Source: Candidatus Hydrogenedentota bacterium (GTDB lineage: Bacteria; Hydrogenedentota; Hydrogenedentia; Hydrogenedentales; SLHB01). Taken from it: a stretch of 64,000 nt of DNA. The notes below the pieces were generated by a model. It was not told the DNA's origin. It did no database searches and was given only the letters and a program-made list of their open reading frames with translations. Below, piece after piece: positions 1 to 64,000 of this stretch (positions are counted from its first letter, which is position 1; every line of letters begins with the position of its first letter). A program made the position numbers and the translations under genes. The stretch is from assembly GCA_045863335.1 (NCBI GenBank), contig BTVY01000023.1, positions 1-64,000 on the forward strand. Direction: 5' to 3'.

Positions 1-53
1 AAGAGGACATTTCTAATGAGTTCAAAAGAGGACATTATCAGCAAGTTTTGACA
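1..53. mobile_element. Terminus of an insertion sequence (IS1202/ISNCY-like end; the rest lies left of the window)
   Basis: AAGAGGACATT occurs at 1-11 and 26-36, and the segment ends in TTTTGACA (5'-TGT on the other strand). Repeated transposase-binding sites plus a TGT terminus match IS1202/IS481-type ends. No transposase in the window. Confidence 0.6.
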
Positions 54-440
54 TTTCCAATCCGCGTACTACAACTAACCCGCATTTCTCACCGCCCCGC
101 AACGCCACCTTCGTGACAAAGCATCAGAAGCGGTGAGAAATGCTCCCGAGAAGAACTCCAGGGGCACTGGTGAGGATTTCTCGCACGCACACAGTGTACA
201 TTCAGATGACTTTCCAGATTCACGGAAACTTCTGCAACAAATGACGTTATACATTCAACGATTTGTGCGTGTGAGAAACCCGGGCTAACCGGGCCCATTG
301 AATTACACCAAGCCAAATCGTACTATCGTTCAGATTGCAGTCGCGGCCATGCGCCATCTAACCTGGGAACCGTTCGGAAACGATGCGTCTAAATACAGTC
401 CCGGGGTGGAGCATGCAGTCGGAAGGGGGTCTCGCGTTTC

Positions 441-2498
<2,058 letters not shown>

Positions 2499-2506
2499 TG
2501 ACGTTC

Positions 2507-3397
2507 TTAGTTGCCCGCCCGTTGCGCGATGGCCTCATAAACTCTGGGATCGCCCCGTTCATACGCAATATCAAGAGGCGTCTTGCCCGCGCCGTTCCGC
2601 AGGTTCACCGGCGATCCCCGGCCGATCAGGCTTTGAACCAGGTGCGCCGGACCTTTGGCGGCCGCCAGGTGGAGCGGCAGGTTGCCGGCCTTGTCCGCCT
2701 TGCTCACATCCGGTGCATATCCAAGAAGCATCGACGCCATACCAAAGTTGCCCTCGGAGATGGCGACATGCAGGACAGTTCGACCCTCACTGTCAATCGC
2801 ATTGATATCCGCCTCGCGCATGCCTTTTTCCACCCGCACGTACTCTTCGGTTCCGTCTTCCTTCTCGCGTTTCTGGATCTCGGCAACCGGCCGCGACGTC
2901 AGCAAGTGGCGCACCATCGCTTCGTTGCCCTTCATCACCGCGAGATGCAACGGCGGGGCTCCCTCTGCGTTTGCGATATTGGGATCGGCGCTGTACCGCA
3001 GCAGCAACTCGACCATCTCCGTCCGGTCTCCGCGGATGGCCAGGTGCAGGGGCGTCCACCCTGAGCCCGTCCGGGCATCAGGATCCGCCCGGAAGTCCAG
3101 AAGGAGTTGCGCTATGGCGAGCCGCCCATCGCGCGCGGCACGGTGAAGCGCGGTATTGCCGTCGATGTCCCGCACATTCGCGTCGGTACCGCTTTCCAAA
3201 TGCTCGCGGACCGTTTCGAGATCACCCTCCCGGGCGGACAGATGAAACGGGGGCAGTCCCAATGCCGTCTTCTCCGCAGGCTTCTCCGTGGACGCGCCAC
3301 ATCCGATCGCGGCGAGGAGCAGCACAAGCCCGCCCCCCCAGCACGGCAGAAACCGGGCTGCCCTGCGGTTATTTTCGCCTCGGAATTCCCTCGTCAT
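2507..3397 (-). CDS. Ankyrin-repeat lipoprotein
   Basis: Repeated GxTPLHxA motifs (GNTALHRAA, GWTPLHLAI, GRTVLHVAI, GKTPLDIA); lipobox-like LAAIGC. Confidence 0.88.
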   Translation of the reverse strand: MTREFRGENNRRAARFLPCWGGGLVLLLAAIGCGASTEKPAEKTALGLPPFHLSAREGDLETVREHLESGTDANVRDIDGNTALHRAARDGRLAIAQLLLDFRADPDARTGSGWTPLHLAIRGDRTEMVELLLRYSADPNIANAEGAPPLHLAVMKGNEAMVRHLLTSRPVAEIQKREKEDGTEEYVRVEKGMREADINAIDSEGRTVLHVAISEGNFGMASMLLGYAPDVSKADKAGNLPLHLAAAKGPAHLVQSLIGRGSPVNLRNGAGKTPLDIAYERGDPRVYEAIAQRAGN

Positions 3398-3584
3398 TCG
3401 CTCTGTATAGCACTCGCTGAGGCTCCGCGCAAGGACCGGTCACCCGTTTGCGCTTCTCACGCCGTACTATGCTATGCTGAATCTTCTTTCCGCCACGGGT
3501 CCGCAGGATACGCGGGGAATGAATGACATGGCGCGCGGAAACGCGCGGGACTTGGCAACCAACCCACATTTGCAGGAGGGAGTT

Positions 3585-4844
3585 ATGAGCGAAGGGAAAC
3601 AATCCGGGATGACGCGGAGAGATTTCGCGAAGGCTTCGGCGGCGGCTGCGGCCAGCCTAGCCGTGCTCAGTTCGGGGCGGGCCTATGCGGCCAACAACAA
3701 ACTGCGCGCGGGTCTGCTGGGCTGCGGTGGACGCGGCACCGGTGCGGCAACCCAGTTCATGCTGGGCAACGACAACGTCGAACTCGTGGCGATGGCCGAC
3801 TTGTTCCCGGATCGGCTGGAGGCGTCGCGGGCGCGCATCGGCGAAGCCAAAGACGACCGCGTCGTCAACCAGTTCAAAGTTTCGGACAACATGTGCTTTA
3901 CCGGGTTCGACGCCTACAAGAAGATCCTCGATACCGACATCGACGTGCTCATTGAAGGTACTTTGCCGTACAGCCGGCCCAAACATCTCACGGCCGCCGT
4001 CGAGGCGGGCAAGCATATCTTCACGGAAAAGCCGGCCGCGGTGGATCCCGCGGGCATCCGCCAGGTCATCGCGGCTGCCGAAAAGGCGAAAGAAAAGAAC
4101 CTCTGCCTGGTCGCCGGCACGCAGCGCCGTCACCAGCTCAACTATCAGGAAACCATCAAGAAACTTCACGCTGGCGCCATCGGCGACATCAAGGCCATGC
4201 GCGTGTACTGGTGCGGCGGCCTGCCCTTCTCCCACGAGCGCAAGCCGGACTGGAGCGAACTCGAGTATCGCATCCGCAACTGGTACGCCTACTGCTGGGT
4301 CTGCGGTGACAGCATCGTCGAGCAACACGTTCACAATCTGGATATCGCGTGCTGGGTGTTGCAGGCCAACCCCGTCAAAGTCTTCGCATCCGGCGGCCGC
4401 GCGTGGAAGACGGACGACCCCATCTACGGCGACATGTACGATCACTTCTCGTGCGATTATGAGTTCCCGAACAACGTTCACGTCACCAGCCTGTGCCGCC
4501 ACTGGGGCAAGGCCGACGGCGGCGTGTTCGAGGAAGCCTTCGGCACAAACGGCGTGAGCAAGTGCAACGACATGATGGACAGCCCGCCGGAGAAGATGGT
4601 CGACCCGTATATCCAGGAGCACACGGACCTCGGCAACGCCATCCGCGGCGTTGACCCGTACATCAATGAAGGCGTCCAGGTCGCCCATAGCACCATGGTT
4701 GCCATCATGGGCCGCATGTCGGCGTACACCGGAAAGGCGTTGACCTGGGACGAGGCCCTGAACTCGGAACTCAGCATCGTTCCGGAGGAGTGGGACTTCT
4801 CCCTGCCGTACCCGGTCGATCCGGTTCCGCGTCCGGGCGTGTAA
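3585..4844 (+). CDS. Tat-exported Gfo/Idh/MocA family oxidoreductase
   Basis: TRRDFAK Tat motif, GCGGRG Rossmann motif, EKP motif, EQHVHNLD; RBS GGAGG before ATG 3585. Confidence 0.92.
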   Translation: MSEGKQSGMTRRDFAKASAAAAASLAVLSSGRAYAANNKLRAGLLGCGGRGTGAATQFMLGNDNVELVAMADLFPDRLEASRARIGEAKDDRVVNQFKVSDNMCFTGFDAYKKILDTDIDVLIEGTLPYSRPKHLTAAVEAGKHIFTEKPAAVDPAGIRQVIAAAEKAKEKNLCLVAGTQRRHQLNYQETIKKLHAGAIGDIKAMRVYWCGGLPFSHERKPDWSELEYRIRNWYAYCWVCGDSIVEQHVHNLDIACWVLQANPVKVFASGGRAWKTDDPIYGDMYDHFSCDYEFPNNVHVTSLCRHWGKADGGVFEEAFGTNGVSKCNDMMDSPPEKMVDPYIQEHTDLGNAIRGVDPYINEGVQVAHSTMVAIMGRMSAYTGKALTWDEALNSELSIVPEEWDFSLPYPVDPVPRPGV

Positions 4845-4864
4845 CACCGTGAAATGAGTAATTC

Positions 4865-4903
4865 ATCGCCCGGCAGGTTCCGATCCTGCCGGGCGATTTC
4901 TTT
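4865..4903 (+). terminator. Probable intrinsic terminator/stem-loop
   Basis: ATCGCCCGGCAGG / CCTGCCGGGCGAT perfect stem followed by TTCTTT. Confidence 0.65.
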
Positions 4904-4937
4904 GAGAAGCCCCACACGCAGAACCAAGGAATCAACC

Positions 4938-6074
4938 GTGAAGAAACTTTTCCTGCACATCACCTTGCCGATCGCCTTGGCAGTTGGCTTTGCCGCACAA
5001 GCCCAACAGCCTGCAGACATCCAGCACACGATTGCCGCCATCGAGAAGGACCGGTTCCACGGCTGGCCGGCGAACAACGGTGCGTGGCACTGGGGCGACG
5101 AAATCCTCGTGGGATACACGCAAGGCGATTTCACCACCCGCGACGGCCACAACATCACCGGCATTCAGGAAAGCGAGTTCGCCCGCAGCCTGGACGGCGG
5201 CGAAACCTGGGAAATGTTCGACCCCGAGAACTTCCTGGACGACGAGAATATCCAGTGGCTGCCCAAAGGCAAGAGAAAGCTCGAAGCGCCCATCGATTTC
5301 ACCGATGACGGTTTCGCGCTGCGTGTCTTCGCCACGGGCTACCACGGAAACGACGATCCCGAGGGCGGCTTCTACTACTCCTACGACCGCGGGGCGACAT
5401 GGAACGGCCCCTATTTCCTGGGCGAAATTAACCAGCACCCGGAACTCGCGGGACCGGAACTCACGCCGCGAACGGACTACATCGTGATGGGTCCGAGCGA
5501 ATGTTTCATCTTCATCACGGCGAACGTCTCCGGGGGGAGCCGGGTCGCCTGCATCCGCACGAAGGACGGCGGAATGACCTTTGATTTCGTCAATTGGGTT
5601 ACCCCCGCGACCGACGAGTTTCGTGCCATCATGCCGAGCACGGTCCAGTTGTCGGACATGAAGTTCCTGCTCACCTTTCGCAAGATAAACACCGACAAGT
5701 CCGTCATGGAAAGTACAATCGACGCATACGTATCCGAGGATCGCTGTCAGTCGTGGCGCTATCTCAGCACCGTGAAGGAGATCAAGACCAACTCCAATCC
5801 GCCCGCGCTGGTCCGGCTTGCCGACGGCCGCCTGTGCTGCATCTACGGCGACCGCGACACCGGCAAGATGTGCGGCAAGTACAGTGCGGACGATGGCGCC
5901 ACGTGGGGCGAGGAGTTCGTTATCCGCGAAAGCTACCAAAGCGAGGACGAGTGGGCGGACATGGGCTACCCCCGCCTTGTGCAACGGACCGACGGCAAGC
6001 TCGTCGCCATGTACTATTGGGCCTCGCCCGAGCATCCGCAACAATACATCGCCGCGTCGATTTGGACACCTTAG
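4938..6074 (+). CDS. Secreted sialidase-like (BNR/Asp-box) beta-propeller protein
   Basis: Signal peptide; Asp boxes SLDGGETW, SYDRGATW, SADDGATW; C-terminal DMGYP motif; GTG start after AAGGA. Confidence 0.82.
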   Translation: MKKLFLHITLPIALAVGFAAQAQQPADIQHTIAAIEKDRFHGWPANNGAWHWGDEILVGYTQGDFTTRDGHNITGIQESEFARSLDGGETWEMFDPENFLDDENIQWLPKGKRKLEAPIDFTDDGFALRVFATGYHGNDDPEGGFYYSYDRGATWNGPYFLGEINQHPELAGPELTPRTDYIVMGPSECFIFITANVSGGSRVACIRTKDGGMTFDFVNWVTPATDEFRAIMPSTVQLSDMKFLLTFRKINTDKSVMESTIDAYVSEDRCQSWRYLSTVKEIKTNSNPPALVRLADGRLCCIYGDRDTGKMCGKYSADDGATWGEEFVIRESYQSEDEWADMGYPRLVQRTDGKLVAMYYWASPEHPQQYIAASIWTP

Positions 6075-6099
6075 CCGGAAACTAGCGCAAGCTAGACCG

Positions 6100-6720
6100 T
6101 TACTTCTTGGTTGCCATGTAACTTGTGATCAGGCACTTGTAGGACGGCAGATGGTTTGAGAAAAGTGTACCCAACCCTTCCACGTCGTTCCGCCAATCGC
6201 GGTGCAACTCGCACGCGACGGCAAACCAGGTCATCAGTTGGGCGCCCGCGGCCTCCATCCGCGACCAGGACGCCTCGCGGGTCGTCATGTTGAACGTCCC
6301 CGACGCATCGGTCACCACAAAGACTTCATACCCTTCCTCCAGGGCCGAGAGGGTGGGAAACGCCACACAAACCTCCGTCACGATGCCCGCGATGATAAGC
6401 TGTTTCTTTCCGGTCGCCTTGACCGCATTCACGAAGTCTTCATTGTCCCATGCATTGATGTTGCCCGGCCGCGCAATGAACGGCGCGTCAGGAAACAACG
6501 CCTTCAACTCGGGCACGAGCGGGCCGTTCGGACCGTCCTCGAAACTCGTGGTCAAGATCGTGGGCAAGTTGAAGTACTTGGCACAATCGGCCAGCGCGAG
6601 CACGTTGTTCATAAAGTCATCCGGGGAAAAATCGTGCACCAGATTGGTCAACCCGGATTGATGATCGACAAGCAATACGGCAGCGTCATTCTTGTCCAGT
6701 CGGCGGTAGTTGAAGCTCAT
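6100..6720 (-). CDS. ycaC: Isochorismatase-family cysteine hydrolase (YcaC-like)
   Basis: LLVDHQ, RPGNINAWD, GIVTEVCVAFP and ELHRDWR motifs typical of YcaC. Confidence 0.88.
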   Translation of the reverse strand: MSFNYRRLDKNDAAVLLVDHQSGLTNLVHDFSPDDFMNNVLALADCAKYFNLPTILTTSFEDGPNGPLVPELKALFPDAPFIARPGNINAWDNEDFVNAVKATGKKQLIIAGIVTEVCVAFPTLSALEEGYEVFVVTDASGTFNMTTREASWSRMEAAGAQLMTWFAVACELHRDWRNDVEGLGTLFSNHLPSYKCLITSYMATKK

Positions 6721-6850
6721 GACTTTTGCTCCTTGCGAGGGTTCGGATCGCAGAGTTGTCCCCTTGGAGCCCGGTTTGGGCCACAAGATTGGAACGACTC
6801 GCACCATTGCGTTGACAGCATGCAGCGAACAGCTTACACTGGAGATTAGT

Positions 6851-6900
6851 TGCGTAAGCACATTTTGTCAAGTATGAACTATTTTGTAATATAGTTACCT
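6851..6900. promoter_or_regulatory. AT-rich divergent promoter region with palindromic operator (likely HxlR site)
   Basis: AACTAT-N8-ATAGTT palindrome at 6877-6896 between divergent ycaC and hxlR-family genes. Confidence 0.5.
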
Positions 6901-6911
6901 AAAGGATACTG

Positions 6912-7286
6912 GTGATCCCCATGGCACGGCCGGGCCCGAAGTCAGTAAGCTGTCCCGTGGAAACGACGCTGCAAGTCGTCGGCGGGCGATGGAAAGTGCT
7001 GATACTCCATTACTTGTTTGATGGGACGTTGCGCTTTGGAGAACTCCACCGAAAGCTGGCGGGGATTTCCCATCGCACGCTGACCAAACAGCTCCGCGAA
7101 CTCGAAGCAGACGGCGTCATCCGCCGAAAGGTTTACTCGGAGATCCCCCCGAAAGTTGAGTACTCCCTCCTGCCCCTTGGCCGGAAGCTGGGAAAAGTAC
7201 TTCAGGCGATGCACAAGTGGGGGGAGGAGTACGAAGAACAGAAGCTTCACAAGCCCCGGAGGAGCCGGGCGAAAGCGCTGACGTAA
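6912..7286 (+). CDS. HxlR/HypR-family winged-helix transcriptional regulator
   Basis: CPVE..L...GG.WK..IL, LRFGEL, LTKQLRELE.DG, PPKVEYSL. Confidence 0.92.
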   Translation: MIPMARPGPKSVSCPVETTLQVVGGRWKVLILHYLFDGTLRFGELHRKLAGISHRTLTKQLRELEADGVIRRKVYSEIPPKVEYSLLPLGRKLGKVLQAMHKWGEEYEEQKLHKPRRSRAKALT

Positions 7287-7330
7287 GCGGTATCATGCGC
7301 GCGGATAGAAAACACTTGGGAGTGGTAGCC

Positions 7331-8206
7331 ATGGATCGACGAGATTTCCTGATCGCTTCTGCAGCCGTTGCGGGTGTCGCCGCCGCGCCGCGCGTTCACG
7401 CCCAACCGCCGGGCGCAGTGGGCTCCTTCGCCGGCCTGCCGCTCAAACTCGCGGTGCAACCCCAATTTTTTCCAGGCACGTTGGACGAACAACTCGAGGC
7501 TGCGGCTGCCTGGGGATTCCCCGCGTACGCGTGGCACAATCCGGAAGGCGACCTGGACGCAATCCAGCGCAAAGCCGACAGCCTCGGGCTCGCGCTTTGC
7601 TGTATCCGCGGATGTGGCCGCATCGAGCCGGGCTTCATGATGGACCCGGCCCAGCATGACGCGGTCGTGGACGAGTTCCGCCAGCGCATCGGCATCGCAA
7701 AGCAACTGGGAACGCGCCAACTCATCGGCCTCACCGGAAATGCCCGCGACGACATCTCCTACGACGAGCAAATGGATCTTGTAGTAGCGTGCTTGAAACG
7801 CTTGGCGCCGATTGCAGAGGAGAACGATGTCGAAATCATCATGGAGGCCCTCAACCCCCTCGTCGATCACAGAGGCTTTTTCCTGACCCGCACGGATCAG
7901 ACCATGCAGATCCTCGACGCCGTCGGAAGCCCGAGCATAAAGATGCTCTTCGATATCTATCACCAGCAGATTACGGAAGGCAACGTTATCCGCAACATCC
8001 GCGAGAACATCGACCGTATCGGCTTGTTCCACGTCGCCGACAATCCCGGCCGCAAAGAGCCCGGCACGGGCGAATTGAACTACACAAACATCTACAAGGC
8101 CATCTACGACACGGGCTACAAAGGCTACGTCGAACTGGAGCACGGCAAGGCAGGGACAGTGGAAGATGCGCTGAACGCAAACCTCGCCTGCTTTAAGTGG
8201 GCCTGA
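7331..8206 (+). CDS. Tat-exported TIM-barrel sugar isomerase (hydroxypyruvate isomerase/AP_endonuc_2 family)
   Basis: DRRDFLI Tat motif; EALN, LFDIYHQQITEG, HVADNPGRKEPGTGELNY. Confidence 0.88.
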   Translation: MDRRDFLIASAAVAGVAAAPRVHAQPPGAVGSFAGLPLKLAVQPQFFPGTLDEQLEAAAAWGFPAYAWHNPEGDLDAIQRKADSLGLALCCIRGCGRIEPGFMMDPAQHDAVVDEFRQRIGIAKQLGTRQLIGLTGNARDDISYDEQMDLVVACLKRLAPIAEENDVEIIMEALNPLVDHRGFFLTRTDQTMQILDAVGSPSIKMLFDIYHQQITEGNVIRNIRENIDRIGLFHVADNPGRKEPGTGELNYTNIYKAIYDTGYKGYVELEHGKAGTVEDALNANLACFKWA

Positions 8207-8225
8207 ACGGCAATGGAGTTACCCC

Positions 8226-9536
8226 TTAGCGGGTCTTCTTTGGATCCAAATCCCCGCGCTCTTTGAGAAAGACGACGACACCGGGCGAGATGCCGTGCTG
8301 TTCCAACGCGGACGCGACCTGATCGACCGGAGCCCCGGCATTCTCGGAGAGCACGCGGCGGATCGTTGCGCGATCACGGTCGATCAGAATGCCCAACAGC
8401 TTGCGCCGCAGTTCTCCGGCATGCTCAACAGATCGGGAAAGCCCCCGGATTTTGTTGCGCACCTTCTGTTTGGCCGTTTCATCCAGTTCGGGGTTTCGCA
8501 ACGTCTCCTGCATGGTGCCGCGGGCGTAGGTTGCATTGCGGTAGATGCCCCGGATCATGGTGAACGCGGCATCAAAATCCTCGCACCGGATCATGAGATC
8601 GATAAGCAGCGAGATGCCGTTCAAATGCGCTTGCGGATCGTCAAAAATCGCATCGCGCGAAACCGCCTTCTCAAGATACCCGATGGCCATCCGCATGGCC
8701 TCTGCTTCGTTGGCCGGGGCGAACGGCCAAAGCGACTTGACCGAGGCCAGGAACTCCTGTGTCGTACCCGTCCCGGTACCCTCAATCTCCACGCCGGTTC
8801 TGCATAGTTCCTTCAATCGATACAGCTCTGACACCTGCGCTTCAAGCAGCTTCTCAATGCGTTCCCGATGATGGCGGTAGGGATTGATTGCACCGGGTGC
8901 GGTTTCGCGATCCGCTGCGTCCATTTGCACCGCCAGGACCTGGCTCGCCTTCTGCCACTGGTGGAACAATTGCTGCAGGTGGCCGTCGTACGTCTCCAAC
9001 GCGGCCACGGTGTCTCGCCGCATCGGATTCTTGACCTCTTCCCCTTGCGCCGGGCCCTGCTCGCGGAACAACCACGCGATCCGCAGCAATAACCGGCCAA
9101 TCTTAAGATCATCTTGCGCGTCGTCGGGCAGGAGCAATTGAACGTAGGCGGCCAGGTAGTGAAGCGAGAGCGCATCACGGAAACGGATGTCGCCGTAGTT
9201 CACGTTTCGGCCGAGAAGTACCAGAACTTCCTTGTCCCGGTCGGTAAGTCGCGAATACGCCCGCTCGACCAAGGGATGAAACTGGTTCTCACGGGGGTTC
9301 TTGAACTCGGTGGTCACGTCCGTGAAGTAGCAATGAGGACAGTGATACAGGTAATAGTAAGCGGGATTGATAGGTTTGACCCGGTCGTTGAGCCACTTGT
9401 AGTGCAGTATGTGGCCATCGGACTCCCGCTCGCCTTCCGCGAACATGCGCAACCGGAAGTGGGGTTGGTCGTGCGCTGCGTTGCAGATGGGGCAATCGAC
9501 CGGTTTGTAGACAAAGGGTGAAACGCCATCGGCCAT
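8226..9536 (-). CDS. DUF2225-like zinc-ribbon/helical protein
   Basis: CPIC...CPHCYF zinc ligands, INPAYY and LRIAWLFRE motifs, followed by helical/coiled-coil regions. Confidence 0.7.
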   Translation of the reverse strand: MADGVSPFVYKPVDCPICNAAHDQPHFRLRMFAEGERESDGHILHYKWLNDRVKPINPAYYYLYHCPHCYFTDVTTEFKNPRENQFHPLVERAYSRLTDRDKEVLVLLGRNVNYGDIRFRDALSLHYLAAYVQLLLPDDAQDDLKIGRLLLRIAWLFREQGPAQGEEVKNPMRRDTVAALETYDGHLQQLFHQWQKASQVLAVQMDAADRETAPGAINPYRHHRERIEKLLEAQVSELYRLKELCRTGVEIEGTGTGTTQEFLASVKSLWPFAPANEAEAMRMAIGYLEKAVSRDAIFDDPQAHLNGISLLIDLMIRCEDFDAAFTMIRGIYRNATYARGTMQETLRNPELDETAKQKVRNKIRGLSRSVEHAGELRRKLLGILIDRDRATIRRVLSENAGAPVDQVASALEQHGISPGVVVFLKERGDLDPKKTR

Positions 9537-9711
9537 AATTGTCGGATCCTGAATGCTGATGAGTGTGCGTCTTGCAGCGCGACCACTATCGCAAGAGTAT
9601 CACAACTTGGCGTAAACGCTGACGTACATGACACTCGCAATTCATGGCGACGATTGCTTGGTACGATGGGGGGTTCGTCGCGTTGGCGCTTGGCGGGTGA
9701 GGAAACCCTTG

Positions 9712-10506
9712 TCAGCGCAGGCCGAGGACGTCCTGCATGTCGTATAGGCCCGGCTTCGCGTCCAGCACGAACCGCGCGGCGCGCAAGGACCCGCGCGCGA
9801 AGTTGTCGCGATTGTGCGCGCGATGGGTCAACTCAATGCGCTCCCCCTGACCGATGAAGTAGACGGTGTGATCGCCGACCACGTCGCCTCCGCGCACGGC
9901 ATGCATACCGATCTCGGGGCGGGGGCGCGCCCCGACCATGCCTTCCCGGCCATGGACGGTGTTCTTCGCGTGATCCAAACCCAGTGCTTCGGCAGCGCGC
10001 TCGGCCAGCCGTACGGCGGTGCCGCTCGGGCTGTCTTTCTTCTGATTGTGATGGGTCTCCACAATCTCGACGTTGTAGTCGAGTCCAAGGATTGAAGCGA
10101 CTTCGCTGGTCAGCTTGAACAGGAGATTTACACCCACGCTCATGTTCGGCGCATGGACAATGGGGACGGTGCGGGACAAGGCGTGGAGTTCGGCCTTCTG
10201 AGAATCGTTCAATCCAGTAGTGCCCACGACAGCGGGTTTGCCCGCTTCCGCTGCAGACTTCACATTGCCGAGGCACGCCTCGGCGACCGTGAAATCGATG
10301 AGCACGTCGGACTTTGCCAGTTCCGCGGCGGCGTCACTCGATACACGGATCGTGCGCGGATTCCCCGATTCGCTCCCAATGACAAGTTCGGTGCCGGCGA
10401 CCTGCGGCACGTCTATCGCGCCGCCGATCCCGATTCCGTCCGCGACGGCCAATTCGAGGATGCGGCGTCCCATACGACCGCATGCGCCCGCCATACAGAT
10501 GTTCAT
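9712..10506 (-). CDS. dapB: 4-hydroxy-tetrahydrodipicolinate reductase
   Basis: GACGRMG, VGTTG, APNMSVG, ETHHNQKKDSPSGTA. Confidence 0.97.
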   Translation of the reverse strand: MNICMAGACGRMGRRILELAVADGIGIGGAIDVPQVAGTELVIGSESGNPRTIRVSSDAAAELAKSDVLIDFTVAEACLGNVKSAAEAGKPAVVGTTGLNDSQKAELHALSRTVPIVHAPNMSVGVNLLFKLTSEVASILGLDYNVEIVETHHNQKKDSPSGTAVRLAERAAEALGLDHAKNTVHGREGMVGARPRPEIGMHAVRGGDVVGDHTVYFIGQGERIELTHRAHNRDNFARGSLRAARFVLDAKPGLYDMQDVLGLR

Positions 10507-10535
10507 TTCGCAACTCCCCGTGCAAAGATCCCTTT

Positions 10536-10606
10536 GGAGTGCGAGGGCTCGCCCTCGCAGGATGGAAGTATTCTTGCCTCTACACGAGAGCGAGCCCTCG
10601 CATTCC
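10536..10606. repeat. Inverted REP-like doublet between dapA and dapB
   Basis: GGAGTGCGAGGGCTCGCCCTCG (10536) and the inverted copy CGAGAGCGAGCCCTCGCATTCC (10585-10606); each unit is palindromic. Confidence 0.65.
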
Positions 10607-10620
10607 TTAGGCCGGTGTCG

Positions 10621-11490
10621 TTAGATCGCGCCTACCTGCTTGAGGATCGGCTCGAGTTTGGCAAACATCTCCGGCCGCATGGGCGTCAGCGGCATGCGCA
10701 ACACATTGTTGCACAGCCCCATCTTCGCCAGGGCGGCCTTGACCGGCATCGGATTGGTCTCGAAGAAAAGTCCCTTGAACAAGGGCAACAGTTCGTAGTG
10801 GATGCGCTGTGCTTCGGCGAGATCGCCCTTGTCAAAGGCGGCGCACATGGCCGCGACCTTCGCCGGGGCCACGTTGGCCGCGACGGAAATGACGCCGGTC
10901 GCGCCGACGGCCATCATGGGCAGCGTCAACGCGTCGTCGCCCGACATGACGGTGATATCGCAAAGGCTCCGGATGTCGCAGACCTGCTCGACACTGCCGC
11001 AGGCCTCTTTGATGGCGACGATGTTCGGCGTTTTCGCCATCTCGGCAATCGTCTCCGGCAACATCTTGGTGCCTGTGCGGCCGGGCACGTTGTACAAGAC
11101 AATGGGGATATCCACCTGATTGGCGATGGTCGTGTAGTGGAGAATCTGGCCCGCGGGCGTCGGCTTGTTGTAGTAGGGCGTAATCAGGAGCGCGCCATCG
11201 GCGCCGATCTCCTTCGCGTACTTCGTCAACGAAAGGGCTTCAAGCGTGCTGTTGGAACCCGTGCCGGCAATCACCGGCACGCGGCCCGCGACGCGCTCCA
11301 CCGTAAACTTCACGCAGGCTTCCTGCTCTTTGTGGAGCAAGGTAGCGGCTTCACCCGTGCACCCGCAGGGCACAATCCCGTCCGTGCCGTTCTCAATATG
11401 AAAGTCGATAAGCCGCCCGTAAGCGTCGAAGTCGATCTCGTAATTCTCTTTGAAAGGTGTTGCTACCGCAACGATGGAACCGCGAAACAT
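10621..11490 (-). CDS. dapA: 4-hydroxy-tetrahydrodipicolinate synthase
   Basis: TPF, GCTGE, PYYNKP, LYNVPGRT, IKEA, SGDD, ETNPMPVK. Confidence 0.97.
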   Translation of the reverse strand: MFRGSIVAVATPFKENYEIDFDAYGRLIDFHIENGTDGIVPCGCTGEAATLLHKEQEACVKFTVERVAGRVPVIAGTGSNSTLEALSLTKYAKEIGADGALLITPYYNKPTPAGQILHYTTIANQVDIPIVLYNVPGRTGTKMLPETIAEMAKTPNIVAIKEACGSVEQVCDIRSLCDITVMSGDDALTLPMMAVGATGVISVAANVAPAKVAAMCAAFDKGDLAEAQRIHYELLPLFKGLFFETNPMPVKAALAKMGLCNNVLRMPLTPMRPEMFAKLEPILKQVGAI

Positions 11491-11710
11491 GGTTGCTCTC
11501 CAAAACACGTTGTTATCGATCGATGGGAAACCCGCGTCGTGTCTGGGCCGCCCCGAAGATGGACGCGTACCATCTATTGTAATGCATTGCCAGAACCAAT
11601 GCTACCGCTGCAGCGGTTTAAACCTTTTCCACCAAGACCACAGGTGAGGGCGCCTGTGTCTTTCCGGATCGGTGGCCGTCTTATCCTTTGCAGGGGCTTA
11701 TGCGCACGCC

Positions 11711-13180
11711 TTAGAAGGGCGTGTCGTCTTCTTCGTACACCTCGTCGGACTCAAAGTGCGGAGGCGGCGCCACGCTGCCGGGCGGCGCATAGGAGGGCGC
11801 ATCGCCCGCCGCAGCGGGATCCTGAAAGCGCTGGATGTTGCGGTCAAAATAGAGATCGATCTTGCCGGTGGGCCCGTTACGCTGCTTGGCGATGTTCACG
11901 TGGATCAGTTTTTCGTGCGCGGGATCTTCTTCTTCGTCATCGCCCGCGCGCTTGTACGCCGGGGGACGGGATAACATGAGCACGACGTCAGCGTCCTGCT
12001 CGATGGCGCCGGATTCGCGCAAATGAGACAGCTTCGGCGCCCCGGTATCGTCCTTCTCCGCCTCGCGGCTGAGCTGGGACAAGGCGATGACGGGCACCCG
12101 CAGTTCGCGTGCAAGTCCTTTGACAGACCGGGAAATCTCGGCAATCTCCGTCTGGCGGCTCTCGGTGCGTCCCGGCGCCCGCATGAGCTGAAGGTAATCG
12201 ATGATCAGCAGGTCGACGCTGTGTTGCGCGGCATGTCGCCGCGCCTTCGATCGCAACTCGAGAATGCTGATGTTGGGCGTGTCGTCGATGAAGACTGGAG
12301 CGGTGTTGAGTTTACCGGCTGCCTCCTGCAATTTGGGAAATTCGGATTTCGCCAGAAACCCGGTGCGCAGGCGCTTGGAATCAATCTGGCCTTCCATGCA
12401 CAACAGGCGCTGCACCAACTGCTCCTTGGACATTTCCAGACTGAAAACGAGCACCGATTTCTTCTCGCGGATGGCCGCGTTCGCCGCGACGTTGAGTGCG
12501 AACGCCGTCTTTCCCACCGAGGGCCGCGCGGCCAGAATGATCATGTCCGAAGGCTGAAAACCCGAGAGCATCTCGTCGAGGCGGTGATAGCCCGAGGGCA
12601 ACCCCGTGTAGCCGGTATGCGATTTGATGATGCTTTCAATGCGGTCAATGGCGTCGGGGATCAGGTCGACCACTTTGTAAATGGGATTGAGCTGCCGGGT
12701 CTCCGAAATGGAGAAGATGGACTGTTCGGCCTCGTCCAGCAGCGCATTGACGTCCGGCGGGAGCGAATAGGCTTCCCCGGCCAGCCGCGTGCAGGCCGTG
12801 ATGACGCGGCGCAAGACCGCCGCGTCCAGCACGATCTTCGCGTAGTACTCGACATTGGCCGAGGTGGGGACCGCCGCCGCCAGGTCCGAGATATAACTCG
12901 GCCCACCGACCACTTCGAGCTGGCCGTCGCGCGTAAGCTGCTCGACCAAAGTGACGAGGTCAATGGGCGTGTTATTTCGATACAGCGAAACAATCGCCGT
13001 ATAGATATGTTGATGCTTTTCCGAATAGAAGACGTCTGCCGCGCTTTCGCGCAGAATCTCGATCCCGGTGCCGACGGCTTCGGAGTTCAGCAGCATGGCA
13101 CCGAGAACTGACCGCTCCGCGTCGATGTTCTGCGGCGGCATCCGGTCAAAACTGGGCGGCGCCTTACGCTGCGTGGCCAC
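11711..13180 (-). CDS. dnaB: Replicative DNA helicase
   Basis: PPQNIDAERSVLG, AARPSVGKT, IIDYLQL, LSQLSR, LRESGAIEQDAD, AKQRNGPTG; GTG start just after the rplI stop. Confidence 0.97.
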   Translation of the reverse strand: MATQRKAPPSFDRMPPQNIDAERSVLGAMLLNSEAVGTGIEILRESAADVFYSEKHQHIYTAIVSLYRNNTPIDLVTLVEQLTRDGQLEVVGGPSYISDLAAAVPTSANVEYYAKIVLDAAVLRRVITACTRLAGEAYSLPPDVNALLDEAEQSIFSISETRQLNPIYKVVDLIPDAIDRIESIIKSHTGYTGLPSGYHRLDEMLSGFQPSDMIILAARPSVGKTAFALNVAANAAIREKKSVLVFSLEMSKEQLVQRLLCMEGQIDSKRLRTGFLAKSEFPKLQEAAGKLNTAPVFIDDTPNISILELRSKARRHAAQHSVDLLIIDYLQLMRAPGRTESRQTEIAEISRSVKGLARELRVPVIALSQLSREAEKDDTGAPKLSHLRESGAIEQDADVVLMLSRPPAYKRAGDDEEEDPAHEKLIHVNIAKQRNGPTGKIDLYFDRNIQRFQDPAAAGDAPSYAPPGSVAPPPHFESDEVYEEDDTPF

Positions 13181-13181
13181 G

Positions 13182-13736
13182 TTACTCCGTGTCCTCCTCC
13201 TCCGTCGGTACCTCGACAACCTCTTCCTGCTTTGCGGCCGCTTCCTGGGCGGCAGCGGCAGCCAGCGCTGCGGCGGCGAGATCTTCTTCGGTCTCTTCTT
13301 TGGTCACCCAAACCTTGACCGGCGCATCGATGCCGCGGATAAGCCGGACATTCGCCGTATAGATGCCCAGAGACTTGATTGGCTCCTCGAGCGTAACCGC
13401 TTTACGGTCCACCGCGAAGCCGTGCTTCCGAAGGCCCTCCGCGATTTGCCCCGTTGTGACGGACCCGAAGATGCGGTCTTCTGCCCCAGCCTTCGCCTTA
13501 ATCTCAACCGTCACGCCCGAGAGCTTCTTGGCCACCTCGGCCAACTCGGCGCGGACCTTCTCCTCGCGCTTGCGGATAATGCGCATCTCATGCTCGATTT
13601 GCTTGGCGCTGCTCGAGTCGGCGCTCACCGCGAGTTTTCGCGGCAACAGGTAGTTCCGGGCATAGCCGTCGGCCACCTTGACCGTCATGCCCATTTCGCC
13701 CAGGTTGGGCACGTTCTCACACAGGATAACCTTCAC
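13182..13736 (-). CDS. rplI: 50S ribosomal protein L9
   Basis: MKVIL...V..GYARNYLLP, FGSVT; acidic C-terminal extension. Confidence 0.97.
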   Translation of the reverse strand: MKVILCENVPNLGEMGMTVKVADGYARNYLLPRKLAVSADSSSAKQIEHEMRIIRKREEKVRAELAEVAKKLSGVTVEIKAKAGAEDRIFGSVTTGQIAEGLRKHGFAVDRKAVTLEEPIKSLGIYTANVRLIRGIDAPVKVWVTKEETEEDLAAAALAAAAAQEAAAKQEEVVEVPTEEEDTE

Positions 13737-13800
13737 GGTGTCCTCCTCTCGTTCGCAGAGCCGCGCGTCCTGCTGCAGCCGGTTGGACGAGTGTTACGTA

Positions 13801-14817
13801 CTATACCATTCGATCGTCTTTTGGACCGTCTTTTTTTTCGCGGGCCGCAACGAACAGGTCGATCTTCCGGCGGTAGTCGCCCCACGTGTCAAACAATCCG
13901 ATCAACATGAGCAACGGCAACGCGCCGACATTTATTAACACGAACACAATCAGGACGAAAATCAGTAAATTCGGCCTGAACGCATGAACGGCGTACAGAA
14001 AAATCGACAACCCGTTCACACAATATATCGCACTCAGGCCCAGCGCACTGTTCCACGCCACCACACTCAGCGCGTGCGACGGCCAACGCTGATAGGCCAA
14101 GCACAGCAATGCCGACACGATGGCCAACCACACCAGCCACTCCGACGGGCGCATCTGGGTAAAGGTGCCCTGCGGCCCGGCCTCGCCAAACCGCGTACGC
14201 AGGATGAACCGCGTCAGCGATACGAACATGCACGACACCACAAAGATGGCGGCATAGTTCGCACCGAAGACGAGGGACCCGGCATGCGCTTCCAGCCACG
14301 TGATTAGGTTCAGTTGGTCCGGGTCCGGTTCGTTACCGGTCTGTCCGGCCTGCTGATGCACCGCCACGCGGAGGTTTTCCGCCATCGCGTCTACCTGGCT
14401 TGTCCATGCGTCCCAGGCCGTGAGAAAATTCAAGGCCATGAGAACAAAGACATAGGCCGTTAACACATGGACGAGCCGGCCGTAGGACCACATTCGGGCG
14501 ATGCCTACACCCGCAAGCACGCCCGCGAGTCCAAACGCAATGTATTCAAGTGTAGAACCCGCCGTGAGCAGGGCCAAGGCACCGGCTCCCGGATCATCCT
14601 GCGCATCCTCACCGCCGCCCGCTGACAGGACGACCCAGCGCAAAACAATGCTGATCGTGGGAGTCAGGCCCGCCGCGACCAGTATGGCGAGAGTGTGCTT
14701 CCAGCGGTTGCGAGCGGCAAGAACTGCCGCCGGTATGGGATACATACCAACCGAAATGGGATACAGGGCCACCCCCAACGCGAGAAGACCCGCCCATATC
14801 AGCGCGAACTGCAGCAT
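13801..14817 (-). CDS. DUF2232/YybS-family membrane protein
   Basis: Multi-TM protein ending in GLFDTWGDYR, in the usual position between rpsR and rplI. Confidence 0.85.
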   Translation of the reverse strand: MLQFALIWAGLLALGVALYPISVGMYPIPAAVLAARNRWKHTLAILVAAGLTPTISIVLRWVVLSAGGGEDAQDDPGAGALALLTAGSTLEYIAFGLAGVLAGVGIARMWSYGRLVHVLTAYVFVLMALNFLTAWDAWTSQVDAMAENLRVAVHQQAGQTGNEPDPDQLNLITWLEAHAGSLVFGANYAAIFVVSCMFVSLTRFILRTRFGEAGPQGTFTQMRPSEWLVWLAIVSALLCLAYQRWPSHALSVVAWNSALGLSAIYCVNGLSIFLYAVHAFRPNLLIFVLIVFVLINVGALPLLMLIGLFDTWGDYRRKIDLFVAAREKKDGPKDDRMV

Positions 14818-14853
14818 ACCCCAGGTTCCCGGGATGGGCCCGGCCCGCCGCCC

Positions 14854-15126
14854 CTAATCGGCGACGTAGGGCAACAGCGCGATCTGTCTGGCCAGCTTGA
14901 TCGCCTTGGTCAGCATCCGCTGGTGCCGTGCCGTGGCTCCCGTGATTCGGCGCGGAATGATCTTGCCCCGCTCGGTCACATAGTGCTTAAGCATGCCCAC
15001 GTCTTTGTAGTCGATATAGACAACCCGGTCCACCGTTAACCGGCAAACCTTGTTGCGCGAAAGGGCCTTCTTCTTTTTCTTGCGGGCCCGGGATTTGGCC
15101 TTTGCCATCATTCTTGCCATAACCAT
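14854..15126 (-). CDS. rpsR: 30S ribosomal protein S18
   Basis: [30 protein letters not shown]. Confidence 0.97.
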
Positions 15127-15143
15127 TTTCTCCTGTCGGATGC

Positions 15144-15575
15144 CTAGAAGGGAATGTCGTCTTCCGCTTCCGGCATTGGCTCTTCGATTTCACGCGGCTG
15201 CGGGCGCGAACTCGGCGATCCGCCGCGGTCTTCCCAGTCCAACTGCTGGACCCGTTCGGCGCTGACCTCGAAACCGGTTCGCTTCTGGCCCTCTTTGTCC
15301 GTGTAGTCGTTGCTGCGCAACTGCCCTTCCACGAGAACGGGGCGGCCCTTGCGAAGATACTCGTTGCAGTACTCGCCGCTTTTTCCCCAAACCGTGACGT
15401 TGATGAAAAAAGTATCTTCCCTCTTTTCACCTTCCTTCGTCTTATAGAAGCGGGAAACCGCCAAACCCAATTTGCACAGGGGCATTCCTGACGGCAAATA
15501 CCGCAATTCGGGATCGCGCGTCAGTCTCCCTGCCAGAAGCACCTTGTTCAGATCCGGCATGCGCAGATCGGACAT
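15144..15575 (-). CDS. ssb: Single-stranded DNA-binding protein
   Basis: [18 protein letters not shown]; C-terminal DDIPF. Confidence 0.97.
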
Positions 15576-15602
15576 GGGGTCGGTCTCCTTTCCGGTTCGG
15601 GT

Positions 15603-16043
15603 CTACTCGTCGTCTTCGTCGTCATCGTCGCGGCGACGGCCTCGCGAAGGCCGGCGGTCGTCGTCATCATCGTCGTCGTCGCGATCGCGGTTCGCCGCGC
15701 TGTTGCGGATCTCCGCTTCGACACGTTGCTTCTGCTCTTCCTCGAGCCGCAAGGTCTGCGGATCGAAGTACACGACCAGGTCGCGGATGACGTTTTCGGA
15801 CAGTCGAAAATGGTTCTCGAGCTTGCCTACAAATTCCGGGCTCGATTCAAACCGGAGAAGCACATAAACTCCTTCGGTCTGTTTCTTTACCTCGTAGGCC
15901 AGTTTCCTCTTGCCCCAGATTTCCGAGCGCACGATAGTCCCGCCATTGGTCGTCACAAGGGATTCCACATCCTTGGCTATCGTCTGGATCTCATCGTCCT
16001 GCACATCCGGCTTGACGATGTAGAGCGCTTCGTACGTTCTCAA
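15603..16043 (-). CDS. rpsF: 30S ribosomal protein S6
   Basis: RTYE, WGKRKLAYEV; TTG start after GGAGGTG; Asp/Arg-rich tail. Confidence 0.95.
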   Translation of the reverse strand: MRTYEALYIVKPDVQDDEIQTIAKDVESLVTTNGGTIVRSEIWGKRKLAYEVKKQTEGVYVLLRFESSPEFVGKLENHFRLSENVIRDLVVYFDPQTLRLEEEQKQRVEAEIRNSAANRDRDDDDDDDDRRPSRGRRRDDDDEDDE

Positions 16044-16105
16044 TGCATTCACCTCCTCACAATTGACGGTTTGGTACCCAGGCGGTTTTAGGGCACGAAC
16101 GGGGA

Positions 16106-16135
16106 AGCATAGCAAACGGAGAATTCAAAGCGCAA
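16106..16135 (-). promoter_or_regulatory. Putative sigma70 promoter of the rpsF operon
   Basis: Minus strand TTGCGC-N18-TATGCT with extended -10 TG. Confidence 0.5.
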
Positions 16136-16157
16136 ATCGATGCGGGGATTGGACAAA

Positions 16158-16193
16158 GTCCTAGTCGTCCTATCGGTCCCATACGTCCTGTTC
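16158..16193. repeat. 9-bp degenerate tandem repeat (GTCCYANNN-like x4)
   Basis: gtcctagtc gtcctatcg gtcccatac gtcctgttc. Confidence 0.6.
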
Positions 16194-16202
16194 CCGCGGA
16201 AA

Positions 16203-17492
16203 TCAAAGGATCTGCGCGTAGTCCGCTTCAATCCGCTGCAGATTCAAGCGGTTGAGGAAACTCGAATAGCACATCCAACTGACCAATGCGTTCAGATCGG
16301 AGAAGACCGGCGGCAGATACTTGGGCGCCGCGACCAACCCCTCGTCCACGAGACCGGCAAGCGTCCGGATGTCCTCCAGCGTGGCCTTACCGCAAAACAG
16401 GAGTGGGATGCGCTCCGGAATACCCCGCGTCACGGCTAGGCGCAGGTAGTTGTAAACCAGCACGAAACCTTTGCTGTAGCAGATGTCCTTGGTGAACGGC
16501 GCACCGTCGGGGGTGCTTCCGCGGAAAACGCGGACCGTGTTGGTATAGCTCTCGATATCGGAGAAGCTCTGGGCGCGGTAAAACTCGAAAACCTCGACGA
16601 AGTTCGCCCCGGACTCCGCCATATGGACCGCCCGAACCCGGTTCGTCAACCGCCGCAGACGTGCCGGATGGGATGCAAAGGCCAGGATTTCCGCGATGAT
16701 CGCCAAGCCTTCCTGGGTTACCGTTGAGGAGGGCGGCCCCTTGCTCAGGAACGTGCAAACTGGCTGGTTGAGGCCGTTTAGCGTGGTCCCCACGTGTACC
16801 CAGCCTTCGTGAATCTCCAGCAGCCGCAGGTCCCGCTGGCTGAACCGGGCCTCTTTGCGAATCTTGATGTAGTCGGACCCGGCGGCGGCGTCGGCCACGA
16901 TGCCGTCGCTCAGGCGCACCCGGACGCGTCGGTCCGCGTCGTGGAAGTAATCGCGCATCCGCTGCTGAAGAATGGCTACCGCGTCCTCCCCGCTAATGGT
17001 GCGATCCTCCTGTTGGGAGAGCGCACTCCGGTCGATGTTTTCCAGGGCTTCGGTCAACATCGTGGCGAGATCGAAGAGCGTGGGATCGCCCGCATGAAAC
17101 ACGTCTCCCGCGCTGCCGTAGAGCTTCTGGGACAACTCCGAAAACTCGGGCGTGCCCCGGCATTCCAGCATGCGGACGACCATGCGGTACTCACGGCACA
17201 TGCGTTGCATCAAGACGCCAACGGGATTGAACTGGCCCAACTGCCGCTGGATGTCCCGTTCGATTTCGTGGAGTTCCTGCTTCTTGTCCTCGGGATCGAA
17301 GGGGAGCGGGCGTTGGGCGTAGTACGCGGCGTCGACGGCGGGCAGTTCCCGGCAGTCCTTTTCAAAGAACGACACGAGCACCGCCGGATCCCACTTGATC
17401 GCGTCGAGCACGCGAATGGGGCGCTGCGCCTCCACCACCCGATCCGAAAGCAGCCGAACCGTCTGCCGGTAATTCTCTTCTGTCGTATCCAT
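16203..17492 (-). CDS. QEGLA-motif (DUF1704) metallopeptidase-like protein
   Basis: HEGWVH zinc motif, TQEGLA, RVFRG, FTKD..Y.KG. Confidence 0.9.
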   Translation of the reverse strand: MDTTEENYRQTVRLLSDRVVEAQRPIRVLDAIKWDPAVLVSFFEKDCRELPAVDAAYYAQRPLPFDPEDKKQELHEIERDIQRQLGQFNPVGVLMQRMCREYRMVVRMLECRGTPEFSELSQKLYGSAGDVFHAGDPTLFDLATMLTEALENIDRSALSQQEDRTISGEDAVAILQQRMRDYFHDADRRVRVRLSDGIVADAAAGSDYIKIRKEARFSQRDLRLLEIHEGWVHVGTTLNGLNQPVCTFLSKGPPSSTVTQEGLAIIAEILAFASHPARLRRLTNRVRAVHMAESGANFVEVFEFYRAQSFSDIESYTNTVRVFRGSTPDGAPFTKDICYSKGFVLVYNYLRLAVTRGIPERIPLLFCGKATLEDIRTLAGLVDEGLVAAPKYLPPVFSDLNALVSWMCYSSFLNRLNLQRIEADYAQIL

Positions 17493-17595
17493 ACACCCGC
17501 CGAATACCAAGACCCGAAACTGCCGAATACTACCACGTTCTGCCTTATCCCGCGAATGTGCCACGTGCAGTCTCGAAGGAAGAATTGGTCCAGGA

Positions 17596-17648
17596 TGTGA
17601 TGCAGGCTTCCAGCCTGCGACAGAGGCAGGCTGGAAGCCTGCACCACA
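17596..17648. repeat. Inverted REP-like doublet (GCAGGCTTCCAGCCTGC family)
   Basis: TGTGATGCAGGCTTCCAGCCTGC-N7-GCAGGCTGGAAGCCTGCACCACA. Confidence 0.75.
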
Positions 17649-17843
17649 ACCACTGCTCAGTCGTGCCAACGAGGAGTTCGCAACTGTTGCCGGAGGCGCG
17701 GGAATCCATCCACCGGAAACTCGTGCCGCTGCGAACAGGAAGTTGAAAACCTCCGATCAAAAACGGCAACGTGGACACTAAGCGCGGGTTCGCCCGGACC
17801 GCGCAGCTTAACGATCGGTACTCCACCACAAGGCTTTAGTTCT

Positions 17844-18539
17844 ATGAGCAACGATACCTCATCGGGGGCCGTGGTCCTGGTAAGCGGCGGAATCGATTCC
17901 TCCGTGCTGCTCCATCACGTGTCGCGGAATTTGAAACATGCGCCCCTTCATGTCTTGAGTTTTAACTACGGCCAGCGCCATTCGAAGGAAATCGATTGCG
18001 CCCGCTGGCAGGCGGATGCCGTCGATGCGGACGCCCACCGCATCATCGACATCAGTTTCATGGGCGGGCTGGTGCGCGGGGCGTCGGCACTCATCTCCGG
18101 CGGAAAGACCGTTCCCGAATTCGCGGCGTTGGCCCCCTCGGACCTGGACCAGCCGCCGACTTACGTGCCGAACCGCAACATGATTCTCCTTTCAATCGCG
18201 GCGGCTTATGCGGAGGCCCACGGCATTCGCAACGTGTTCTACGGCGCCCAGGCTTTGGATGAGTATGGCTATTGGGATTGTACGACCGACTTCCTGGAAC
18301 GCGTCAACGCGGTGCTCTCCCTGAACCGTAGAGAGCGCGTCACCGTTCACGCGCCTTTCATTGAAAAAAGAAAGGCGGACTCAGTTCGGCTCGGGCAGGA
18401 GCTGGGCGTCTTGTTTACCCAGACTTGGTCGTGCTATCGCGGAGAGGAAAAAGCCTGTGGGGTTTGCCCGACCTGCGTGGAACGGTTGAAGGCGTTCCAA
18501 GAGGCCGGCATCGAAGACCCCGTTCCCTATGAGACCTAG
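17844..18539 (+). CDS. queC: 7-cyano-7-deazaguanine synthase
   Basis: SGGIDS PP-loop, YGQRH, TYVPNRN, GYWDC, TWSCY...CGVCPTC zinc site. Confidence 0.93.
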   Translation: MSNDTSSGAVVLVSGGIDSSVLLHHVSRNLKHAPLHVLSFNYGQRHSKEIDCARWQADAVDADAHRIIDISFMGGLVRGASALISGGKTVPEFAALAPSDLDQPPTYVPNRNMILLSIAAAYAEAHGIRNVFYGAQALDEYGYWDCTTDFLERVNAVLSLNRRERVTVHAPFIEKRKADSVRLGQELGVLFTQTWSCYRGEEKACGVCPTCVERLKAFQEAGIEDPVPYET

Positions 18540-18567
18540 TGGGTTCGAACTGCCGGGATAGGAACAC

Positions 18568-19395
18568 ATGCTGAACAATCAAGTCGTTCTCATCACCGGC
18601 TGTTCCTCGGGGATTGGCCGGGCCTTGGCCGTCGAATTTGCAATGCAGGGGCACCGGGTCATCGCTTCCGCGCGCAGACCCGAAAGCATCGCGGATCTGA
18701 CCGCGCAACAGATCGAAACCGCACAGATCGATGTGACCGACCCGGCATCGATCAAGGACGCTGTGGAAACGATTATCGCCGCTGCGGGTCGAATCGACAT
18801 CCTCGTCAACAACGCGGGCTTCGGCCAAATCGCTCCCATGATCGACGTGCCCATCGAGAAACTCCGGCTGCAACTCGAAACCAATGTCATCGGCGCCGTC
18901 GCCATGATGCGGGCCGTGGCTCCCCATATGATTCGGCAGCGCCACGGACGCATCGTCCAGATCGGGAGCATCTCGGGAATCCTGACGACCCCCTTCGCCG
19001 GCTCCTACTGCGCGTCCAAGGCGGCGTTGCACGCCCTGTCCGAATCGGCGCGGATGGAACTCAAGCCTTTCGGAATCGACACGATCATCGTTCAACCCGG
19101 AGGCGTGACGACGCGATTCGGCGACACATCGACCGGCCACATCGTGATGCGTCCCGGGTCGGTATATGGCGGGATCGCCGGGCATATCGCGGCACGCGCC
19201 CAAACGTCTCAGCACGGCGCGGCCCCTGTGGACAAGGTCGCCCGGAAGATTGTCGCTGCGGCCACGCGTTCCCGGCCGCCTCGCGTACTCCGCCTGGGGC
19301 GTGGAGGACACCGGTATCCCCTGATTAAGCGGCTTGTGCCCGATGCGCTGCTCGACAGGGTCCTCATGAAGATGTTTGGGCTGTCGGAGTTGTAG
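18568..19395 (+). CDS. Short-chain dehydrogenase/reductase
   Basis: TGCSSGIG, NNAG, YCASK. Confidence 0.93.
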   Translation: MLNNQVVLITGCSSGIGRALAVEFAMQGHRVIASARRPESIADLTAQQIETAQIDVTDPASIKDAVETIIAAAGRIDILVNNAGFGQIAPMIDVPIEKLRLQLETNVIGAVAMMRAVAPHMIRQRHGRIVQIGSISGILTTPFAGSYCASKAALHALSESARMELKPFGIDTIIVQPGGVTTRFGDTSTGHIVMRPGSVYGGIAGHIAARAQTSQHGAAPVDKVARKIVAAATRSRPPRVLRLGRGGHRYPLIKRLVPDALLDRVLMKMFGLSEL

Positions 19396-19471
19396 GGGGC
19401 AGTGAGATTCGTTTTCCTCGGATACGTGCCTGAAAAGCGAGGACTCGCGCGCGACCGTCCGATCCTTCCCG

Positions 19472-20395
19472 CTATCGCCCTATAACCGATACGCTGCCGC
19501 TGAACGATCGAGCCCTTACGCGGGCAGCGCCGCTTCCAGCAACATACTCGAGGGATCGGCCCGGACCAAACTTGGGTTCGTTTACCTCTCCCCCGAAATC
19601 GCTATCAATGCCTCCGCTGAAGGTGTTCAGATCCAACGAGACCGGAGACCCCGCGGGAAGCACGATATCGATGCTGCCGCTGTGGGTTTGAAGTTCGGCC
19701 TCTCCGTTGGCAGCGATCGCGCCGATGAAATCGACCGAACCGGAGACCGTCTCGCATTGAAGCAACTCCACGTCCACGGATTCGATATCGATGCTCCCAC
19801 TCACCGTGGACGCCGCGATGCGTTCCATACGAGTTCGCACCGTATCCGGGTCGTCGGGAGCGGAACGGAGCGGGGCATTGGAAGCCACCATAATGTCCAC
19901 CTTGCCGCTGACCGTTTTTGCCTCAACGCTGGTCGGACGGCCTTCGACTTCCAGTGAACCGCTTACCGTTTCGGCGCGCACCCGGCCCGCGGTTTGCAGG
20001 GCCTCGACTTTTCCGCTGACGGTGCGCAGGTCCAGGCCGCCTTCCACATCCTCAACTTCAATCTTCGCGCTGACGCATTCCACCTGAACCGTTGCGCCGA
20101 AGGGCACGCGCACTAGCAGGCTGGCTTCCTTGGGACGCTTGTTCGGGTTCGACACGCGAATGGTCAAGCGGTCTTCGGTACCGCTGAACTCCAGGACATC
20201 CGAATCGGAGCCCAGTTTTCCCGTCACTTCGACGACGGCCTGCTCCCATCCGAGGATGTCAACGGAGCCTTTCGTGTTGGTGACATCTACAGCCACGTCC
20301 CGTGTGGCTGGCCGCAACTCTTCGATTTGCGTCTCGGCAATTGCCACCCCGACGATTGCCGCCGCGACGATCGCGATTCGTACATAAGTCTCCAT
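19472..20395 (-). CDS. DUF4097 beta-strand-repeat (putative adhesin) exported protein
   Basis: Signal peptide; repeated TVSG/T.SG motifs. Confidence 0.85.
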   Translation of the reverse strand: METYVRIAIVAAAIVGVAIAETQIEELRPATRDVAVDVTNTKGSVDILGWEQAVVEVTGKLGSDSDVLEFSGTEDRLTIRVSNPNKRPKEASLLVRVPFGATVQVECVSAKIEVEDVEGGLDLRTVSGKVEALQTAGRVRAETVSGSLEVEGRPTSVEAKTVSGKVDIMVASNAPLRSAPDDPDTVRTRMERIAASTVSGSIDIESVDVELLQCETVSGSVDFIGAIAANGEAELQTHSGSIDIVLPAGSPVSLDLNTFSGGIDSDFGGEVNEPKFGPGRSLEYVAGSGAARVRARSFSGSVSVIGR

Positions 20396-20406
20396 TACCC
20401 AATCCC

Positions 20407-21057
20407 CTAGAGTTGCGCAGGCAATTGCGTCGCCTGCTGCAAGAGGTCCACTTCCTGATCGTAGGCGGCCACGAGTGACCGAATGAGCTGTTGATTGGCG
20501 GGGTCCTGTTTCAACGCCGCCTTTATCTCGGCAATCGCGGTGCCGATAATCGCGAGATTCTCATCCACCACCGCAACCGTTTCCGGCGACAACTGGTCGC
20601 GCGAGTCATCCAGCGCTTGCACCAGGAGCGCGCGGGCCTGGCCGTACTCGGCCTCGACAAGCGCCAATTCCGAGCCGTCCGTTTTGCCGGGCTCAACGAG
20701 CGTCACAGTCGTGTCCTGCGGCGGCGTGCCCCATTGGAATTGCGCGAACAGGATTCCCGCGAAGAAGACGGCCGCAAAGGACGCCGCAAGCAAGGCGTAC
20801 CGGTACCGGCCCGAGCCTTTCGGTCGTTCCGGCTCGCGCCGCTCCAGGCGCGCTTCGATACCCGCCCAGAGATCGCGCTGCGGCGTCACGGTCTTCGGGA
20901 GCGCCGCCGCTTCGTCCATCACCCGCCGCAGCGAAGTTTCCAAGGCTCGATAATCCGCGTCTCGCGCGAGTTCTTGCTCCACGGTTGCCGCTTCCTCGGG
21001 CGTCAACACGCCGTCGAGATAGTCGTTCAACCGGGCTTCCCGATCATCCACGTTCAT
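20407..21057 (-). CDS. Membrane-anchored anti-sigma factor
   Basis: LNDYLDG N-terminal anti-sigma motif, P..DLW..IE, single TM; 4-nt overlap with the sigma gene. Confidence 0.82.
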   Translation of the reverse strand: MNVDDREARLNDYLDGVLTPEEAATVEQELARDADYRALETSLRRVMDEAAALPKTVTPQRDLWAGIEARLERREPERPKGSGRYRYALLAASFAAVFFAGILFAQFQWGTPPQDTTVTLVEPGKTDGSELALVEAEYGQARALLVQALDDSRDQLSPETVAVVDENLAIIGTAIAEIKAALKQDPANQQLIRSLVAAYDQEVDLLQQATQLPAQL

Positions 21058-21638
21058 TGCAACTGTTCCCTCAGGAGTTTCCTCGCCCGATGGAGATGCG
21101 CTTTCGAGGTGCCCGTTGCCAGGCCCGTCATCTCCGCAATCTCTTCGTGCTTGTACCCCTCGACGTCGTGCAGGATGAACACCTGCTTCGCGCCGGGAGG
21201 CAGCGTCGCGATTGCCGCTTCGAGGTCCACCCGTAACCCCGGCCGCCGGTGGTCGCCATCGGCGTGCGGCAGATCCGACAAATCCTCACGTTCGACCACC
21301 CGCGCGTTTCTGCGCGCCTGCGATCGCTTGTCCCCGAGCACTACGTTAAACGTCAACCGGTACAGCCACGAGTAGAACGCGCTGTCACCCCGAAATGAAC
21401 CGAGCTTTTCCCAGGCCCGGATAAACGCTTCCTGCGTCAGGTCCTCCGCCAAGGTCCGTTGCCCGCACATGCGCAGGCATAGACCGTACACGCGGTTCAC
21501 GTGCAGCCGGTACAACTCTTCGAAGGCGCGCCGGTCGCCATCTTGCGCCCGACGCACCAGCAGCATGTCGTCCGGCGCCATTGTTTCCGTCGCTGGCACC
21601 TGCGGTCCTTCTCCTCGCCCTGACCTGTCCTGCCTCAA
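21054..21638 (-). CDS. ECF RNA polymerase sigma factor
   Basis: AEDLTQEAF (region 2), F.SWLYR, GYKHEEIAE..G...GTSKAHLHRAR (region 4). Start uncertain. Confidence 0.93.
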   Translation of the reverse strand: MRQDRSGRGEGPQVPATETMAPDDMLLVRRAQDGDRRAFEELYRLHVNRVYGLCLRMCGQRTLAEDLTQEAFIRAWEKLGSFRGDSAFYSWLYRLTFNVVLGDKRSQARRNARVVEREDLSDLPHADGDHRRPGLRVDLEAAIATLPPGAKQVFILHDVEGYKHEEIAEMTGLATGTSKAHLHRARKLLREQLQ

Positions 21639-21712
21639 CGCGTTCTCATCCCTTACGATACCGCTCGTGCACCTTTGGTTTACCGGCGGGATCCAGTATA
21701 CGCGGGAGCGCG

Positions 21713-21741
21713 TTGAGCGTTCCCCAGGCCTTTGCTACAAT
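21713..21741 (+). promoter_or_regulatory. Putative sigma70 promoter of thiG
   Basis: TTGAGC-N17-TACAAT with TG extension. Confidence 0.55.
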
Positions 21742-21780
21742 AAGCGTTTAGCTTGAAGGGCCTGTCACGCGGCCTTTCAT

Positions 21781-22575
21781 ATGGAGCACGCCTTGAGTCA
21801 CGACCCCTTTCATATAGCGGGACGCGAATTTCGGTCGCGTCTCATGGTAGGTACAGGCAAGTTTCCGTCCACCGAATCCCTGCGCGCCACGTTGGACGCG
21901 TCGGACGCGGAGATCGTCACCGTGGCCCTTCGGCGCGCCGACTTGGCTAACCCCAAGGGCGACGGGATCTTATCTGCCATCGACCCCGCCCGGCACCTGC
22001 TCTTGCCGAACACGTCCGGGGCACGCACCGCCGAGGAAGCGGTCCGGCTCGCAAAGCTTGCCCGGGCCGCGGGATGCGAACCCTGGGTCAAGCTCGAACT
22101 CACGCCGGAACCCCGCTATCTTCTGCCCGATCCGATCGAGACCTTGCGCGCCGCGGAACTGCTGGTCAAAGACGGGTTCGTCGTCTTGCCTTACATCCAA
22201 CCGGATCCCATTCTCGCGAAGCGGTTGGAAGAGGTTGGAACGGCGACGGTCATGCCGCTGGGCGCGCCTATCGGCAGCAACCGGGGCGTCAAATCGCGGG
22301 ACCTCATCAAGATCATCATCGAGCAGGCGACGGTCCCGGTCGTCGTCGATGCGGGGCTGGGCGCGCCGTCCCACGCGGCGGAATCCATGGAACTCGGCGC
22401 CGATGCAGTACTCGTGAATACGGCCCTCGCCGACGCCACCGATCACGGGGCCATGGCCAAGGCCTTCGCCATGGCCACGGTGGCCGGACGCATGGCCTAC
22501 CTCGCCGGCCTCGGCCCGGAGCGCAGCACCGCCGAAGCGTCCTCGCCTTTGACGGGTTTCCTGGATTCGATGTAG
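21781..22575 (+). CDS. thiG: Thiazole synthase
   Basis: [37 protein letters not shown]. Confidence 0.96.
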
Positions 22576-22599
22576 ACGGGGAGGATCACCGTTCGCTCG

Positions 22600-23052
22600 T
22601 CAGCCGGATCCAAGCAAATCTTCGCCGTATCTCACGAGAAGCGCTTTAATGATGCGGACCTTGTCCGTCGGTTCGGGGCCAAACCTTGGGCGTTCTTCGG
22701 GGTCGCGAAATTCTTCGTAGCGGTTCCGGTTCGGCACTTCGGAAGTCTCACTCGTCACGTAGACCAGGGCATCTGCCCCGCGATCCATGGCCGCCCGGAT
22801 CATCTTACGCTGAATCTTTTCGACACCAACCTTGTTGGCCTGCGCGCGTGCCGTGAGATTTCCGATGACGGTGTACGGCCCTTCGATATCTTCCAGTGCG
22901 AACAACACATCGACTTTATCGGAAGGTGCGAAAACGTCCCCCTTGTACTCCAGGGTCGTGCAGGACAGGCCGCCGCACAGCAGCCCTGCAAACAGCAGCG
23001 CAACTGCACCTTGCGGATACCATAGTCGGACTTTGGCAAACGGCTTACGCAT
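22600..23052 (-). CDS. Putative lipoprotein (YbjQ/RcsF-like fold)
   Basis: Lipobox-like GGLSC; PY.VIG ... AMDRGADAL pattern. Confidence 0.55.
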   Translation of the reverse strand: MRKPFAKVRLWYPQGAVALLFAGLLCGGLSCTTLEYKGDVFAPSDKVDVLFALEDIEGPYTVIGNLTARAQANKVGVEKIQRKMIRAAMDRGADALVYVTSETSEVPNRNRYEEFRDPEERPRFGPEPTDKVRIIKALLVRYGEDLLGSG

Positions 23053-23207
23053 CTGCGGTTCTTCCCGGCGTCGTCGTGACGATTTCGAACGGAACGTTGG
23101 TGAAGGAGACCGAAGCCCTGTCCGGTTTGCTCAAGAGTGGGCTCGTGCAATGCGAACCGGGCTTCAGCCTCTCGCCCAGTGTACCACGGGACAGGCCGTG
23201 ATTCCGA

Positions 23208-23531
23208 TCAGGGTGTTCGGCCAGAGATCGTGTCCTTAGACATGAAGAGCGGCCCCAGCAACACGACCCACAGCGGAAAGAGCAGCAGCACCCAGCCGGC
23301 AAACCGAATGTACAGCGGCGCGATCCGGTAGGGCAGCCGGAATCGGCGGAACCGGAGAGGGATTCTGGAGATCTGCACCGGGTACCAGATCAACCAGCAG
23401 GCTACGGTGATGTAGGCCGTGGCCAATGCACCCGTTGTGACGCTGTGTCCGGCCCCGAGGGCAGCCCAAAGGTAAAACATGCCGATACAAAGCGTGATGA
23501 CGCGTTCCCGGTTGGAGGCGTTCTGGTTCAT
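23208..23531 (-). CDS. Small membrane protein
   Basis: Three hydrophobic segments; ATGA overlap with the upstream gene. Confidence 0.55.
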   Translation of the reverse strand: MNQNASNRERVITLCIGMFYLWAALGAGHSVTTGALATAYITVACWLIWYPVQISRIPLRFRRFRLPYRIAPLYIRFAGWVLLLFPLWVVLLGPLFMSKDTISGRTP

Positions 23532-24466
23532 GCGAGCACCGCCACGTCATCCAGGGCCACACGGCCCATGCGGACTTCGTTCGAGCGATTAGGCCGCGCC
23601 GCCTCGAAGTACACGAACATTTCGTCCCCGACGCGCAACCAGTGCGAATACCGCCAGGTATTGTGCAATGGACCCGGTGTTGTGCTGACCAGAAGCGGTG
23701 CGTCTGGCGTAAGGTCGTGAAAGGTAACAAGGTCTGGCGTGTACGCCAGGCCGGTGCAAATGTTGTAATTCGGGTCGTACCACCCGAGCGTGGAGCCTTC
23801 GTAAACGAACAGATATCCGAACGCCATTGGCACCACGCTGGCGGGGCGGGTGTAGAGATTGTGCCAGCCCCCGTTATCGAACACCGGGGCCAAGCTGATC
23901 GGCGTCCACGTTTCGCCCTCGTCGCTTCTGAAGAGATACGTGCGTTCAACGCGGTCAAGCCCGATGACGTACATGTGCCAGCACCCTCTCGCCCACAGAA
24001 TGACCGGATCCTTGTACCCAATAACCTGGATGGTGTCGTCATCTTCCGCGTCGGCCTGAAGCACGGTTCGTACGGTGCCGGGGTCGAACGAATCGGGTGA
24101 AACCGCGTCATCGAATCGGAGGATCGACCAACCCTCCTTCAGCCACGCGCAGGTGTACAGCCGGAACTTGCCCGTGGCAGGGTCGATCAGTAGCGTGGGC
24201 CGCTCGAAACCCGGCACGCCCGCGTCTTCACGGGTGATGCTTGCGATCGGTTCGAACCGTACGCCGTCGGCGCTTCGCAGAATCCGAATCTCGTAGCCCC
24301 GATACCCCTTCGGCGAATTGCCCTCCCGCATGCGGGCGGCGAGGTAAAAGGTACCATTCGCGGCACGGACGACCGACGGCGCGCCCGCCCACCACTCCGG
24401 CCGGTCTTCGTCCGGCTCAAGCACGACGCTGTAATCGGCCAGCGCCGATACGATTCGCTCAAGCAT
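23528..24466 (-). CDS. Five-bladed beta-propeller glycoside-hydrolase-like protein
   Basis: GAPSV, ERP, KDPVI, RP and RYS blade motifs typical of GH32/43/117/130-like propellers. Confidence 0.65.
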   Translation of the reverse strand: MLERIVSALADYSVVLEPDEDRPEWWAGAPSVVRAANGTFYLAARMREGNSPKGYRGYEIRILRSADGVRFEPIASITREDAGVPGFERPTLLIDPATGKFRLYTCAWLKEGWSILRFDDAVSPDSFDPGTVRTVLQADAEDDDTIQVIGYKDPVILWARGCWHMYVIGLDRVERTYLFRSDEGETWTPISLAPVFDNGGWHNLYTRPASVVPMAFGYLFVYEGSTLGWYDPNYNICTGLAYTPDLVTFHDLTPDAPLLVSTTPGPLHNTWRYSHWLRVGDEMFVYFEAARPNRSNEVRMGRVALDDVAVLA

Positions 24467-24678
24467 AAACTGCTGCTCCCCAAGTGCGATCGGAACTACA
24501 AAGCACGAAAGCCCGGAGAAAATCAACTGACCTGCCCCGGCTAGCCGGCATCACTGCGCGCCACGAGGGCGTCGGCTACGGTCCGCGGCCTTTCTCCGCT
24601 CCGCCCAGTGCGCTACAATGAGTGAGAATTCGGAGTCAGCCGCCGAACAGGATACGCCAACCCCCAAGGAGGTGTCCG

Positions 24679-25659
24679 ATGTCCAGAGATCGTGTGAGTC
24701 GCAGAGAATTCATCCGGGACGCCGCCGTGTTAACCGGTGGCGTCGCCGCGGTGTCGTCGGTCCACGCGCAGCAAGCCGCAAAAGTGCCCCGCGCTATTCT
24801 TGGCCGTACCGGCGTCGAAGTGTCGCGGCTGGGCATCGGCTGCGCCCATTTTCAGCGGCCCAACGTAACGGTCGACGACGTAGGCGCCGCCATGCACCGC
24901 GCCCTGGAACTGGGGGTCGACTATTTCGATACGGCCCCGAACTATGGCCGGGGCGACCACTTTGCCGAAACAAAGATGGGCCCCACCGTCAAGGAAGTTC
25001 GGGATCGAATCTTCCTCGTGACCAAGACGGAAGAGCCGACGTACGATGGCACCTGGAAATTACTGCGCCAGAGTATGGAACGGTTGCAGACCGATCGGCT
25101 CGACCTCGTCCACGTCCACAACTTTGGCATGGAGTCGCGATTCGAGGACCTCGATTTCGTATTCAGTGACAAGGGCACGCTTGGAGCCCTTCGCGAGGCC
25201 AAGCAACAGGGCGTGATTCGTTTCATCGGCGCCAGCGGCCACTTGTATCCATCGCGCTTTCACAAGATCCTCGATACGGGCGATATCGACGTGCTCATGA
25301 ATGCGGTCAACTTCGTGTGCCAGCACGTCTACGATTTTGAAGGCAAGGTGTGGAGCCGCGCGCGCGGCGAAAACATCGGCTTGGTTGCTATGAAAGTGTT
25401 GGGCGGCGCATCGGGGGGCAATACCTTCCGCATGGCCAAGGACCATTACGAGTCGGCGGTGCGTTATGCGCTATCCATTCCGGGTTGTGCGGTGGCCGTG
25501 ATCGGCTGTGAGAACGCGAAGGAGATCGAAGAGGCGGCCCAGGCTGTCGCCTCTGCCCAACCGCTTTCGGATGACGAGCGTATCCAGCTCGCCCAGCTGG
25601 GCCAGGAATTGGCGACGACCCAAGCGTGGAAGGCTGCGTACGGCGAACCGTTGACATAG
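24679..25659 (+). CDS. Tat-exported aldo/keto reductase
   Basis: SRREFIR Tat motif; LGRTG..VS.LG.G, FDTAPNYG, LVTK, IRFIG.SGH, AMKVLGG. Confidence 0.92.
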   Translation: MSRDRVSRREFIRDAAVLTGGVAAVSSVHAQQAAKVPRAILGRTGVEVSRLGIGCAHFQRPNVTVDDVGAAMHRALELGVDYFDTAPNYGRGDHFAETKMGPTVKEVRDRIFLVTKTEEPTYDGTWKLLRQSMERLQTDRLDLVHVHNFGMESRFEDLDFVFSDKGTLGALREAKQQGVIRFIGASGHLYPSRFHKILDTGDIDVLMNAVNFVCQHVYDFEGKVWSRARGENIGLVAMKVLGGASGGNTFRMAKDHYESAVRYALSIPGCAVAVIGCENAKEIEEAAQAVASAQPLSDDERIQLAQLGQELATTQAWKAAYGEPLT

Positions 25660-25753
25660 ACCGCAATAGCCGCTCGCGCAAGACCCTTTTGCCCAATCGC
25701 GGCCGGGGAATATCGCGCGGGCCTGTGAGGTTTTCCCGTTTCCAGGCACAGAA

Positions 25754-25782
25754 TTGCGTGCCAAAGCGCGGTACTGTATAAT
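25754..25782 (+). promoter_or_regulatory. Putative sigma70 promoter upstream of trxA
   Basis: TTGCGT-N17-TATAAT. Confidence 0.55.
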
Positions 25783-25938
25783 CCGGTGGCTTTTTATGCG
25801 GGTAATCCGGGCATGCCGTCTGGTTAACGTAACCCGTTGACATGATTGGGCATTGATTGCGAATTTAGACCAGGTGTAGCGGATTCGCCGGAATAGGCGG
25901 GCCGGGTGCGCCGTTAGGCTAGTTCAGGAGGCGACACG

Positions 25939-26259
25939 ATGAGCAACGCACAGGAACTGACGACCAGCAACTTCGATACGACCGTCAATGAGGGGGTCAC
26001 CCTCGTTGATTTCTGGGCGGAGTGGTGTGCGCCGTGTCGTATGATGACGCCGGTACTCGATGAACTCGCCACTGAATACGACGGAAAGGCGCGCATCGGC
26101 AAGATCAACGTCGACAACGAGCCGGATCTTGCCATGAAGTTCGACGTATCGAGCATTCCAACCTTGATTGTTTTCAAGAACGGCGAGATCGCCAAACGGT
26201 TCGTGGGCGTCACGTCCAAGGGCGAACTGGCCGAAGCGCTGGACGGCGCCGCCGGGTAA
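25939..26259 (+). CDS. trxA: Thioredoxin
   Basis: VDFWAEWCAPC, SIPT; strong RBS AGGAGG. Confidence 0.95.
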   Translation: MSNAQELTTSNFDTTVNEGVTLVDFWAEWCAPCRMMTPVLDELATEYDGKARIGKINVDNEPDLAMKFDVSSIPTLIVFKNGEIAKRFVGVTSKGELAEALDGAAG

Positions 26260-26294
26260 CGCTGGACGACGAGGGCTCACGCCCCTATCTTCGT

Positions 26295-26795
26295 ATGCTG
26301 ATCAAACTCTGCATCATTGGACTCTTCGGGGTCGCGGCGTATATCGCGGCCTACCGATTTGGGTTTGATGGGTCGCGGGGTATCTTGAGGGACCCGCTTA
26401 CCATCGCCTTGCTGGCAATGGCGGCCGGATACGGCGTGGTGCGCGCTGTCATGGGTCCCTTGGCCGGACCGATGGTCTGGGCCGAGCCCATTACCGAAGT
26501 GAAATCGCAAACGGAGCTGGCGGCGCTCATCGCAGATGCTGGTGACAAGCCGATTCTCGTTGATTTCTATGCCCCGTGGTGTATGCCGTGTCGCGCTACC
26601 GCGCCGGCCGTGAACGCGATGGCTGCGGAAGGGCACCGGGTCGCGGTCGTCAATGTGGACGAAGCCAAACAGCTCGCCTGGGACTATGAGGTCGGTGCGA
26701 TTCCGACGATCATCGTGCTTCGCGACGGCAATATCGTGGCCCGGGCGCAGGGAGTCCACACGGCGAGCGGGTTGAGGGCGCTTCTGGAGGGGTAA
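26295..26795 (+). CDS. Membrane-anchored thioredoxin-domain protein
   Basis: Two N-terminal TM helices, then VDFYAPWCMPC and AIPT. Confidence 0.85.
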   Translation: MLIKLCIIGLFGVAAYIAAYRFGFDGSRGILRDPLTIALLAMAAGYGVVRAVMGPLAGPMVWAEPITEVKSQTELAALIADAGDKPILVDFYAPWCMPCRATAPAVNAMAAEGHRVAVVNVDEAKQLAWDYEVGAIPTIIVLRDGNIVARAQGVHTASGLRALLEG

Positions 26796-26950
26796 CGGTC
26801 ACCGTCGCGCCAAGGGCGTGACCGTCAGCAACAACACCAATTCAAAACTGTAGACCGGGGGAAATGCATCCGGACGCCGGCATGGCGCAGGATGCGCATA
26901 ACCGTTTGAGATTACGAAGTACGTCTCGAACAGAACGAACGGAGCAAATC

Positions 26951-27955
26951 ATGACACCGAAAGTGGTAGCCGTAGCCGGCGCGACCGGCTTGGTAGGACG
27001 ACAGATGATGCAGGTGCTCGAAGAGCGCAACTTTCCCGTGAAGTCGCTGAAACTGCTGGCTTCCGAACGCTCCAAGGGGAAAACGCTCACGTTCAAAGGC
27101 GAGACGATTCCGGTCGAGGTGCTGTCCGAGGACTCCTTCAAGGGTGTAGACGTGGCGTTGTTCAGCGCGGGCGGCGGCACCAGCAAGAAGTATTCACCCT
27201 GTGCGGCGAAAGACGGGTGCGTGGTGGTGGACAACTCCAGTGCCTGGCGGATGGATCCTAACGTGCCTCTGGTCGTTCCGGAAGTGAACGCACACGACAT
27301 CGCGAAACACCAGGGCATCATCGCCAATCCCAATTGTTCGACGATTCAGATGGTTGTCGTATTGAAACCGTTGCACGACGCGGCGAAGATCAAGCGCGTG
27401 GTCGTGTCCACCTATCAGGCCGTTTCGGGGGCCGGCATCAAGGCGCTGGATGAACTCAAGGCGCAGACCCTGGCAATACTCGAGGGCCGGGAACCGGAGT
27501 GCAGCGTGTTCCCGTACCCCATCGCATTCAACTGTCTGCCGCAGATTCCCCAAAGCGATGCGTTTGCGGACAACGGATACTCCACCGAAGAGCTGAAGAT
27601 GGTCAATGAGACCAAGAAGATCATGGGCGACGATAGCATCCGCGTCACCGCCACCACGGTGCGCGTGCCCGTCTTCAGCGGTCACAGCGAATCGGTGAAC
27701 GTGGAAACCGAAAAGAAACTCACGGCGCAGCAGGCCCGCGAGATCCTGTCCAAGGCCGAGGGCGTCGTCGTGCAGGACGACCTTTCCAAGCAACTGTACC
27801 CCCTCGCGCCCAACGCCGTCGGCAAGAGCGAGACCTTCGTGGGGCGCATCCGGGAAGACGTGTCGCACCCGTCCGCGCTGGACATGTGGATCGTCTCCGA
27901 CAACCTGCTCAAAGGCGCCGCGCTCAACGCGGTGCAGATTGCCGAGCGGCTGTAG
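26951..27955 (+). CDS. asd: Aspartate-semialdehyde dehydrogenase
   Basis: GATGLVG, DNSSAWRM, ANPNCST, STYQAVSGAG, VRVPV..GHSE, DNLLKGAALN. Confidence 0.97.
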   Translation: MTPKVVAVAGATGLVGRQMMQVLEERNFPVKSLKLLASERSKGKTLTFKGETIPVEVLSEDSFKGVDVALFSAGGGTSKKYSPCAAKDGCVVVDNSSAWRMDPNVPLVVPEVNAHDIAKHQGIIANPNCSTIQMVVVLKPLHDAAKIKRVVVSTYQAVSGAGIKALDELKAQTLAILEGREPECSVFPYPIAFNCLPQIPQSDAFADNGYSTEELKMVNETKKIMGDDSIRVTATTVRVPVFSGHSESVNVETEKKLTAQQAREILSKAEGVVVQDDLSKQLYPLAPNAVGKSETFVGRIREDVSHPSALDMWIVSDNLLKGAALNAVQIAERL

Positions 27956-27980
27956 ACGGCGTTTTTTCGCGTAGGATTGT

Positions 27981-28019
27981 GGAGGGCGTTCTCTCAACGG
28001 AACGCCCTCCCGTTTTTTT
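27981..28019 (+). terminator. Rho-independent terminator after asd
   Basis: GGAGGGCGTT / AACGCCCTCC stem followed by a T7 tract. Confidence 0.85.
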
Positions 28020-28119
28020 GGTATGAGGGTTAGGTCCTTTTCCGGCCGGAACACATCCCTCGATTGAACCTGCTTCCTCGCAAGCCTCATACTGGTCGCG
28101 GTTGCAGGGGAGAATCGCT

Positions 28120-29574
28120 ATGAAGATGCACAAGCTCGCGTTGCTGCTCTCGCTGGTACTGGTCGCCGTGCCGGCAGCGTGGGCGGATTTCGATGAAGAA
28201 GCGGAGGCCGGCCTCCTCGACGCGTTCTTTTCGCTAAGCCAGTCACAGAACAGCGAGGCGGCCAACTTCATTGCAGCGTATTTGGCCGACAGCCGGTACG
28301 GCACAAGCGACTGGTCCCGCCTGTTCGGTACGTACTTCGAAGAAGGCGGCGGATTCACTGCGGGGCACGCGACCTTCTGGAACTGGGCGATCTCCAACTC
28401 CGCAGGCGAAATGCAACGGCACATCGGGGTGGTGTCCGGCTTCTGGGCGGCGGAAGCGATTGGCGGCAGTCTCGAACTCGGCCCCTGGGGCGATACTGTG
28501 GCGTACCAGTCCCTGGTATCGGGCTTCGACTGGCTCGCTGGCATTGCGCAAGCGCTCGGCTCCAACGGCCGCAGCGCGGTCTTCTCAGCCCTATCGGATG
28601 CGGCCGGAAATCGCACGATCGCGGCGTTGGCCCAGTCGCCGCAACAGTTCCCGACCTACGTGCAGTACGGGCTGATTCTTCGCGAATATGCCACGGGAAA
28701 CCCCAACAGCCGGAAGGTCGTCAGCGAAATCATGGGGTTTCAAAACGCGCCGCTGCAGTTCTGGGAAGCGCGCGGGATCTTCCTCTTTGACAACGGCGCG
28801 CTCGACGCTGCCCAGTTGAACAGCCTCGACCTGCTCATCACGGTGATCCCAAGCGAACTCCACAACATCGGCGCCTTCATCGTTCCACAAAGTACGGGCA
28901 TTCCGGCGGGAACGTCCTTCGCCACGCCCGTGCAGATCGTCTATCTCGAACCCGTGCCAACCGGCGTGACCACGAATCCCGGCGAGTTTCCGGAACGGCT
29001 GGGCCAACCCGTTGCATCCCTGTTTACGGTTTCGACAGCGGCGAGCATTATTCGCGCCGTGCAGGACATCCAGTTCGCGAAGCGGCCCGAACTGCGCGCG
29101 CGCCGCGATATCATTCTCGCAAACGCACGAGGCAAGCGGGAGCGGTTCCTGCGCCGCTTTCAGATCGTGCCGCCCGAGCAGTACTACGCGGACCCCGATT
29201 CCTTGCTTCCTTCAGTAGCCTATCCATACTTCATCGATTCGTCCCGCGCCTTTGCGATGGGAATGCTCTTGTTCGAGATCGAAAAGCAGGAGGCCATCGA
29301 CTCGTTTCTGCTCCTTGCGGACCTGTTATCCGGCGGGTCGAACACGACCGTCCTGTTCGCGACGGATCCTGTCGGGCGAATTACCCACGCCCGCGCATCC
29401 TTATCCCGCATCTACCTCGGCCAGATCCGGCAGGCGGCCTCCGATGACTTCGGGTTCTCGGGCAACTACATTCCCGCGAACATCAACATCTGCAACGGCA
29501 TCGCCATACAAGGCGCCTATTTTCTCTTCGAACCCGATCCGCAAGGGATCTCCATCCGGGTGCACCGCAGGTAA
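28120..29574 (+). CDS. Secreted hypothetical protein
   Basis: Long ORF with host-like codon use; signal peptide ending in AWA; no family recognised. Confidence 0.75.
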   Translation: MKMHKLALLLSLVLVAVPAAWADFDEEAEAGLLDAFFSLSQSQNSEAANFIAAYLADSRYGTSDWSRLFGTYFEEGGGFTAGHATFWNWAISNSAGEMQRHIGVVSGFWAAEAIGGSLELGPWGDTVAYQSLVSGFDWLAGIAQALGSNGRSAVFSALSDAAGNRTIAALAQSPQQFPTYVQYGLILREYATGNPNSRKVVSEIMGFQNAPLQFWEARGIFLFDNGALDAAQLNSLDLLITVIPSELHNIGAFIVPQSTGIPAGTSFATPVQIVYLEPVPTGVTTNPGEFPERLGQPVASLFTVSTAASIIRAVQDIQFAKRPELRARRDIILANARGKRERFLRRFQIVPPEQYYADPDSLLPSVAYPYFIDSSRAFAMGMLLFEIEKQEAIDSFLLLADLLSGGSNTTVLFATDPVGRITHARASLSRIYLGQIRQAASDDFGFSGNYIPANINICNGIAIQGAYFLFEPDPQGISIRVHRR

Positions 29575-29587
29575 CGCAGGGGGCCGC

Positions 29588-29965
29588 TTGAGCAAACGAT
29601 ATCTTCTCGCAACAGGACTTTACTGCGCGTTCATCTGGGTGCTGTCTTCCCAATCCGAACCCGGCGACTTCGAACTGCCCTTCACGTTCGAAGGCATGGA
29701 CAAGGTGGGACACATGTTTCTCTACGGAGGACTCGCGGCGGTGGTGTCTCTCGGGCTCCGGCGTGCGAGGGTCAGGCCTTCGGCATGGGTCCAGGTATTC
29801 GCGCCCATCCTGTTCGCGACCTTTTACGGTGTGACGGACGAGATTCACCAGTATTTCGTGCCCATGCGCCACTTCGATATCGTCGACCTCATCGCGGACT
29901 TGGCGGGTGCGACCGTCGTCCAGTGCGCACTCTGCTATCGTTGGCTGCGAAACCTGCACGCCTGA
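29588..29965 (+). CDS. VanZ-like membrane protein
   Basis: DKVGH...YGGL, YG.TDEIHQYFVP.R, D..ADL.G; TTG start inferred. Confidence 0.85.
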   Translation: MSKRYLLATGLYCAFIWVLSSQSEPGDFELPFTFEGMDKVGHMFLYGGLAAVVSLGLRRARVRPSAWVQVFAPILFATFYGVTDEIHQYFVPMRHFDIVDLIADLAGATVVQCALCYRWLRNLHA

Positions 29966-29987
29966 CGCCGGGATCGTTTCCGGTCTG

Positions 29988-30632
29988 CTATCGGGCTTTC
30001 TTTTCCAGCACAACCAGTCCGAACAACTCCAAGACCTCCTCGTAATCGCTCGTCACGGACATCAATTCCCGATAGAAGCGCGTAACACCTTCCCAATGGC
30101 CGATGTCGTGAAGGGCGACAAGCCCGCCCGGGACAACATGCGGCGCCCACAACTCGAAGTCCAGTCTGGAACCGTCGTACGAGTGATCTCCGTCGACAAA
30201 CAGCAAGCGAATGGGACCTTTCCACTCTCTTGCCGCGTCGGCCGAGGTGCTGACCACGGGTGTAACGTGGTCGAAGAGATCCAGCTTTCGCAGGTTCTCT
30301 TCAAAAACCGGTAGTGTCGAACCTAGAGCGGCGAGATCGGAATCGGCCCATTCCTGCCCCGCCTGGTGTTCTGGCGATCCGGTGAACGGATCGATAGCGG
30401 TCACCTTCTCCCGGCCCGCAGTTTTGGCGCCGTAGGCAAGCCACGCCGTGGAGCGGCCTTTGAAGCTGCCAATCTCGACGACCGCGCCAACGCCCGGCCC
30501 CTGCTCGGCCATCAGCGAGAGAACATACCCCTGCATGTCATCCAGCCAGCCGTCGATGTCGCGGGTGCGAATCGACATCTGGTGAAACTCCAGCGCGGTG
30601 CGGAGCCGGAACATGAGCATTGCGCTAAGCAT
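29988..30632 (-). CDS. Class I SAM-dependent methyltransferase (Methyltransf_24-like)
   Basis: VEIGSFKGRST, IDPF, LFVDGDHSY, GG.VALHD. Confidence 0.88.
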   Translation of the reverse strand: MLSAMLMFRLRTALEFHQMSIRTRDIDGWLDDMQGYVLSLMAEQGPGVGAVVEIGSFKGRSTAWLAYGAKTAGREKVTAIDPFTGSPEHQAGQEWADSDLAALGSTLPVFEENLRKLDLFDHVTPVVSTSADAAREWKGPIRLLFVDGDHSYDGSRLDFELWAPHVVPGGLVALHDIGHWEGVTRFYRELMSVTSDYEEVLELFGLVVLEKKAR

Positions 30633-30799
30633 AGAGACCCTCCCGTTTGGAGCCTGATGCCAAAAGAATATCGGCGCAAGGAAGAGCGCACAAGCATTCG
30701 CCGAAACAGCTGGTGCCGAGCGTTTGCCAGGATGACCCGAATTCCAGTATCGTTCTCCGAACTTTCCCGGCAGAAGTGCCATCCCAAGGGGTGCTGTTC

Positions 30800-32680
30800 G
30801 TGCGAATCTCCATTCGTCATACCTTGCGTATCGCATTACTCCTGGCAGTCGTGCTCGGCACGGGCTGCTTTGCCGGCGTGTCTCTCAAGCCCGTGCCGAC
30901 AGCGGTTTCGTTTCGTGAGTTGCAGGGAAATGCGCTCAGCACCAACGGGCTGAGCATTCACACGAAACAGTTGCTGCGCACCTACAATCTCCAGGAATCC
31001 TACCTTGAAGATGTGCGTGGCGCATTGAAGGTCCTTCATGAGGAAGCCTGCAAGACCGGCGAACGGCCGATCCTGTTCGGCCTGTCGGAGCTGGCCTGTT
31101 TTGCGGGGATGCGCAGCGAAAAGTCTCAGCCGGAAGCAGCGCTCGCCGAGTACAACAGCGCCGCCCGGTATGCCTACTTCTACCTTTTCGACGAAGGATT
31201 CGGAGCGCCTCCAGACCCCTTCGACCCGCGCTTCCGGCTGGCCTGCAACCTGTACAATTTCTCCCTCGCACGGGTGATCGATCTCGTGCAGCGTTCCGGG
31301 CATCCGATGGCGGAAGACGCGTACGAGATCCCCCTTTGGAACGGATCCGTGCACGTGGACATCGAACGCACGGGCTTCCTGCCGGAGGAGGACATCGACC
31401 GGGTCATGCTGGCCACGGAATACGACGTGGTGGGCATTCGGAATCAGTATCGGACCTTCGGCCTTGGCGTTCCACTAATCGCGGTGGGAGCGAAACCGCC
31501 CAAAGAAAGCTACCTCCCCAAGACCCCAAGTTTTGCGGCCACGGCCTTCCTCCAACTGGACGGCACAATATGCGATCCGGCCGGCGCAAGCGGGACTTTG
31601 GAACTGTTCGATACCATGCAGATTCACTCGGTATACGTTGCGGAGGCGAAGATCCCCCTGGAAACGGACATCACGACGCCGCTGGGGTTTCTGTTGTCGA
31701 ATCCCGAACTGGAGCGCACCGCGTACATCGGGTTGCTGCGCGCCGACCGCGTTGCCGAAGACGGCGGCCTGTATATGCTCGAACCCTATCAGCCCGGCAA
31801 AATTCCCGTCGTGATGATTCACGGGTTGGTGTCCAGCCCGCTCACGTGGGCGGAGATGTTGAACGACCTGCGCGGCCAACCCGAGCTTCGCGAACGGTAC
31901 CAGTTCTGGTTCTACCAATACCCGACTGCATATCCATTTGCTTATCCCGCGAGCCAGTTGCGGAACGCGTTGCGCGAAGTGCGGGAGAATTTTGACCCTG
32001 AGCACAACGATGCCGCCTTCGACGACATGGTCCTGATAGGACATAGCATGGGCGGCCTGATCGCGAAAATGCTGGTCCAGGACAGCGGCGACGCGGTGTG
32101 GGGCGCGATTGCCCGCAAACCCTTGGATGAACTGCATGCGTCGCCCGAGGTTCAAGCGGCCATTCGCGATGTCTTCTATTTCGAACCGCAACCCTTTGTG
32201 AAGCGGGTGATCTTCATTTCCACGCCCCACCGAGGAAGCTCGCTGAGTAAGAGCATCCTGGGGACCGCAGTGTCACTTTTGATTGCAGTGCCGAAAACGT
32301 TACTCGAAGAAGTGTGGTCTTTTATCGACACCAATCCCGGTGCATTGCGCGAGGACGTGAAAAAGCGGCGGCTGACGAGCATCGCCAACCTTTCCCCGGA
32401 CAATCCGGTCATCGAGGTCCTGCAGGAGATCCCCATCGCGCCGGAAGTAACGTACCACACCATTGTCGGCAACGTGGCGGAGAAACCGGACGAGGAAATG
32501 ACGGACGGCGTCGTTCCTTACACCAGTTCCCATCTCGAAGGCGCGGCTTCCGAGAAGATCGTGGAGGCGGGCCATTCCGCGCACTACCATCCGCTGGCGA
32601 TTCTCGAGGTCCGGCGCATTTTGCAGGAACATCTTCAAACCCTTCCCGCGGCGGCCATGGCGGAAGTGCCGGGTCACTGA
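30800..32680 (+). CDS. Alpha/beta-hydrolase (esterase/lipase) lipoprotein
   Basis: Lipobox LGTGC; IHGL, GHSMGG nucleophile elbow, STPHRGS, DGVVPY.S, GHS. Confidence 0.88.
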   Translation: MRISIRHTLRIALLLAVVLGTGCFAGVSLKPVPTAVSFRELQGNALSTNGLSIHTKQLLRTYNLQESYLEDVRGALKVLHEEACKTGERPILFGLSELACFAGMRSEKSQPEAALAEYNSAARYAYFYLFDEGFGAPPDPFDPRFRLACNLYNFSLARVIDLVQRSGHPMAEDAYEIPLWNGSVHVDIERTGFLPEEDIDRVMLATEYDVVGIRNQYRTFGLGVPLIAVGAKPPKESYLPKTPSFAATAFLQLDGTICDPAGASGTLELFDTMQIHSVYVAEAKIPLETDITTPLGFLLSNPELERTAYIGLLRADRVAEDGGLYMLEPYQPGKIPVVMIHGLVSSPLTWAEMLNDLRGQPELRERYQFWFYQYPTAYPFAYPASQLRNALREVRENFDPEHNDAAFDDMVLIGHSMGGLIAKMLVQDSGDAVWGAIARKPLDELHASPEVQAAIRDVFYFEPQPFVKRVIFISTPHRGSSLSKSILGTAVSLLIAVPKTLLEEVWSFIDTNPGALREDVKKRRLTSIANLSPDNPVIEVLQEIPIAPEVTYHTIVGNVAEKPDEEMTDGVVPYTSSHLEGAASEKIVEAGHSAHYHPLAILEVRRILQEHLQTLPAAAMAEVPGH

Positions 32681-32734
32681 TTCGGGAGAGGCCGGCTGCA
32701 ACGAAGCGGCTCCAAGAGACAGAGGAGACCGCTG

Positions 32735-33256
32735 ATGCCGTCCGCACCCCGTAGCCATCCCAACACTTTCCGAGCCTTGTCCTCGTACTGGGCCGATTCG
32801 AATCGCATCGACGACCTTTTAACACGCGAAGAGCACGACTTTGTAGCCGTCGCGGTGCGGGAGTTCCGGCGCCGGTTCGGAGACGTAAAACCGACCGTGG
32901 TGATGCGGATCGAGGGGGTGATCATGCTCTACGTGCTCGCGCGCCGGGCCGGACTTGCGGCACTTCGTGCGGGCCTCGCGCCAACGGATCTAAACCGGCC
33001 GCAGAAAGATGGTAAGACGCCCGCGGCTGATGATGTTTGCAGGGCGCACGATCATCTTCGCAAAGCGGTAAAGGACCTCGAGGACGCAACAGGAGACGGC
33101 GAGACGGCAGTGGCGCAAGGGGTCGCGGACCTTCTCCGGCCGCTGCTCAAGGATACGGAAGGGTTGGCGGAGTCCCTGGCGAATGAGGATCGCGAAGCGG
33201 GGTCGAATAACGGCCTGCCGTCCCGGCGTCGCGACTCCGTTGCGGCGGGGCCGTGA
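32735..33256 (+). CDS. Hypothetical helical protein, putative terminase small subunit
   Basis: RBS GAGGAG; 173 aa, predicted helical; stop overlaps the TerL start (GTGA). The TerS call rests on position and size only. Confidence 0.5.
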   Translation: MPSAPRSHPNTFRALSSYWADSNRIDDLLTREEHDFVAVAVREFRRRFGDVKPTVVMRIEGVIMLYVLARRAGLAALRAGLAPTDLNRPQKDGKTPAADDVCRAHDHLRKAVKDLEDATGDGETAVAQGVADLLRPLLKDTEGLAESLANEDREAGSNNGLPSRRRDSVAAGP

Positions 33257-34731
33257 ACCGGATGCGATCGCCACACTACGAACGCGCCCGGCGAGAGTTG
33301 AAAACCCGCGGTTTCAGCGACGATGCGGTCCGACAGTGGTTGAATCTGCACGAGCGCGCGCGATTCGCCCATGCATACCTCCCCGGCGCGAAGGGCCGGC
33401 CCTGGATGGTGCGGGACTACCAGCGAAAATCCCTCGAATCCTTCGCGCTGCGCAAGGTGCATTGCGATGGTCGTGACGTGGGCAAGACGGCGGAGATCGA
33501 AATCATCGCGGCGTGGGCCATGGTCGCATGCCCCGACACGGAGATGCTCATCGCCACGCAGTGTGAGAATCATCTGTTCCCGTTGATGCACCGGCTCGTG
33601 CGCCGGTTCCAGACAACACCGGCTTTCGCGCCAAGCCTCGTTGAGTTGCGCCGGTCGCCGTCCTGGTTCCTTCGATTCTCTAACGGGTTCGTCCTTTGGG
33701 GGCGCATTGCGGGTCCGCGGGGAATGAATTTCCAAGGGCTTCACGTGGACTGGCAAATCGTGGACGAAGCCCAAGAGATGACCGAGAATTCCTGGGGAGA
33801 GTTGTATCAGGCGTTGAACGGGTGCGGCCGCCGCTGGGTGTATGGCGTGCCAAATGGCTTGCGCAATACCTTCTACCGCATGACGCGCATGCCGGACGCG
33901 GAACAGTACAACTGGCCGTCCACGCTGAACCCGGATTACACGGCCGAGAAAGACGCCGAGTTAACCCTGCTCTACGGCGGCAAGGATTCGCCCGGCTATC
34001 TTCATCGCGTACTCGGACTCCACGGATCACCGGCCCATGCCGTCTTTAATCTCGACCACTATCAGGAATGCGTAGACGACGGTATTGACTTCCTGGCGCT
34101 GACTGTGGACGAGCAAGACCCGCTTGATCTGCCGGGCGCCACCGAACCGGGGGAATACTACCTCGGCTGTGATCTGGGCTACGCGCGCGACCCGTCGGAA
34201 TTCGTCGTGTTCCGAGCCGAGCCGCCGCACTTGACCAACGTGATACGGGTGCATCTTCGGGGCGTAAACTATGCGCGGCAACAGGAGATCATTGTCGAAC
34301 TGGACGCGGCGTTTGACTTCCGCTCCATCGGGATTGACTGCGGAAACAATGGCCGTGCTGTCGCCCACAATCTCATGGCGCAGGGGCCGTTGTGGTGCGA
34401 GAAGGTTCGCGCCTTCGAGTTCGGTTCGGTTTTGGAACTGGAACCGTTGCCGGACGGCCGTCCCGACCGACGCCCCATGAAGACGTTCATGACCGAATTG
34501 CTCCAGCGACACTTGGCAGACCGGTCGGTCGTGTTTCCGCGCTTGCCGGACCGCGAAACGCAGTATGCCTCGCACACGTACTCAATCGGCATCAGCGGTC
34601 AAGTGCTGTTTGAGAAGGGCAACGATCACATCATCGACGCCGACCGATGCGCCGTGCTCGCCCATTATCTCGACACCCAGCGCGGGACCGCGGCGCCGTC
34701 AATTGGCCGTATGCGGCTGGAAGGATTCTGA
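33253..34731 (+). CDS. Phage-type terminase large subunit (ATPase + RNase H-like nuclease), orphan
   Basis: Adenine-binding RDYQ, Walker A GRDVGKT, Walker B QIVDEAQ, coupling-motif region GVPNG..NTFY, nuclease acidic motifs YLGCDLG..RD, IGIDCGNNG, NDHIIDA. Confidence 0.88.
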   Translation: MNRMRSPHYERARRELKTRGFSDDAVRQWLNLHERARFAHAYLPGAKGRPWMVRDYQRKSLESFALRKVHCDGRDVGKTAEIEIIAAWAMVACPDTEMLIATQCENHLFPLMHRLVRRFQTTPAFAPSLVELRRSPSWFLRFSNGFVLWGRIAGPRGMNFQGLHVDWQIVDEAQEMTENSWGELYQALNGCGRRWVYGVPNGLRNTFYRMTRMPDAEQYNWPSTLNPDYTAEKDAELTLLYGGKDSPGYLHRVLGLHGSPAHAVFNLDHYQECVDDGIDFLALTVDEQDPLDLPGATEPGEYYLGCDLGYARDPSEFVVFRAEPPHLTNVIRVHLRGVNYARQQEIIVELDAAFDFRSIGIDCGNNGRAVAHNLMAQGPLWCEKVRAFEFGSVLELEPLPDGRPDRRPMKTFMTELLQRHLADRSVVFPRLPDRETQYASHTYSIGISGQVLFEKGNDHIIDADRCAVLAHYLDTQRGTAAPSIGRMRLEGF

Positions 34732-34743
34732 TCTTGCGGTCTC

Positions 34744-36822
34744 TCACAGACCGTTCAGCACGTTGCTTACCCGCTCGGTGAGCACGTCCGCCGTAAAGGG
34801 TTTCTGAATGAAGCGGTCTCCCAGTTGCTCCGCGATAAACCGGGAATCGCGGTTTTCGATATGGCCGGACATGAACAAAATCCGCATGTTCGGCCAAGTC
34901 TCAAGGATGCTCTCCGCCAGATCGCGGCCCGAAGGTCCAGGCATGACCATATCCGTCAACACCAGATCAATGGCCGTCCCCTGCCTCTGGAGAATTCGCA
35001 ACGCTTCACGAGCATTCGGGGCGGCGAGAACCGTGTACCCCTCCTTCTGAAGGATCCGTTCCACGACCTTACGGACCGACTCTTCATCCTCCACAACAAG
35101 AACCGTGCCTTCCGCATCGGTTCTCCGATCGCGCGGCGCTGGGGAATCAGCGTCTTCCTCGGTGTGCTCCGCCACCGGCATCGCGATCGTAAAGACCGAT
35201 CCCTGGCCGGGCGTACTCTCGGCCACGATCTTGCCGTCACAACTTCGGACAATGGCGTACACGGTGGAAAGCCCCAAACCGGTTCCTTGACCCTCCTCCT
35301 TTGTCGTAAAGAACGGTTCAAAGATACGGGCGAGGACTTCCGGATCCATTCCCATGCCCGTATCGGAAACGCTGAGGTGTACGAAACTGCCGTCCGGCGC
35401 TTCCTGAAGCGCTTTGCGCAACCTGGGCCGGTCCACACGGGTACGCACGGTGATCGCGCCGCCTCGCGGCATGGCGTCGCGCGCATTCACCACCAGATTC
35501 AGTAACACCTGTTCGATCTGACTGATGTCCGCATAGATGTCTGGCAACGACGAGGCCAACTGCACGTCGAGCCTGATGTTCTCGCCGATGAGACGGCGCA
35601 GCAATTCGTGCATATTCTTGATGATCTGATTGAGATTCACCACGCGACGGCTCGCGACCTGACGCCGGCTGAAGGTTAGTAGCTGCCGGGTCAGGGCAGC
35701 GCCGCGCTCGGCGATGCCAAGAATCTCCTCGGCTCCAGACTGCACGGCTTGTGTATCCCCGGGCTGGCCTGCCATCAAGTCGGCGGTGCCCATGATGGCA
35801 GTGAGCAGATTGTTGAAATCATGAGCGACGCCGCCGGCCAGCCGGCCAACCGCTTCCATCTTTTGGGCCTGCCGAAATTGATCTTCGAGCTTCCGAAGAT
35901 CAGTCACGTCGAGCCCGTAAATAAGCACATGCGTCACATTGCCGTTTTCGTCAAGAATGGGTTTGTGCGTGCGAATCCAGTGTTCGACGTCTCCCGATTC
36001 AAGCGGGAATCGTTCGTCGAACTGCATCACCTCCTTGCGCGCCACCACAAGATTGACCCACTCGGTGCGTTGTTTGCCGATCTCGGGATTGATCCCGCGG
36101 TATTCGCAGTACTCCTCCATCGTCTGCCCGATAATCCAGGATCGTGTTTCCGGGTCTGGAACCGCGCTGGGAGAAGCGTACTCGTACCGGCACGAACTGT
36201 CGACCATGGCAATGTGCGCGGGCAGCAAGGCCAGCAGCTCCTCATAGAATTCACGCAGTCGTATCGCTTCCAGTTCGGCCCGGCGCCGCTCCTCGATATT
36301 CTGCGTGATGGACAGGATGCAACGTTCGCCATTCAATGTAATGAGCCGCGCATAGAATAGACCGTGAATGACCTCGCCACCCTTCTTGCGGACGCGAATC
36401 TCCAACCCATTAATCTCGCCGTCTTGACGTAGCGCATCCACAATGCGCTGCCGGTTCTCGCCATCCGCCCAGAGGCCGATCTCGGCGGAAGTGTGTCCGA
36501 TGATCTCCTCCCGAGCGTAACCGGTCCGCATAATGAACGCTTCGTTTACATCGAAGAATCGTCCATCGGCGAGCGTAGCAATCGACATGGAGAAGGGGCT
36601 GTCTTCGTAGATAAACTGGCGGAAATCCTGCGCATGGGCGCGGCGGGCCATTTCCTCGTCGAGCGCCTTGTACAGCCGTTCATTCTCCGCGAGGAGACTC
36701 CCCAGCGATTCCTGAATGGCGTCACATGCCTCTGTGCCGCCGGGCAGATCCTTAACCAGTCTGCTCAGTCCGGACAATTCGGCTCGGACCTTCGCCTCTA
36801 TATTGTTCTTCTGATTTGTCAC
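34744..36822 (-). CDS. Cytoplasmic PAS-PAS hybrid histidine kinase/response regulator
   Basis: Two PAS domains, AGGVAHDFNNLL, NLVVNARDA, DTGMGM, FEPFFTTK, GTGLGL, receiver (VVEDE, TDMVMP, KPF). Confidence 0.94.
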   Translation of the reverse strand: MTNQKNNIEAKVRAELSGLSRLVKDLPGGTEACDAIQESLGSLLAENERLYKALDEEMARRAHAQDFRQFIYEDSPFSMSIATLADGRFFDVNEAFIMRTGYAREEIIGHTSAEIGLWADGENRQRIVDALRQDGEINGLEIRVRKKGGEVIHGLFYARLITLNGERCILSITQNIEERRRAELEAIRLREFYEELLALLPAHIAMVDSSCRYEYASPSAVPDPETRSWIIGQTMEEYCEYRGINPEIGKQRTEWVNLVVARKEVMQFDERFPLESGDVEHWIRTHKPILDENGNVTHVLIYGLDVTDLRKLEDQFRQAQKMEAVGRLAGGVAHDFNNLLTAIMGTADLMAGQPGDTQAVQSGAEEILGIAERGAALTRQLLTFSRRQVASRRVVNLNQIIKNMHELLRRLIGENIRLDVQLASSLPDIYADISQIEQVLLNLVVNARDAMPRGGAITVRTRVDRPRLRKALQEAPDGSFVHLSVSDTGMGMDPEVLARIFEPFFTTKEEGQGTGLGLSTVYAIVRSCDGKIVAESTPGQGSVFTIAMPVAEHTEEDADSPAPRDRRTDAEGTVLVVEDEESVRKVVERILQKEGYTVLAAPNAREALRILQRQGTAIDLVLTDMVMPGPSGRDLAESILETWPNMRILFMSGHIENRDSRFIAEQLGDRFIQKPFTADVLTERVSNVLNGL

Positions 36823-36882
36823 CCGAATCCAATCTGGTTTTTGAACTGGCTCTCCGGCTCCTACTGTCGTAATCGATCGTCG

Positions 36883-37854
36883 CTACCCGTTGGACATTGA
36901 GCCCACGGGAAACAGTGACTCGACCCGCGCCGTGCATTCACTCGAAAGCGTCACGTTCGCAGCAGCGATATTCTCCTTCAATTGCGCCACCGAGGTGGCT
37001 CCAAGAATGACGCTGGACACGTTTGAATTTGCGAGGCACCACGCGATCGCGATCTGTGTGGCGGTCATTCCCTGCTCTTCGGCGATCGCGGCCAGTTCCT
37101 GCGCACGGACCTTGTTGGTTTCCTTCCAGTACATATCCTTGATGACTGCGTTCTGCCGGTCGTCCGCTGCGCGGCTCCCGGGCGGAGCATCCTCACCCGG
37201 CTTGTACTTCCCAGTCAACATGCCGTGGGCGAGGGGGGAGAAGGTCACGTTGCCAATCCCCTCGGCTTCGGTCGTTGGAAACAGGTGAGTCTCCGGATGC
37301 CGGTACAGGAGGTTGTAGCGGGGCTGGCTGACTGCGATGGGCCGCGCGCCCAGTTCGCGGGAGAGCGCGTTGGCCTGCACGATGAGTGTCGCGGGCCATT
37401 CGCTGATCCCCCAGTAGATGATCTTCCCCGCGCGGGCGAGGTCTTCCATCGCCCGCACCGTTTCCTCCAGCGGCGTCGACGGGTCGGGACGGTGGCACAT
37501 GTAGATATCCACATAGTCCATGCCGAGCCGTTTGAGGCTTGCGTCGCACTGTTCGCGGATGTGCTTTGCGGAAAGACCGCGATCATTCGGGCCGTCGCCC
37601 ATGGGCGCCCAGACTTTCGTCAGTACAACCAGGTCCGAGCGGGCAAACTCGGCCAAATGCTTGCCGAGCATGCGTTCCCCCTCCCCCATGTTGTACGCAT
37701 TGGCCGTATCGAAGTAGTTTATGCCGTTATCGTAGGCGAAGCGGATCGTGTCTCGCGAGGTCTCGTCGTCGCAAGTCATTCCGATGGTCAAATAGCTGCC
37801 CAGACCCAGCGCGCTGACTCGCACGCCCCACTTCCCTAGCTGTCGGTACCGCAT
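36883..37854 (-). CDS. Aldo/keto reductase (Kv-beta-like)
   Basis: MRYRQLG..G..VS, FDTANAY, GLSAKHI, HRPD, WGISEW, SPLA.G.LTGKY. Confidence 0.93.
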   Translation of the reverse strand: MRYRQLGKWGVRVSALGLGSYLTIGMTCDDETSRDTIRFAYDNGINYFDTANAYNMGEGERMLGKHLAEFARSDLVVLTKVWAPMGDGPNDRGLSAKHIREQCDASLKRLGMDYVDIYMCHRPDPSTPLEETVRAMEDLARAGKIIYWGISEWPATLIVQANALSRELGARPIAVSQPRYNLLYRHPETHLFPTTEAEGIGNVTFSPLAHGMLTGKYKPGEDAPPGSRAADDRQNAVIKDMYWKETNKVRAQELAAIAEEQGMTATQIAIAWCLANSNVSSVILGATSVAQLKENIAAANVTLSSECTARVESLFPVGSMSNG

Positions 37855-38065
37855 GGAACCCTCCAATCTATTCGTTTGCCATCGTAGCAACCAGAACCGG
37901 CTGGCGCAATGACAAGCGTTTACGGACCAAACCGCTCTTGCAACATCGCTCCAAGACGTGTCAACGCACAACGGAAATGTCCGACCCAAGACGTTTGTCC
38001 CGTCGAATCAAAGTGGCTATGCTCGCCGTGGACAAACCGTCAACTGTTGACATTCTGGACGGCCT

Positions 38066-38869
38066 ATGAAACCGGAACTGTTTGAATTCCTGGGGATACC
38101 GATCTACTCGTACCGGCTTTTGCTGGCTGTTGCCTTCGTTCTATGCACCTTGCTCGCCGTTCGCGCGTCGGAGCGGCAGTCCGGTGGCGTCCGTCTCGTT
38201 CCCTTCATGGGGATTTGGGCCTTGGGCGGCGCCCTGTTGGGCGCGCGTACTTTTTACGTTTTACAGTATCGGAGCCCCGCGGAATACTGGACGGCCATGG
38301 TCGTGTGGGAAGGAGGCCTGGTGTTCTACGGCGGGCTGTTGGGTGGCGCTGCGGCGGTGGCCATCCACTGGAGACTGCACCGCACCCCTTTCCTGAAGAG
38401 TGCCGACGTTGTCGCTCCATATCTCGCTCTGGGAGAGGCAATTACGCGGATCGGGTGCTTCCTGAACGGATGCTGCTATGGCGCGTTGACGCACGTACCT
38501 TGGGGAATGCGTTTCCCACCAGGCAGCGTGGCGTACCAGGCCCAACTGGACTCGGGTTTGATCACAACCGCCGACCTGCGCGCCCACGCCTGCCACCCCA
38601 CGCAACTCTATATGGCGCTTGGACTACTTCTGGTATTCGGATTGCTGCACCCATTGCGTCTGCGCCAGCTTCAGGCTGGATTCACGGTGTGCGGATACCT
38701 CCTTCTGTATGGTATTCTGCGTTTTCTCGTCGAATTCTTACGCGGCGACAGCGCCCGTTCGGTATTCGGGATGACCGTCTCACAGGTGATTAGTCTCGCG
38801 TTGATCATCGGGGCCGGTTCGCTGTTGGCGAGCCGATACTTCCGGGTCTCTACAACGGAGATTCCATAA
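38066..38869 (+). CDS. lgt: Prolipoprotein diacylglyceryl transferase
   Basis: GG.VFYGG, RIGCFLNGCCYG, HPTQLY, RF.VEFLRGD. Confidence 0.9.
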   Translation: MKPELFEFLGIPIYSYRLLLAVAFVLCTLLAVRASERQSGGVRLVPFMGIWALGGALLGARTFYVLQYRSPAEYWTAMVVWEGGLVFYGGLLGGAAAVAIHWRLHRTPFLKSADVVAPYLALGEAITRIGCFLNGCCYGALTHVPWGMRFPPGSVAYQAQLDSGLITTADLRAHACHPTQLYMALGLLLVFGLLHPLRLRQLQAGFTVCGYLLLYGILRFLVEFLRGDSARSVFGMTVSQVISLALIIGAGSLLASRYFRVSTTEIP

Positions 38870-38960
38870 GGGTGCACGTGTAGGTGGTGAAAACCGAAGC
38901 GTTGCCCCAACCGTCAATCCCGGTGATACGTGGTCAGTCAGCGCCCGGCGCGCACGGAGT

Positions 38961-40412
38961 ATGTACAAAATGAAGCGAGTCCTGCTCATGGTCACCTTGA
39001 TGTTCTTCCCCAGACTGCTTGCGGCCCAGTCTCTGGACATATCGAGCCTGGAGGGAGAAAGCTGGTACGGGCTTTACCTGAACGGGCAGAAGTCCGGATA
39101 TTCGATGCACGTGGTAAAAAAGGCCGACGACGGCACGGTCAGCGTGCAGGAGGACGCCCATTTCCGGATGAACATGGCGGGGGTGCCCCAGGACATGCGC
39201 ATGTTCGCGAACCGTATCTACGCGGCGGACGGCCGGCTACTATCCGTCGAATCGACTATCGATGATGCGAGAAGCACCTCGCGTTTCAACGCGATTGTCG
39301 AGGGCGACAACCTGATACTGCGCGCGGACATTGGTGGCGCCGTCACGGAGCAGGAGTTCCCTCGGCCGAAGGAATCGCTGGAGGACGCATTGAAGCAGGT
39401 AGAACTGGTTCAAGGCGAGGCCAAAGTCGGCGATGCGCTCACCTTCACGACCTTCGAGCCCATGAAACCGGGAGAAATCAAAGGGCGCAGCGAGATCCTT
39501 GCGATCGAGGAGCGCCTGCTCGAGGGCGCGCCGACCAAGGTATACAAAATCCGCACCACCATGGACTTCATGGGCATCGAAACGGTGTCGTACGTCACCG
39601 AACAAGGGACAACGCTGGAGGACATCACGGCCGGACAAATTACGATGCGTCTGGAGCCGGAAGAAATCGCCAAGGATGTCGACTACAGCAACGACGTGAT
39701 CGTTTCCAACGCGGCCATGGTGGACGAAATCATTACCGACCCCCGGACCCGGAATGGTCTCAGGCTGCGGCTGTCGGGACCGCTCTCGCCCGCGCACTTG
39801 TTCAACGATGAGCGCCAGTTTCTTACGAAGAACGGGGACGGGTACGAGTTCATCGCCAAAGCGGTAACCCTGGAAGGCTTCGAAACCGCGCAAATTCCCA
39901 TAACCGATGAAAAGGTGGCGCAGTGGCTGGAGCCGACCCTGTTCGTCCAATGCGATGATCCCCGTATTGTGGAGAAGGCCAAGGAGATTGTCGGCGACGA
40001 AACCGATTCACTCAAGGCGTCTGCACTCCTGAGCGAATGGGTCTACAAGAACGTCAATACCATCTTCTCTGCACGGCTGACCAACGCCCTGGAAGTGCTG
40101 GACAGCCTTGAGGGCGATTGCACAGAGCACAGTATTCTCTTCGTGGCGCTGGCGCGGGCAGCCGGTATCCCCGCGCGCGAAGTGGCGGGGTTGATCTACA
40201 TGGATGCGGGTACGCGGCCGGGCTTCTACTTCCATCAGTGGGCGAAGGTCTGGGTCGGCAAGTGGATTGACGTGGACCCAACCTGGAATCAGCCCCTTGC
40301 CGACGTGACGCATATCAAACTCGCCGAGGGGGATCTATTCCAGCAGGCTCAGCTCATCCCCATCATCGGACAGATCAAGGTGGAGGTGCTCGACGAAGCG
40401 TCCGGCGGTTGA
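38961..40412 (+). CDS. Exported transglutaminase-like (Cys-His-Asp) protein
   Basis: Signal peptide; GDCTEHS, ARAAGIPAR, FHQW, W.DVDPT. Confidence 0.88.
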   Translation: MYKMKRVLLMVTLMFFPRLLAAQSLDISSLEGESWYGLYLNGQKSGYSMHVVKKADDGTVSVQEDAHFRMNMAGVPQDMRMFANRIYAADGRLLSVESTIDDARSTSRFNAIVEGDNLILRADIGGAVTEQEFPRPKESLEDALKQVELVQGEAKVGDALTFTTFEPMKPGEIKGRSEILAIEERLLEGAPTKVYKIRTTMDFMGIETVSYVTEQGTTLEDITAGQITMRLEPEEIAKDVDYSNDVIVSNAAMVDEIITDPRTRNGLRLRLSGPLSPAHLFNDERQFLTKNGDGYEFIAKAVTLEGFETAQIPITDEKVAQWLEPTLFVQCDDPRIVEKAKEIVGDETDSLKASALLSEWVYKNVNTIFSARLTNALEVLDSLEGDCTEHSILFVALARAAGIPAREVAGLIYMDAGTRPGFYFHQWAKVWVGKWIDVDPTWNQPLADVTHIKLAEGDLFQQAQLIPIIGQIKVEVLDEASGG

Positions 40413-40427
40413 ACAAGGTGACGTGGC

Positions 40428-43400
40428 ATGAATGTGCCGACAGACTCTTTACCGCAAGGTAGACGCGCGCGCTGGAGACGCACGCTATTCGCGACGTTGC
40501 TTATTGCGCTCACGGTGATCACACTGTTTGTCATCGGTCTTCCTCAGCGTTATGCACTTGAGTATGGGTTGCGCAGCGCGCTGGGAACCAACGTGCGCGT
40601 CACGGGGTTGTCTATCGCTCCTTCCGTCCGGATTCGGGAACTGGTCGTCACGGGTGGCGCCGACACGCCTCCTGTCGTGATCCGCGGGATCAACCTTGAC
40701 TATGCGCTGAACGTCGATTCCATCGTTACCATTTCCACGGTCTATGTTGAATCAATCGCACTCGACTTGCGCCAAAACGAGGACGGCGCCACCAACTACG
40801 CTTTTGCACAGCGGCTTCTGCAGGGCGATTTGGAATCCAAACCCAGCGACGAACCGCCAATGGACATAGCGCCTTATCTGCCGGACTCGGTCGTGGTCGG
40901 CAACCTGTCCATCTTGTTGGAATCGCCACAGGGCAACCTCTCCCTTGACGGACTCCGGATGGAGGCCGATATGGAATCGGTCCTGGCCATGAATGCCCGA
41001 TTGCTTGGAGAGAACGTGCATGGCTTCGTCGCCGGTGCCGGTTTGGAGGAAAAGCAGCCGGTCAACGGCTCGATCGACCTCCAGTTCATGCGCAATATGG
41101 CCAGCATGGGATTCACTGCGTCCGTCGCTCTCGACGGCATCGCGACACTCGACGGCACGCTGCACACGATTGCCGCCGTGGGTACGACGGCCGCCCAATT
41201 GCGCATCGAGGAGGGCCGATTCTTGGACGACCGCTTCGCGGCCCTGTTACCTGGAGGGCTGCGGTTCGAGTCGCTCGATGTGTCGGGGACCGAGGTGACG
41301 ATGTCCTCGCCCCCGGGCATTCCCTGGGACGTAAACGCGAACATTCACGTCGATGGGAAGGGGATTCGCTATGGCGTCGCGGATCATGAATGGTACGAGG
41401 GCGACTTGCAGGTACGCGGGAATTACGACGGCGAACGCGGCGACTTCGAGGCGGTACTGAACAATGGTCAGCGGCTTTCCGTGCTGGTCAGCGGCGAGGT
41501 GGAAGACATCCACGTCGCCGCGACCCTCATCGATTGGGATCGCGCGGATCTCGCGGATGCGTTGCCCAAAGACTTCCGGCCCTTGCTTGACGAACTGCCG
41601 CACCTCAGCCAGATCGGTGCGTCCGCAGAAGTGCGAACGCAGTGGCCCGCCTATACCGTGAATGCTTCCGTCGACCCGCTCTTTACGCCCGAGGCTGGAG
41701 AAGGCGAACGATTTGCCCTGCGCATTGCGGGTGAGGGCAATACGAATGCGGCGCACGAGGACCTGTTTCATGGAAAATTGAACGCCACGCTCGGCGAGGG
41801 CGAGTTGAACGTCATCATCGATGCGGATTCCGCGAAGCGTTACAACGGCGACTTCAAGGTTGCCTACATTGACATGGCGCGATGGTTGACGCCGATCCAA
41901 CAACGCGTGCCCATCGCACCGCCGCCAGGCACGCTGAACGGATCGCTCCGTATCCGGCACGAGGCCGAGTTTGCAATCGAGGGCGAACTCTCCCTTGATG
42001 CGGATGAACCGGGACCGGACGTGTCATTGACGTTCACCGCCGCGTCGGAGACTCCGGAATCCATCATTCCAATGACCGGAAAAGGGACCGTACGGTTCCC
42101 CACGCTCGAACCTGAAGGGTCCGCGGACATTAACTTCCGAATGACCGACAAGGATCTGTCCGTCTCGTCAGTTCTTTCCAACGTCAATCTCGCTTCCGCA
42201 GTATCACTGGTCAATCGCGACCTCATGCCGGAAGGAATGGCAGCAACGCTGACGGGCAGCGCCAATGTCACGCGCGATTCCGAACAGGTTTCCATCGCGT
42301 TGAACGTGGACGCCGCGCCCGCAACGATCGCCGGGCTGACCGTACCGGCCGAACAACCATTGCACATCGAAGGTACGTTGCGCGGTCCGGCGGCGTTGAG
42401 CGAATTGCGCGCGGAGACGCTGGCATTACGATTGACCGACGATGCAAGGGTAGATATCGGCAACCTCGCGATTGCGTTCTCGCCATTCAAAGTTCGTGGC
42501 CACCTCACGGGACGCGTTGATTTCGACTACGTAGGCCCCATCATTGGACTGCCCACCGTGGTCGGTGCGCTTACGGTTGACGCGCCGTTTACGCTGATCG
42601 ACGGAGTATTGGAGGCGCCGCTACGCCTCGAAGGTGACGGATTCGGATATGGCAAATGGGCCGGACCTTACGGGACCCCCGTTGTACTGACGGGAGACGC
42701 ACGCTACGCGCTGGATACGCAGTCCCTCGGCATCGGCAACGCAGAAGTGCTCTGGGGAGAAAGCACGCGCATCACGAGCACGCAGGCCGCCGCTGTGTTG
42801 AGCCCCTTCTCGCTTTCGGCGCCTTTCGAGGTTGCCACGGATCTTGCTCCCTTGGTTGACCTCCGCTTTCTTGATGCCGCAGACGGCACGGCGACGGCGA
42901 ATGGCACGCTCGGCATTGGCAGCGGCCAGCAAACACGTGTGGAATACGATCTTGCCGCGCGGTCCCTGACCTTGGCCGGAGCCGTGGCCGCGTTCGGCGG
43001 ATTGTCGTCCTCCGGCAACCTGGTGTACGGCGAGTCGCTGGACGGACGGGTCCGATTCGCGGCCGCCGAAGCCGCGGCCGCCGGCGCGGTCCTGACCGAT
43101 CCCCGCGGCATTTGCATGATCGAGAACGGCGTTGCGCAAGCCACCCATGTCGAAGCTTCGCTCTATGGGGGGCGAACCGCTTTTGATGCGACGGTGAATA
43201 TCCTGGATATGGACGAGGGGGGCCGCCTGGACGCCCATCTCGAAGGGGTCGATTTGGATCGGTTTACCAAAGAATACGAACCGCCGTCTGTCGTGCTCAC
43301 GGGGATTGCCAACGGAGACGTGTCGCTGGTCTGGGCTGCGAACGGGCTCGCTGACTTGCGCGTCGATCTGGCCTCCGACGAGAACTTTTCCATGAACCGG

Positions 43401-43802
43401 GAGATCATCGAGAATCTGTTGCTCCAGTCCGTCACCGCGGACATGACCGGCCTCAAACGGCTCAACAAACGCATTCGCGAGGACACCATCGGCGAAGGAT
43501 CGCAACGCCCCTTCGAACGGGCAGTGGTCTCGTTGTCGCTCGAAGGCGACACTTACGAGGAGCAACGACTGATTGGACCGGTGTCCCTGGAAAGCGAAAT
43601 GCTCGACCTGTCCATCGACCTGGGCGTCGACCTGCTGGCTATTGCCAGCGCCATGGAGCTCCAGCAACAGGCGCAGCTTGGCGAAGGTGATACGATATCC
43701 GCAGAACCTGTACAATGGGAGCTTCCTGGAGAGTCTTCCAATCCCGATTCGAATAATTCGGACGATCCGTCGTCCAGTACGTCAAAGGAGGAGGAATCAT
43801 GA
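40428..43802 (+). CDS. Large AsmA-like/YdbH-like envelope bridge protein
   Basis: Single N-terminal TM, then ~1100 aa of amphipathic beta-rich sequence; coupled to a DUF1318 gene as in ydbH-ynbE-ydbL. Confidence 0.7.
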   Translation: MNVPTDSLPQGRRARWRRTLFATLLIALTVITLFVIGLPQRYALEYGLRSALGTNVRVTGLSIAPSVRIRELVVTGGADTPPVVIRGINLDYALNVDSIVTISTVYVESIALDLRQNEDGATNYAFAQRLLQGDLESKPSDEPPMDIAPYLPDSVVVGNLSILLESPQGNLSLDGLRMEADMESVLAMNARLLGENVHGFVAGAGLEEKQPVNGSIDLQFMRNMASMGFTASVALDGIATLDGTLHTIAAVGTTAAQLRIEEGRFLDDRFAALLPGGLRFESLDVSGTEVTMSSPPGIPWDVNANIHVDGKGIRYGVADHEWYEGDLQVRGNYDGERGDFEAVLNNGQRLSVLVSGEVEDIHVAATLIDWDRADLADALPKDFRPLLDELPHLSQIGASAEVRTQWPAYTVNASVDPLFTPEAGEGERFALRIAGEGNTNAAHEDLFHGKLNATLGEGELNVIIDADSAKRYNGDFKVAYIDMARWLTPIQQRVPIAPPPGTLNGSLRIRHEAEFAIEGELSLDADEPGPDVSLTFTAASETPESIIPMTGKGTVRFPTLEPEGSADINFRMTDKDLSVSSVLSNVNLASAVSLVNRDLMPEGMAATLTGSANVTRDSEQVSIALNVDAAPATIAGLTVPAEQPLHIEGTLRGPAALSELRAETLALRLTDDARVDIGNLAIAFSPFKVRGHLTGRVDFDYVGPIIGLPTVVGALTVDAPFTLIDGVLEAPLRLEGDGFGYGKWAGPYGTPVVLTGDARYALDTQSLGIGNAEVLWGESTRITSTQAAAVLSPFSLSAPFEVATDLAPLVDLRFLDAADGTATANGTLGIGSGQQTRVEYDLAARSLTLAGAVAAFGGLSSSGNLVYGESLDGRVRFAAAEAAAAGAVLTDPRGICMIENGVAQATHVEASLYGGRTAFDATVNILDMDEGGRLDAHLEGVDLDRFTKEYEPPSVVLTGIANGDVSLVWAANGLADLRVDLASDENFSMNREIIENLLLQSVTADMTGLKRLNKRIREDTIGEGSQRPFERAVVSLSLEGDTYEEQRLIGPVSLESEMLDLSIDLGVDLLAIASAMELQQQAQLGEGDTISAEPVQWELPGESSNPDSNNSDDPSSSTSKEEES

Positions 43803-44485
43803 AGCGTATCGGACTTGCATTGGCCACGACCGTGTCGCTCATCGCCCTCGGATGTGTCATCACCACGAAGCACAAGATCGATGCGCATATCGTGCTCGAT
43901 ATTCGCCATATTCAGGAACAGGCCGACGGGGTGCTCGACTATATCGAAGGCAAAACGGACGAACTACCGGCCGCGGCCCCCCCTAAGGAAAGCATGGGTC
44001 CGACGATTCTGGAGCGCGCCTGCTACGCCATGCTCTCCACCCCCGTGGCCTACGCGGCGGAGCTGAAGGAATCTTCGCCCAAGGTCAAGGAACTCGCCGA
44101 CAAGATGCGTGAGCGTCAGCCCAAGATCGAGGCGCTCAAGAAACAAGGCGCCATCGGCGAAGATAACCGCGGTTATGCCACGCTCCGCGAAAGCGAAGCC
44201 ATCGCGGATGCCGAGAAGAAGAACGAGGCGCAACAACTGATCGCCGCGGAAAACGCGGACCGCAAAGCCCTCTACCGCGAAATCGCCACAGACAATGCCG
44301 ACCAGAATGTTACGCTTACCACCGTAGAGCGGATCTTTGCGCAACGCCGTCTCATGCGTGCCGCCGCCGGAGAGGTCTTTCAGTTGCCGCCAGCTGGTGA
44401 CGACTTTGACAAGTTCAAGGCATCTCCCATGGGCCAGAAGCTCGGCGACGAATGCGCCCCCGGCGCCTGGGTCACCATGAAGTAG
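43799..44485 (+). CDS. Lipoprotein with YnbE-like N-terminus and YdbL/DUF1318 domain
   Basis: Lipobox IALGC, beta-strand segment HKIDAHIVLDI; DUF1318 motifs G.IGE.N.GY and ENADR..LY..IA. Confidence 0.8.
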   Translation: MKRIGLALATTVSLIALGCVITTKHKIDAHIVLDIRHIQEQADGVLDYIEGKTDELPAAAPPKESMGPTILERACYAMLSTPVAYAAELKESSPKVKELADKMRERQPKIEALKKQGAIGEDNRGYATLRESEAIADAEKKNEAQQLIAAENADRKALYREIATDNADQNVTLTTVERIFAQRRLMRAAAGEVFQLPPAGDDFDKFKASPMGQKLGDECAPGAWVTMK

Positions 44486-44536
44486 GGTTTTCCAATCACA
44501 CGACGCCGCGCTCTTCATGAGCGCTAGCAACCGAAG

Positions 44537-44569
44537 CGCCCGGGATTCACCTCCCGGGCGTTTGGGTTT
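44537..44569 (+). terminator. Stem-loop between convergent genes
   Basis: CGCCCGGGA / TCCCGGGCG stem followed by TTT. Confidence 0.5.
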
Positions 44570-46808
44570 CTGGCGGCCGGCAACATTCAGTCTTCGCCGA
44601 AAGATCGTCCGTGTTTGTCCGTGTTCGTCCGTGTGGCCACGGCCAAAACAACAAGGCCACCGCAAAAATACCCAGCAACCCGAGTCCCAACCCAGACCAC
44701 CGGACACCCACCTGAAAACTTTCGGGGTTAAAACGGAAGCGAATCTCCCGCTCGCCCGTTGGCACCACTACCCCCATGAAATCGCCGTTGACACGCAGAA
44801 TGGGAAGTACTGAGTTGTCCACCGCGCTTGTAGCGTGCCACCCTTTGTGAAAGCTTTCGCTAAGAATTAGCAGTTGGGGTGTTTCCGCGCGCACGTGTAC
44901 ATGCACGTCCCCCGGTCGCGAAGTCACTAAGCTCACCTCGCCGTCGCCGGGGCGTATGCCAATCGCTTCCTCGACAAGCGCTGTCGTCGCGACGTCAATG
45001 GTCTGGATATCTCGCGCCGGAGAATCGCTCACGATTGCCGAGCCCGCGAGATAAACCCGCGAAACCGGATCGCTCACCGGAATCCATCGACCCGGTTCGC
45101 GCGTCACATGGTCGTTCATGTAATACCGCGCACCCGGTTTCTCTTTGTAGGCAACCCCGGCCGCGCGCAATGCAGCGTCGCCGGAGTAATCGAGATTGCG
45201 CCGCGGCAGCACACCGGCAAGACCGCTGGCCATATCGTACTCGGCCAGAGCCCAACCGTTGCTCTCCGGCTTGCGGCCGGAGTACACGCGATACGGTCCA
45301 ATGTCGCCAGGCCCAGGAAAGCGCTGAGCGAAACGCTCGATCGTGGTGGGCGTGCTCCACCAATGGAGAAAGTGCAACCCGTAAAGCGACTGGTCCAAGG
45401 CGGCCAGCACGAACAAAAGCGGTAGTGCAAACCGAAGCCTGTACGCGGCCCCGGCAACAAGGACCACACAGGCCGTGGTCGCCAAGGGACCCCACCAAAG
45501 CAAGGGTGGCGTGGACAAGTCGCCATTGAGCGCTATATCGAGGACACCCCCGTACGCGAGCACGGCGAAGGCCCAGCTTGCGAGCGCAATCGCGACCGCC
45601 ACCGCGACCGCACTGCGCTTCAGACTCCGGCTGCATGCCCTCTGAAGTTGATCAAAACCGATTCCCGCGATCGCCGCCGTGGCAAAAAAGAAGAGAACCA
45701 GGTACCGGCAAGGTCCTTTGAACAACGAAATGAGCGGAATCCAGTTCACGAGGCGGTGGAACCCGGTGTAAGGACCAAACGCTAGGAGGAGAGCAAGTAC
45801 GGAACCCGCGAGTAAAAACACGACAAGTCTTCGTTGTCCGCCGAGGCGCGGCATGCGCACCAATGCCCAGACCAGCAGGAACGCACACACGGCGCCGCCG
45901 TACATGGTGAACTCCTGCAGGTTACCGTAGAAGCTTCCGTACTCGAAGAGGAATGGATTGAGCAGTTGCAGCAGGTTCAGCGGATGGAGCGAGAGGTAAT
46001 TGCGAAGCGCATCCGCGTCGGCGATGCGATCGGAATTCAGAAGGAAGTCATAGCTCGGAAGCCATTGGGCCGCGCCGATCAGGAATCCGATACCCTTCGC
46101 GAGAAACAAGAGGATGGGGGTCCCCCAACGCCGGTGCCGGAACGTCAGTGCCAGCGTATAGGCCGCCTCGGCGAGTCCGATGATCCAGATGAACTGCGGA
46201 TAACCGAGGAGCAGCTCCGATGCCGTCAGCAATGCCACTGCGATGACAGACCATGCGCGCTGGCGCGGAGTCCTGCCAGTAAACGCGCCATCGATCGCGA
46301 GGAGAAGCCACGGCAGATGAACTGTCATCTCGACAAGATGCATATGCGCCGCGCGCAGAATGCCGAATCCGGAGAAGGCAAATAAGAAGGCGGCAAACAG
46401 CGCCGCCGCACGGCTCATGGACCAGCGGCGAAAAAGCAGGTAGCAACCCGACAAGATGGCTGGATAGCAGAGCAGCAGTTCGAGATTAAAGGCTACCTGT
46501 AGGGGCAGGAACCGGTAGAGCAGGTAGTGCAACGGATGCAGAAATCCACCTTGGCCTTCGCCGTGGATGTAGTGCCCGCACAACACCTGCGGCTCCCACA
46601 GGAAGGAGTCCCCGTTACGCAGGCAGTCCTGGTAGAAGGCGCGCGCGGGTAGATGAAAGCCACCGAGGTCAATGTGGGTGTAAACCTTGCCAGTCAGCAA
46701 GGGGATAGACAGCGCGAACAGGACCGACGCACAACAGGCCAGGCCGACGCGGAGGAGGATCGTATCGCGGGGGTCGGTTTTGCGGCTTGGTTGTGATGTG
46801 GTTGGCAC
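44547..46808 (-). CDS. YfhO-like polytopic membrane protein (putative GT-C glycosyltransferase)
   Basis: Many TM helices, LW.P....G, HPL, C-terminal GW.A...LRVNGDFMGVVVP.G...I.F.F.P followed by a TM. Confidence 0.8.
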   Translation of the reverse strand: MPTTSQPSRKTDPRDTILLRVGLACCASVLFALSIPLLTGKVYTHIDLGGFHLPARAFYQDCLRNGDSFLWEPQVLCGHYIHGEGQGGFLHPLHYLLYRFLPLQVAFNLELLLCYPAILSGCYLLFRRWSMSRAAALFAAFLFAFSGFGILRAAHMHLVEMTVHLPWLLLAIDGAFTGRTPRQRAWSVIAVALLTASELLLGYPQFIWIIGLAEAAYTLALTFRHRRWGTPILLFLAKGIGFLIGAAQWLPSYDFLLNSDRIADADALRNYLSLHPLNLLQLLNPFLFEYGSFYGNLQEFTMYGGAVCAFLLVWALVRMPRLGGQRRLVVFLLAGSVLALLLAFGPYTGFHRLVNWIPLISLFKGPCRYLVLFFFATAAIAGIGFDQLQRACSRSLKRSAVAVAVAIALASWAFAVLAYGGVLDIALNGDLSTPPLLWWGPLATTACVVLVAGAAYRLRFALPLLFVLAALDQSLYGLHFLHWWSTPTTIERFAQRFPGPGDIGPYRVYSGRKPESNGWALAEYDMASGLAGVLPRRNLDYSGDAALRAAGVAYKEKPGARYYMNDHVTREPGRWIPVSDPVSRVYLAGSAIVSDSPARDIQTIDVATTALVEEAIGIRPGDGEVSLVTSRPGDVHVHVRAETPQLLILSESFHKGWHATSAVDNSVLPILRVNGDFMGVVVPTGEREIRFRFNPESFQVGVRWSGLGLGLLGIFAVALLFWPWPHGRTRTNTDDLSAKTECCRPPETQTPGR
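44605..44634. repeat. 10-bp tandem repeat (TYGTCCGTGT x3)
   Basis: tcgtccgtgt ttgtccgtgt tcgtccgtgt. Confidence 0.75.
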
Positions 46809-46877
46809 GGGTATCTTCCGGTTAATGGCTGGAAGATTGCCACGGTGAGGCTTCGGAATCCAGTGGAGGGAAGAGAT

Positions 46878-46953
46878 ATGGACCTGCGGTCCATGTGGGA
46901 CATGGGCTGGAAGCCCATGGCACCTCGAATCACGACCTGGAAGGCCGTGCCAC
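46878..46953. repeat. Cluster of three REP-like palindromes
   Basis: ATGGACCTGCGGTCCAT, CATGGGCTGGAAGCCCATGGCACC, CACGACCTGGAAGGCCGTGCCACC. Confidence 0.6.
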
Positions 46954-46990
46954 CTTCACGTGCCGCCTCTGGCGTCACGCGAAGTATCGG

Positions 46991-48055
46991 TCAGACCTTG
47001 CCGGACTCGATGGCGGCGACGGCTTTGCGGCCGAGCATGTGGACCATGACGATCAGCATGGCAAAGCGTTCGTCTGTGGTGAGCCCCTGTTTGTAGCGGT
47101 AGTAGATTTGTTGGACGATGACCGAAAGTTTAAGCAGGGCGAGAACGTAGTAGAAGAGGATACTCGAGATGTCGCGGCCGGTGCGGGCGGCGTAGGCCTC
47201 CGCAAGTTCCATGCGGGTCATGGCGCCGGGTTCGGTGGTGAGAAAGCACTGGACCACGTGCATCTCCTCGTCGTCGGCCTGGATCCAATAGCCGAGGGAA
47301 GTGCCAAGGTCCGCCAGGGGATCGCCGATGGTCGCCATCTCCCAATCGAGCACGCCGAGAATCTTCGTGAGGTCATCCGGATCGAGCACGATGTTGTCGA
47401 ACTTGTAATCGTTATGCACGAGCACGGCCCCGGTATCAGCCGGAATGCGTTCGTGAAGCCACGCGATGACACGATCGATCTCGGGAATGTCGTCGGTCTG
47501 CGAACCAGCGTAGCGCTTTGACCAACCTTTCACCTGACGTTCCACGTAGTTTTCGCCTTTGTACAGATCGGCAAGCCCGATGGCGCGATAATCCAGCGCG
47601 TGCAAATCGGCAAGATTCTCGATGAACGACTGGCAACACTGGCGCGTGAGGCCGGCTGTGTTTTCCAGCCCCTCCGGTTTTCTTGATCGAAGTATCACCC
47701 CCTTGATGCGTTCCATGACGTAGAACTGCGCGCCGATAATCGATTCGTCCTCGCAGAACGCCAAGGGGCTCGGCGCGGACGGATACACGGGATGTAATTT
47801 CGATAACACCACAAACTCGCGCCCCATATCATGGGCGGATTTCACCTTGCTCCCAAAGGGCGGACGCCGCAAAACGAGTTCTCGTTCGCCCGCGCGCAAA
47901 AGGTACGTCAGATTGGAATGGCCGCTCGGAAACTGCTCGACCACGATGGGTCCCTCCATGCCGGGCACAGCATCCGCCAGGTAGCGCGCGAGCGCCTCCG
48001 TGTCGAGTTCCTCTCCCTTGCGAACCGCGGCCGTGCCGTCAAGCGGACCCATCAT
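46991..48055 (-). CDS. APH-family phosphotransferase (ACAD10/11 kinase-domain/LvaA-like)
   Basis: G.SNLTY, VLRRPP, AHDM.RE, HNDYKFDN, VLDWEMATIGDPLADLG. Confidence 0.92.
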   Translation of the reverse strand: MMGPLDGTAAVRKGEELDTEALARYLADAVPGMEGPIVVEQFPSGHSNLTYLLRAGERELVLRRPPFGSKVKSAHDMGREFVVLSKLHPVYPSAPSPLAFCEDESIIGAQFYVMERIKGVILRSRKPEGLENTAGLTRQCCQSFIENLADLHALDYRAIGLADLYKGENYVERQVKGWSKRYAGSQTDDIPEIDRVIAWLHERIPADTGAVLVHNDYKFDNIVLDPDDLTKILGVLDWEMATIGDPLADLGTSLGYWIQADDEEMHVVQCFLTTEPGAMTRMELAEAYAARTGRDISSILFYYVLALLKLSVIVQQIYYRYKQGLTTDERFAMLIVMVHMLGRKAVAAIESGKV

Positions 48056-49269
48056 TGGTTCGCCCCCGACTTGATCGTGATGCCGTGACGTTTCAGGATG
48101 CGTTTCGCGACCGACTGCTTGTGAACTTCGTCCGGGCCATCGTAAATGCGCGCGGGCCGTTCGTGCCGGTAGAAGTGGGAGAGCACGGAGTCGTCCGTGA
48201 CGCCGTAGCCGCCAAGACATTGCACCGCGCGATCGACGACGCGCTGCATGGTGTTCGCCACGGTGAATTTGATGAGCGAAATCTCTTCCCGCGCTTCCTT
48301 CGCGCCGTGCTGCTCGATGCACCAGGCCGCGTGCAACACCATGAGCCGCGCCGCATTGATCTCTGCGCGGCTGTCGGCGATCCACTGTTGGACCATCTGC
48401 CGCGTGCCGAGCGGTACGCCCGGAGCAACTTCGCGTTTGGCCGCGTGGGCGCACATGATTTCAAAACTGCGTTCGCAGATCCCGATCCAGCGCATGCAGT
48501 GGTGGATGCGCCCTGGACCAAGCCGTTCCTGTGCGATGGCGAACCCCATGCCCTCGCCGCCGAGCAGGTTGGACTGCGGCACCCGGCAATCGTCAAAGCG
48601 AACCTCGCCGTGGCTGGCCCAATCCTCGCCTGCATCGCCCATGACGCCGATGTTGCGCACGTGCTTGTAGCCCGGGTTGTCGAGGGGCACGAGAATCATG
48701 CTCGCGCGGAAGTGAGGTTCCTGGTTCGGATCGGTCACCGCCATGACCACGGTGAACGAAGCGCCCTCGGCCGATGACGTGTACCACTTGTGACCGTTGA
48801 TCACGTAGTCATCGCCGTCTTTCACCGCCGTCGTGCTCATCCATACCGGATTGGATCCCGCATGCTCCGGCTCGGTCATGGCGAAACAACTGCGAATGTC
48901 CCCGCGCAACAACGGTTCGAGAAATGTTTTCTGCTGTTCCGGCGTGCCGAACTGAATGAGGATCTCCATGTTGCCCGCGTCGGGCGCCTGGCAATTGAAG
49001 CAATAGTGACCGAGCGGCGTGCGGCCCAGCTCTGCGCTCAGAAGACCATGCTCGACCAGACTGAGCCCGAGCCCGCCGTGCTCTTTGGAAATCTGCGGGA
49101 GCCACCAGCCGCGCTTCTTGACGTCTTCGCGGATGCGCGCCAGTTCCGGCAACAGCGCCTTGAATCCCCGCGCGTGGTCTCTGCGCTCGAAGGGGTACAG
49201 CTCTTTCTCAACGAACTCCCGGACGGCGCCGAGAAAATCCTGCGTCTGTTGCGGTATCGAGAAATCCAT
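48052..49269 (-). CDS. Acyl-CoA dehydrogenase (ACAD10/11/LvaC-like)
   Basis: FNCQAPDAGNME, FAMTEP, GHKW, AQ.RLGPGRIHHCMR, RIYDGPDEVH. Confidence 0.94.
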   Translation of the reverse strand: MDFSIPQQTQDFLGAVREFVEKELYPFERRDHARGFKALLPELARIREDVKKRGWWLPQISKEHGGLGLSLVEHGLLSAELGRTPLGHYCFNCQAPDAGNMEILIQFGTPEQQKTFLEPLLRGDIRSCFAMTEPEHAGSNPVWMSTTAVKDGDDYVINGHKWYTSSAEGASFTVVMAVTDPNQEPHFRASMILVPLDNPGYKHVRNIGVMGDAGEDWASHGEVRFDDCRVPQSNLLGGEGMGFAIAQERLGPGRIHHCMRWIGICERSFEIMCAHAAKREVAPGVPLGTRQMVQQWIADSRAEINAARLMVLHAAWCIEQHGAKEAREEISLIKFTVANTMQRVVDRAVQCLGGYGVTDDSVLSHFYRHERPARIYDGPDEVHKQSVAKRILKRHGITIKSGANQ

Positions 49270-49299
49270 GACCGGCTTCCTTTCTGCGGCAGGCCCCGC

Positions 49300-50019
49300 C
49301 TACCGGTACGTCCACAGCATGGGATCGTTGAGATGGGACATGCCATTAAATCCATTTAAGGTGAAGCGCCCGTTTGTGAACAGGAACTCCGTGGTCGAAG
49401 CGTTCCGCACCTGCCACACCAGTTCGAGCGTCGCCTCAGGAGTCGTGTTAAGGGCCATACCGAGTGCGACCGCCGTCGGGCCGCCGGAAGTAAACGCGGC
49501 GATGCGCTCGCCTTTCTTCGCGCGGTCGAGGATGGACCGGTACGCCGTTGTCACCCGATCCCGAAAGTCAGCGAAAGTCTCTATCGCGTCGTCCCGATAC
49601 TGTTCGTTGGCCCAGTGCAACATGAGCTTCTCAAAGGCCTTTTGGAAGTTCTTCTCCTTCTCGCGCTTGTCCTGGACTTCCATAAACTTCTGCATGAGCA
49701 ACAGGACTTGCTCATCCTCCGCACAAAGTTGGGGCATAAAACGCTTCGCCAATTTCTCGACGGCCATCTCCGCGATGGCCTCTTCGATTTGAATCTCAGG
49801 AAACGTCTCGCCGGCCTTCGCATAGCATTCCGCGACGATCTCCGCGGAACGGCGTTGCCGCGCCAGGGGACCGGAGTAGACGCGATCGAAGGCGATCCCA
49901 TGGCGGACCCAGAACTCCCCAAGGTGGCGGCACTGTTCCTCCCCCAACGGGCTCAGTTTGTCGTAGTCTTCCTCGTGAAACGAAGCTTGCCCGTGGCGGA
50001 CAAGAATGAGAACACCCAT
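49300..50019 (-). CDS. Histidine phosphatase family protein
   Basis: LVRHGQASF...YD.LS..G, FTSGG. Confidence 0.9.
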   Translation of the reverse strand: MGVLILVRHGQASFHEEDYDKLSPLGEEQCRHLGEFWVRHGIAFDRVYSGPLARQRRSAEIVAECYAKAGETFPEIQIEEAIAEMAVEKLAKRFMPQLCAEDEQVLLLMQKFMEVQDKREKEKNFQKAFEKLMLHWANEQYRDDAIETFADFRDRVTTAYRSILDRAKKGERIAAFTSGGPTAVALGMALNTTPEATLELVWQVRNASTTEFLFTNGRFTLNGFNGMSHLNDPMLWTYR

Positions 50020-50060
50020 TTTGTGCTGAGACTCCAATACGTGCGGTAGACCTTGATTGC

Positions 50061-50341
50061 AAATTCGAAATCCGAAGCACGAAATCCGAAAACAAATTCT
50101 AATAACCGAAATTCAAAAAGACCCGTTCTCGATCAAACCGAAACAACCAATCCTCGCGAAGACCTTGAACCATACCGAAACGCGAATCCTTCGTGGCTTG
50201 GACGCCGTCGCCCAAGACGTATTGTCGGAATAGCCTGAGCGCGGCTCCCAAAACCTTGGGCGAGGACGCCCAAGCACGGGATATACTTTCGCGCTTTGAA
50301 CATTAATCTGTTTCGGATTTCGTGCTTCGGATTTCGAGTTT
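50061..50341. repeat. MITE/REPIN-like element with ~33-bp inverted arms (copy 1)
   Basis: AAATTCGAAATCCGAAGCACGAAATCCGAAA at 50061 and a near-perfect inverted copy at 50309-50341. Confidence 0.75.
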
Positions 50342-50353
50342 AATCCCCTTACC

Positions 50354-50686
50354 TTACGGAATCGACGGAGGCGGGACAAGGGGCTCTCCCGATTCCAGCG
50401 AACGGACCACCGCGTCCAGAATAGGCTCAAGGTCGGCCGCGGTCACATGCGAGTACCAGACGTTGTCCGGAAACACCATGATGTTGGGGCCGTCCTCGCA
50501 CTTGTCCATGCAGCCCGACTGACTGACTCGAATCCTTGAGCGAAGCTGCCGCGCCTTGACCATGGCTTTGAGCGTGTCACGCAGTTCTCCGCCGCCCGCG
50601 CTCATGCAGCAGACCCGCTCGCCCTCCGCGCGTTCGTTGGTGCAGACAAAGATGATCTTCTCAAAGGGTAGCGAATTGACGTCCAT
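50354..50686 (-). CDS. Thioredoxin-like [2Fe-2S] ferredoxin
   Basis: FVCTNER....CC...SGCMDKCEDGP...VFPDNVWY. Confidence 0.9.
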   Translation of the reverse strand: MDVNSLPFEKIIFVCTNERAEGERVCCMSAGGGELRDTLKAMVKARQLRSRIRVSQSGCMDKCEDGPNIMVFPDNVWYSHVTAADLEPILDAVVRSLESGEPLVPPPSIP

Positions 50687-50798
50687 AGCGCGCCTTCTGA
50701 AAGGTAAAGCCGTTCCTAGCCCCAGGATCGATGATGGCGGGATTATACAGAATTCCGTGCCAATCGGAACGTGCCCGGCGGTCACACCCGTTGCGGCC

Positions 50799-50850
50799 TT
50801 TCGAATTTTGGACATTCGAAATTGTTCCGGATTTCGGATTTGGTTCTTTC
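50799..50850 (-). repeat. Degenerate solo arm of the GAAATCC-type repeat
   Basis: tttcgaattttggacattcgaaattgttccggatttcggattt resembles the right arms at 50309 and 58791. Confidence 0.55.
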
Positions 50851-50949
50851 GCGGCGCCATACCTTGTCCCTCACGATGCCATTCGATATGCTGTGGTCCA
50901 GGCGGCAACCGCTGCCATCGACTTCCATCACCGGCCTACGGGGTATCTT

Positions 50950-52758
50950 ATGGCTGAATCCATCGTACTCGGACTCGCGGGTATCGTCGTACTCGGCATT
51001 GCCGCGGAGTGGCTGGCCTGGCGCATTCGCCTGCCAACGATCTTCGTCCTGCTCATATTCGGCGTCTTCGCCGGGCCGATCACGGGCCTTTTCGACCCGG
51101 ATCGCATGTTCGGCGACTTGCTGATGCCGCTGGTCTCCCTGTGCGTCGCCGTAATTCTTTTTGAAGGCGGCTTGACCCTTCAGCTTCGGGAGCTGCGCGC
51201 CGTCGGCCGAGTCGTCTGGCTCTTGATTACGGTAGGCGTACTGATTACATGGGTACTCGCGGCGGCGGCGGCGAGTCTCTTCCTTGGGTTCGAAGCCCGG
51301 CTCGCTGCCTTGCTCGGGGCCATCCTCGTAGTGACGGGTCCGACTGTCATCATACCCCTGCTCGCGCACGTTCGGCCACGCGGGAAGGTCGCGTCCATCC
51401 TCAAGTGGGAAGGCATTACCATCGATCCCGTGGGCGCCAGCTTTGCCGTGCTTCTATTTGAAGCACTGTATCTCCATGCGGACGAAACAGCGACCTTGGT
51501 TGTAGCGTTGGGCGTGATTCGCACCATCGCCATTGGGTGTCTGCTTGGCGGCGCGGGGGTCGTCTTTCTCGTCGTCGTGTTGCGGAAGCATTGGGTTCCC
51601 GATCATCTGCATAGCCCCGTGGCGCTTGCCGTCGTCCTCGGGACCTTCGCGTTGTCCAACACGCTACAGCACGAATCGGGACTGTTGACCGTGACCTTGC
51701 TCGGGGCGATTCTCGCCAATCAACGTTACGTGAATATCCGGCACGTGGTGGAGTTCAAAGAGAATCTCCGCGTTCTTTTGTTGTCTAGTTTATTCATCCT
51801 ACTCGCGGCACGCCTGGATTTGGACCGTCTCCTGCGGCTTGGTCCAGGTACCGCCTTGTTTCTCGGCGCGCTAATACTCCTCGTACGACCCGCAACCGTG
51901 CTCACCTGCACCATCCGTTCCGGCTTGAACTGGCGGGAACGGGCCTTTCTCGCCTATCTCGCGCCACGCGGGGTCGTGGCAGCAGCAGTGGCTTCCGTCT
52001 TTGCCCTCCGGCTATCGGAGAACGGCATCGCGCAAGCGGAGGAGATGGTGCCGGTCACATTTTTTGTGATTGCGGGGTTAGTCGGCTTGTACGCGCTGAC
52101 CGCACGCCCGGTCACGCGGCTGCTGGGGCTTGCGCTACCGGAGCCGAACGGTGTGGTGATTGTAGGCGCGCACCGCCTGGGCCGCGCCATTGGTAAGGCT
52201 TTAAAAACCGAGGGCATTCCCGTGCTTGTTATCGATCGAAACTGGGGCAACATTTCCGCGGCACGCATGGAAGGATTGGCGACCTACCATGGCGACGTGC
52301 TGTCGGAACACGCCCTGCACGAAACAGACCTCTCCGAGATGGGCAAACTCGTCGCCCTGACGGCTAACGACGAAGTCAATTCGCTGGCTGCGCTACACTT
52401 CAGCGAACGTTTCGGTACCACCGCGGTCTACCAGTTAGCCGTAGCTGGCTCCACCTCGGATAGAAGCGAAACGAAAGAACCGGCGTCCCATCTGCGCGGA
52501 CAGATTCTTTTCAGCAAAGACTTTGGCTATGATGCGCTCGCGCGGCGGGTTGTCGAGGGCGCGGCCATGAAGGCCACCAAGATCAGTGACAAGTTCACCT
52601 TCGACTCCTTTCGGGATGAGCACGGCGAATCCGCGACGCCCATGTTTATCGTCACTGAGCGGGGAGGACTGCGCATGATCACTGCCGGTATGGAGGTGAA
52701 TCCGCAGCCCGGGGACAAGATCATCGCGTTGGTCGATCGCGAACCGGAGGTTGCGTGA
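50950..52758 (+). CDS. CPA1 (NhaP-type) cation/proton antiporter with TrkA-N/RCK domain
   Basis: ILFEGGL, VTGPTV, WEG..IDP.GA, ESGL, APRG.VAA; C-terminal Rossmann-like domain. Confidence 0.9.
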   Translation: MAESIVLGLAGIVVLGIAAEWLAWRIRLPTIFVLLIFGVFAGPITGLFDPDRMFGDLLMPLVSLCVAVILFEGGLTLQLRELRAVGRVVWLLITVGVLITWVLAAAAASLFLGFEARLAALLGAILVVTGPTVIIPLLAHVRPRGKVASILKWEGITIDPVGASFAVLLFEALYLHADETATLVVALGVIRTIAIGCLLGGAGVVFLVVVLRKHWVPDHLHSPVALAVVLGTFALSNTLQHESGLLTVTLLGAILANQRYVNIRHVVEFKENLRVLLLSSLFILLAARLDLDRLLRLGPGTALFLGALILLVRPATVLTCTIRSGLNWRERAFLAYLAPRGVVAAAVASVFALRLSENGIAQAEEMVPVTFFVIAGLVGLYALTARPVTRLLGLALPEPNGVVIVGAHRLGRAIGKALKTEGIPVLVIDRNWGNISAARMEGLATYHGDVLSEHALHETDLSEMGKLVALTANDEVNSLAALHFSERFGTTAVYQLAVAGSTSDRSETKEPASHLRGQILFSKDFGYDALARRVVEGAAMKATKISDKFTFDSFRDEHGESATPMFIVTERGGLRMITAGMEVNPQPGDKIIALVDREPEVA

Positions 52759-53906
52759 ATCCTACCGTGACGATCTCGTCTGTGGCCCATGGCGGCTATG
52801 GCATCGCCCGCATCGACGGGCAGGTCTGTTTCATCCCCTACGCATTGCCCGGCGATGAAGTGGTGGTGCAGGTTGAACGACGGTCGAAGGGTGTTCTGTG
52901 GGGCGCCATCGATCGCATCGTCGCGCCGTCGCCGGATCGGATCGATCCGGGCTGCGGCGTCTACGGGCGCTGCGGCGCATGCACGTGGTTGCATTTCGCC
53001 TATCCGGCCCAGGCGGAATGGAAACGGCGGATCGTGCGCGACTGCTTCGAGCGTATCGCCAAACTTCAGGTAGAGGTTACTTGGGCCGACGACCCAGACC
53101 GGCGCCTGCACTACCGCACGCGCGCCGAGTTTCACGGCGATGGAAATGGTTTTGGCTTCTACGCAGGCGGCACGCACGACGTCGTCGATGTGGTCACTTG
53201 CCCGCTGTGTCATCCACGGCTGAATACGGTGTTGTCCAGGTTGCGCGAACTGGGACTGCGTGGATCGGTCGAAGTGTCCGTGAACCCGGAGAGCGACGAC
53301 GTTCTTGTATGGTCGACAAAGCAGAGCGCGCCGCTAGCCTCGGCGTATCCGAACGCACAGTGGATCGGTTCGGATGGTCCGCGCGCGCAGTTTCGGTTCG
53401 ACGGCGTACCCGTGGTGAATGGCGCGTTTTCGCAGTCCAGCCTGTTATTGAATCGTGTGCTGCTGCGCGTCGTCCAGGAGGCGGTGGGCGATTCGGAACG
53501 AATTCTCGATCTCTATTGCGGTAGCGGCAACCTCTCGCTCGCCTTCGCGCGGGATCGGTCGGTGGTCGGCATCGATCATAATCGCGCATCTATTGAAGCT
53601 GCTCAAGCCGCCGGACAAGGCGAGTACCGCACCGGAGACGAAACCGCTTTCGGTGCCGCGCTCGGCGAGGGGCAGTGGGACGCCATCCTGCTCGATCCGC
53701 CCCGTACCGGCGCGAAGCCTGTTGCCGGAGTGCTCGCTGAGTGTCGCGCGAAGCGGGTCGTCTACGTGTCCTGCGATCCGGCCACGTTGGCGCGTGACGC
53801 CAAGGTCCTGGCCGCGGGCGGCTGGAAGCCGAACCGGGTCACCGCGGTTGACCTCTTTCCCAACACCTGCCACATCGAAGCCGTGTGCGAATTCCTGCGC
53901 GCTTGA
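52755..53906 (+). CDS. TRAM-domain RNA (uracil-5)-methyltransferase, RlmD/TrmA family
   Basis: TRAM N-terminus, C..Y.RCGAC Fe-S motif, FSQ, LDLYCG.G, LDPPR.G, YVSCDPATLARD, D.FP.T.H.E. Confidence 0.9.
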   Translation: MNPTVTISSVAHGGYGIARIDGQVCFIPYALPGDEVVVQVERRSKGVLWGAIDRIVAPSPDRIDPGCGVYGRCGACTWLHFAYPAQAEWKRRIVRDCFERIAKLQVEVTWADDPDRRLHYRTRAEFHGDGNGFGFYAGGTHDVVDVVTCPLCHPRLNTVLSRLRELGLRGSVEVSVNPESDDVLVWSTKQSAPLASAYPNAQWIGSDGPRAQFRFDGVPVVNGAFSQSSLLLNRVLLRVVQEAVGDSERILDLYCGSGNLSLAFARDRSVVGIDHNRASIEAAQAAGQGEYRTGDETAFGAALGEGQWDAILLDPPRTGAKPVAGVLAECRAKRVVYVSCDPATLARDAKVLAAGGWKPNRVTAVDLFPNTCHIEAVCEFLRA

Positions 53907-53983
53907 CGCGTTGCGTTTCGCACGCCTGCCGGGCCTGGTGTATAATCCGCCATCGGTGTGTCCCCACGTATTGGAGAAGATTT

Positions 53984-55789
53984 ATGACAACGCGTCTCTA
54001 TTCCTTCGTTCCGGCGCTTCTTATACTGGCGTGTTTCCCGGCGTTCGCGGAAGAAGAGCCCGCCCCCGACCTGGCGGACCTTCCGTGGTCGTTGCGGGAC
54101 CACTACACCATCACCACCGCCGACCAGCAGATGTACATCACTTACGGCGGCGACAACGGGGAGTGGAGTCTCGATATCAAGGGGATCGGTACGGTACTCA
54201 CCAAGGTGGCGGCAACGATTACCCTGGCGGACGGCTCGGTTATCGATCTGCGCGACCTTGGTGTGGGCGATACTACCCGCTACAAGGAAACGGCGGAACT
54301 GGGACCCGGCATGAAGTACACGGTCAAAATGTCCGCTCCGAACGGACTGGGCATCGTGCATTCCTTGACCTACCACGAGACCCATCCGTTCTACGTGGTA
54401 CGCATGGAACTGACCAACAACGGCTCCGAACCTCTCGAAGTCGCCAGGATTAGCCCGGTCGTGATTGGCCCGGGCGGTTTCGGTAACCTGAGCCTGGAGA
54501 CGACCGAGAGTCCGCGCCGCTTCGATGTCATCGGCGCCTCGCCCGTGTACACGAAAGTGGGCGACCCCCTCTTTTCGCTTTTCCACGATCCCGTCAAGAA
54601 CGTCACCTTGGCCGTGGGCGGTCTTCCCGTAGGCCGCGCGAAGACGGGCGTCCACCTGGAAAAGTTCGAAGGCCGGTACCAGGGGCACATCACGACCACC
54701 TTCGACCCGGCGGTGACGCTGGCGCCCGGCGCTTCGCTCGCATCGGACCCCGTGTGGATCGCCTTTACCCTGCCCAAGCCCGCCGACGTGGACATGTTCT
54801 ACGCCTGGGCTCATGCGAACATGCCCGACGCCAAGTCGGAGGGCGTGCCGGAATGCTGGGTCACCGTGCCGGACGGCGAGTCCTTGCCGGAACTGATCCA
54901 GGCTGTGAACTTCTGGAAAGGCGCCGACGTTGCCCACGCGCTCGTTCCCGTCACCTGGGAAGGCCGGCCGGGATCGCTGGAAGGCGCTCAGCCTGATTAT
55001 CCGAAAGACATGGCCAATGCCGCCGCGCAACTCCGTCAGGCGGGAGCCACACCGGGCATCACGCTTGACCCGTTGGCGGTAGTGGACGGGAAAGACGAGT
55101 TCACGGCGGTGTCTGCCGACGGTCAACGCTGGCTCAATCCGGCCAACGAACAAGGCAAACAGTTCGGCGTCGAGCGGCTCCGTGCCGTCGCGCGCTGGGG
55201 CTTCGGATTCTACGTTGTCGAGCCTTCCCTGATACCGGATGAAGTTCTGAAACATTTCAATCTCACACGTACCCAGGCCAACGACCTCGCCTACGACATG
55301 ATGGTCGAAGTCGCGGCCGGCGCCCCCGTGCTCGGGGCTTCGGAGGCCACCTTGGGCGCATCGATCGACGAGTGGCTCCTCGCCGCCGCGGCCACCAGCC
55401 GCATGGAGGAGTACTCCGTCGTCGTCGGGCCGGTGCGGTTTGATGCGAACGCTGCCGGAGACCTGCCGGACGATGCCGTTACCGCCATGGCGTTTTTTGG
55501 CGGGCCCATCGAGTTGGTGGGAAATCCGTCGTCGGGGCTTCTAAAGCAAATCGGCAAGGTGTTTCCCAAACCGTACATCTGGCCGCGCGCCATCGATTCC
55601 GGTTCTCCCGCGCCGAAGCTGTGGCAGGTTCACGTACAGCAAAGCCAGGGAGCAGGCGAACGCCTGGCGATCGTGTCGTTCCCCGGCGCGCGGGCCCATA
55701 CGCCCGCGGATTTGGTTTCGCCTTCGGGTGAAGGACTTCAGACCATGGAATCCAGTGCGGCCGAGTTCCTGGATGCCCTCGGCCGTTAG
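53984..55789 (+). CDS. Secreted GH36/GH27-like (alpha-galactosidase-fold) protein, catalytic motifs degenerate
   Basis: Signal peptide, beta-sandwich N-terminus, barrel segment YPKDMANAAAQLRQAGATPGITLDP...LNPA...WGFGFY following the GH36 pattern. Confidence 0.5.
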   Translation: MTTRLYSFVPALLILACFPAFAEEEPAPDLADLPWSLRDHYTITTADQQMYITYGGDNGEWSLDIKGIGTVLTKVAATITLADGSVIDLRDLGVGDTTRYKETAELGPGMKYTVKMSAPNGLGIVHSLTYHETHPFYVVRMELTNNGSEPLEVARISPVVIGPGGFGNLSLETTESPRRFDVIGASPVYTKVGDPLFSLFHDPVKNVTLAVGGLPVGRAKTGVHLEKFEGRYQGHITTTFDPAVTLAPGASLASDPVWIAFTLPKPADVDMFYAWAHANMPDAKSEGVPECWVTVPDGESLPELIQAVNFWKGADVAHALVPVTWEGRPGSLEGAQPDYPKDMANAAAQLRQAGATPGITLDPLAVVDGKDEFTAVSADGQRWLNPANEQGKQFGVERLRAVARWGFGFYVVEPSLIPDEVLKHFNLTRTQANDLAYDMMVEVAAGAPVLGASEATLGASIDEWLLAAAATSRMEEYSVVVGPVRFDANAAGDLPDDAVTAMAFFGGPIELVGNPSSGLLKQIGKVFPKPYIWPRAIDSGSPAPKLWQVHVQQSQGAGERLAIVSFPGARAHTPADLVSPSGEGLQTMESSAAEFLDALGR

Positions 55790-55830
55790 GATAGCCGTTT
55801 ACGTGAACGAACGCCGCTGAAAGGATAGTT

Positions 55831-57504
55831 GTGCCGTACCGAACCATCTCGCGACGTGTCGGCGACGCCGTGCGACTTGCGGAAGTCGCGCAGGTGCTGG
55901 TCCGTCACGGCTTCGCGGACCTGGTACGGCGCGTCGGATTGTACGAGGGGGCGCCGGCCAAACTGCTGCGCAGCCTGCATCTCATCGAGCAGGCTCCTGA
56001 CGTGCCGGAGACGATGGGCGCGCGCTTGCGGGCCGCTCTCACGGAATTAGGGCCGACGTTCGTTAAGTTCGGTCAAATCCTGAGCACCCGGCCAGACGTG
56101 CTCGGGCCGGAAGTCTGCGCCGAGTTGAGCGACCTCCAGGACCGAGTGGCAGCCCTTCCCTTTGAAACGATGCGGCCGGTCATTGAAGCCGAACTCAAGG
56201 GAAGGCTCGAGGATCACTTCAGCACGTTCAACGAAACACCCGTCGCCTCCGCCTCGCTGAGCCAGGTCTACCGTGCGCGCACCCAGTTGGGCCGGGAAGT
56301 TGCGGTCAAAGTGCAGCGTCCGGGAATCCGGAAAACGATTCAGTCGGACCTGAGCCTCATGCGCGGTTTGGCGGAATGGATCTCCGAGCACGTCAAGGAA
56401 TTGCAGTGGATCGATCCCGTCGGGACCGTGGAAGAGTTCAACCGCACCGTCATGCGGGAACTCGATTTCACGATCGAAGCCCACATCATTCAGCGCTTCC
56501 GCAAGAACTACTCCGGCGAGACGGCGGTCTTCGTGCCGCGCGTGGAGACCGACATTTCCGGTCCGCGGATGCTCGTCATGGACTGGATTGACGGTGCGCG
56601 GGTGGATGCTCTGGACCAGTACGAATCCCGCAATTGCATCCCGCGGACCGTTGCGGCCAACGGCGCAAACACGCTATGCCGGCAGGTCTTCGAATTCAAC
56701 CTGTTCCACGCCGACCCCCATCCCGGCAACATTCTCGTGACGCGAAACGACCAGATCGCGTTTCTGGATTACGGCATGGTAGGGCACTTGCAACCCCACG
56801 ATGTCGATGCCATCGCCGATTTGTTGCGGGCGGTCTTCGAAGAGGATTCGCCGCGCTGCGTGGACGCGTTGCTCAGGTTCACGGTCGCCGGGGAGACCGA
56901 GCACCGCGCGGAACTGGAACACGACGTTGCCGAGTACATCGCCTTCGAAGCCCGCTCAGTCATGGGCAACGCGGACGTCGGCAAGGCGCTCGACCAAATC
57001 ACAAACATTCTGCGGCGGCACCGGCTGCAGCTTGCCCCGCGCTTTTCCCTGTTGCTGAAAGCCATGGCGACCATCGAGTCTACCGCAAAGACCCTCGACA
57101 AAACGCTGGACATGGGACCCGTCATTCGCCCCTATGTGGAGAACATCATCAAGCAGCGCTTTGCCCCGGTGCGGCTCGCCAAGGAAAGCCAACAGACCCT
57201 CGCCTCGGCCATCCGCATCGGCAAAGAGATTCCCGGCGAAGTGCAAAGCCTGGTGCGCACGTTCCGCAAGGGCAAGTTCCGGATTCAACTCGATCACGAA
57301 GGGCTCGACCACCTGGCCAACGTCACCGACCGGGCCAGCAACCGGATCGCCTTCAGCCTGATCGCCGGGGCCCTGATTGTCGGTTCCAGTCTGCTCATCT
57401 CGTCCGACATCGGAGCGCGATCGCTCGGCTACGCCGGATTCACCTTCGCCGGAGTCCTCGGAATCATGCTGCTAATCTCGATTCTGCGCTCGAAGAACTA
57501 TTAG
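55831..57504 (+). CDS. UbiB/AarF/ABC1 atypical kinase
   Basis: LGPTFVKFGQILSTRPD, ASASLSQVY, VAVKVQRP, ELDF..E, FHADPHPGN, LDYGMVG; C-terminal TMs. Confidence 0.94.
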   Translation: MPYRTISRRVGDAVRLAEVAQVLVRHGFADLVRRVGLYEGAPAKLLRSLHLIEQAPDVPETMGARLRAALTELGPTFVKFGQILSTRPDVLGPEVCAELSDLQDRVAALPFETMRPVIEAELKGRLEDHFSTFNETPVASASLSQVYRARTQLGREVAVKVQRPGIRKTIQSDLSLMRGLAEWISEHVKELQWIDPVGTVEEFNRTVMRELDFTIEAHIIQRFRKNYSGETAVFVPRVETDISGPRMLVMDWIDGARVDALDQYESRNCIPRTVAANGANTLCRQVFEFNLFHADPHPGNILVTRNDQIAFLDYGMVGHLQPHDVDAIADLLRAVFEEDSPRCVDALLRFTVAGETEHRAELEHDVAEYIAFEARSVMGNADVGKALDQITNILRRHRLQLAPRFSLLLKAMATIESTAKTLDKTLDMGPVIRPYVENIIKQRFAPVRLAKESQQTLASAIRIGKEIPGEVQSLVRTFRKGKFRIQLDHEGLDHLANVTDRASNRIAFSLIAGALIVGSSLLISSDIGARSLGYAGFTFAGVLGIMLLISILRSKNY

Positions 57505-57605
57505 CATTAGCGGCTTCGGTGAGTTCCCTTTTCAGGTCGGACGAGACAGGCCCTCCAACGGACGGCAAACATGTGAGCCAGAGATTCTGAATGGATGTCC
57601 GTGTT

Positions 57606-57640
57606 AAGTCCCCCTTCGAAGGGGGATTTAGGGGGATGTT
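57606..57640. repeat. C/G-run palindromic repeat unit
   Basis: AAGTCCCCCTTCGAAGGGGGATTTAGGGGGATGTT hairpin with an extra G-run. Confidence 0.5.
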
Positions 57641-57684
57641 TCCCGAAGAACCGGGATCAGCTATCGGTTGTTGCAGGAACAAAC

Positions 57685-58554
57685 ATGCTCGAGATCAAGT
57701 CCCACGCCAAGATCAACCTCTACCTCGACGTGCTCAACAAACGGCGCGACGGGTTCACCAATATTGAAACCATCTTCCAGACCGTAAGCCTGGCGGATAC
57801 GCTCCTGCTCGAACCACGGCCGGAAGAAGTCACCATGGAGTGCACCATGCCCGGCGTGCCGACGGACGAGTCGAACCTCGTCATCCGCGCCGCGCGATTG
57901 CTACAGCAGGAAACCGGTTGCCGCGCTGGCGCACACATGCGGCTGGAGAAACGCATCCCCATGGCCGCGGGACTCGCAGGAGGTTCGGGGAACGGTGCCG
58001 CGGCCCTGGCCGGACTGAACGATTTGTGGGGCCTTGGCCTATCGATGCCGCGCCTGGAACGCCTGGCTGCGCGGCTCGGATCGGACGTGCCCTATTGCCT
58101 CCATGGCGGCACTGTCGCCGCGACCGGACGGGGCGAGCGCATGAAGCAACTGGGCCCGATTCAGGAAACGTGGTTCGTCCTGCTGCACCCCGACCTGCAC
58201 GTGAGCACGCGCGACGTGTACACCAGTCCGGACTTGGCACGCAGCGCCGAACGGCCATTCGCCGGATCGACGCCCGCCTTTCGTCGCGCCATCGAAGCGG
58301 TAACCGAAGGGCGCCTCGCCGATGCACTATTCAACCGCATGGAAACGGCCGCTTTCCCCATGCACCCCGAGTTGGCGGATTGGAAGCAACAACTGCTCGA
58401 CTGCGGCTGCAACGCCGCCATCATGAGCGGCAGCGGCCCCACCGTCTTCGGACTCTGCGCGTCGCAGCAGCACGCGGAGTCTGTCGCCGGACAAATGAGC
58501 GGGATTCGCGTGTCGGTCGTCCATAGCGTGGACCGGGCGCTTGAGTTGATCTAA
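57685..58554 (+). CDS. ispE: 4-diphosphocytidyl-2-C-methyl-D-erythritol kinase
   Basis: AKINLYL, KRIPMAAGLAGGS, LGSDVP, G.GE, MSGSGPTVFG. Confidence 0.96.
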   Translation: MLEIKSHAKINLYLDVLNKRRDGFTNIETIFQTVSLADTLLLEPRPEEVTMECTMPGVPTDESNLVIRAARLLQQETGCRAGAHMRLEKRIPMAAGLAGGSGNGAAALAGLNDLWGLGLSMPRLERLAARLGSDVPYCLHGGTVAATGRGERMKQLGPIQETWFVLLHPDLHVSTRDVYTSPDLARSAERPFAGSTPAFRRAIEAVTEGRLADALFNRMETAAFPMHPELADWKQQLLDCGCNAAIMSGSGPTVFGLCASQQHAESVAGQMSGIRVSVVHSVDRALELI

Positions 58555-58827
58555 ATTCGAAATCCGAATCTCGAAATCCGAAACAAATCCGAAGGACCAA
58601 AACCCTAAACGTGACCGTTCCGGTCGGCTGGCGGGAGACGGTCACCGTGGCAGTGCGCGAGTCGAAGGCTGAAGCGGAGTTCGCCGCTGGCACCAACGAA
58701 GGTTATGAATACTGACCGAACCAGAAACTCCTGCGATAACCGATAAACGCTGTTGAGGCCCGTTTCGGTCATTCGAATTTATAACATTTGAATTTGTTTC
58801 GGATTTCGAGATTCGGATCTCGAATTT
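58553..58827. repeat. MITE/REPIN-like element with ~36-bp inverted arms (copy 2)
   Basis: AAATTCGAAATCCGAATCTCGAAATCCGAAACAAAT at 58553 and an inverted copy at 58792-58827 with one mismatch. Confidence 0.75.
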
Positions 58828-58833
58828 GTCTTC

Positions 58834-60843
58834 TCAGTTTCGCCCCACCGGATTACCGACCGCATTGGTGGGCTCGATCACTTCGACTTTATCGCCAAGT
58901 GATTCGACCAAGTCCGGAAGATCGTAAACCCGTAACGCCCCGTGTACGACGTTTTCGTATTGCCGCTTCGTCTCCGGCGTGCGCACGACGCTGGACCAGG
59001 ACTGCAGCGAGCGAGTCAGCGTGACGCGGCTGAACAAGTCCGGCTCCAGCGCAGCGGCGTGAAGGGCCGGCGGTCCCGCGACGTCCTGCGCCAAGAGCAC
59101 CACCTTACGCGCCGCGCCAGCGTTCTCGTAGGTCGCCGCGAAACGGGCGCAGACCAGCGCGTCTTCGGCGCGCATGCTCAAGATGGGCTTGTCGAGCAGG
59201 TACGCCAGCGATGTGGCCTTGTAGCCGGGGCCGAAAGCGTGGTCCCAACCTTCGCCGTGGGTCCAGTTGGACGTGGTTTCGCCAAGGCCGCGAAGGTCCG
59301 CAGCCACGACGACGTACCCGCTGCGCGCGAGCTGAGCGAGCGAGTCGTGGTCGAGGTCCGCCTTGCCATTCGCGAGGACCAGCATGGCTTCCCCATTGAC
59401 CGCTTCGGGGAGGTAGACGACTGCAGGAAGGTGTATTCCGAGTTCTGGCGTCAGCACCACATGCCGAACGGTGCAGCCGTACTCCTTCGCCTCGTGCGCC
59501 ACAACGATCTCGGGCTCCGGAAGTTCCGCCAGAGGCCGAATCCCCGTCACGTCGCGCACCTGCGAGATGAGGTTATCTTTTGGAGCGGCCTTGCGCGACT
59601 CCGCGAGTTGCGCGTCCACCTCCGCGTTGATGTCGAATACCGATCGCGCACCGTCCAGCAACAGGACCTGCCCTTGCGGCGTGACCTGCACTTCGGCATC
59701 CGTCAAGACGTCGACATCCCCTTCAACCACGGGCTCATCGACCCCTTTAAGCCAACGCAACATCCACCGAGCCATGGCCTGGCGCAGCAGGATGGTGAAC
59801 CCGTGTTGCTCGTCCGCCTCGGCGAGGTTTACCCGCTCTTCGTACCCAAGCTTGGTGTAGGCGCGTTTTGCGACGCGGAAGCTGTCCCACACCCCGGCAA
59901 TAGGAAAAAAATCCTGCGTGGCGCAACAGATGAGCGTGGGCCGCGGCGCGCGCATGAGCAGGAAGTCGCTGTGGTCCATCCCAAACGCGAGGGCGCCCGC
60001 GATGTTCTGTTCACCGTCATGCGGACCATCCTTGATAATAAGGTTCTTCAACGACGTGATGTAGCAGCTCGGCGCGGCGCAGACCACCCGTTCGTCGAGC
60101 GCCATGATATAGCTGGTCAAGGTGCCGCCGCCGGAGTTGCCGGTGCATCCAATGCGTTCCGGGTCGATGTCGTCGCGACTGCAGAGGTAATCGATCCCGC
60201 GAATGCCGTCCCAGATGCGGTAGCCCGCCACGTTCAACCCAAGGGGTATGCTGCCCACGGTGACGATGGTGTGTTCGATGGTCGATCCGTACTTCTGCTT
60301 GCTGTTCTCGTCGAGCAACTGGCTGCGCTCGCCCTGACCGATGGGGTCATAGATCATCGCCGCGATGCCGTTGCGGGCAAGAAGTACGGCGGCCCGCTGG
60401 TAAGCTTCCGCAGCCTTACCGTTGGCGTCGTGTCCGCAGGGCACGAGCACGCCGGGATAAGGCCCTTCCGTCAGCGGCAAGTAGATGATGGCAGTCACAT
60501 AGAGACCAGGCCGGCTCTCGTAGAGGATCTTCTCGTACCGGAATCCGTCGCGGGTTTCGCCCGGGAATACCTGCGCATTCAACGGAGTCTTCTCCGGCCA
60601 GCCGCCAAGTTGTTGAACGAAGAATTCGCGCATGCGCTGTCCCCGCGCGAGGATGCTCTCCGGCGTCGCGAGATCCTGCTCCAGCACCTCGGCGCGATTC
60701 TCAAAAGCGTCGACCATCTCGCCGCGCAGGTAGAGCGTCATCACTTCCGCGGGTGACGCACCGTTGGGCAGAGGCTGGAGGATCTGCGCTCCGGGGTCCG
60801 CACCCAACGTTGCTGTTAATACTGTTACCGCCGCCATCCACAT
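58834..60843 (-). CDS. Secreted two-domain alpha/beta-hydrolase (acetylxylan-esterase-like)
   Basis: PCGH...GK, D.IGQGER, D.IRGIDYL, GCTGNSGGG nucleophile, APRP, DFFP; second degenerate hydrolase domain (DLRG.GE). Confidence 0.85.
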   Translation of the reverse strand: MWMAAVTVLTATLGADPGAQILQPLPNGASPAEVMTLYLRGEMVDAFENRAEVLEQDLATPESILARGQRMREFFVQQLGGWPEKTPLNAQVFPGETRDGFRYEKILYESRPGLYVTAIIYLPLTEGPYPGVLVPCGHDANGKAAEAYQRAAVLLARNGIAAMIYDPIGQGERSQLLDENSKQKYGSTIEHTIVTVGSIPLGLNVAGYRIWDGIRGIDYLCSRDDIDPERIGCTGNSGGGTLTSYIMALDERVVCAAPSCYITSLKNLIIKDGPHDGEQNIAGALAFGMDHSDFLLMRAPRPTLICCATQDFFPIAGVWDSFRVAKRAYTKLGYEERVNLAEADEQHGFTILLRQAMARWMLRWLKGVDEPVVEGDVDVLTDAEVQVTPQGQVLLLDGARSVFDINAEVDAQLAESRKAAPKDNLISQVRDVTGIRPLAELPEPEIVVAHEAKEYGCTVRHVVLTPELGIHLPAVVYLPEAVNGEAMLVLANGKADLDHDSLAQLARSGYVVVAADLRGLGETTSNWTHGEGWDHAFGPGYKATSLAYLLDKPILSMRAEDALVCARFAATYENAGAARKVVLLAQDVAGPPALHAAALEPDLFSRVTLTRSLQSWSSVVRTPETKRQYENVVHGALRVYDLPDLVESLGDKVEVIEPTNAVGNPVGRN

Positions 60844-60920
60844 GGTCTTTCCTCCAACGTTTGCCGCGCCAATCTCAGAATTGTAGGGAGCGCGAGGACG
60901 GGCGGTCAATGGCGAGAAGG

Positions 60921-60978
60921 AAATACGTAATCCGAATTTCGGAATCCGAAACAAATTCGAAGGACCAAAACACGAAAC
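60921..60978 (+). repeat. Degenerate solo arm of the GAAATCC-type repeat
   Basis: aaatacgtaatccgaatttcggaatccgaaacaaattcgaaggaccaaaa shares the GAAGGACCAAAA extension with the 58553 arm. Confidence 0.65.
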
Positions 60979-61078
60979 TGGGGGGCCGAATCGTTGGAAG
61001 CGTGCTCGTTGCACATCCGATCGGTACAATGGTGCGGACCTTTTGAAACGAGTACCACGACTTGCGGGGGTTCCATCC

Positions 61079-64000
61079 ATGGCGCGTTCGATTTGGATTC
61101 TAGTGTTGACGTTGGGTCTCTGGTCGGGCGCGGCTTGGTGCCAGGCCGTGGAGGATGCGCCCGTCCCGGAGAAGGTCTATCAGGGCGACCTCATCGCCTA
61201 TCCCGGACCGTGGGCCTTTGAACTGGGGCGTCCGCACATCATCCTCGTAAGCGACGAGGAGTTAGAATTCCTCTCCGACCCTGACAAGGTCTTCAATATG
61301 ACCACGGGCCGCAACCCGCGCGAAGACTCGCTGCGATCCATTTGCGAACGCGCCCAGGCCGCCGGGCATCCGACGCTCGTCATCGCATTCGACCATTTCT
61401 TCAGCCAATACCGTCCCGGCCAGGAAGGGAAGCCGCGCCGCCTCACGCCGGACATGGACGAGTACGTGGAGCGCATGACCGCCATCGCGAAGTTCGCCCA
61501 AGGCTACGGGCTTGGCCTGGAGCTGAGCCTGTTGAGCCCCCTCGAAATCGGGCCCGCCTACCGCGCCGCCACGGGCGAGTCGGGCGTATGGATGCATTAC
61601 CGGAAAGGCGTGCGCGACCCGGAGACCGGCGCGTTCAGCGTGCAGCTCTGGCAACACCAGCGCTGGTCCAACAACAAAGGCCCCATCGACCTCGAAGATG
61701 CGGGCGTGCGTGTGTTTGCGTTCAACGAGCGCGGCGTCCGCGGAACGCCGTACCGCGTCGTCGATCCCGCGTCCATCATTGAGATTACGGACGTGGCAAA
61801 GGTGGAGCCGTGGGACGGCGCCGTTCGCACTGCCGGCGACTTCCGCGCGCGGCGGGTCCGCATCCATGGCGAAGGACGCACGGAGATTGGCAATCTCGAT
61901 CGCGTGCTGGTCGTGCAGGTTTACCGTACGCCGGAGATGGACTATTTCAGCGACCAGGCCCTGCCCTTTCTCAAAGGACTCATCGACAAGTACGCCGACG
62001 CGGGCGTAAAACTCAACGGCCTCTACTCCGACGAGATGCACATCCAGCAGGACTGGGGGTACTTCAACCACCACGACAACGGCGAATTCGCGGTGCGCTA
62101 CGTAAGCCCGGGCATTGTGAACAAGTTCGCGGACCGCTATGGCGAGGAGTACCGCGACTTCGCGAAGTACCTGGTCTATTTCTGCTACGGCCAGGAAGAC
62201 ACCATGCACGATCTCAGCGCGAAGCAAGGCGTCATGCACGCCTTCGGCGATTCGCCGGAAGCCATCGCACAGACGGCCTTGTTCCGCGCGCGGTACTACC
62301 ACTTCCTGCAAGATGGCGTTGTCGATCTCTTCGCTGCGGCGAAGGATCATGCCGAACGCCGCATGGGACATCGCCTCCACGCGCGCGCCCACGCCACCTG
62401 GGCTGAGAGTCCTACTATCGACAAGTGGAACACGGGCCGCCTGCCTCATGCGCGGAATCAGTACGAGTACACCTCCAACTTCCTCTGGTCCGATACGGTC
62501 CACCAAGCGACCTCGGCCTGTTACGACTACTTCAAGTGGGGCGACTTTCTCACGGGAAACGGCAACGACCACGCCGAGGGCGGCTGGCTCGACCGAAACT
62601 ATTTCGCCATGGCGCTCGCGTGTTCGACGGGAATTCTGAACGAGGTGCCCTACTCCTACGCCGCTCATTGGGGTATGCCGCATGAACTGGCGCAACGGCG
62701 CCACGCCTTGGTCGACGTGTACGGCGCGGCGGCGTCGCCTCCCTTCATGCTCGTGGAAGAGGCGCAACACCGCGACACGGACGTGCTCATGCTGTATCCA
62801 ATCGACCTCGTTGCGGCGGAAGAACGCTTCGGAAGCTGGATGACGCAGTACGGCTACGCGAACTACATCACCCAGGCGAAACTGCTCGAACGCGGCGTCG
62901 TGAAGAATGGCGCCATTGAAGTTGCTGGACGACGGTTCACAACCCTCGTCACGCTCTTCGAACCCTTCCCGAGCCCGGCGCTCATGACCATGATGAACGA
63001 CCTCGCCGCGCAAGGTGGACGCGTGATCTGGTCGGGTCCACCGCCGGTGCTGGACGCCGAGGGCAGTCCGGTCACGGCCGCGTGGAACGATCTCTTCGGC
63101 GTGGAATCCACGCCTGAACCCGGTGACGGGCTTATCGTCCCGGGCCGGGAGATCCAATTCGCAGGACCCCTGGCGCAGGTGCCCGCGCAAGCGATTCTGA
63201 CGGACTTCATCGTGGACCGCATCTATCCCGTGACCGCGCGTGAAGGTGCCGCGGTCGCAGCAACCGTGCAGGACTGGACCGTCGGCGCCGTGCGGGCCAC
63301 CGAATCCGGCGGCAGCCTGACCTATCTTGGGTTCCGCCCTCGTGACGATCAGGCGGCCAGCCTGGGCTATGAAACCCGCACTTGGTTCGAGGTGCTGAAC
63401 GCGCTTGGCGCCTATCCCGCGTCGGGGGCCTTCGAAGGTATTAACGACAATCCCGACTACCTATCGCGCACGACCGAGTACCTGGTAGGCCGCTTCCCGA
63501 ACGGTACCGTCGCAATCGCGCCCCACTTCCGCGCCATGGAAGAAGGCTGGCCCGGCGGGTTCGCGCGCAACGAAGAAGAGGACGCCGCGTATCTCACCGC
63601 AAATCCTCCGCCTTCCGACGCGCTGCAATTGCGGGACTTCAAAGCCTGGGGTCATACGATTACCTACGAAGGTACGGGCGCCATGGCGTTCCGCCTGGAC
63701 GACACGAACCGGCTCGTTGCCTTTGCCGGGTCCGGCTCCAACGCCGTCACCCTCGACGGTCAGACGCACACCTTCACCGACGGATCGCTCGCGCGTGTGG
63801 CGTGGGCGCCGGTCGCCGAAGCGCGTAAGGTCCCCGGCGGCGCTCTGGTTCAAATCCTCGCCCACGGCAACGGCACGCTGCGCATTCCCGCAGCCAACAT
63901 TCCGGCTGACGCGGTGGTCGTAGCCCAAGGCGCCACACCGGGCAGCCGCGGCGCGGTGGTCGAATCAACGCGCGAGGGCGACTATCTGCTGGTGACGATC
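61079..64000 (+). CDS. Large secreted protein, probable glycoside-hydrolase-like; truncated by the window end (absent from the ORF track)
   Basis: ATG 61079: MARSIWILVLTLGLWSGAAWCQA signal, then EDAPVPEKVYQGDLIAYPG; the same frame still reads sensibly at 64000 (ESTREGDYLLVTI); barrel-like motif NGLYSDEMH. Confidence 0.8.
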   Translation, partial: MARSIWILVLTLGLWSGAAWCQAVEDAPVPEKVYQGDLIAYPGPWAFELGRPHIILVSDEELEFLSDPDKVFNMTTGRNPREDSLRSICERAQAAGHPTLVIAFDHFFSQYRPGQEGKPRRLTPDMDEYVERMTAIAKFAQGYGLGLELSLLSPLEIGPAYRAATGESGVWMHYRKGVRDPETGAFSVQLWQHQRWSNNKGPIDLEDAGVRVFAFNERGVRGTPYRVVDPASIIEITDVAKVEPWDGAVRTAGDFRARRVRIHGEGRTEIGNLDRVLVVQVYRTPEMDYFSDQALPFLKGLIDKYADAGVKLNGLYSDEMHIQQDWGYFNHHDNGEFAVRYVSPGIVNKFADRYGEEYRDFAKYLVYFCYGQEDTMHDLSAKQGVMHAFGDSPEAIAQTALFRARYYHFLQDGVVDLFAAAKDHAERRMGHRLHARAHATWAESPTIDKWNTGRLPHARNQYEYTSNFLWSDTVHQATSACYDYFKWGDFLTGNGNDHAEGGWLDRNYFAMALACSTGILNEVPYSYAAHWGMPHELAQRRHALVDVYGAAASPPFMLVEEAQHRDTDVLMLYPIDLVAAEERFGSWMTQYGYANYITQAKLLERGVVKNGAIEVAGRRFTTLVTLFEPFPSPALMTMMNDLAAQGGRVIWSGPPPVLDAEGSPVTAAWNDLFGVESTPEPGDGLIVPGREIQFAGPLAQVPAQAILTDFIVDRIYPVTAREGAAVAATVQDWTVGAVRATESGGSLTYLGFRPRDDQAASLGYETRTWFEVLNALGAYPASGAFEGINDNPDYLSRTTEYLVGRFPNGTVAIAPHFRAMEEGWPGGFARNEEEDAAYLTANPPPSDALQLRDFKAWGHTITYEGTGAMAFRLDDTNRLVAFAGSGSNAVTLDGQTHTFTDGSLARVAWAPVAEARKVPGGALVQILAHGNGTLRIPAANIPADAVVVAQGATPGSRGAVVESTREGDYLLVTI

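Follow-up and report, generated by a model that had tools for sequence, protein, structure and literature searches.

Two phage-derived particles encoded in bacterial chromosomes offer the closest comparison for the genes described here. RcGTA, the gene transfer agent (GTA) of the alphaproteobacterium Rhodobacter capsulatus, is built from phage-derived head genes and a terminase that are fixed in the chromosome at more than one locus, have passed vertically down a large clade with purifying selection acting on them, and are accompanied by no replication or lysogeny genes; its large terminase (TerL) is among its best conserved genes. PBSX of Bacillus is likewise a phage-derived particle, encoded in the chromosome and unable to propagate, which requires its terminase and packages host DNA; its genes, a complete tail among them, form a single uninterrupted prophage-like region, and it is restricted to close relatives. 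GTAs have so far been described in only a few lineages.

The window, that is, the whole 64-kb stretch of Hydrogenedentota DNA that was analysed, contains a TerL gene preceded by a small gene, c3, and a head locus lies on another contig of the same genome. Like RcGTA, this set has chromosome-fixed head genes and a terminase, is vertically inherited and under selection, and occupies several loci. It nevertheless appears to be an independent domestication, with a Mu-type portal (PF06074, phrog_3753) and a Phage_capsid_4 protein instead of PF04860 and PF05065, families that are sporadic in the phylum (PF04860 in 15/135 genomes and absent from the window's genome; PF05065 in 20/135). Further differences from RcGTA are the separation of the terminase module itself from the portal, the lack of recognised tail genes and the uncultured state of the host phylum. 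The contrast with PBSX lies in its occurrence across the whole phylum, its division over separate loci and the absence of any tail that could be recognised; it is known from its gene sequences.

The locus is laid out as follows:

30647..32680, + strand: alpha/beta hydrolase, lipase-like, a host gene outside the system (Abhydrolase_6, E 2.1e-9)
32721..32728, + strand: Shine-Dalgarno-like AGAGGAGA, 7 nt 5' of the c3 ATG at 32735 (sequence reading)
32735..33256, + strand: c3 ORF, 173 aa, ATG start, no internal stop (ORF reading)
33253..34731, + strand: TerL ORF, 492 aa, GTG start, no internal stop (ORF reading)
34744..36822, - strand: PAS-HisKA-HATPase-receiver hybrid histidine kinase, a host gene outside the system (domain search)

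The GTG start of TerL and the TGA stop of c3 share the GTGA at 33253-33256; public gene calls place the TerL start at an in-frame ATG at 33262 (489 aa, P0151), and with that start the overlap would vanish. The hydrolase, separated from c3 by a gap of 54 bp, is a conserved neighbour only within the genus, and the hybrid kinase is conserved as a neighbour only in the two closest genomes. No portal follows TerL in the window, where the next gene is the convergent kinase, starting 12 bp downstream. The pair has a GC content of 0.61 against 0.57-0.64 in the remainder of the window, which agrees with the host-like composition claimed by an earlier, sequence-only reading; that reading's account of the two ORFs, the order of the TerL motifs, the ribosome-binding site, the overlap, the host-gene flanks and the lack of a tRNA gene anywhere in the 64 kb also held. 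Neither an integrase nor a tRNA nor an att site lies near the pair. The same reading had allowed for a misassembly at either edge of the pair, an objection that fails, as both junctions are bridged by contigs from other public runs (X2 record 8, 31034-34933), the upstream one also by X4 record 23 (32416-33067) and the downstream one also by X3 record 17 (34191-35369). Public runs in which the stretch occurs come from sludge, wastewater and bioreactors. The one RNA library among them, run X2, gives at best an ambiguous sign of transcription: a 3.9-kb contig covers lipase, c3 and TerL, with the neighbours covered too and DNA carry-over possible; the public-run evidence, this library included, consists of assembled contigs throughout.

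By its sequence and predicted fold, the 492-aa protein is a full-length large terminase with intact catalytic motifs, for which ATPase, packaging and cleavage activities are predicted. It matches phrog_2 in PHROGs (E 4.6e-17), and its best Foldseek match is T4 gp17 over the full-length fold (E 1.4e-18), followed by the TerLs of D6E, HK97 and Sf6, as the sequence-only reading had anticipated. Taken separately, the ATPase domain matches T4 gp17 and P74-26 by fold and the nuclease domain matches G20c (TM target 0.75), P74-26, RB49 and SPP1, and a profile search of the PDB returns the P74-26 TerL (E 0.003). Pfam and NCBIfam yield no family at E <= 0.1, and public annotation does not recognise the protein either. 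The two-domain fold and catalytic motifs are the same as in the phage enzymes (T4 gp17, D6E, HK97, Sf6, P74-26/G20c), with an identity of 13-16% to full-length TerL structures and at most 20% to single-domain ones, whereas, unlike the TerLs of tailed phages, this protein is host-fixed, slow-evolving, and not adjacent to a portal in the window's genome. The N-terminal ASCE ATPase has GRDVGKT as Walker A, VDEAQ as Walker B and VPNG as coupling motif, all invariant in 27/27 aligned sequences, and a VRDYQ motif occupies residues 53-57. The remaining TerL elements are:

33469..33489, + strand: Walker A, residues 73-79 (GRDVGKT), the same in all 27 sequences
33757..33774, + strand: Walker B IVDEAQ, residues 169-174, with D171, E172, A173 and Q174 invariant (27 sequences)
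33844..33858, + strand: GVPNG, residues 198-202, at the coupling-motif position, VPNG invariant in 27/27
34165..34179, + strand: nuclease motif GCDLG, residues 305-309, D307 invariant (27 sequences)
34330..34344, + strand: nuclease motif GIDCG, residues 360-364, D362 invariant (27 sequences)
34621..34644, + strand: nuclease motif NDHIIDAD, residues 457-464, with D458, D462 and D464 invariant (27 sequences)
34651..34728, + strand: C-terminal tail, a variable linker and then a conserved h-R-h-x-x-F, a candidate docking peptide (orthologue ends)

I take GVPNG to be the counterpart of TTPNG, the coupling motif in T4 gp17. The tail ends in F in 101/119 orthologues and has F or W within its last six residues in 118/119. 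Such a C-terminal aromatic tail is common to portal-linked phage TerLs and the phylum's orthologues, and portal docking by the TerL tail is a role known from other phages.

TerL was found in 123/135 Hydrogenedentota genomes (83/86 of high quality) at 52-97% identity, with no stops in the orthologues, and identity declines with kinship, from 78-97% within the genus through 65-75% within the family to 52-72% within the order. Its dN/dS of 0.07-0.13 is like or below that of the flanking host genes (0.06-0.23). In the TerL tree the orthologues form one clade with a local support of 100, whose tip branches measure 0.01-0.4 against a whole-tree median of 0.66 and which lies far from the phylum's prophage TerLs; no relatives were found in 2.9 million viral contigs queried with the two most conserved peptides, and a look-up of the clusters that hold its nearest non-orthologous relatives yielded neither names nor taxa. 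As a control, the sporadic TerL paralogs of the phylum (33-37% identity) have a normal phage context, in which TerL is followed by a portal (phrog_2739, E 5e-64) and then a MuF-like head protein, and this portal type occurs in only 8/135 genomes. Thus, the pair is retained by the host, as the sequence-only reading had proposed, on the evidence of its presence across the phylum, purifying selection, a vertical pattern of inheritance and the same flanks within the genus. The objection that it might be a simple remnant fails on the selection, on these flanks, and on a clade that stands apart from prophage TerLs.

The partner, c3, is an all-helical protein of a new family. Its profile was found in 103/135 genomes, and where c3 and TerL share a contig (76 of the 84 genomes with both genes) c3 is always upstream on the same strand (76/76), at gaps of -44 to 3398 bp that are no greater than 150 bp in 36/76. 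Its dN/dS is 0.21-0.40. A complex model, in which c3 is predicted to bind the N-terminal domain of TerL, scored 0.71 against 0.00 for the best control, a mark reached in a benchmark by 58/80 solved complexes and 2/110 mismatched pairs; contact agreement between runs was at least 48% and partner pLDDT at least 61. The predicted interface comprises three elements:

33110..33190, + strand: c3 C-terminal helix, residues 126-152, predicted TerL-binding element (complex model)
33274..33351, + strand: TerL N-terminal helices, residues 8-33, predicted c3 contact (complex model)
33514..33537, + strand: WAMVACPD, TerL residues 88-95, predicted c3-binding surface, identical in 25/27 sequences

In the alignment, the c3 helix has invariant A131 and D132 (at least 90%) and P136. 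TerL residues 8-33 are absent from a second, c3-less TerL copy in the window's genome (contig C42), and WAMVACPD is altered only in the two class-B paralogs. Within class A, the predicted interface residues are 87.5% identical to those of the window's TerL versus 75.5% elsewhere in the protein; for the class-B paralogs, which have no c3, the figures are 40% and 70.6%. This pattern is consistent with a c3-TerL complex of the predicted kind.

Like the P27/Terminase_4 small terminases (TerS), c3 is small and helical and sits in the slot directly upstream of terL; it is predicted to contact the TerL N-terminal domain with its own C-terminal part. Unlike known small terminases, it shows no sequence, profile or fold similarity to them. 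Pfam and NCBIfam return no family at E <= 0.1, the PHROGs and PDB profile searches and a Pfam search of all 19 c3 members return nothing significant, and hhalign gives a probability of 0.3% against the genome's own P27-type TerS and nothing significant against the ORF upstream of the phage-class TerL. The expectation of a TerS-like fold was likewise disappointed in Foldseek (best E 1.1 in the PDB and 0.36 in BFVD), where a 'terminase small subunit' appears weakly at rank 5 in BFVD (E 0.62). Hints of an HTH are weak (best E 0.0022, in 1/19 members), neither a beta-barrel nor an HTH being confidently detected, and a language-model lead to Terminase_4 clusters (0.90, 161 shared features) is weak too. 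What makes c3 TerS-like is its position, its linkage and its predicted binding; homology is not detectable. This small-terminase-like family is new, and the TerL lineage is one that Pfam and NCBIfam do not see.

A search for unlinked portal and capsid genes, which the sequence-only reading had suggested, was positive. Contig C14 of the window's genome (the pair is on C23) carries a terminase-less head locus comprising a Mu-type portal (phrog_3753, E 2.6e-49; Portal_Mu, PF06074), a major capsid protein (phrog_3922, E 1.1e-52; Phage_capsid_4) and about eight further conserved genes. C14 also encodes a virion structural protein, as well as a protein part of which resembles the Dit C-domain. No TerL lies upstream of the C14 portal, where there is only a host TPR/DUF5107 gene. 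The conserved block has no recognisable tail tube, tape measure or connector, and no clear lysis gene. The block is as universal as TerL: the portal was found in 121/135 genomes (81/86 of high quality) and the capsid in 115/135 (78/86), and by a tally of the no-match lists TerL, portal and capsid occur together in 103/135. Its gene order is the same in six genomes of different families, and its dN/dS within the genus is 0.06-0.16. Two domains encoded in the block, one resembling a LigD-type 3'-phosphoesterase (E 7.6e-7) and the other an SNase-like nuclease, belong to enzymes that are unusual in a head module and are not known from other GTAs.

Searches of the whole genome with eight families or proteins, six for portals and two for capsids, matched only C2 and C14 and not the window's contig C23, in line with the first reading, which recognised no portal or capsid in the 64 kb. 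The portals PF04860, PF05133, PF05136 and phrog_2739 have no match in the window's genome, tblastn of the neighbours of the phage-class TerL found no portal and no MuF there, and searches with PF06381 and PF13264 were uninformative, their controls being without a match as well. The C2 matches belong to an integrase-bearing island with a capsid of family PF05065, found only there in this genome, and a P27-type small terminase. In family f4, four block genes are missing, and a sulfatase gene adjoins the head locus; this ORF, upstream of the portal, had been considered as a divergent terminase, a reading that was rejected.

In four genomes TerL and portal stand in canonical order at distances of 1.4 kb (G022), 2.1 kb (G035), 8.4 kb (G112) and 19.6 kb (G080), and in G035 the set is contiguous over about 16 kb. 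Elsewhere the distance grows to 138 kb (G004, a relative within the genus), 977 kb (G014) and 1.5 Mb (G039). These distances come from the 12 genomes with both genes on one contig; 81/93 have them on separate contigs. Identities of TerL and portal to the window's copies are correlated (Spearman 0.66, n = 92), related genomes not being independent.

The reading I consider probable is that c3-TerL is the packaging module of an ancestrally domesticated, vertically inherited set of phage-particle genes in Hydrogenedentota, a set that, judged from its genes, looks like part of a previously undescribed GTA-like particle. The head locus is as widespread in the phylum as TerL, lacks a terminase, and is contiguous with the pair in some genomes, and thus the orphan pair is most likely a detached packaging module. 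For this reason, of the three roles first proposed, that of motor of a dispersed GTA-like particle is favoured, whereas an anti-phage factor and a repurposed nuclease are disfavoured. Two marks of a GTA are present: structural and packaging genes are fixed in the chromosome without genes for replication, integration or lysogeny, and the counts and dN/dS of TerL, portal and capsid point to vertical inheritance and purifying selection across a large clade. A bolder version, in which the whole phylum carries an independently evolved GTA and the uncoupled TerL-c3 still serves a head block with DNA-end-processing enzymes, is plausible, and I put it forward tentatively.

Domestication would have occurred in the ancestor of Hydrogenedentota, with vertical inheritance since. 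The ancestral order was presumably c3, TerL, Mu-type portal, about four small genes, major capsid protein and about five more, a normal phage head layout, which some genomes still keep contiguous. Rearrangements in the genus of the window may have separated c3-TerL from the portal-capsid block, which would explain why the pair looks orphan. In the predicted complex, the C-terminal helix of c3 contacts the ATPase domain at the TerL N-terminus, and c3 would act as a small-terminase-like regulator and putative DNA-recognition subunit. TerL would then dock on the portal of procapsids made from the C14 locus, possibly via its aromatic tail, and its Walker A/B ATPase would pump in DNA that the RNase H-like nuclease would cut. 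With its loci split and no functions for replication, integration or lysogeny, such a particle could not propagate itself, and its cargo would be host DNA, as in a gene transfer agent or a PBSX-like defective particle.

The same genomic evidence would serve equally for a particle that is real but not a GTA, such as a PBSX-like killer, a DNA-release or secretion vehicle, or another particle serving the host, with c3-TerL still as its motor. The phosphoesterase-like and SNase-like domains, odd for a head module, and the failure to recognise either a tail tube or a tape measure would suit such a particle, which at the sequence level is indistinguishable from a GTA. However, the TerL nuclease and ATPase are intact and under strong selection, which implies that DNA is still packaged, and I regard this alternative as rather unlikely.

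A role for c3-TerL apart from any capsid, as an ATP-driven translocase or nuclease in repair, recombination, segregation or anti-phage interference, is improbable, as is its corollary that co-occurrence with the head locus reflects shared ancestry only. In most genomes the two loci show no linkage, distances reaching 1.5 Mb, the window's genome has its second TerL without c3, 11 genomes have TerL but neither portal nor capsid (including G028, 97% complete in 40 contigs), and 11 have a portal without TerL. Five of the 11 TerL-only genomes still gave no portal or capsid when searched again with same-family queries. However, absences of about 10% are also expected from the incompleteness of metagenome-assembled genomes (MAGs) alone, the aromatic tail is kept in all but one of 119 orthologues, and purifying selection on the head genes would be difficult to account for if no packaging enzyme served them. 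As for interference with phages, neither TerL nor c3 matches a PADLOC defence model at E <= 0.1, and a gene that is nearly universal, evolves slowly and passes down vertically does not resemble a defence system, which is typically patchy. An earlier argument, that the genome has no portal and the enzyme must therefore be repurposed, was ruled out by the Portal_Mu match on C14.

That the pair is the decaying remnant of a prophage, or belongs to one that is active or inducible, is very improbable: TerL is of phage origin and the C2 island holds an integrase, a capsid and a TerS in the same genome, but TerL is intact and constrained in 123/135 genomes, host genes flank the pair and in other families even interrupt it, no integration signature lies nearby, the genes occupy distant loci in closed chromosomes, and the capsid family of the island is sporadic (20/135).

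If c3-TerL is indeed the packaging module of a domesticated particle, it would represent an independent, phylum-wide domestication of a virus in an uncultured but environmentally widespread phylum, and each known GTA has altered the understanding of gene flow in its host group. It would also offer a concrete explanation for 'hypothetical' genes in nearly every Hydrogenedentota genome, and a natural experiment in terminase function with the portal encoded far away. In the literature on terminases, GTAs or capsids in Hydrogenedentota (or Hydrogenedentes), as far as its accessible parts go, the gene set is undescribed; supplements of MAG papers may list the genes. At present these genes either escape annotation pipelines and virus-detection tools or lead them to call the head locus viral. 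In IMG/VR, one contig appears to be the head locus under such a label.

The terminase pair lies where the sequence-only reading had placed it, and both of its open reading frames were confirmed:

32735-33256, forward strand: c3, a 173-aa ORF
33253-34731, forward strand: TerL, a 492-aa large-terminase ORF

A good Shine-Dalgarno sequence (AGAGGAGA) precedes c3, in agreement with the strong ribosome-binding site described for it, and the two frames do overlap by GTGA; public gene calls start TerL at an ATG 9 nt downstream, which gives 489 aa. The large-terminase motifs listed in that reading all occur in the 492-aa frame in the order stated, and across 27 aligned orthologues the Walker A (RKVHCDGRDVGKT), the Walker B (VDEAQ), the segment YGVPNGLRN and the acidic nuclease motifs (D307; D362; D458/D462/D464) are invariant. 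Host genes flank the pair as claimed, with an alpha/beta hydrolase on the upstream side and, downstream, a convergent PAS hybrid histidine kinase; the GC content of the pair is host-like, and no tRNA was found within the 64-kb window. Misassembly at the junctions of the pair, which had been raised as a possibility, is excluded because both are bridged by contigs from other public runs.

TerL has no match in Pfam, NCBIfam or PADLOC, and all its public names are "hypothetical protein". It matches the PHROG terminase large subunit family phrog_2 (E 4.6e-17), and its profile finds the P74-26 ATPase among PDB sequences (E 0.003). The gp17-like fold anticipated for this ORF was recovered by structure search: the best match of its AlphaFold model (pLDDT 76) is full-length T4 gp17 (E 1.4e-18), followed by the large terminases of D6E, HK97 and Sf6, with separate domain-level matches to P74-26 and G20c for ATPase and nuclease. 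TerL is a complete though divergent large terminase. Its C-terminal tail has a fixed length and an aromatic end (101 of 119 orthologues terminate in F, and 118 of 119 carry F or W within the last six residues), a feature also present in portal-linked phage relatives. Since several phages use the C-terminus of TerL for docking on the portal, conservation of the tail would, by analogy, fit an ongoing capsid-linked role.

Within Candidatus Hydrogenedentota, a group represented by MAGs only, TerL was found in 37 of 41 relatives and, over the phylum, in 123 of 135 genomes (83 of 86 high-quality genomes; 60 of 66 genera), and no conserved-class copy in the 135-genome search contains an internal stop. 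Identity to the window's copy is 78-97% within the genus, 65-75% within the family, 52-72% within the order and 59% in the sole genome of another order. Against four relatives its dN/dS is 0.07-0.13, compared with 0.06-0.23 for the flanking host genes. The 27 conserved-class TerLs form one clade with local support of 100 and very short branches (FastTree, 133 family members), and 2.9 million viral contigs, queried with the two most conserved peptides, contained no relative. TerL is a host gene. A simple prophage remnant, the alternative named in the sequence-only reading, is ruled out by the phylum-wide stop-free copies, the low dN/dS, the kinship-graded identity and the single short-branched clade, and is also contradicted by the viral-contig search. 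A control is provided by a sporadic class of TerL paralogs in some genomes of the phylum, which share 33-37% identity with that of the window. These paralogs sit in an ordinary phage context, where they are followed by a portal (phrog_2739, E 5e-64, in just 8 of 135 genomes) and a MuF-like head-morphogenesis protein.

Other copies were also seen. In the genus relative G004, extra TerLs at G004:C1:371969-373487 and G004:C24:454643-456018, each split in two (query residues 31-121 or 65-121, then 126-492), are likely decaying duplicates. A third class, 41-45% identical (G106:C22:50923-52843, G109:C343:2774-4643 and loci L050-L052), lacks conserved neighbours; in G106 and G109 at least, a c3-like ORF immediately precedes TerL, and the class may represent additional detached terminase pairs. 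TerL of the Hydrogenedentota type, at 69-95% identity, occurs in MAGs titled Nitrospiraceae, Nitrospirales, Latescibacterota and FCB group (L017, L021, L023, L029, L031, L036), whose submitter labels are probably wrong.

No common portal family was found in the window's genome (99% complete), and its sole PF05065 capsid belongs to a satellite-like island with an integrase on contig C2; across the phylum PF04860 occurs in just 15 of 135 genomes and PF05065 in 20, a sporadic pattern. The search for an unlinked portal and capsid elsewhere in the genome, suggested by the sequence-only reading, succeeded when the Portal_Mu model matched contig C14. There a head locus (L059) without a terminase begins abruptly after an opposite-strand host TPR/DUF5107 gene:

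portal: first gene, 419 aa, phrog_3753 (E 2.6e-49)
h4: after the portal, phrog_16951, function unknown
h5: between h4 and h6
h6: after h5, L059 12159-12854, LigD-type 3'-phosphoesterase-like N-domain (PDB 3p43, E 7.6e-7)
h8: after h6, virion structural protein, phrog_4588
major head protein: after h8, 349 aa, phrog_3922 (E 1.1e-52), Phage_capsid_4
h11: after the major head protein
h12: after h11, Dit C-domain-like region
h13: after h12, L059 16032-17783, 584 aa, SNase-like domain
h20: after h13, weak baseplate and virion matches

This order is identical in six genomes from different families, and h21 and h23 are additional genes of the locus in other genomes. The conserved head block showed no recognisable tail tube, tape measure or connector. 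The DNA-end and nuclease domains of h6 and h13 are unusual in a head module. The C2 island (L049 8776-18643) also encodes an AAA_25 replication-type ATPase, a P27-family small terminase (Terminase_4), the HK97-type capsid, an ERCC4 nuclease and a SocA/Panacea antitoxin; it has neither TerL nor portal and looks like a capsid-forming, PICI-like phage satellite.

The decisive evidence is how widely the head locus occurs. Of the 135 genomes, 121 (81 of the 86 high-quality ones) carry its portal, at 45-97% identity, and 115 (78 of 86) its capsid, at 57-99%; this favours the dispersed particle proposed as one option for the pair. Both are mostly single-copy, almost all matches are stop-free (the exception is a G109 fragment with one TGA), and head-gene dN/dS within the genus is 0.06-0.16. 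Counting back from the no-match lists, TerL, portal and capsid co-occur in 103 of 135 genomes. TerL and portal share a contig in 12 of the 93 genomes where both were located. TerL lies upstream of the portal on the same strand in G022 (1.4 kb), G035 (2.1 kb) and G112 (8.4 kb), and 19.6 kb separate them in G080; on the closed chromosome of G035, c3, TerL, portal and capsid through h21 span about 16 kb. The separation is 138 kb in G004, 0.98 Mb in G014 and 1.5 Mb on the closed chromosome of G039. That members of distinct families retain the canonical phage order speaks for an ancestral contiguous layout, from which the window's orphan pair would be derived. Identities of TerL and portal to the window's copies correlate (Spearman 0.66, n = 92), a rough sign of co-inheritance since related genomes are not independent.

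Between the window's genome and G004, synonymous divergence is 0.44-0.51 for portal, h8 and capsid (L059 vs L075) and 1.2-2.0 for h6, h12, h13, TerL and the lipase (L059 vs L075; window vs L018); the lower values could reflect high-expression codon constraint or recent portal-capsid recombination. A 7.9-kb IMG/VR contig (L077) carrying portal-h4-h6-h8-capsid in conserved order at 39-64% identity (also given as 52-64%), without TerL, is probably a Hydrogenedentota head locus filed as viral.

TerL lacks a portal or capsid match in 11 genomes (same-family queries still found neither in 5 of these), and the portal lacks TerL in another 11. In family f4 a sulfatase borders the head locus, which is shortened, and neither TerL nor c3 gave a match. 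MAG incompleteness alone would produce absences of about 10%. G028 (97% complete, 40 contigs) and f4 may represent real uncoupling of TerL and head genes; such uncoupling would point to a function of TerL that does not involve the capsid, or of the capsid that does not involve DNA.

The simplest reading is that the whole set comprises domesticated phage head-and-packaging genes. It would have been fixed before the phylum radiated and held by purifying selection, with replication, integration and lysogeny genes lost, and rearrangement would later have dispersed it. c3-TerL would be the terminase of a particle that, its genes being dispersed, could not carry its own genome, and it is this inability that defines gene transfer agents and PBSX-like particles. 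Functionally, RcGTA-type gene transfer agents and PBSX-like defective prophages are the closest known systems. The portal and capsid families of both differ from those of the Hydrogenedentota set; because of this difference the set belongs to neither by homology and would be an independent domestication. Titles and abstracts in the literature yielded no description of it.

c3, found by profile in 103 of 135 genomes, is a genuine all-helical family; its members measure about 130-175 aa and share a conserved motif near the C-terminus (GK.RERLRKA.KELED, then G.P.D.GLAD..KP). It shares a contig with TerL in 76 of 84 genomes with both located, always upstream on the same strand (76 of 76), at gaps of -44 to 3398 bp: 36 up to 150 bp, 21 of 150-1000 bp and 19 of 1-3.4 kb. 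Families with large gaps have host genes inserted, such as a 3D-domain lipoprotein and an opposite-strand esterase in L030. c3 evolves faster (44% within-genus identity vs 81% for TerL; dN/dS 0.21-0.40). The expected TerS-like character was not detected: in sequence, profile and structure searches c3 resembled no small terminase and no other family, and a protein atlas gave only a weak lead towards Terminase_4 clusters. c3 is a putative small terminase by analogy only. In G049-G052 (family f11, genus g48), 1-5 matches per genome to its N-terminal domain (profile positions 1-115) sit within larger open frames at other loci; this domain may exist independently.

The predicted TerL-c3 complex scored 0.71 (best control 0.00), a mark attained by 58 of 80 solved complexes and 2 of 110 mismatched pairs, counts that are only rough here because custom alignments were used. 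Runs agreed in at least 48% of contacts, with partner pLDDT of at least 61, and the model supports binding of c3 to TerL. In the modelled interface, residues 126-152 of c3, its conserved C-terminal helix, contact two parts of TerL: the N-terminal helices (8-33) and an ATPase-domain surface including WAMVACPD (88-95). Class A, the conserved orthologues, is 87.5% identical to the window at predicted interface residues and 75.5% elsewhere; the corresponding values for two class-B paralogs, both from a single lineage, are 40% and 70.6%. Class B has neither an upstream c3 nor the N-terminal helices, and this conservation pattern lends the model independent support.

The window's genome itself holds a second, class-B TerL on contig C42 (L004 9169-10779), 66% identical, whose class is the sister group of the window's in the tree, with the predicted c3-binding helices missing and the interface segment altered. 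It adjoins an IS200-like Y1 transposase (L004 8278-8730) and a DUF4838 lipoprotein. Downstream of it, L004 13925-17986 encodes a Schlafen/AlbA_2-HATPase_c_4-Fic-C protein (489 aa) and an 828-aa ORF, which may form a small defence islet.
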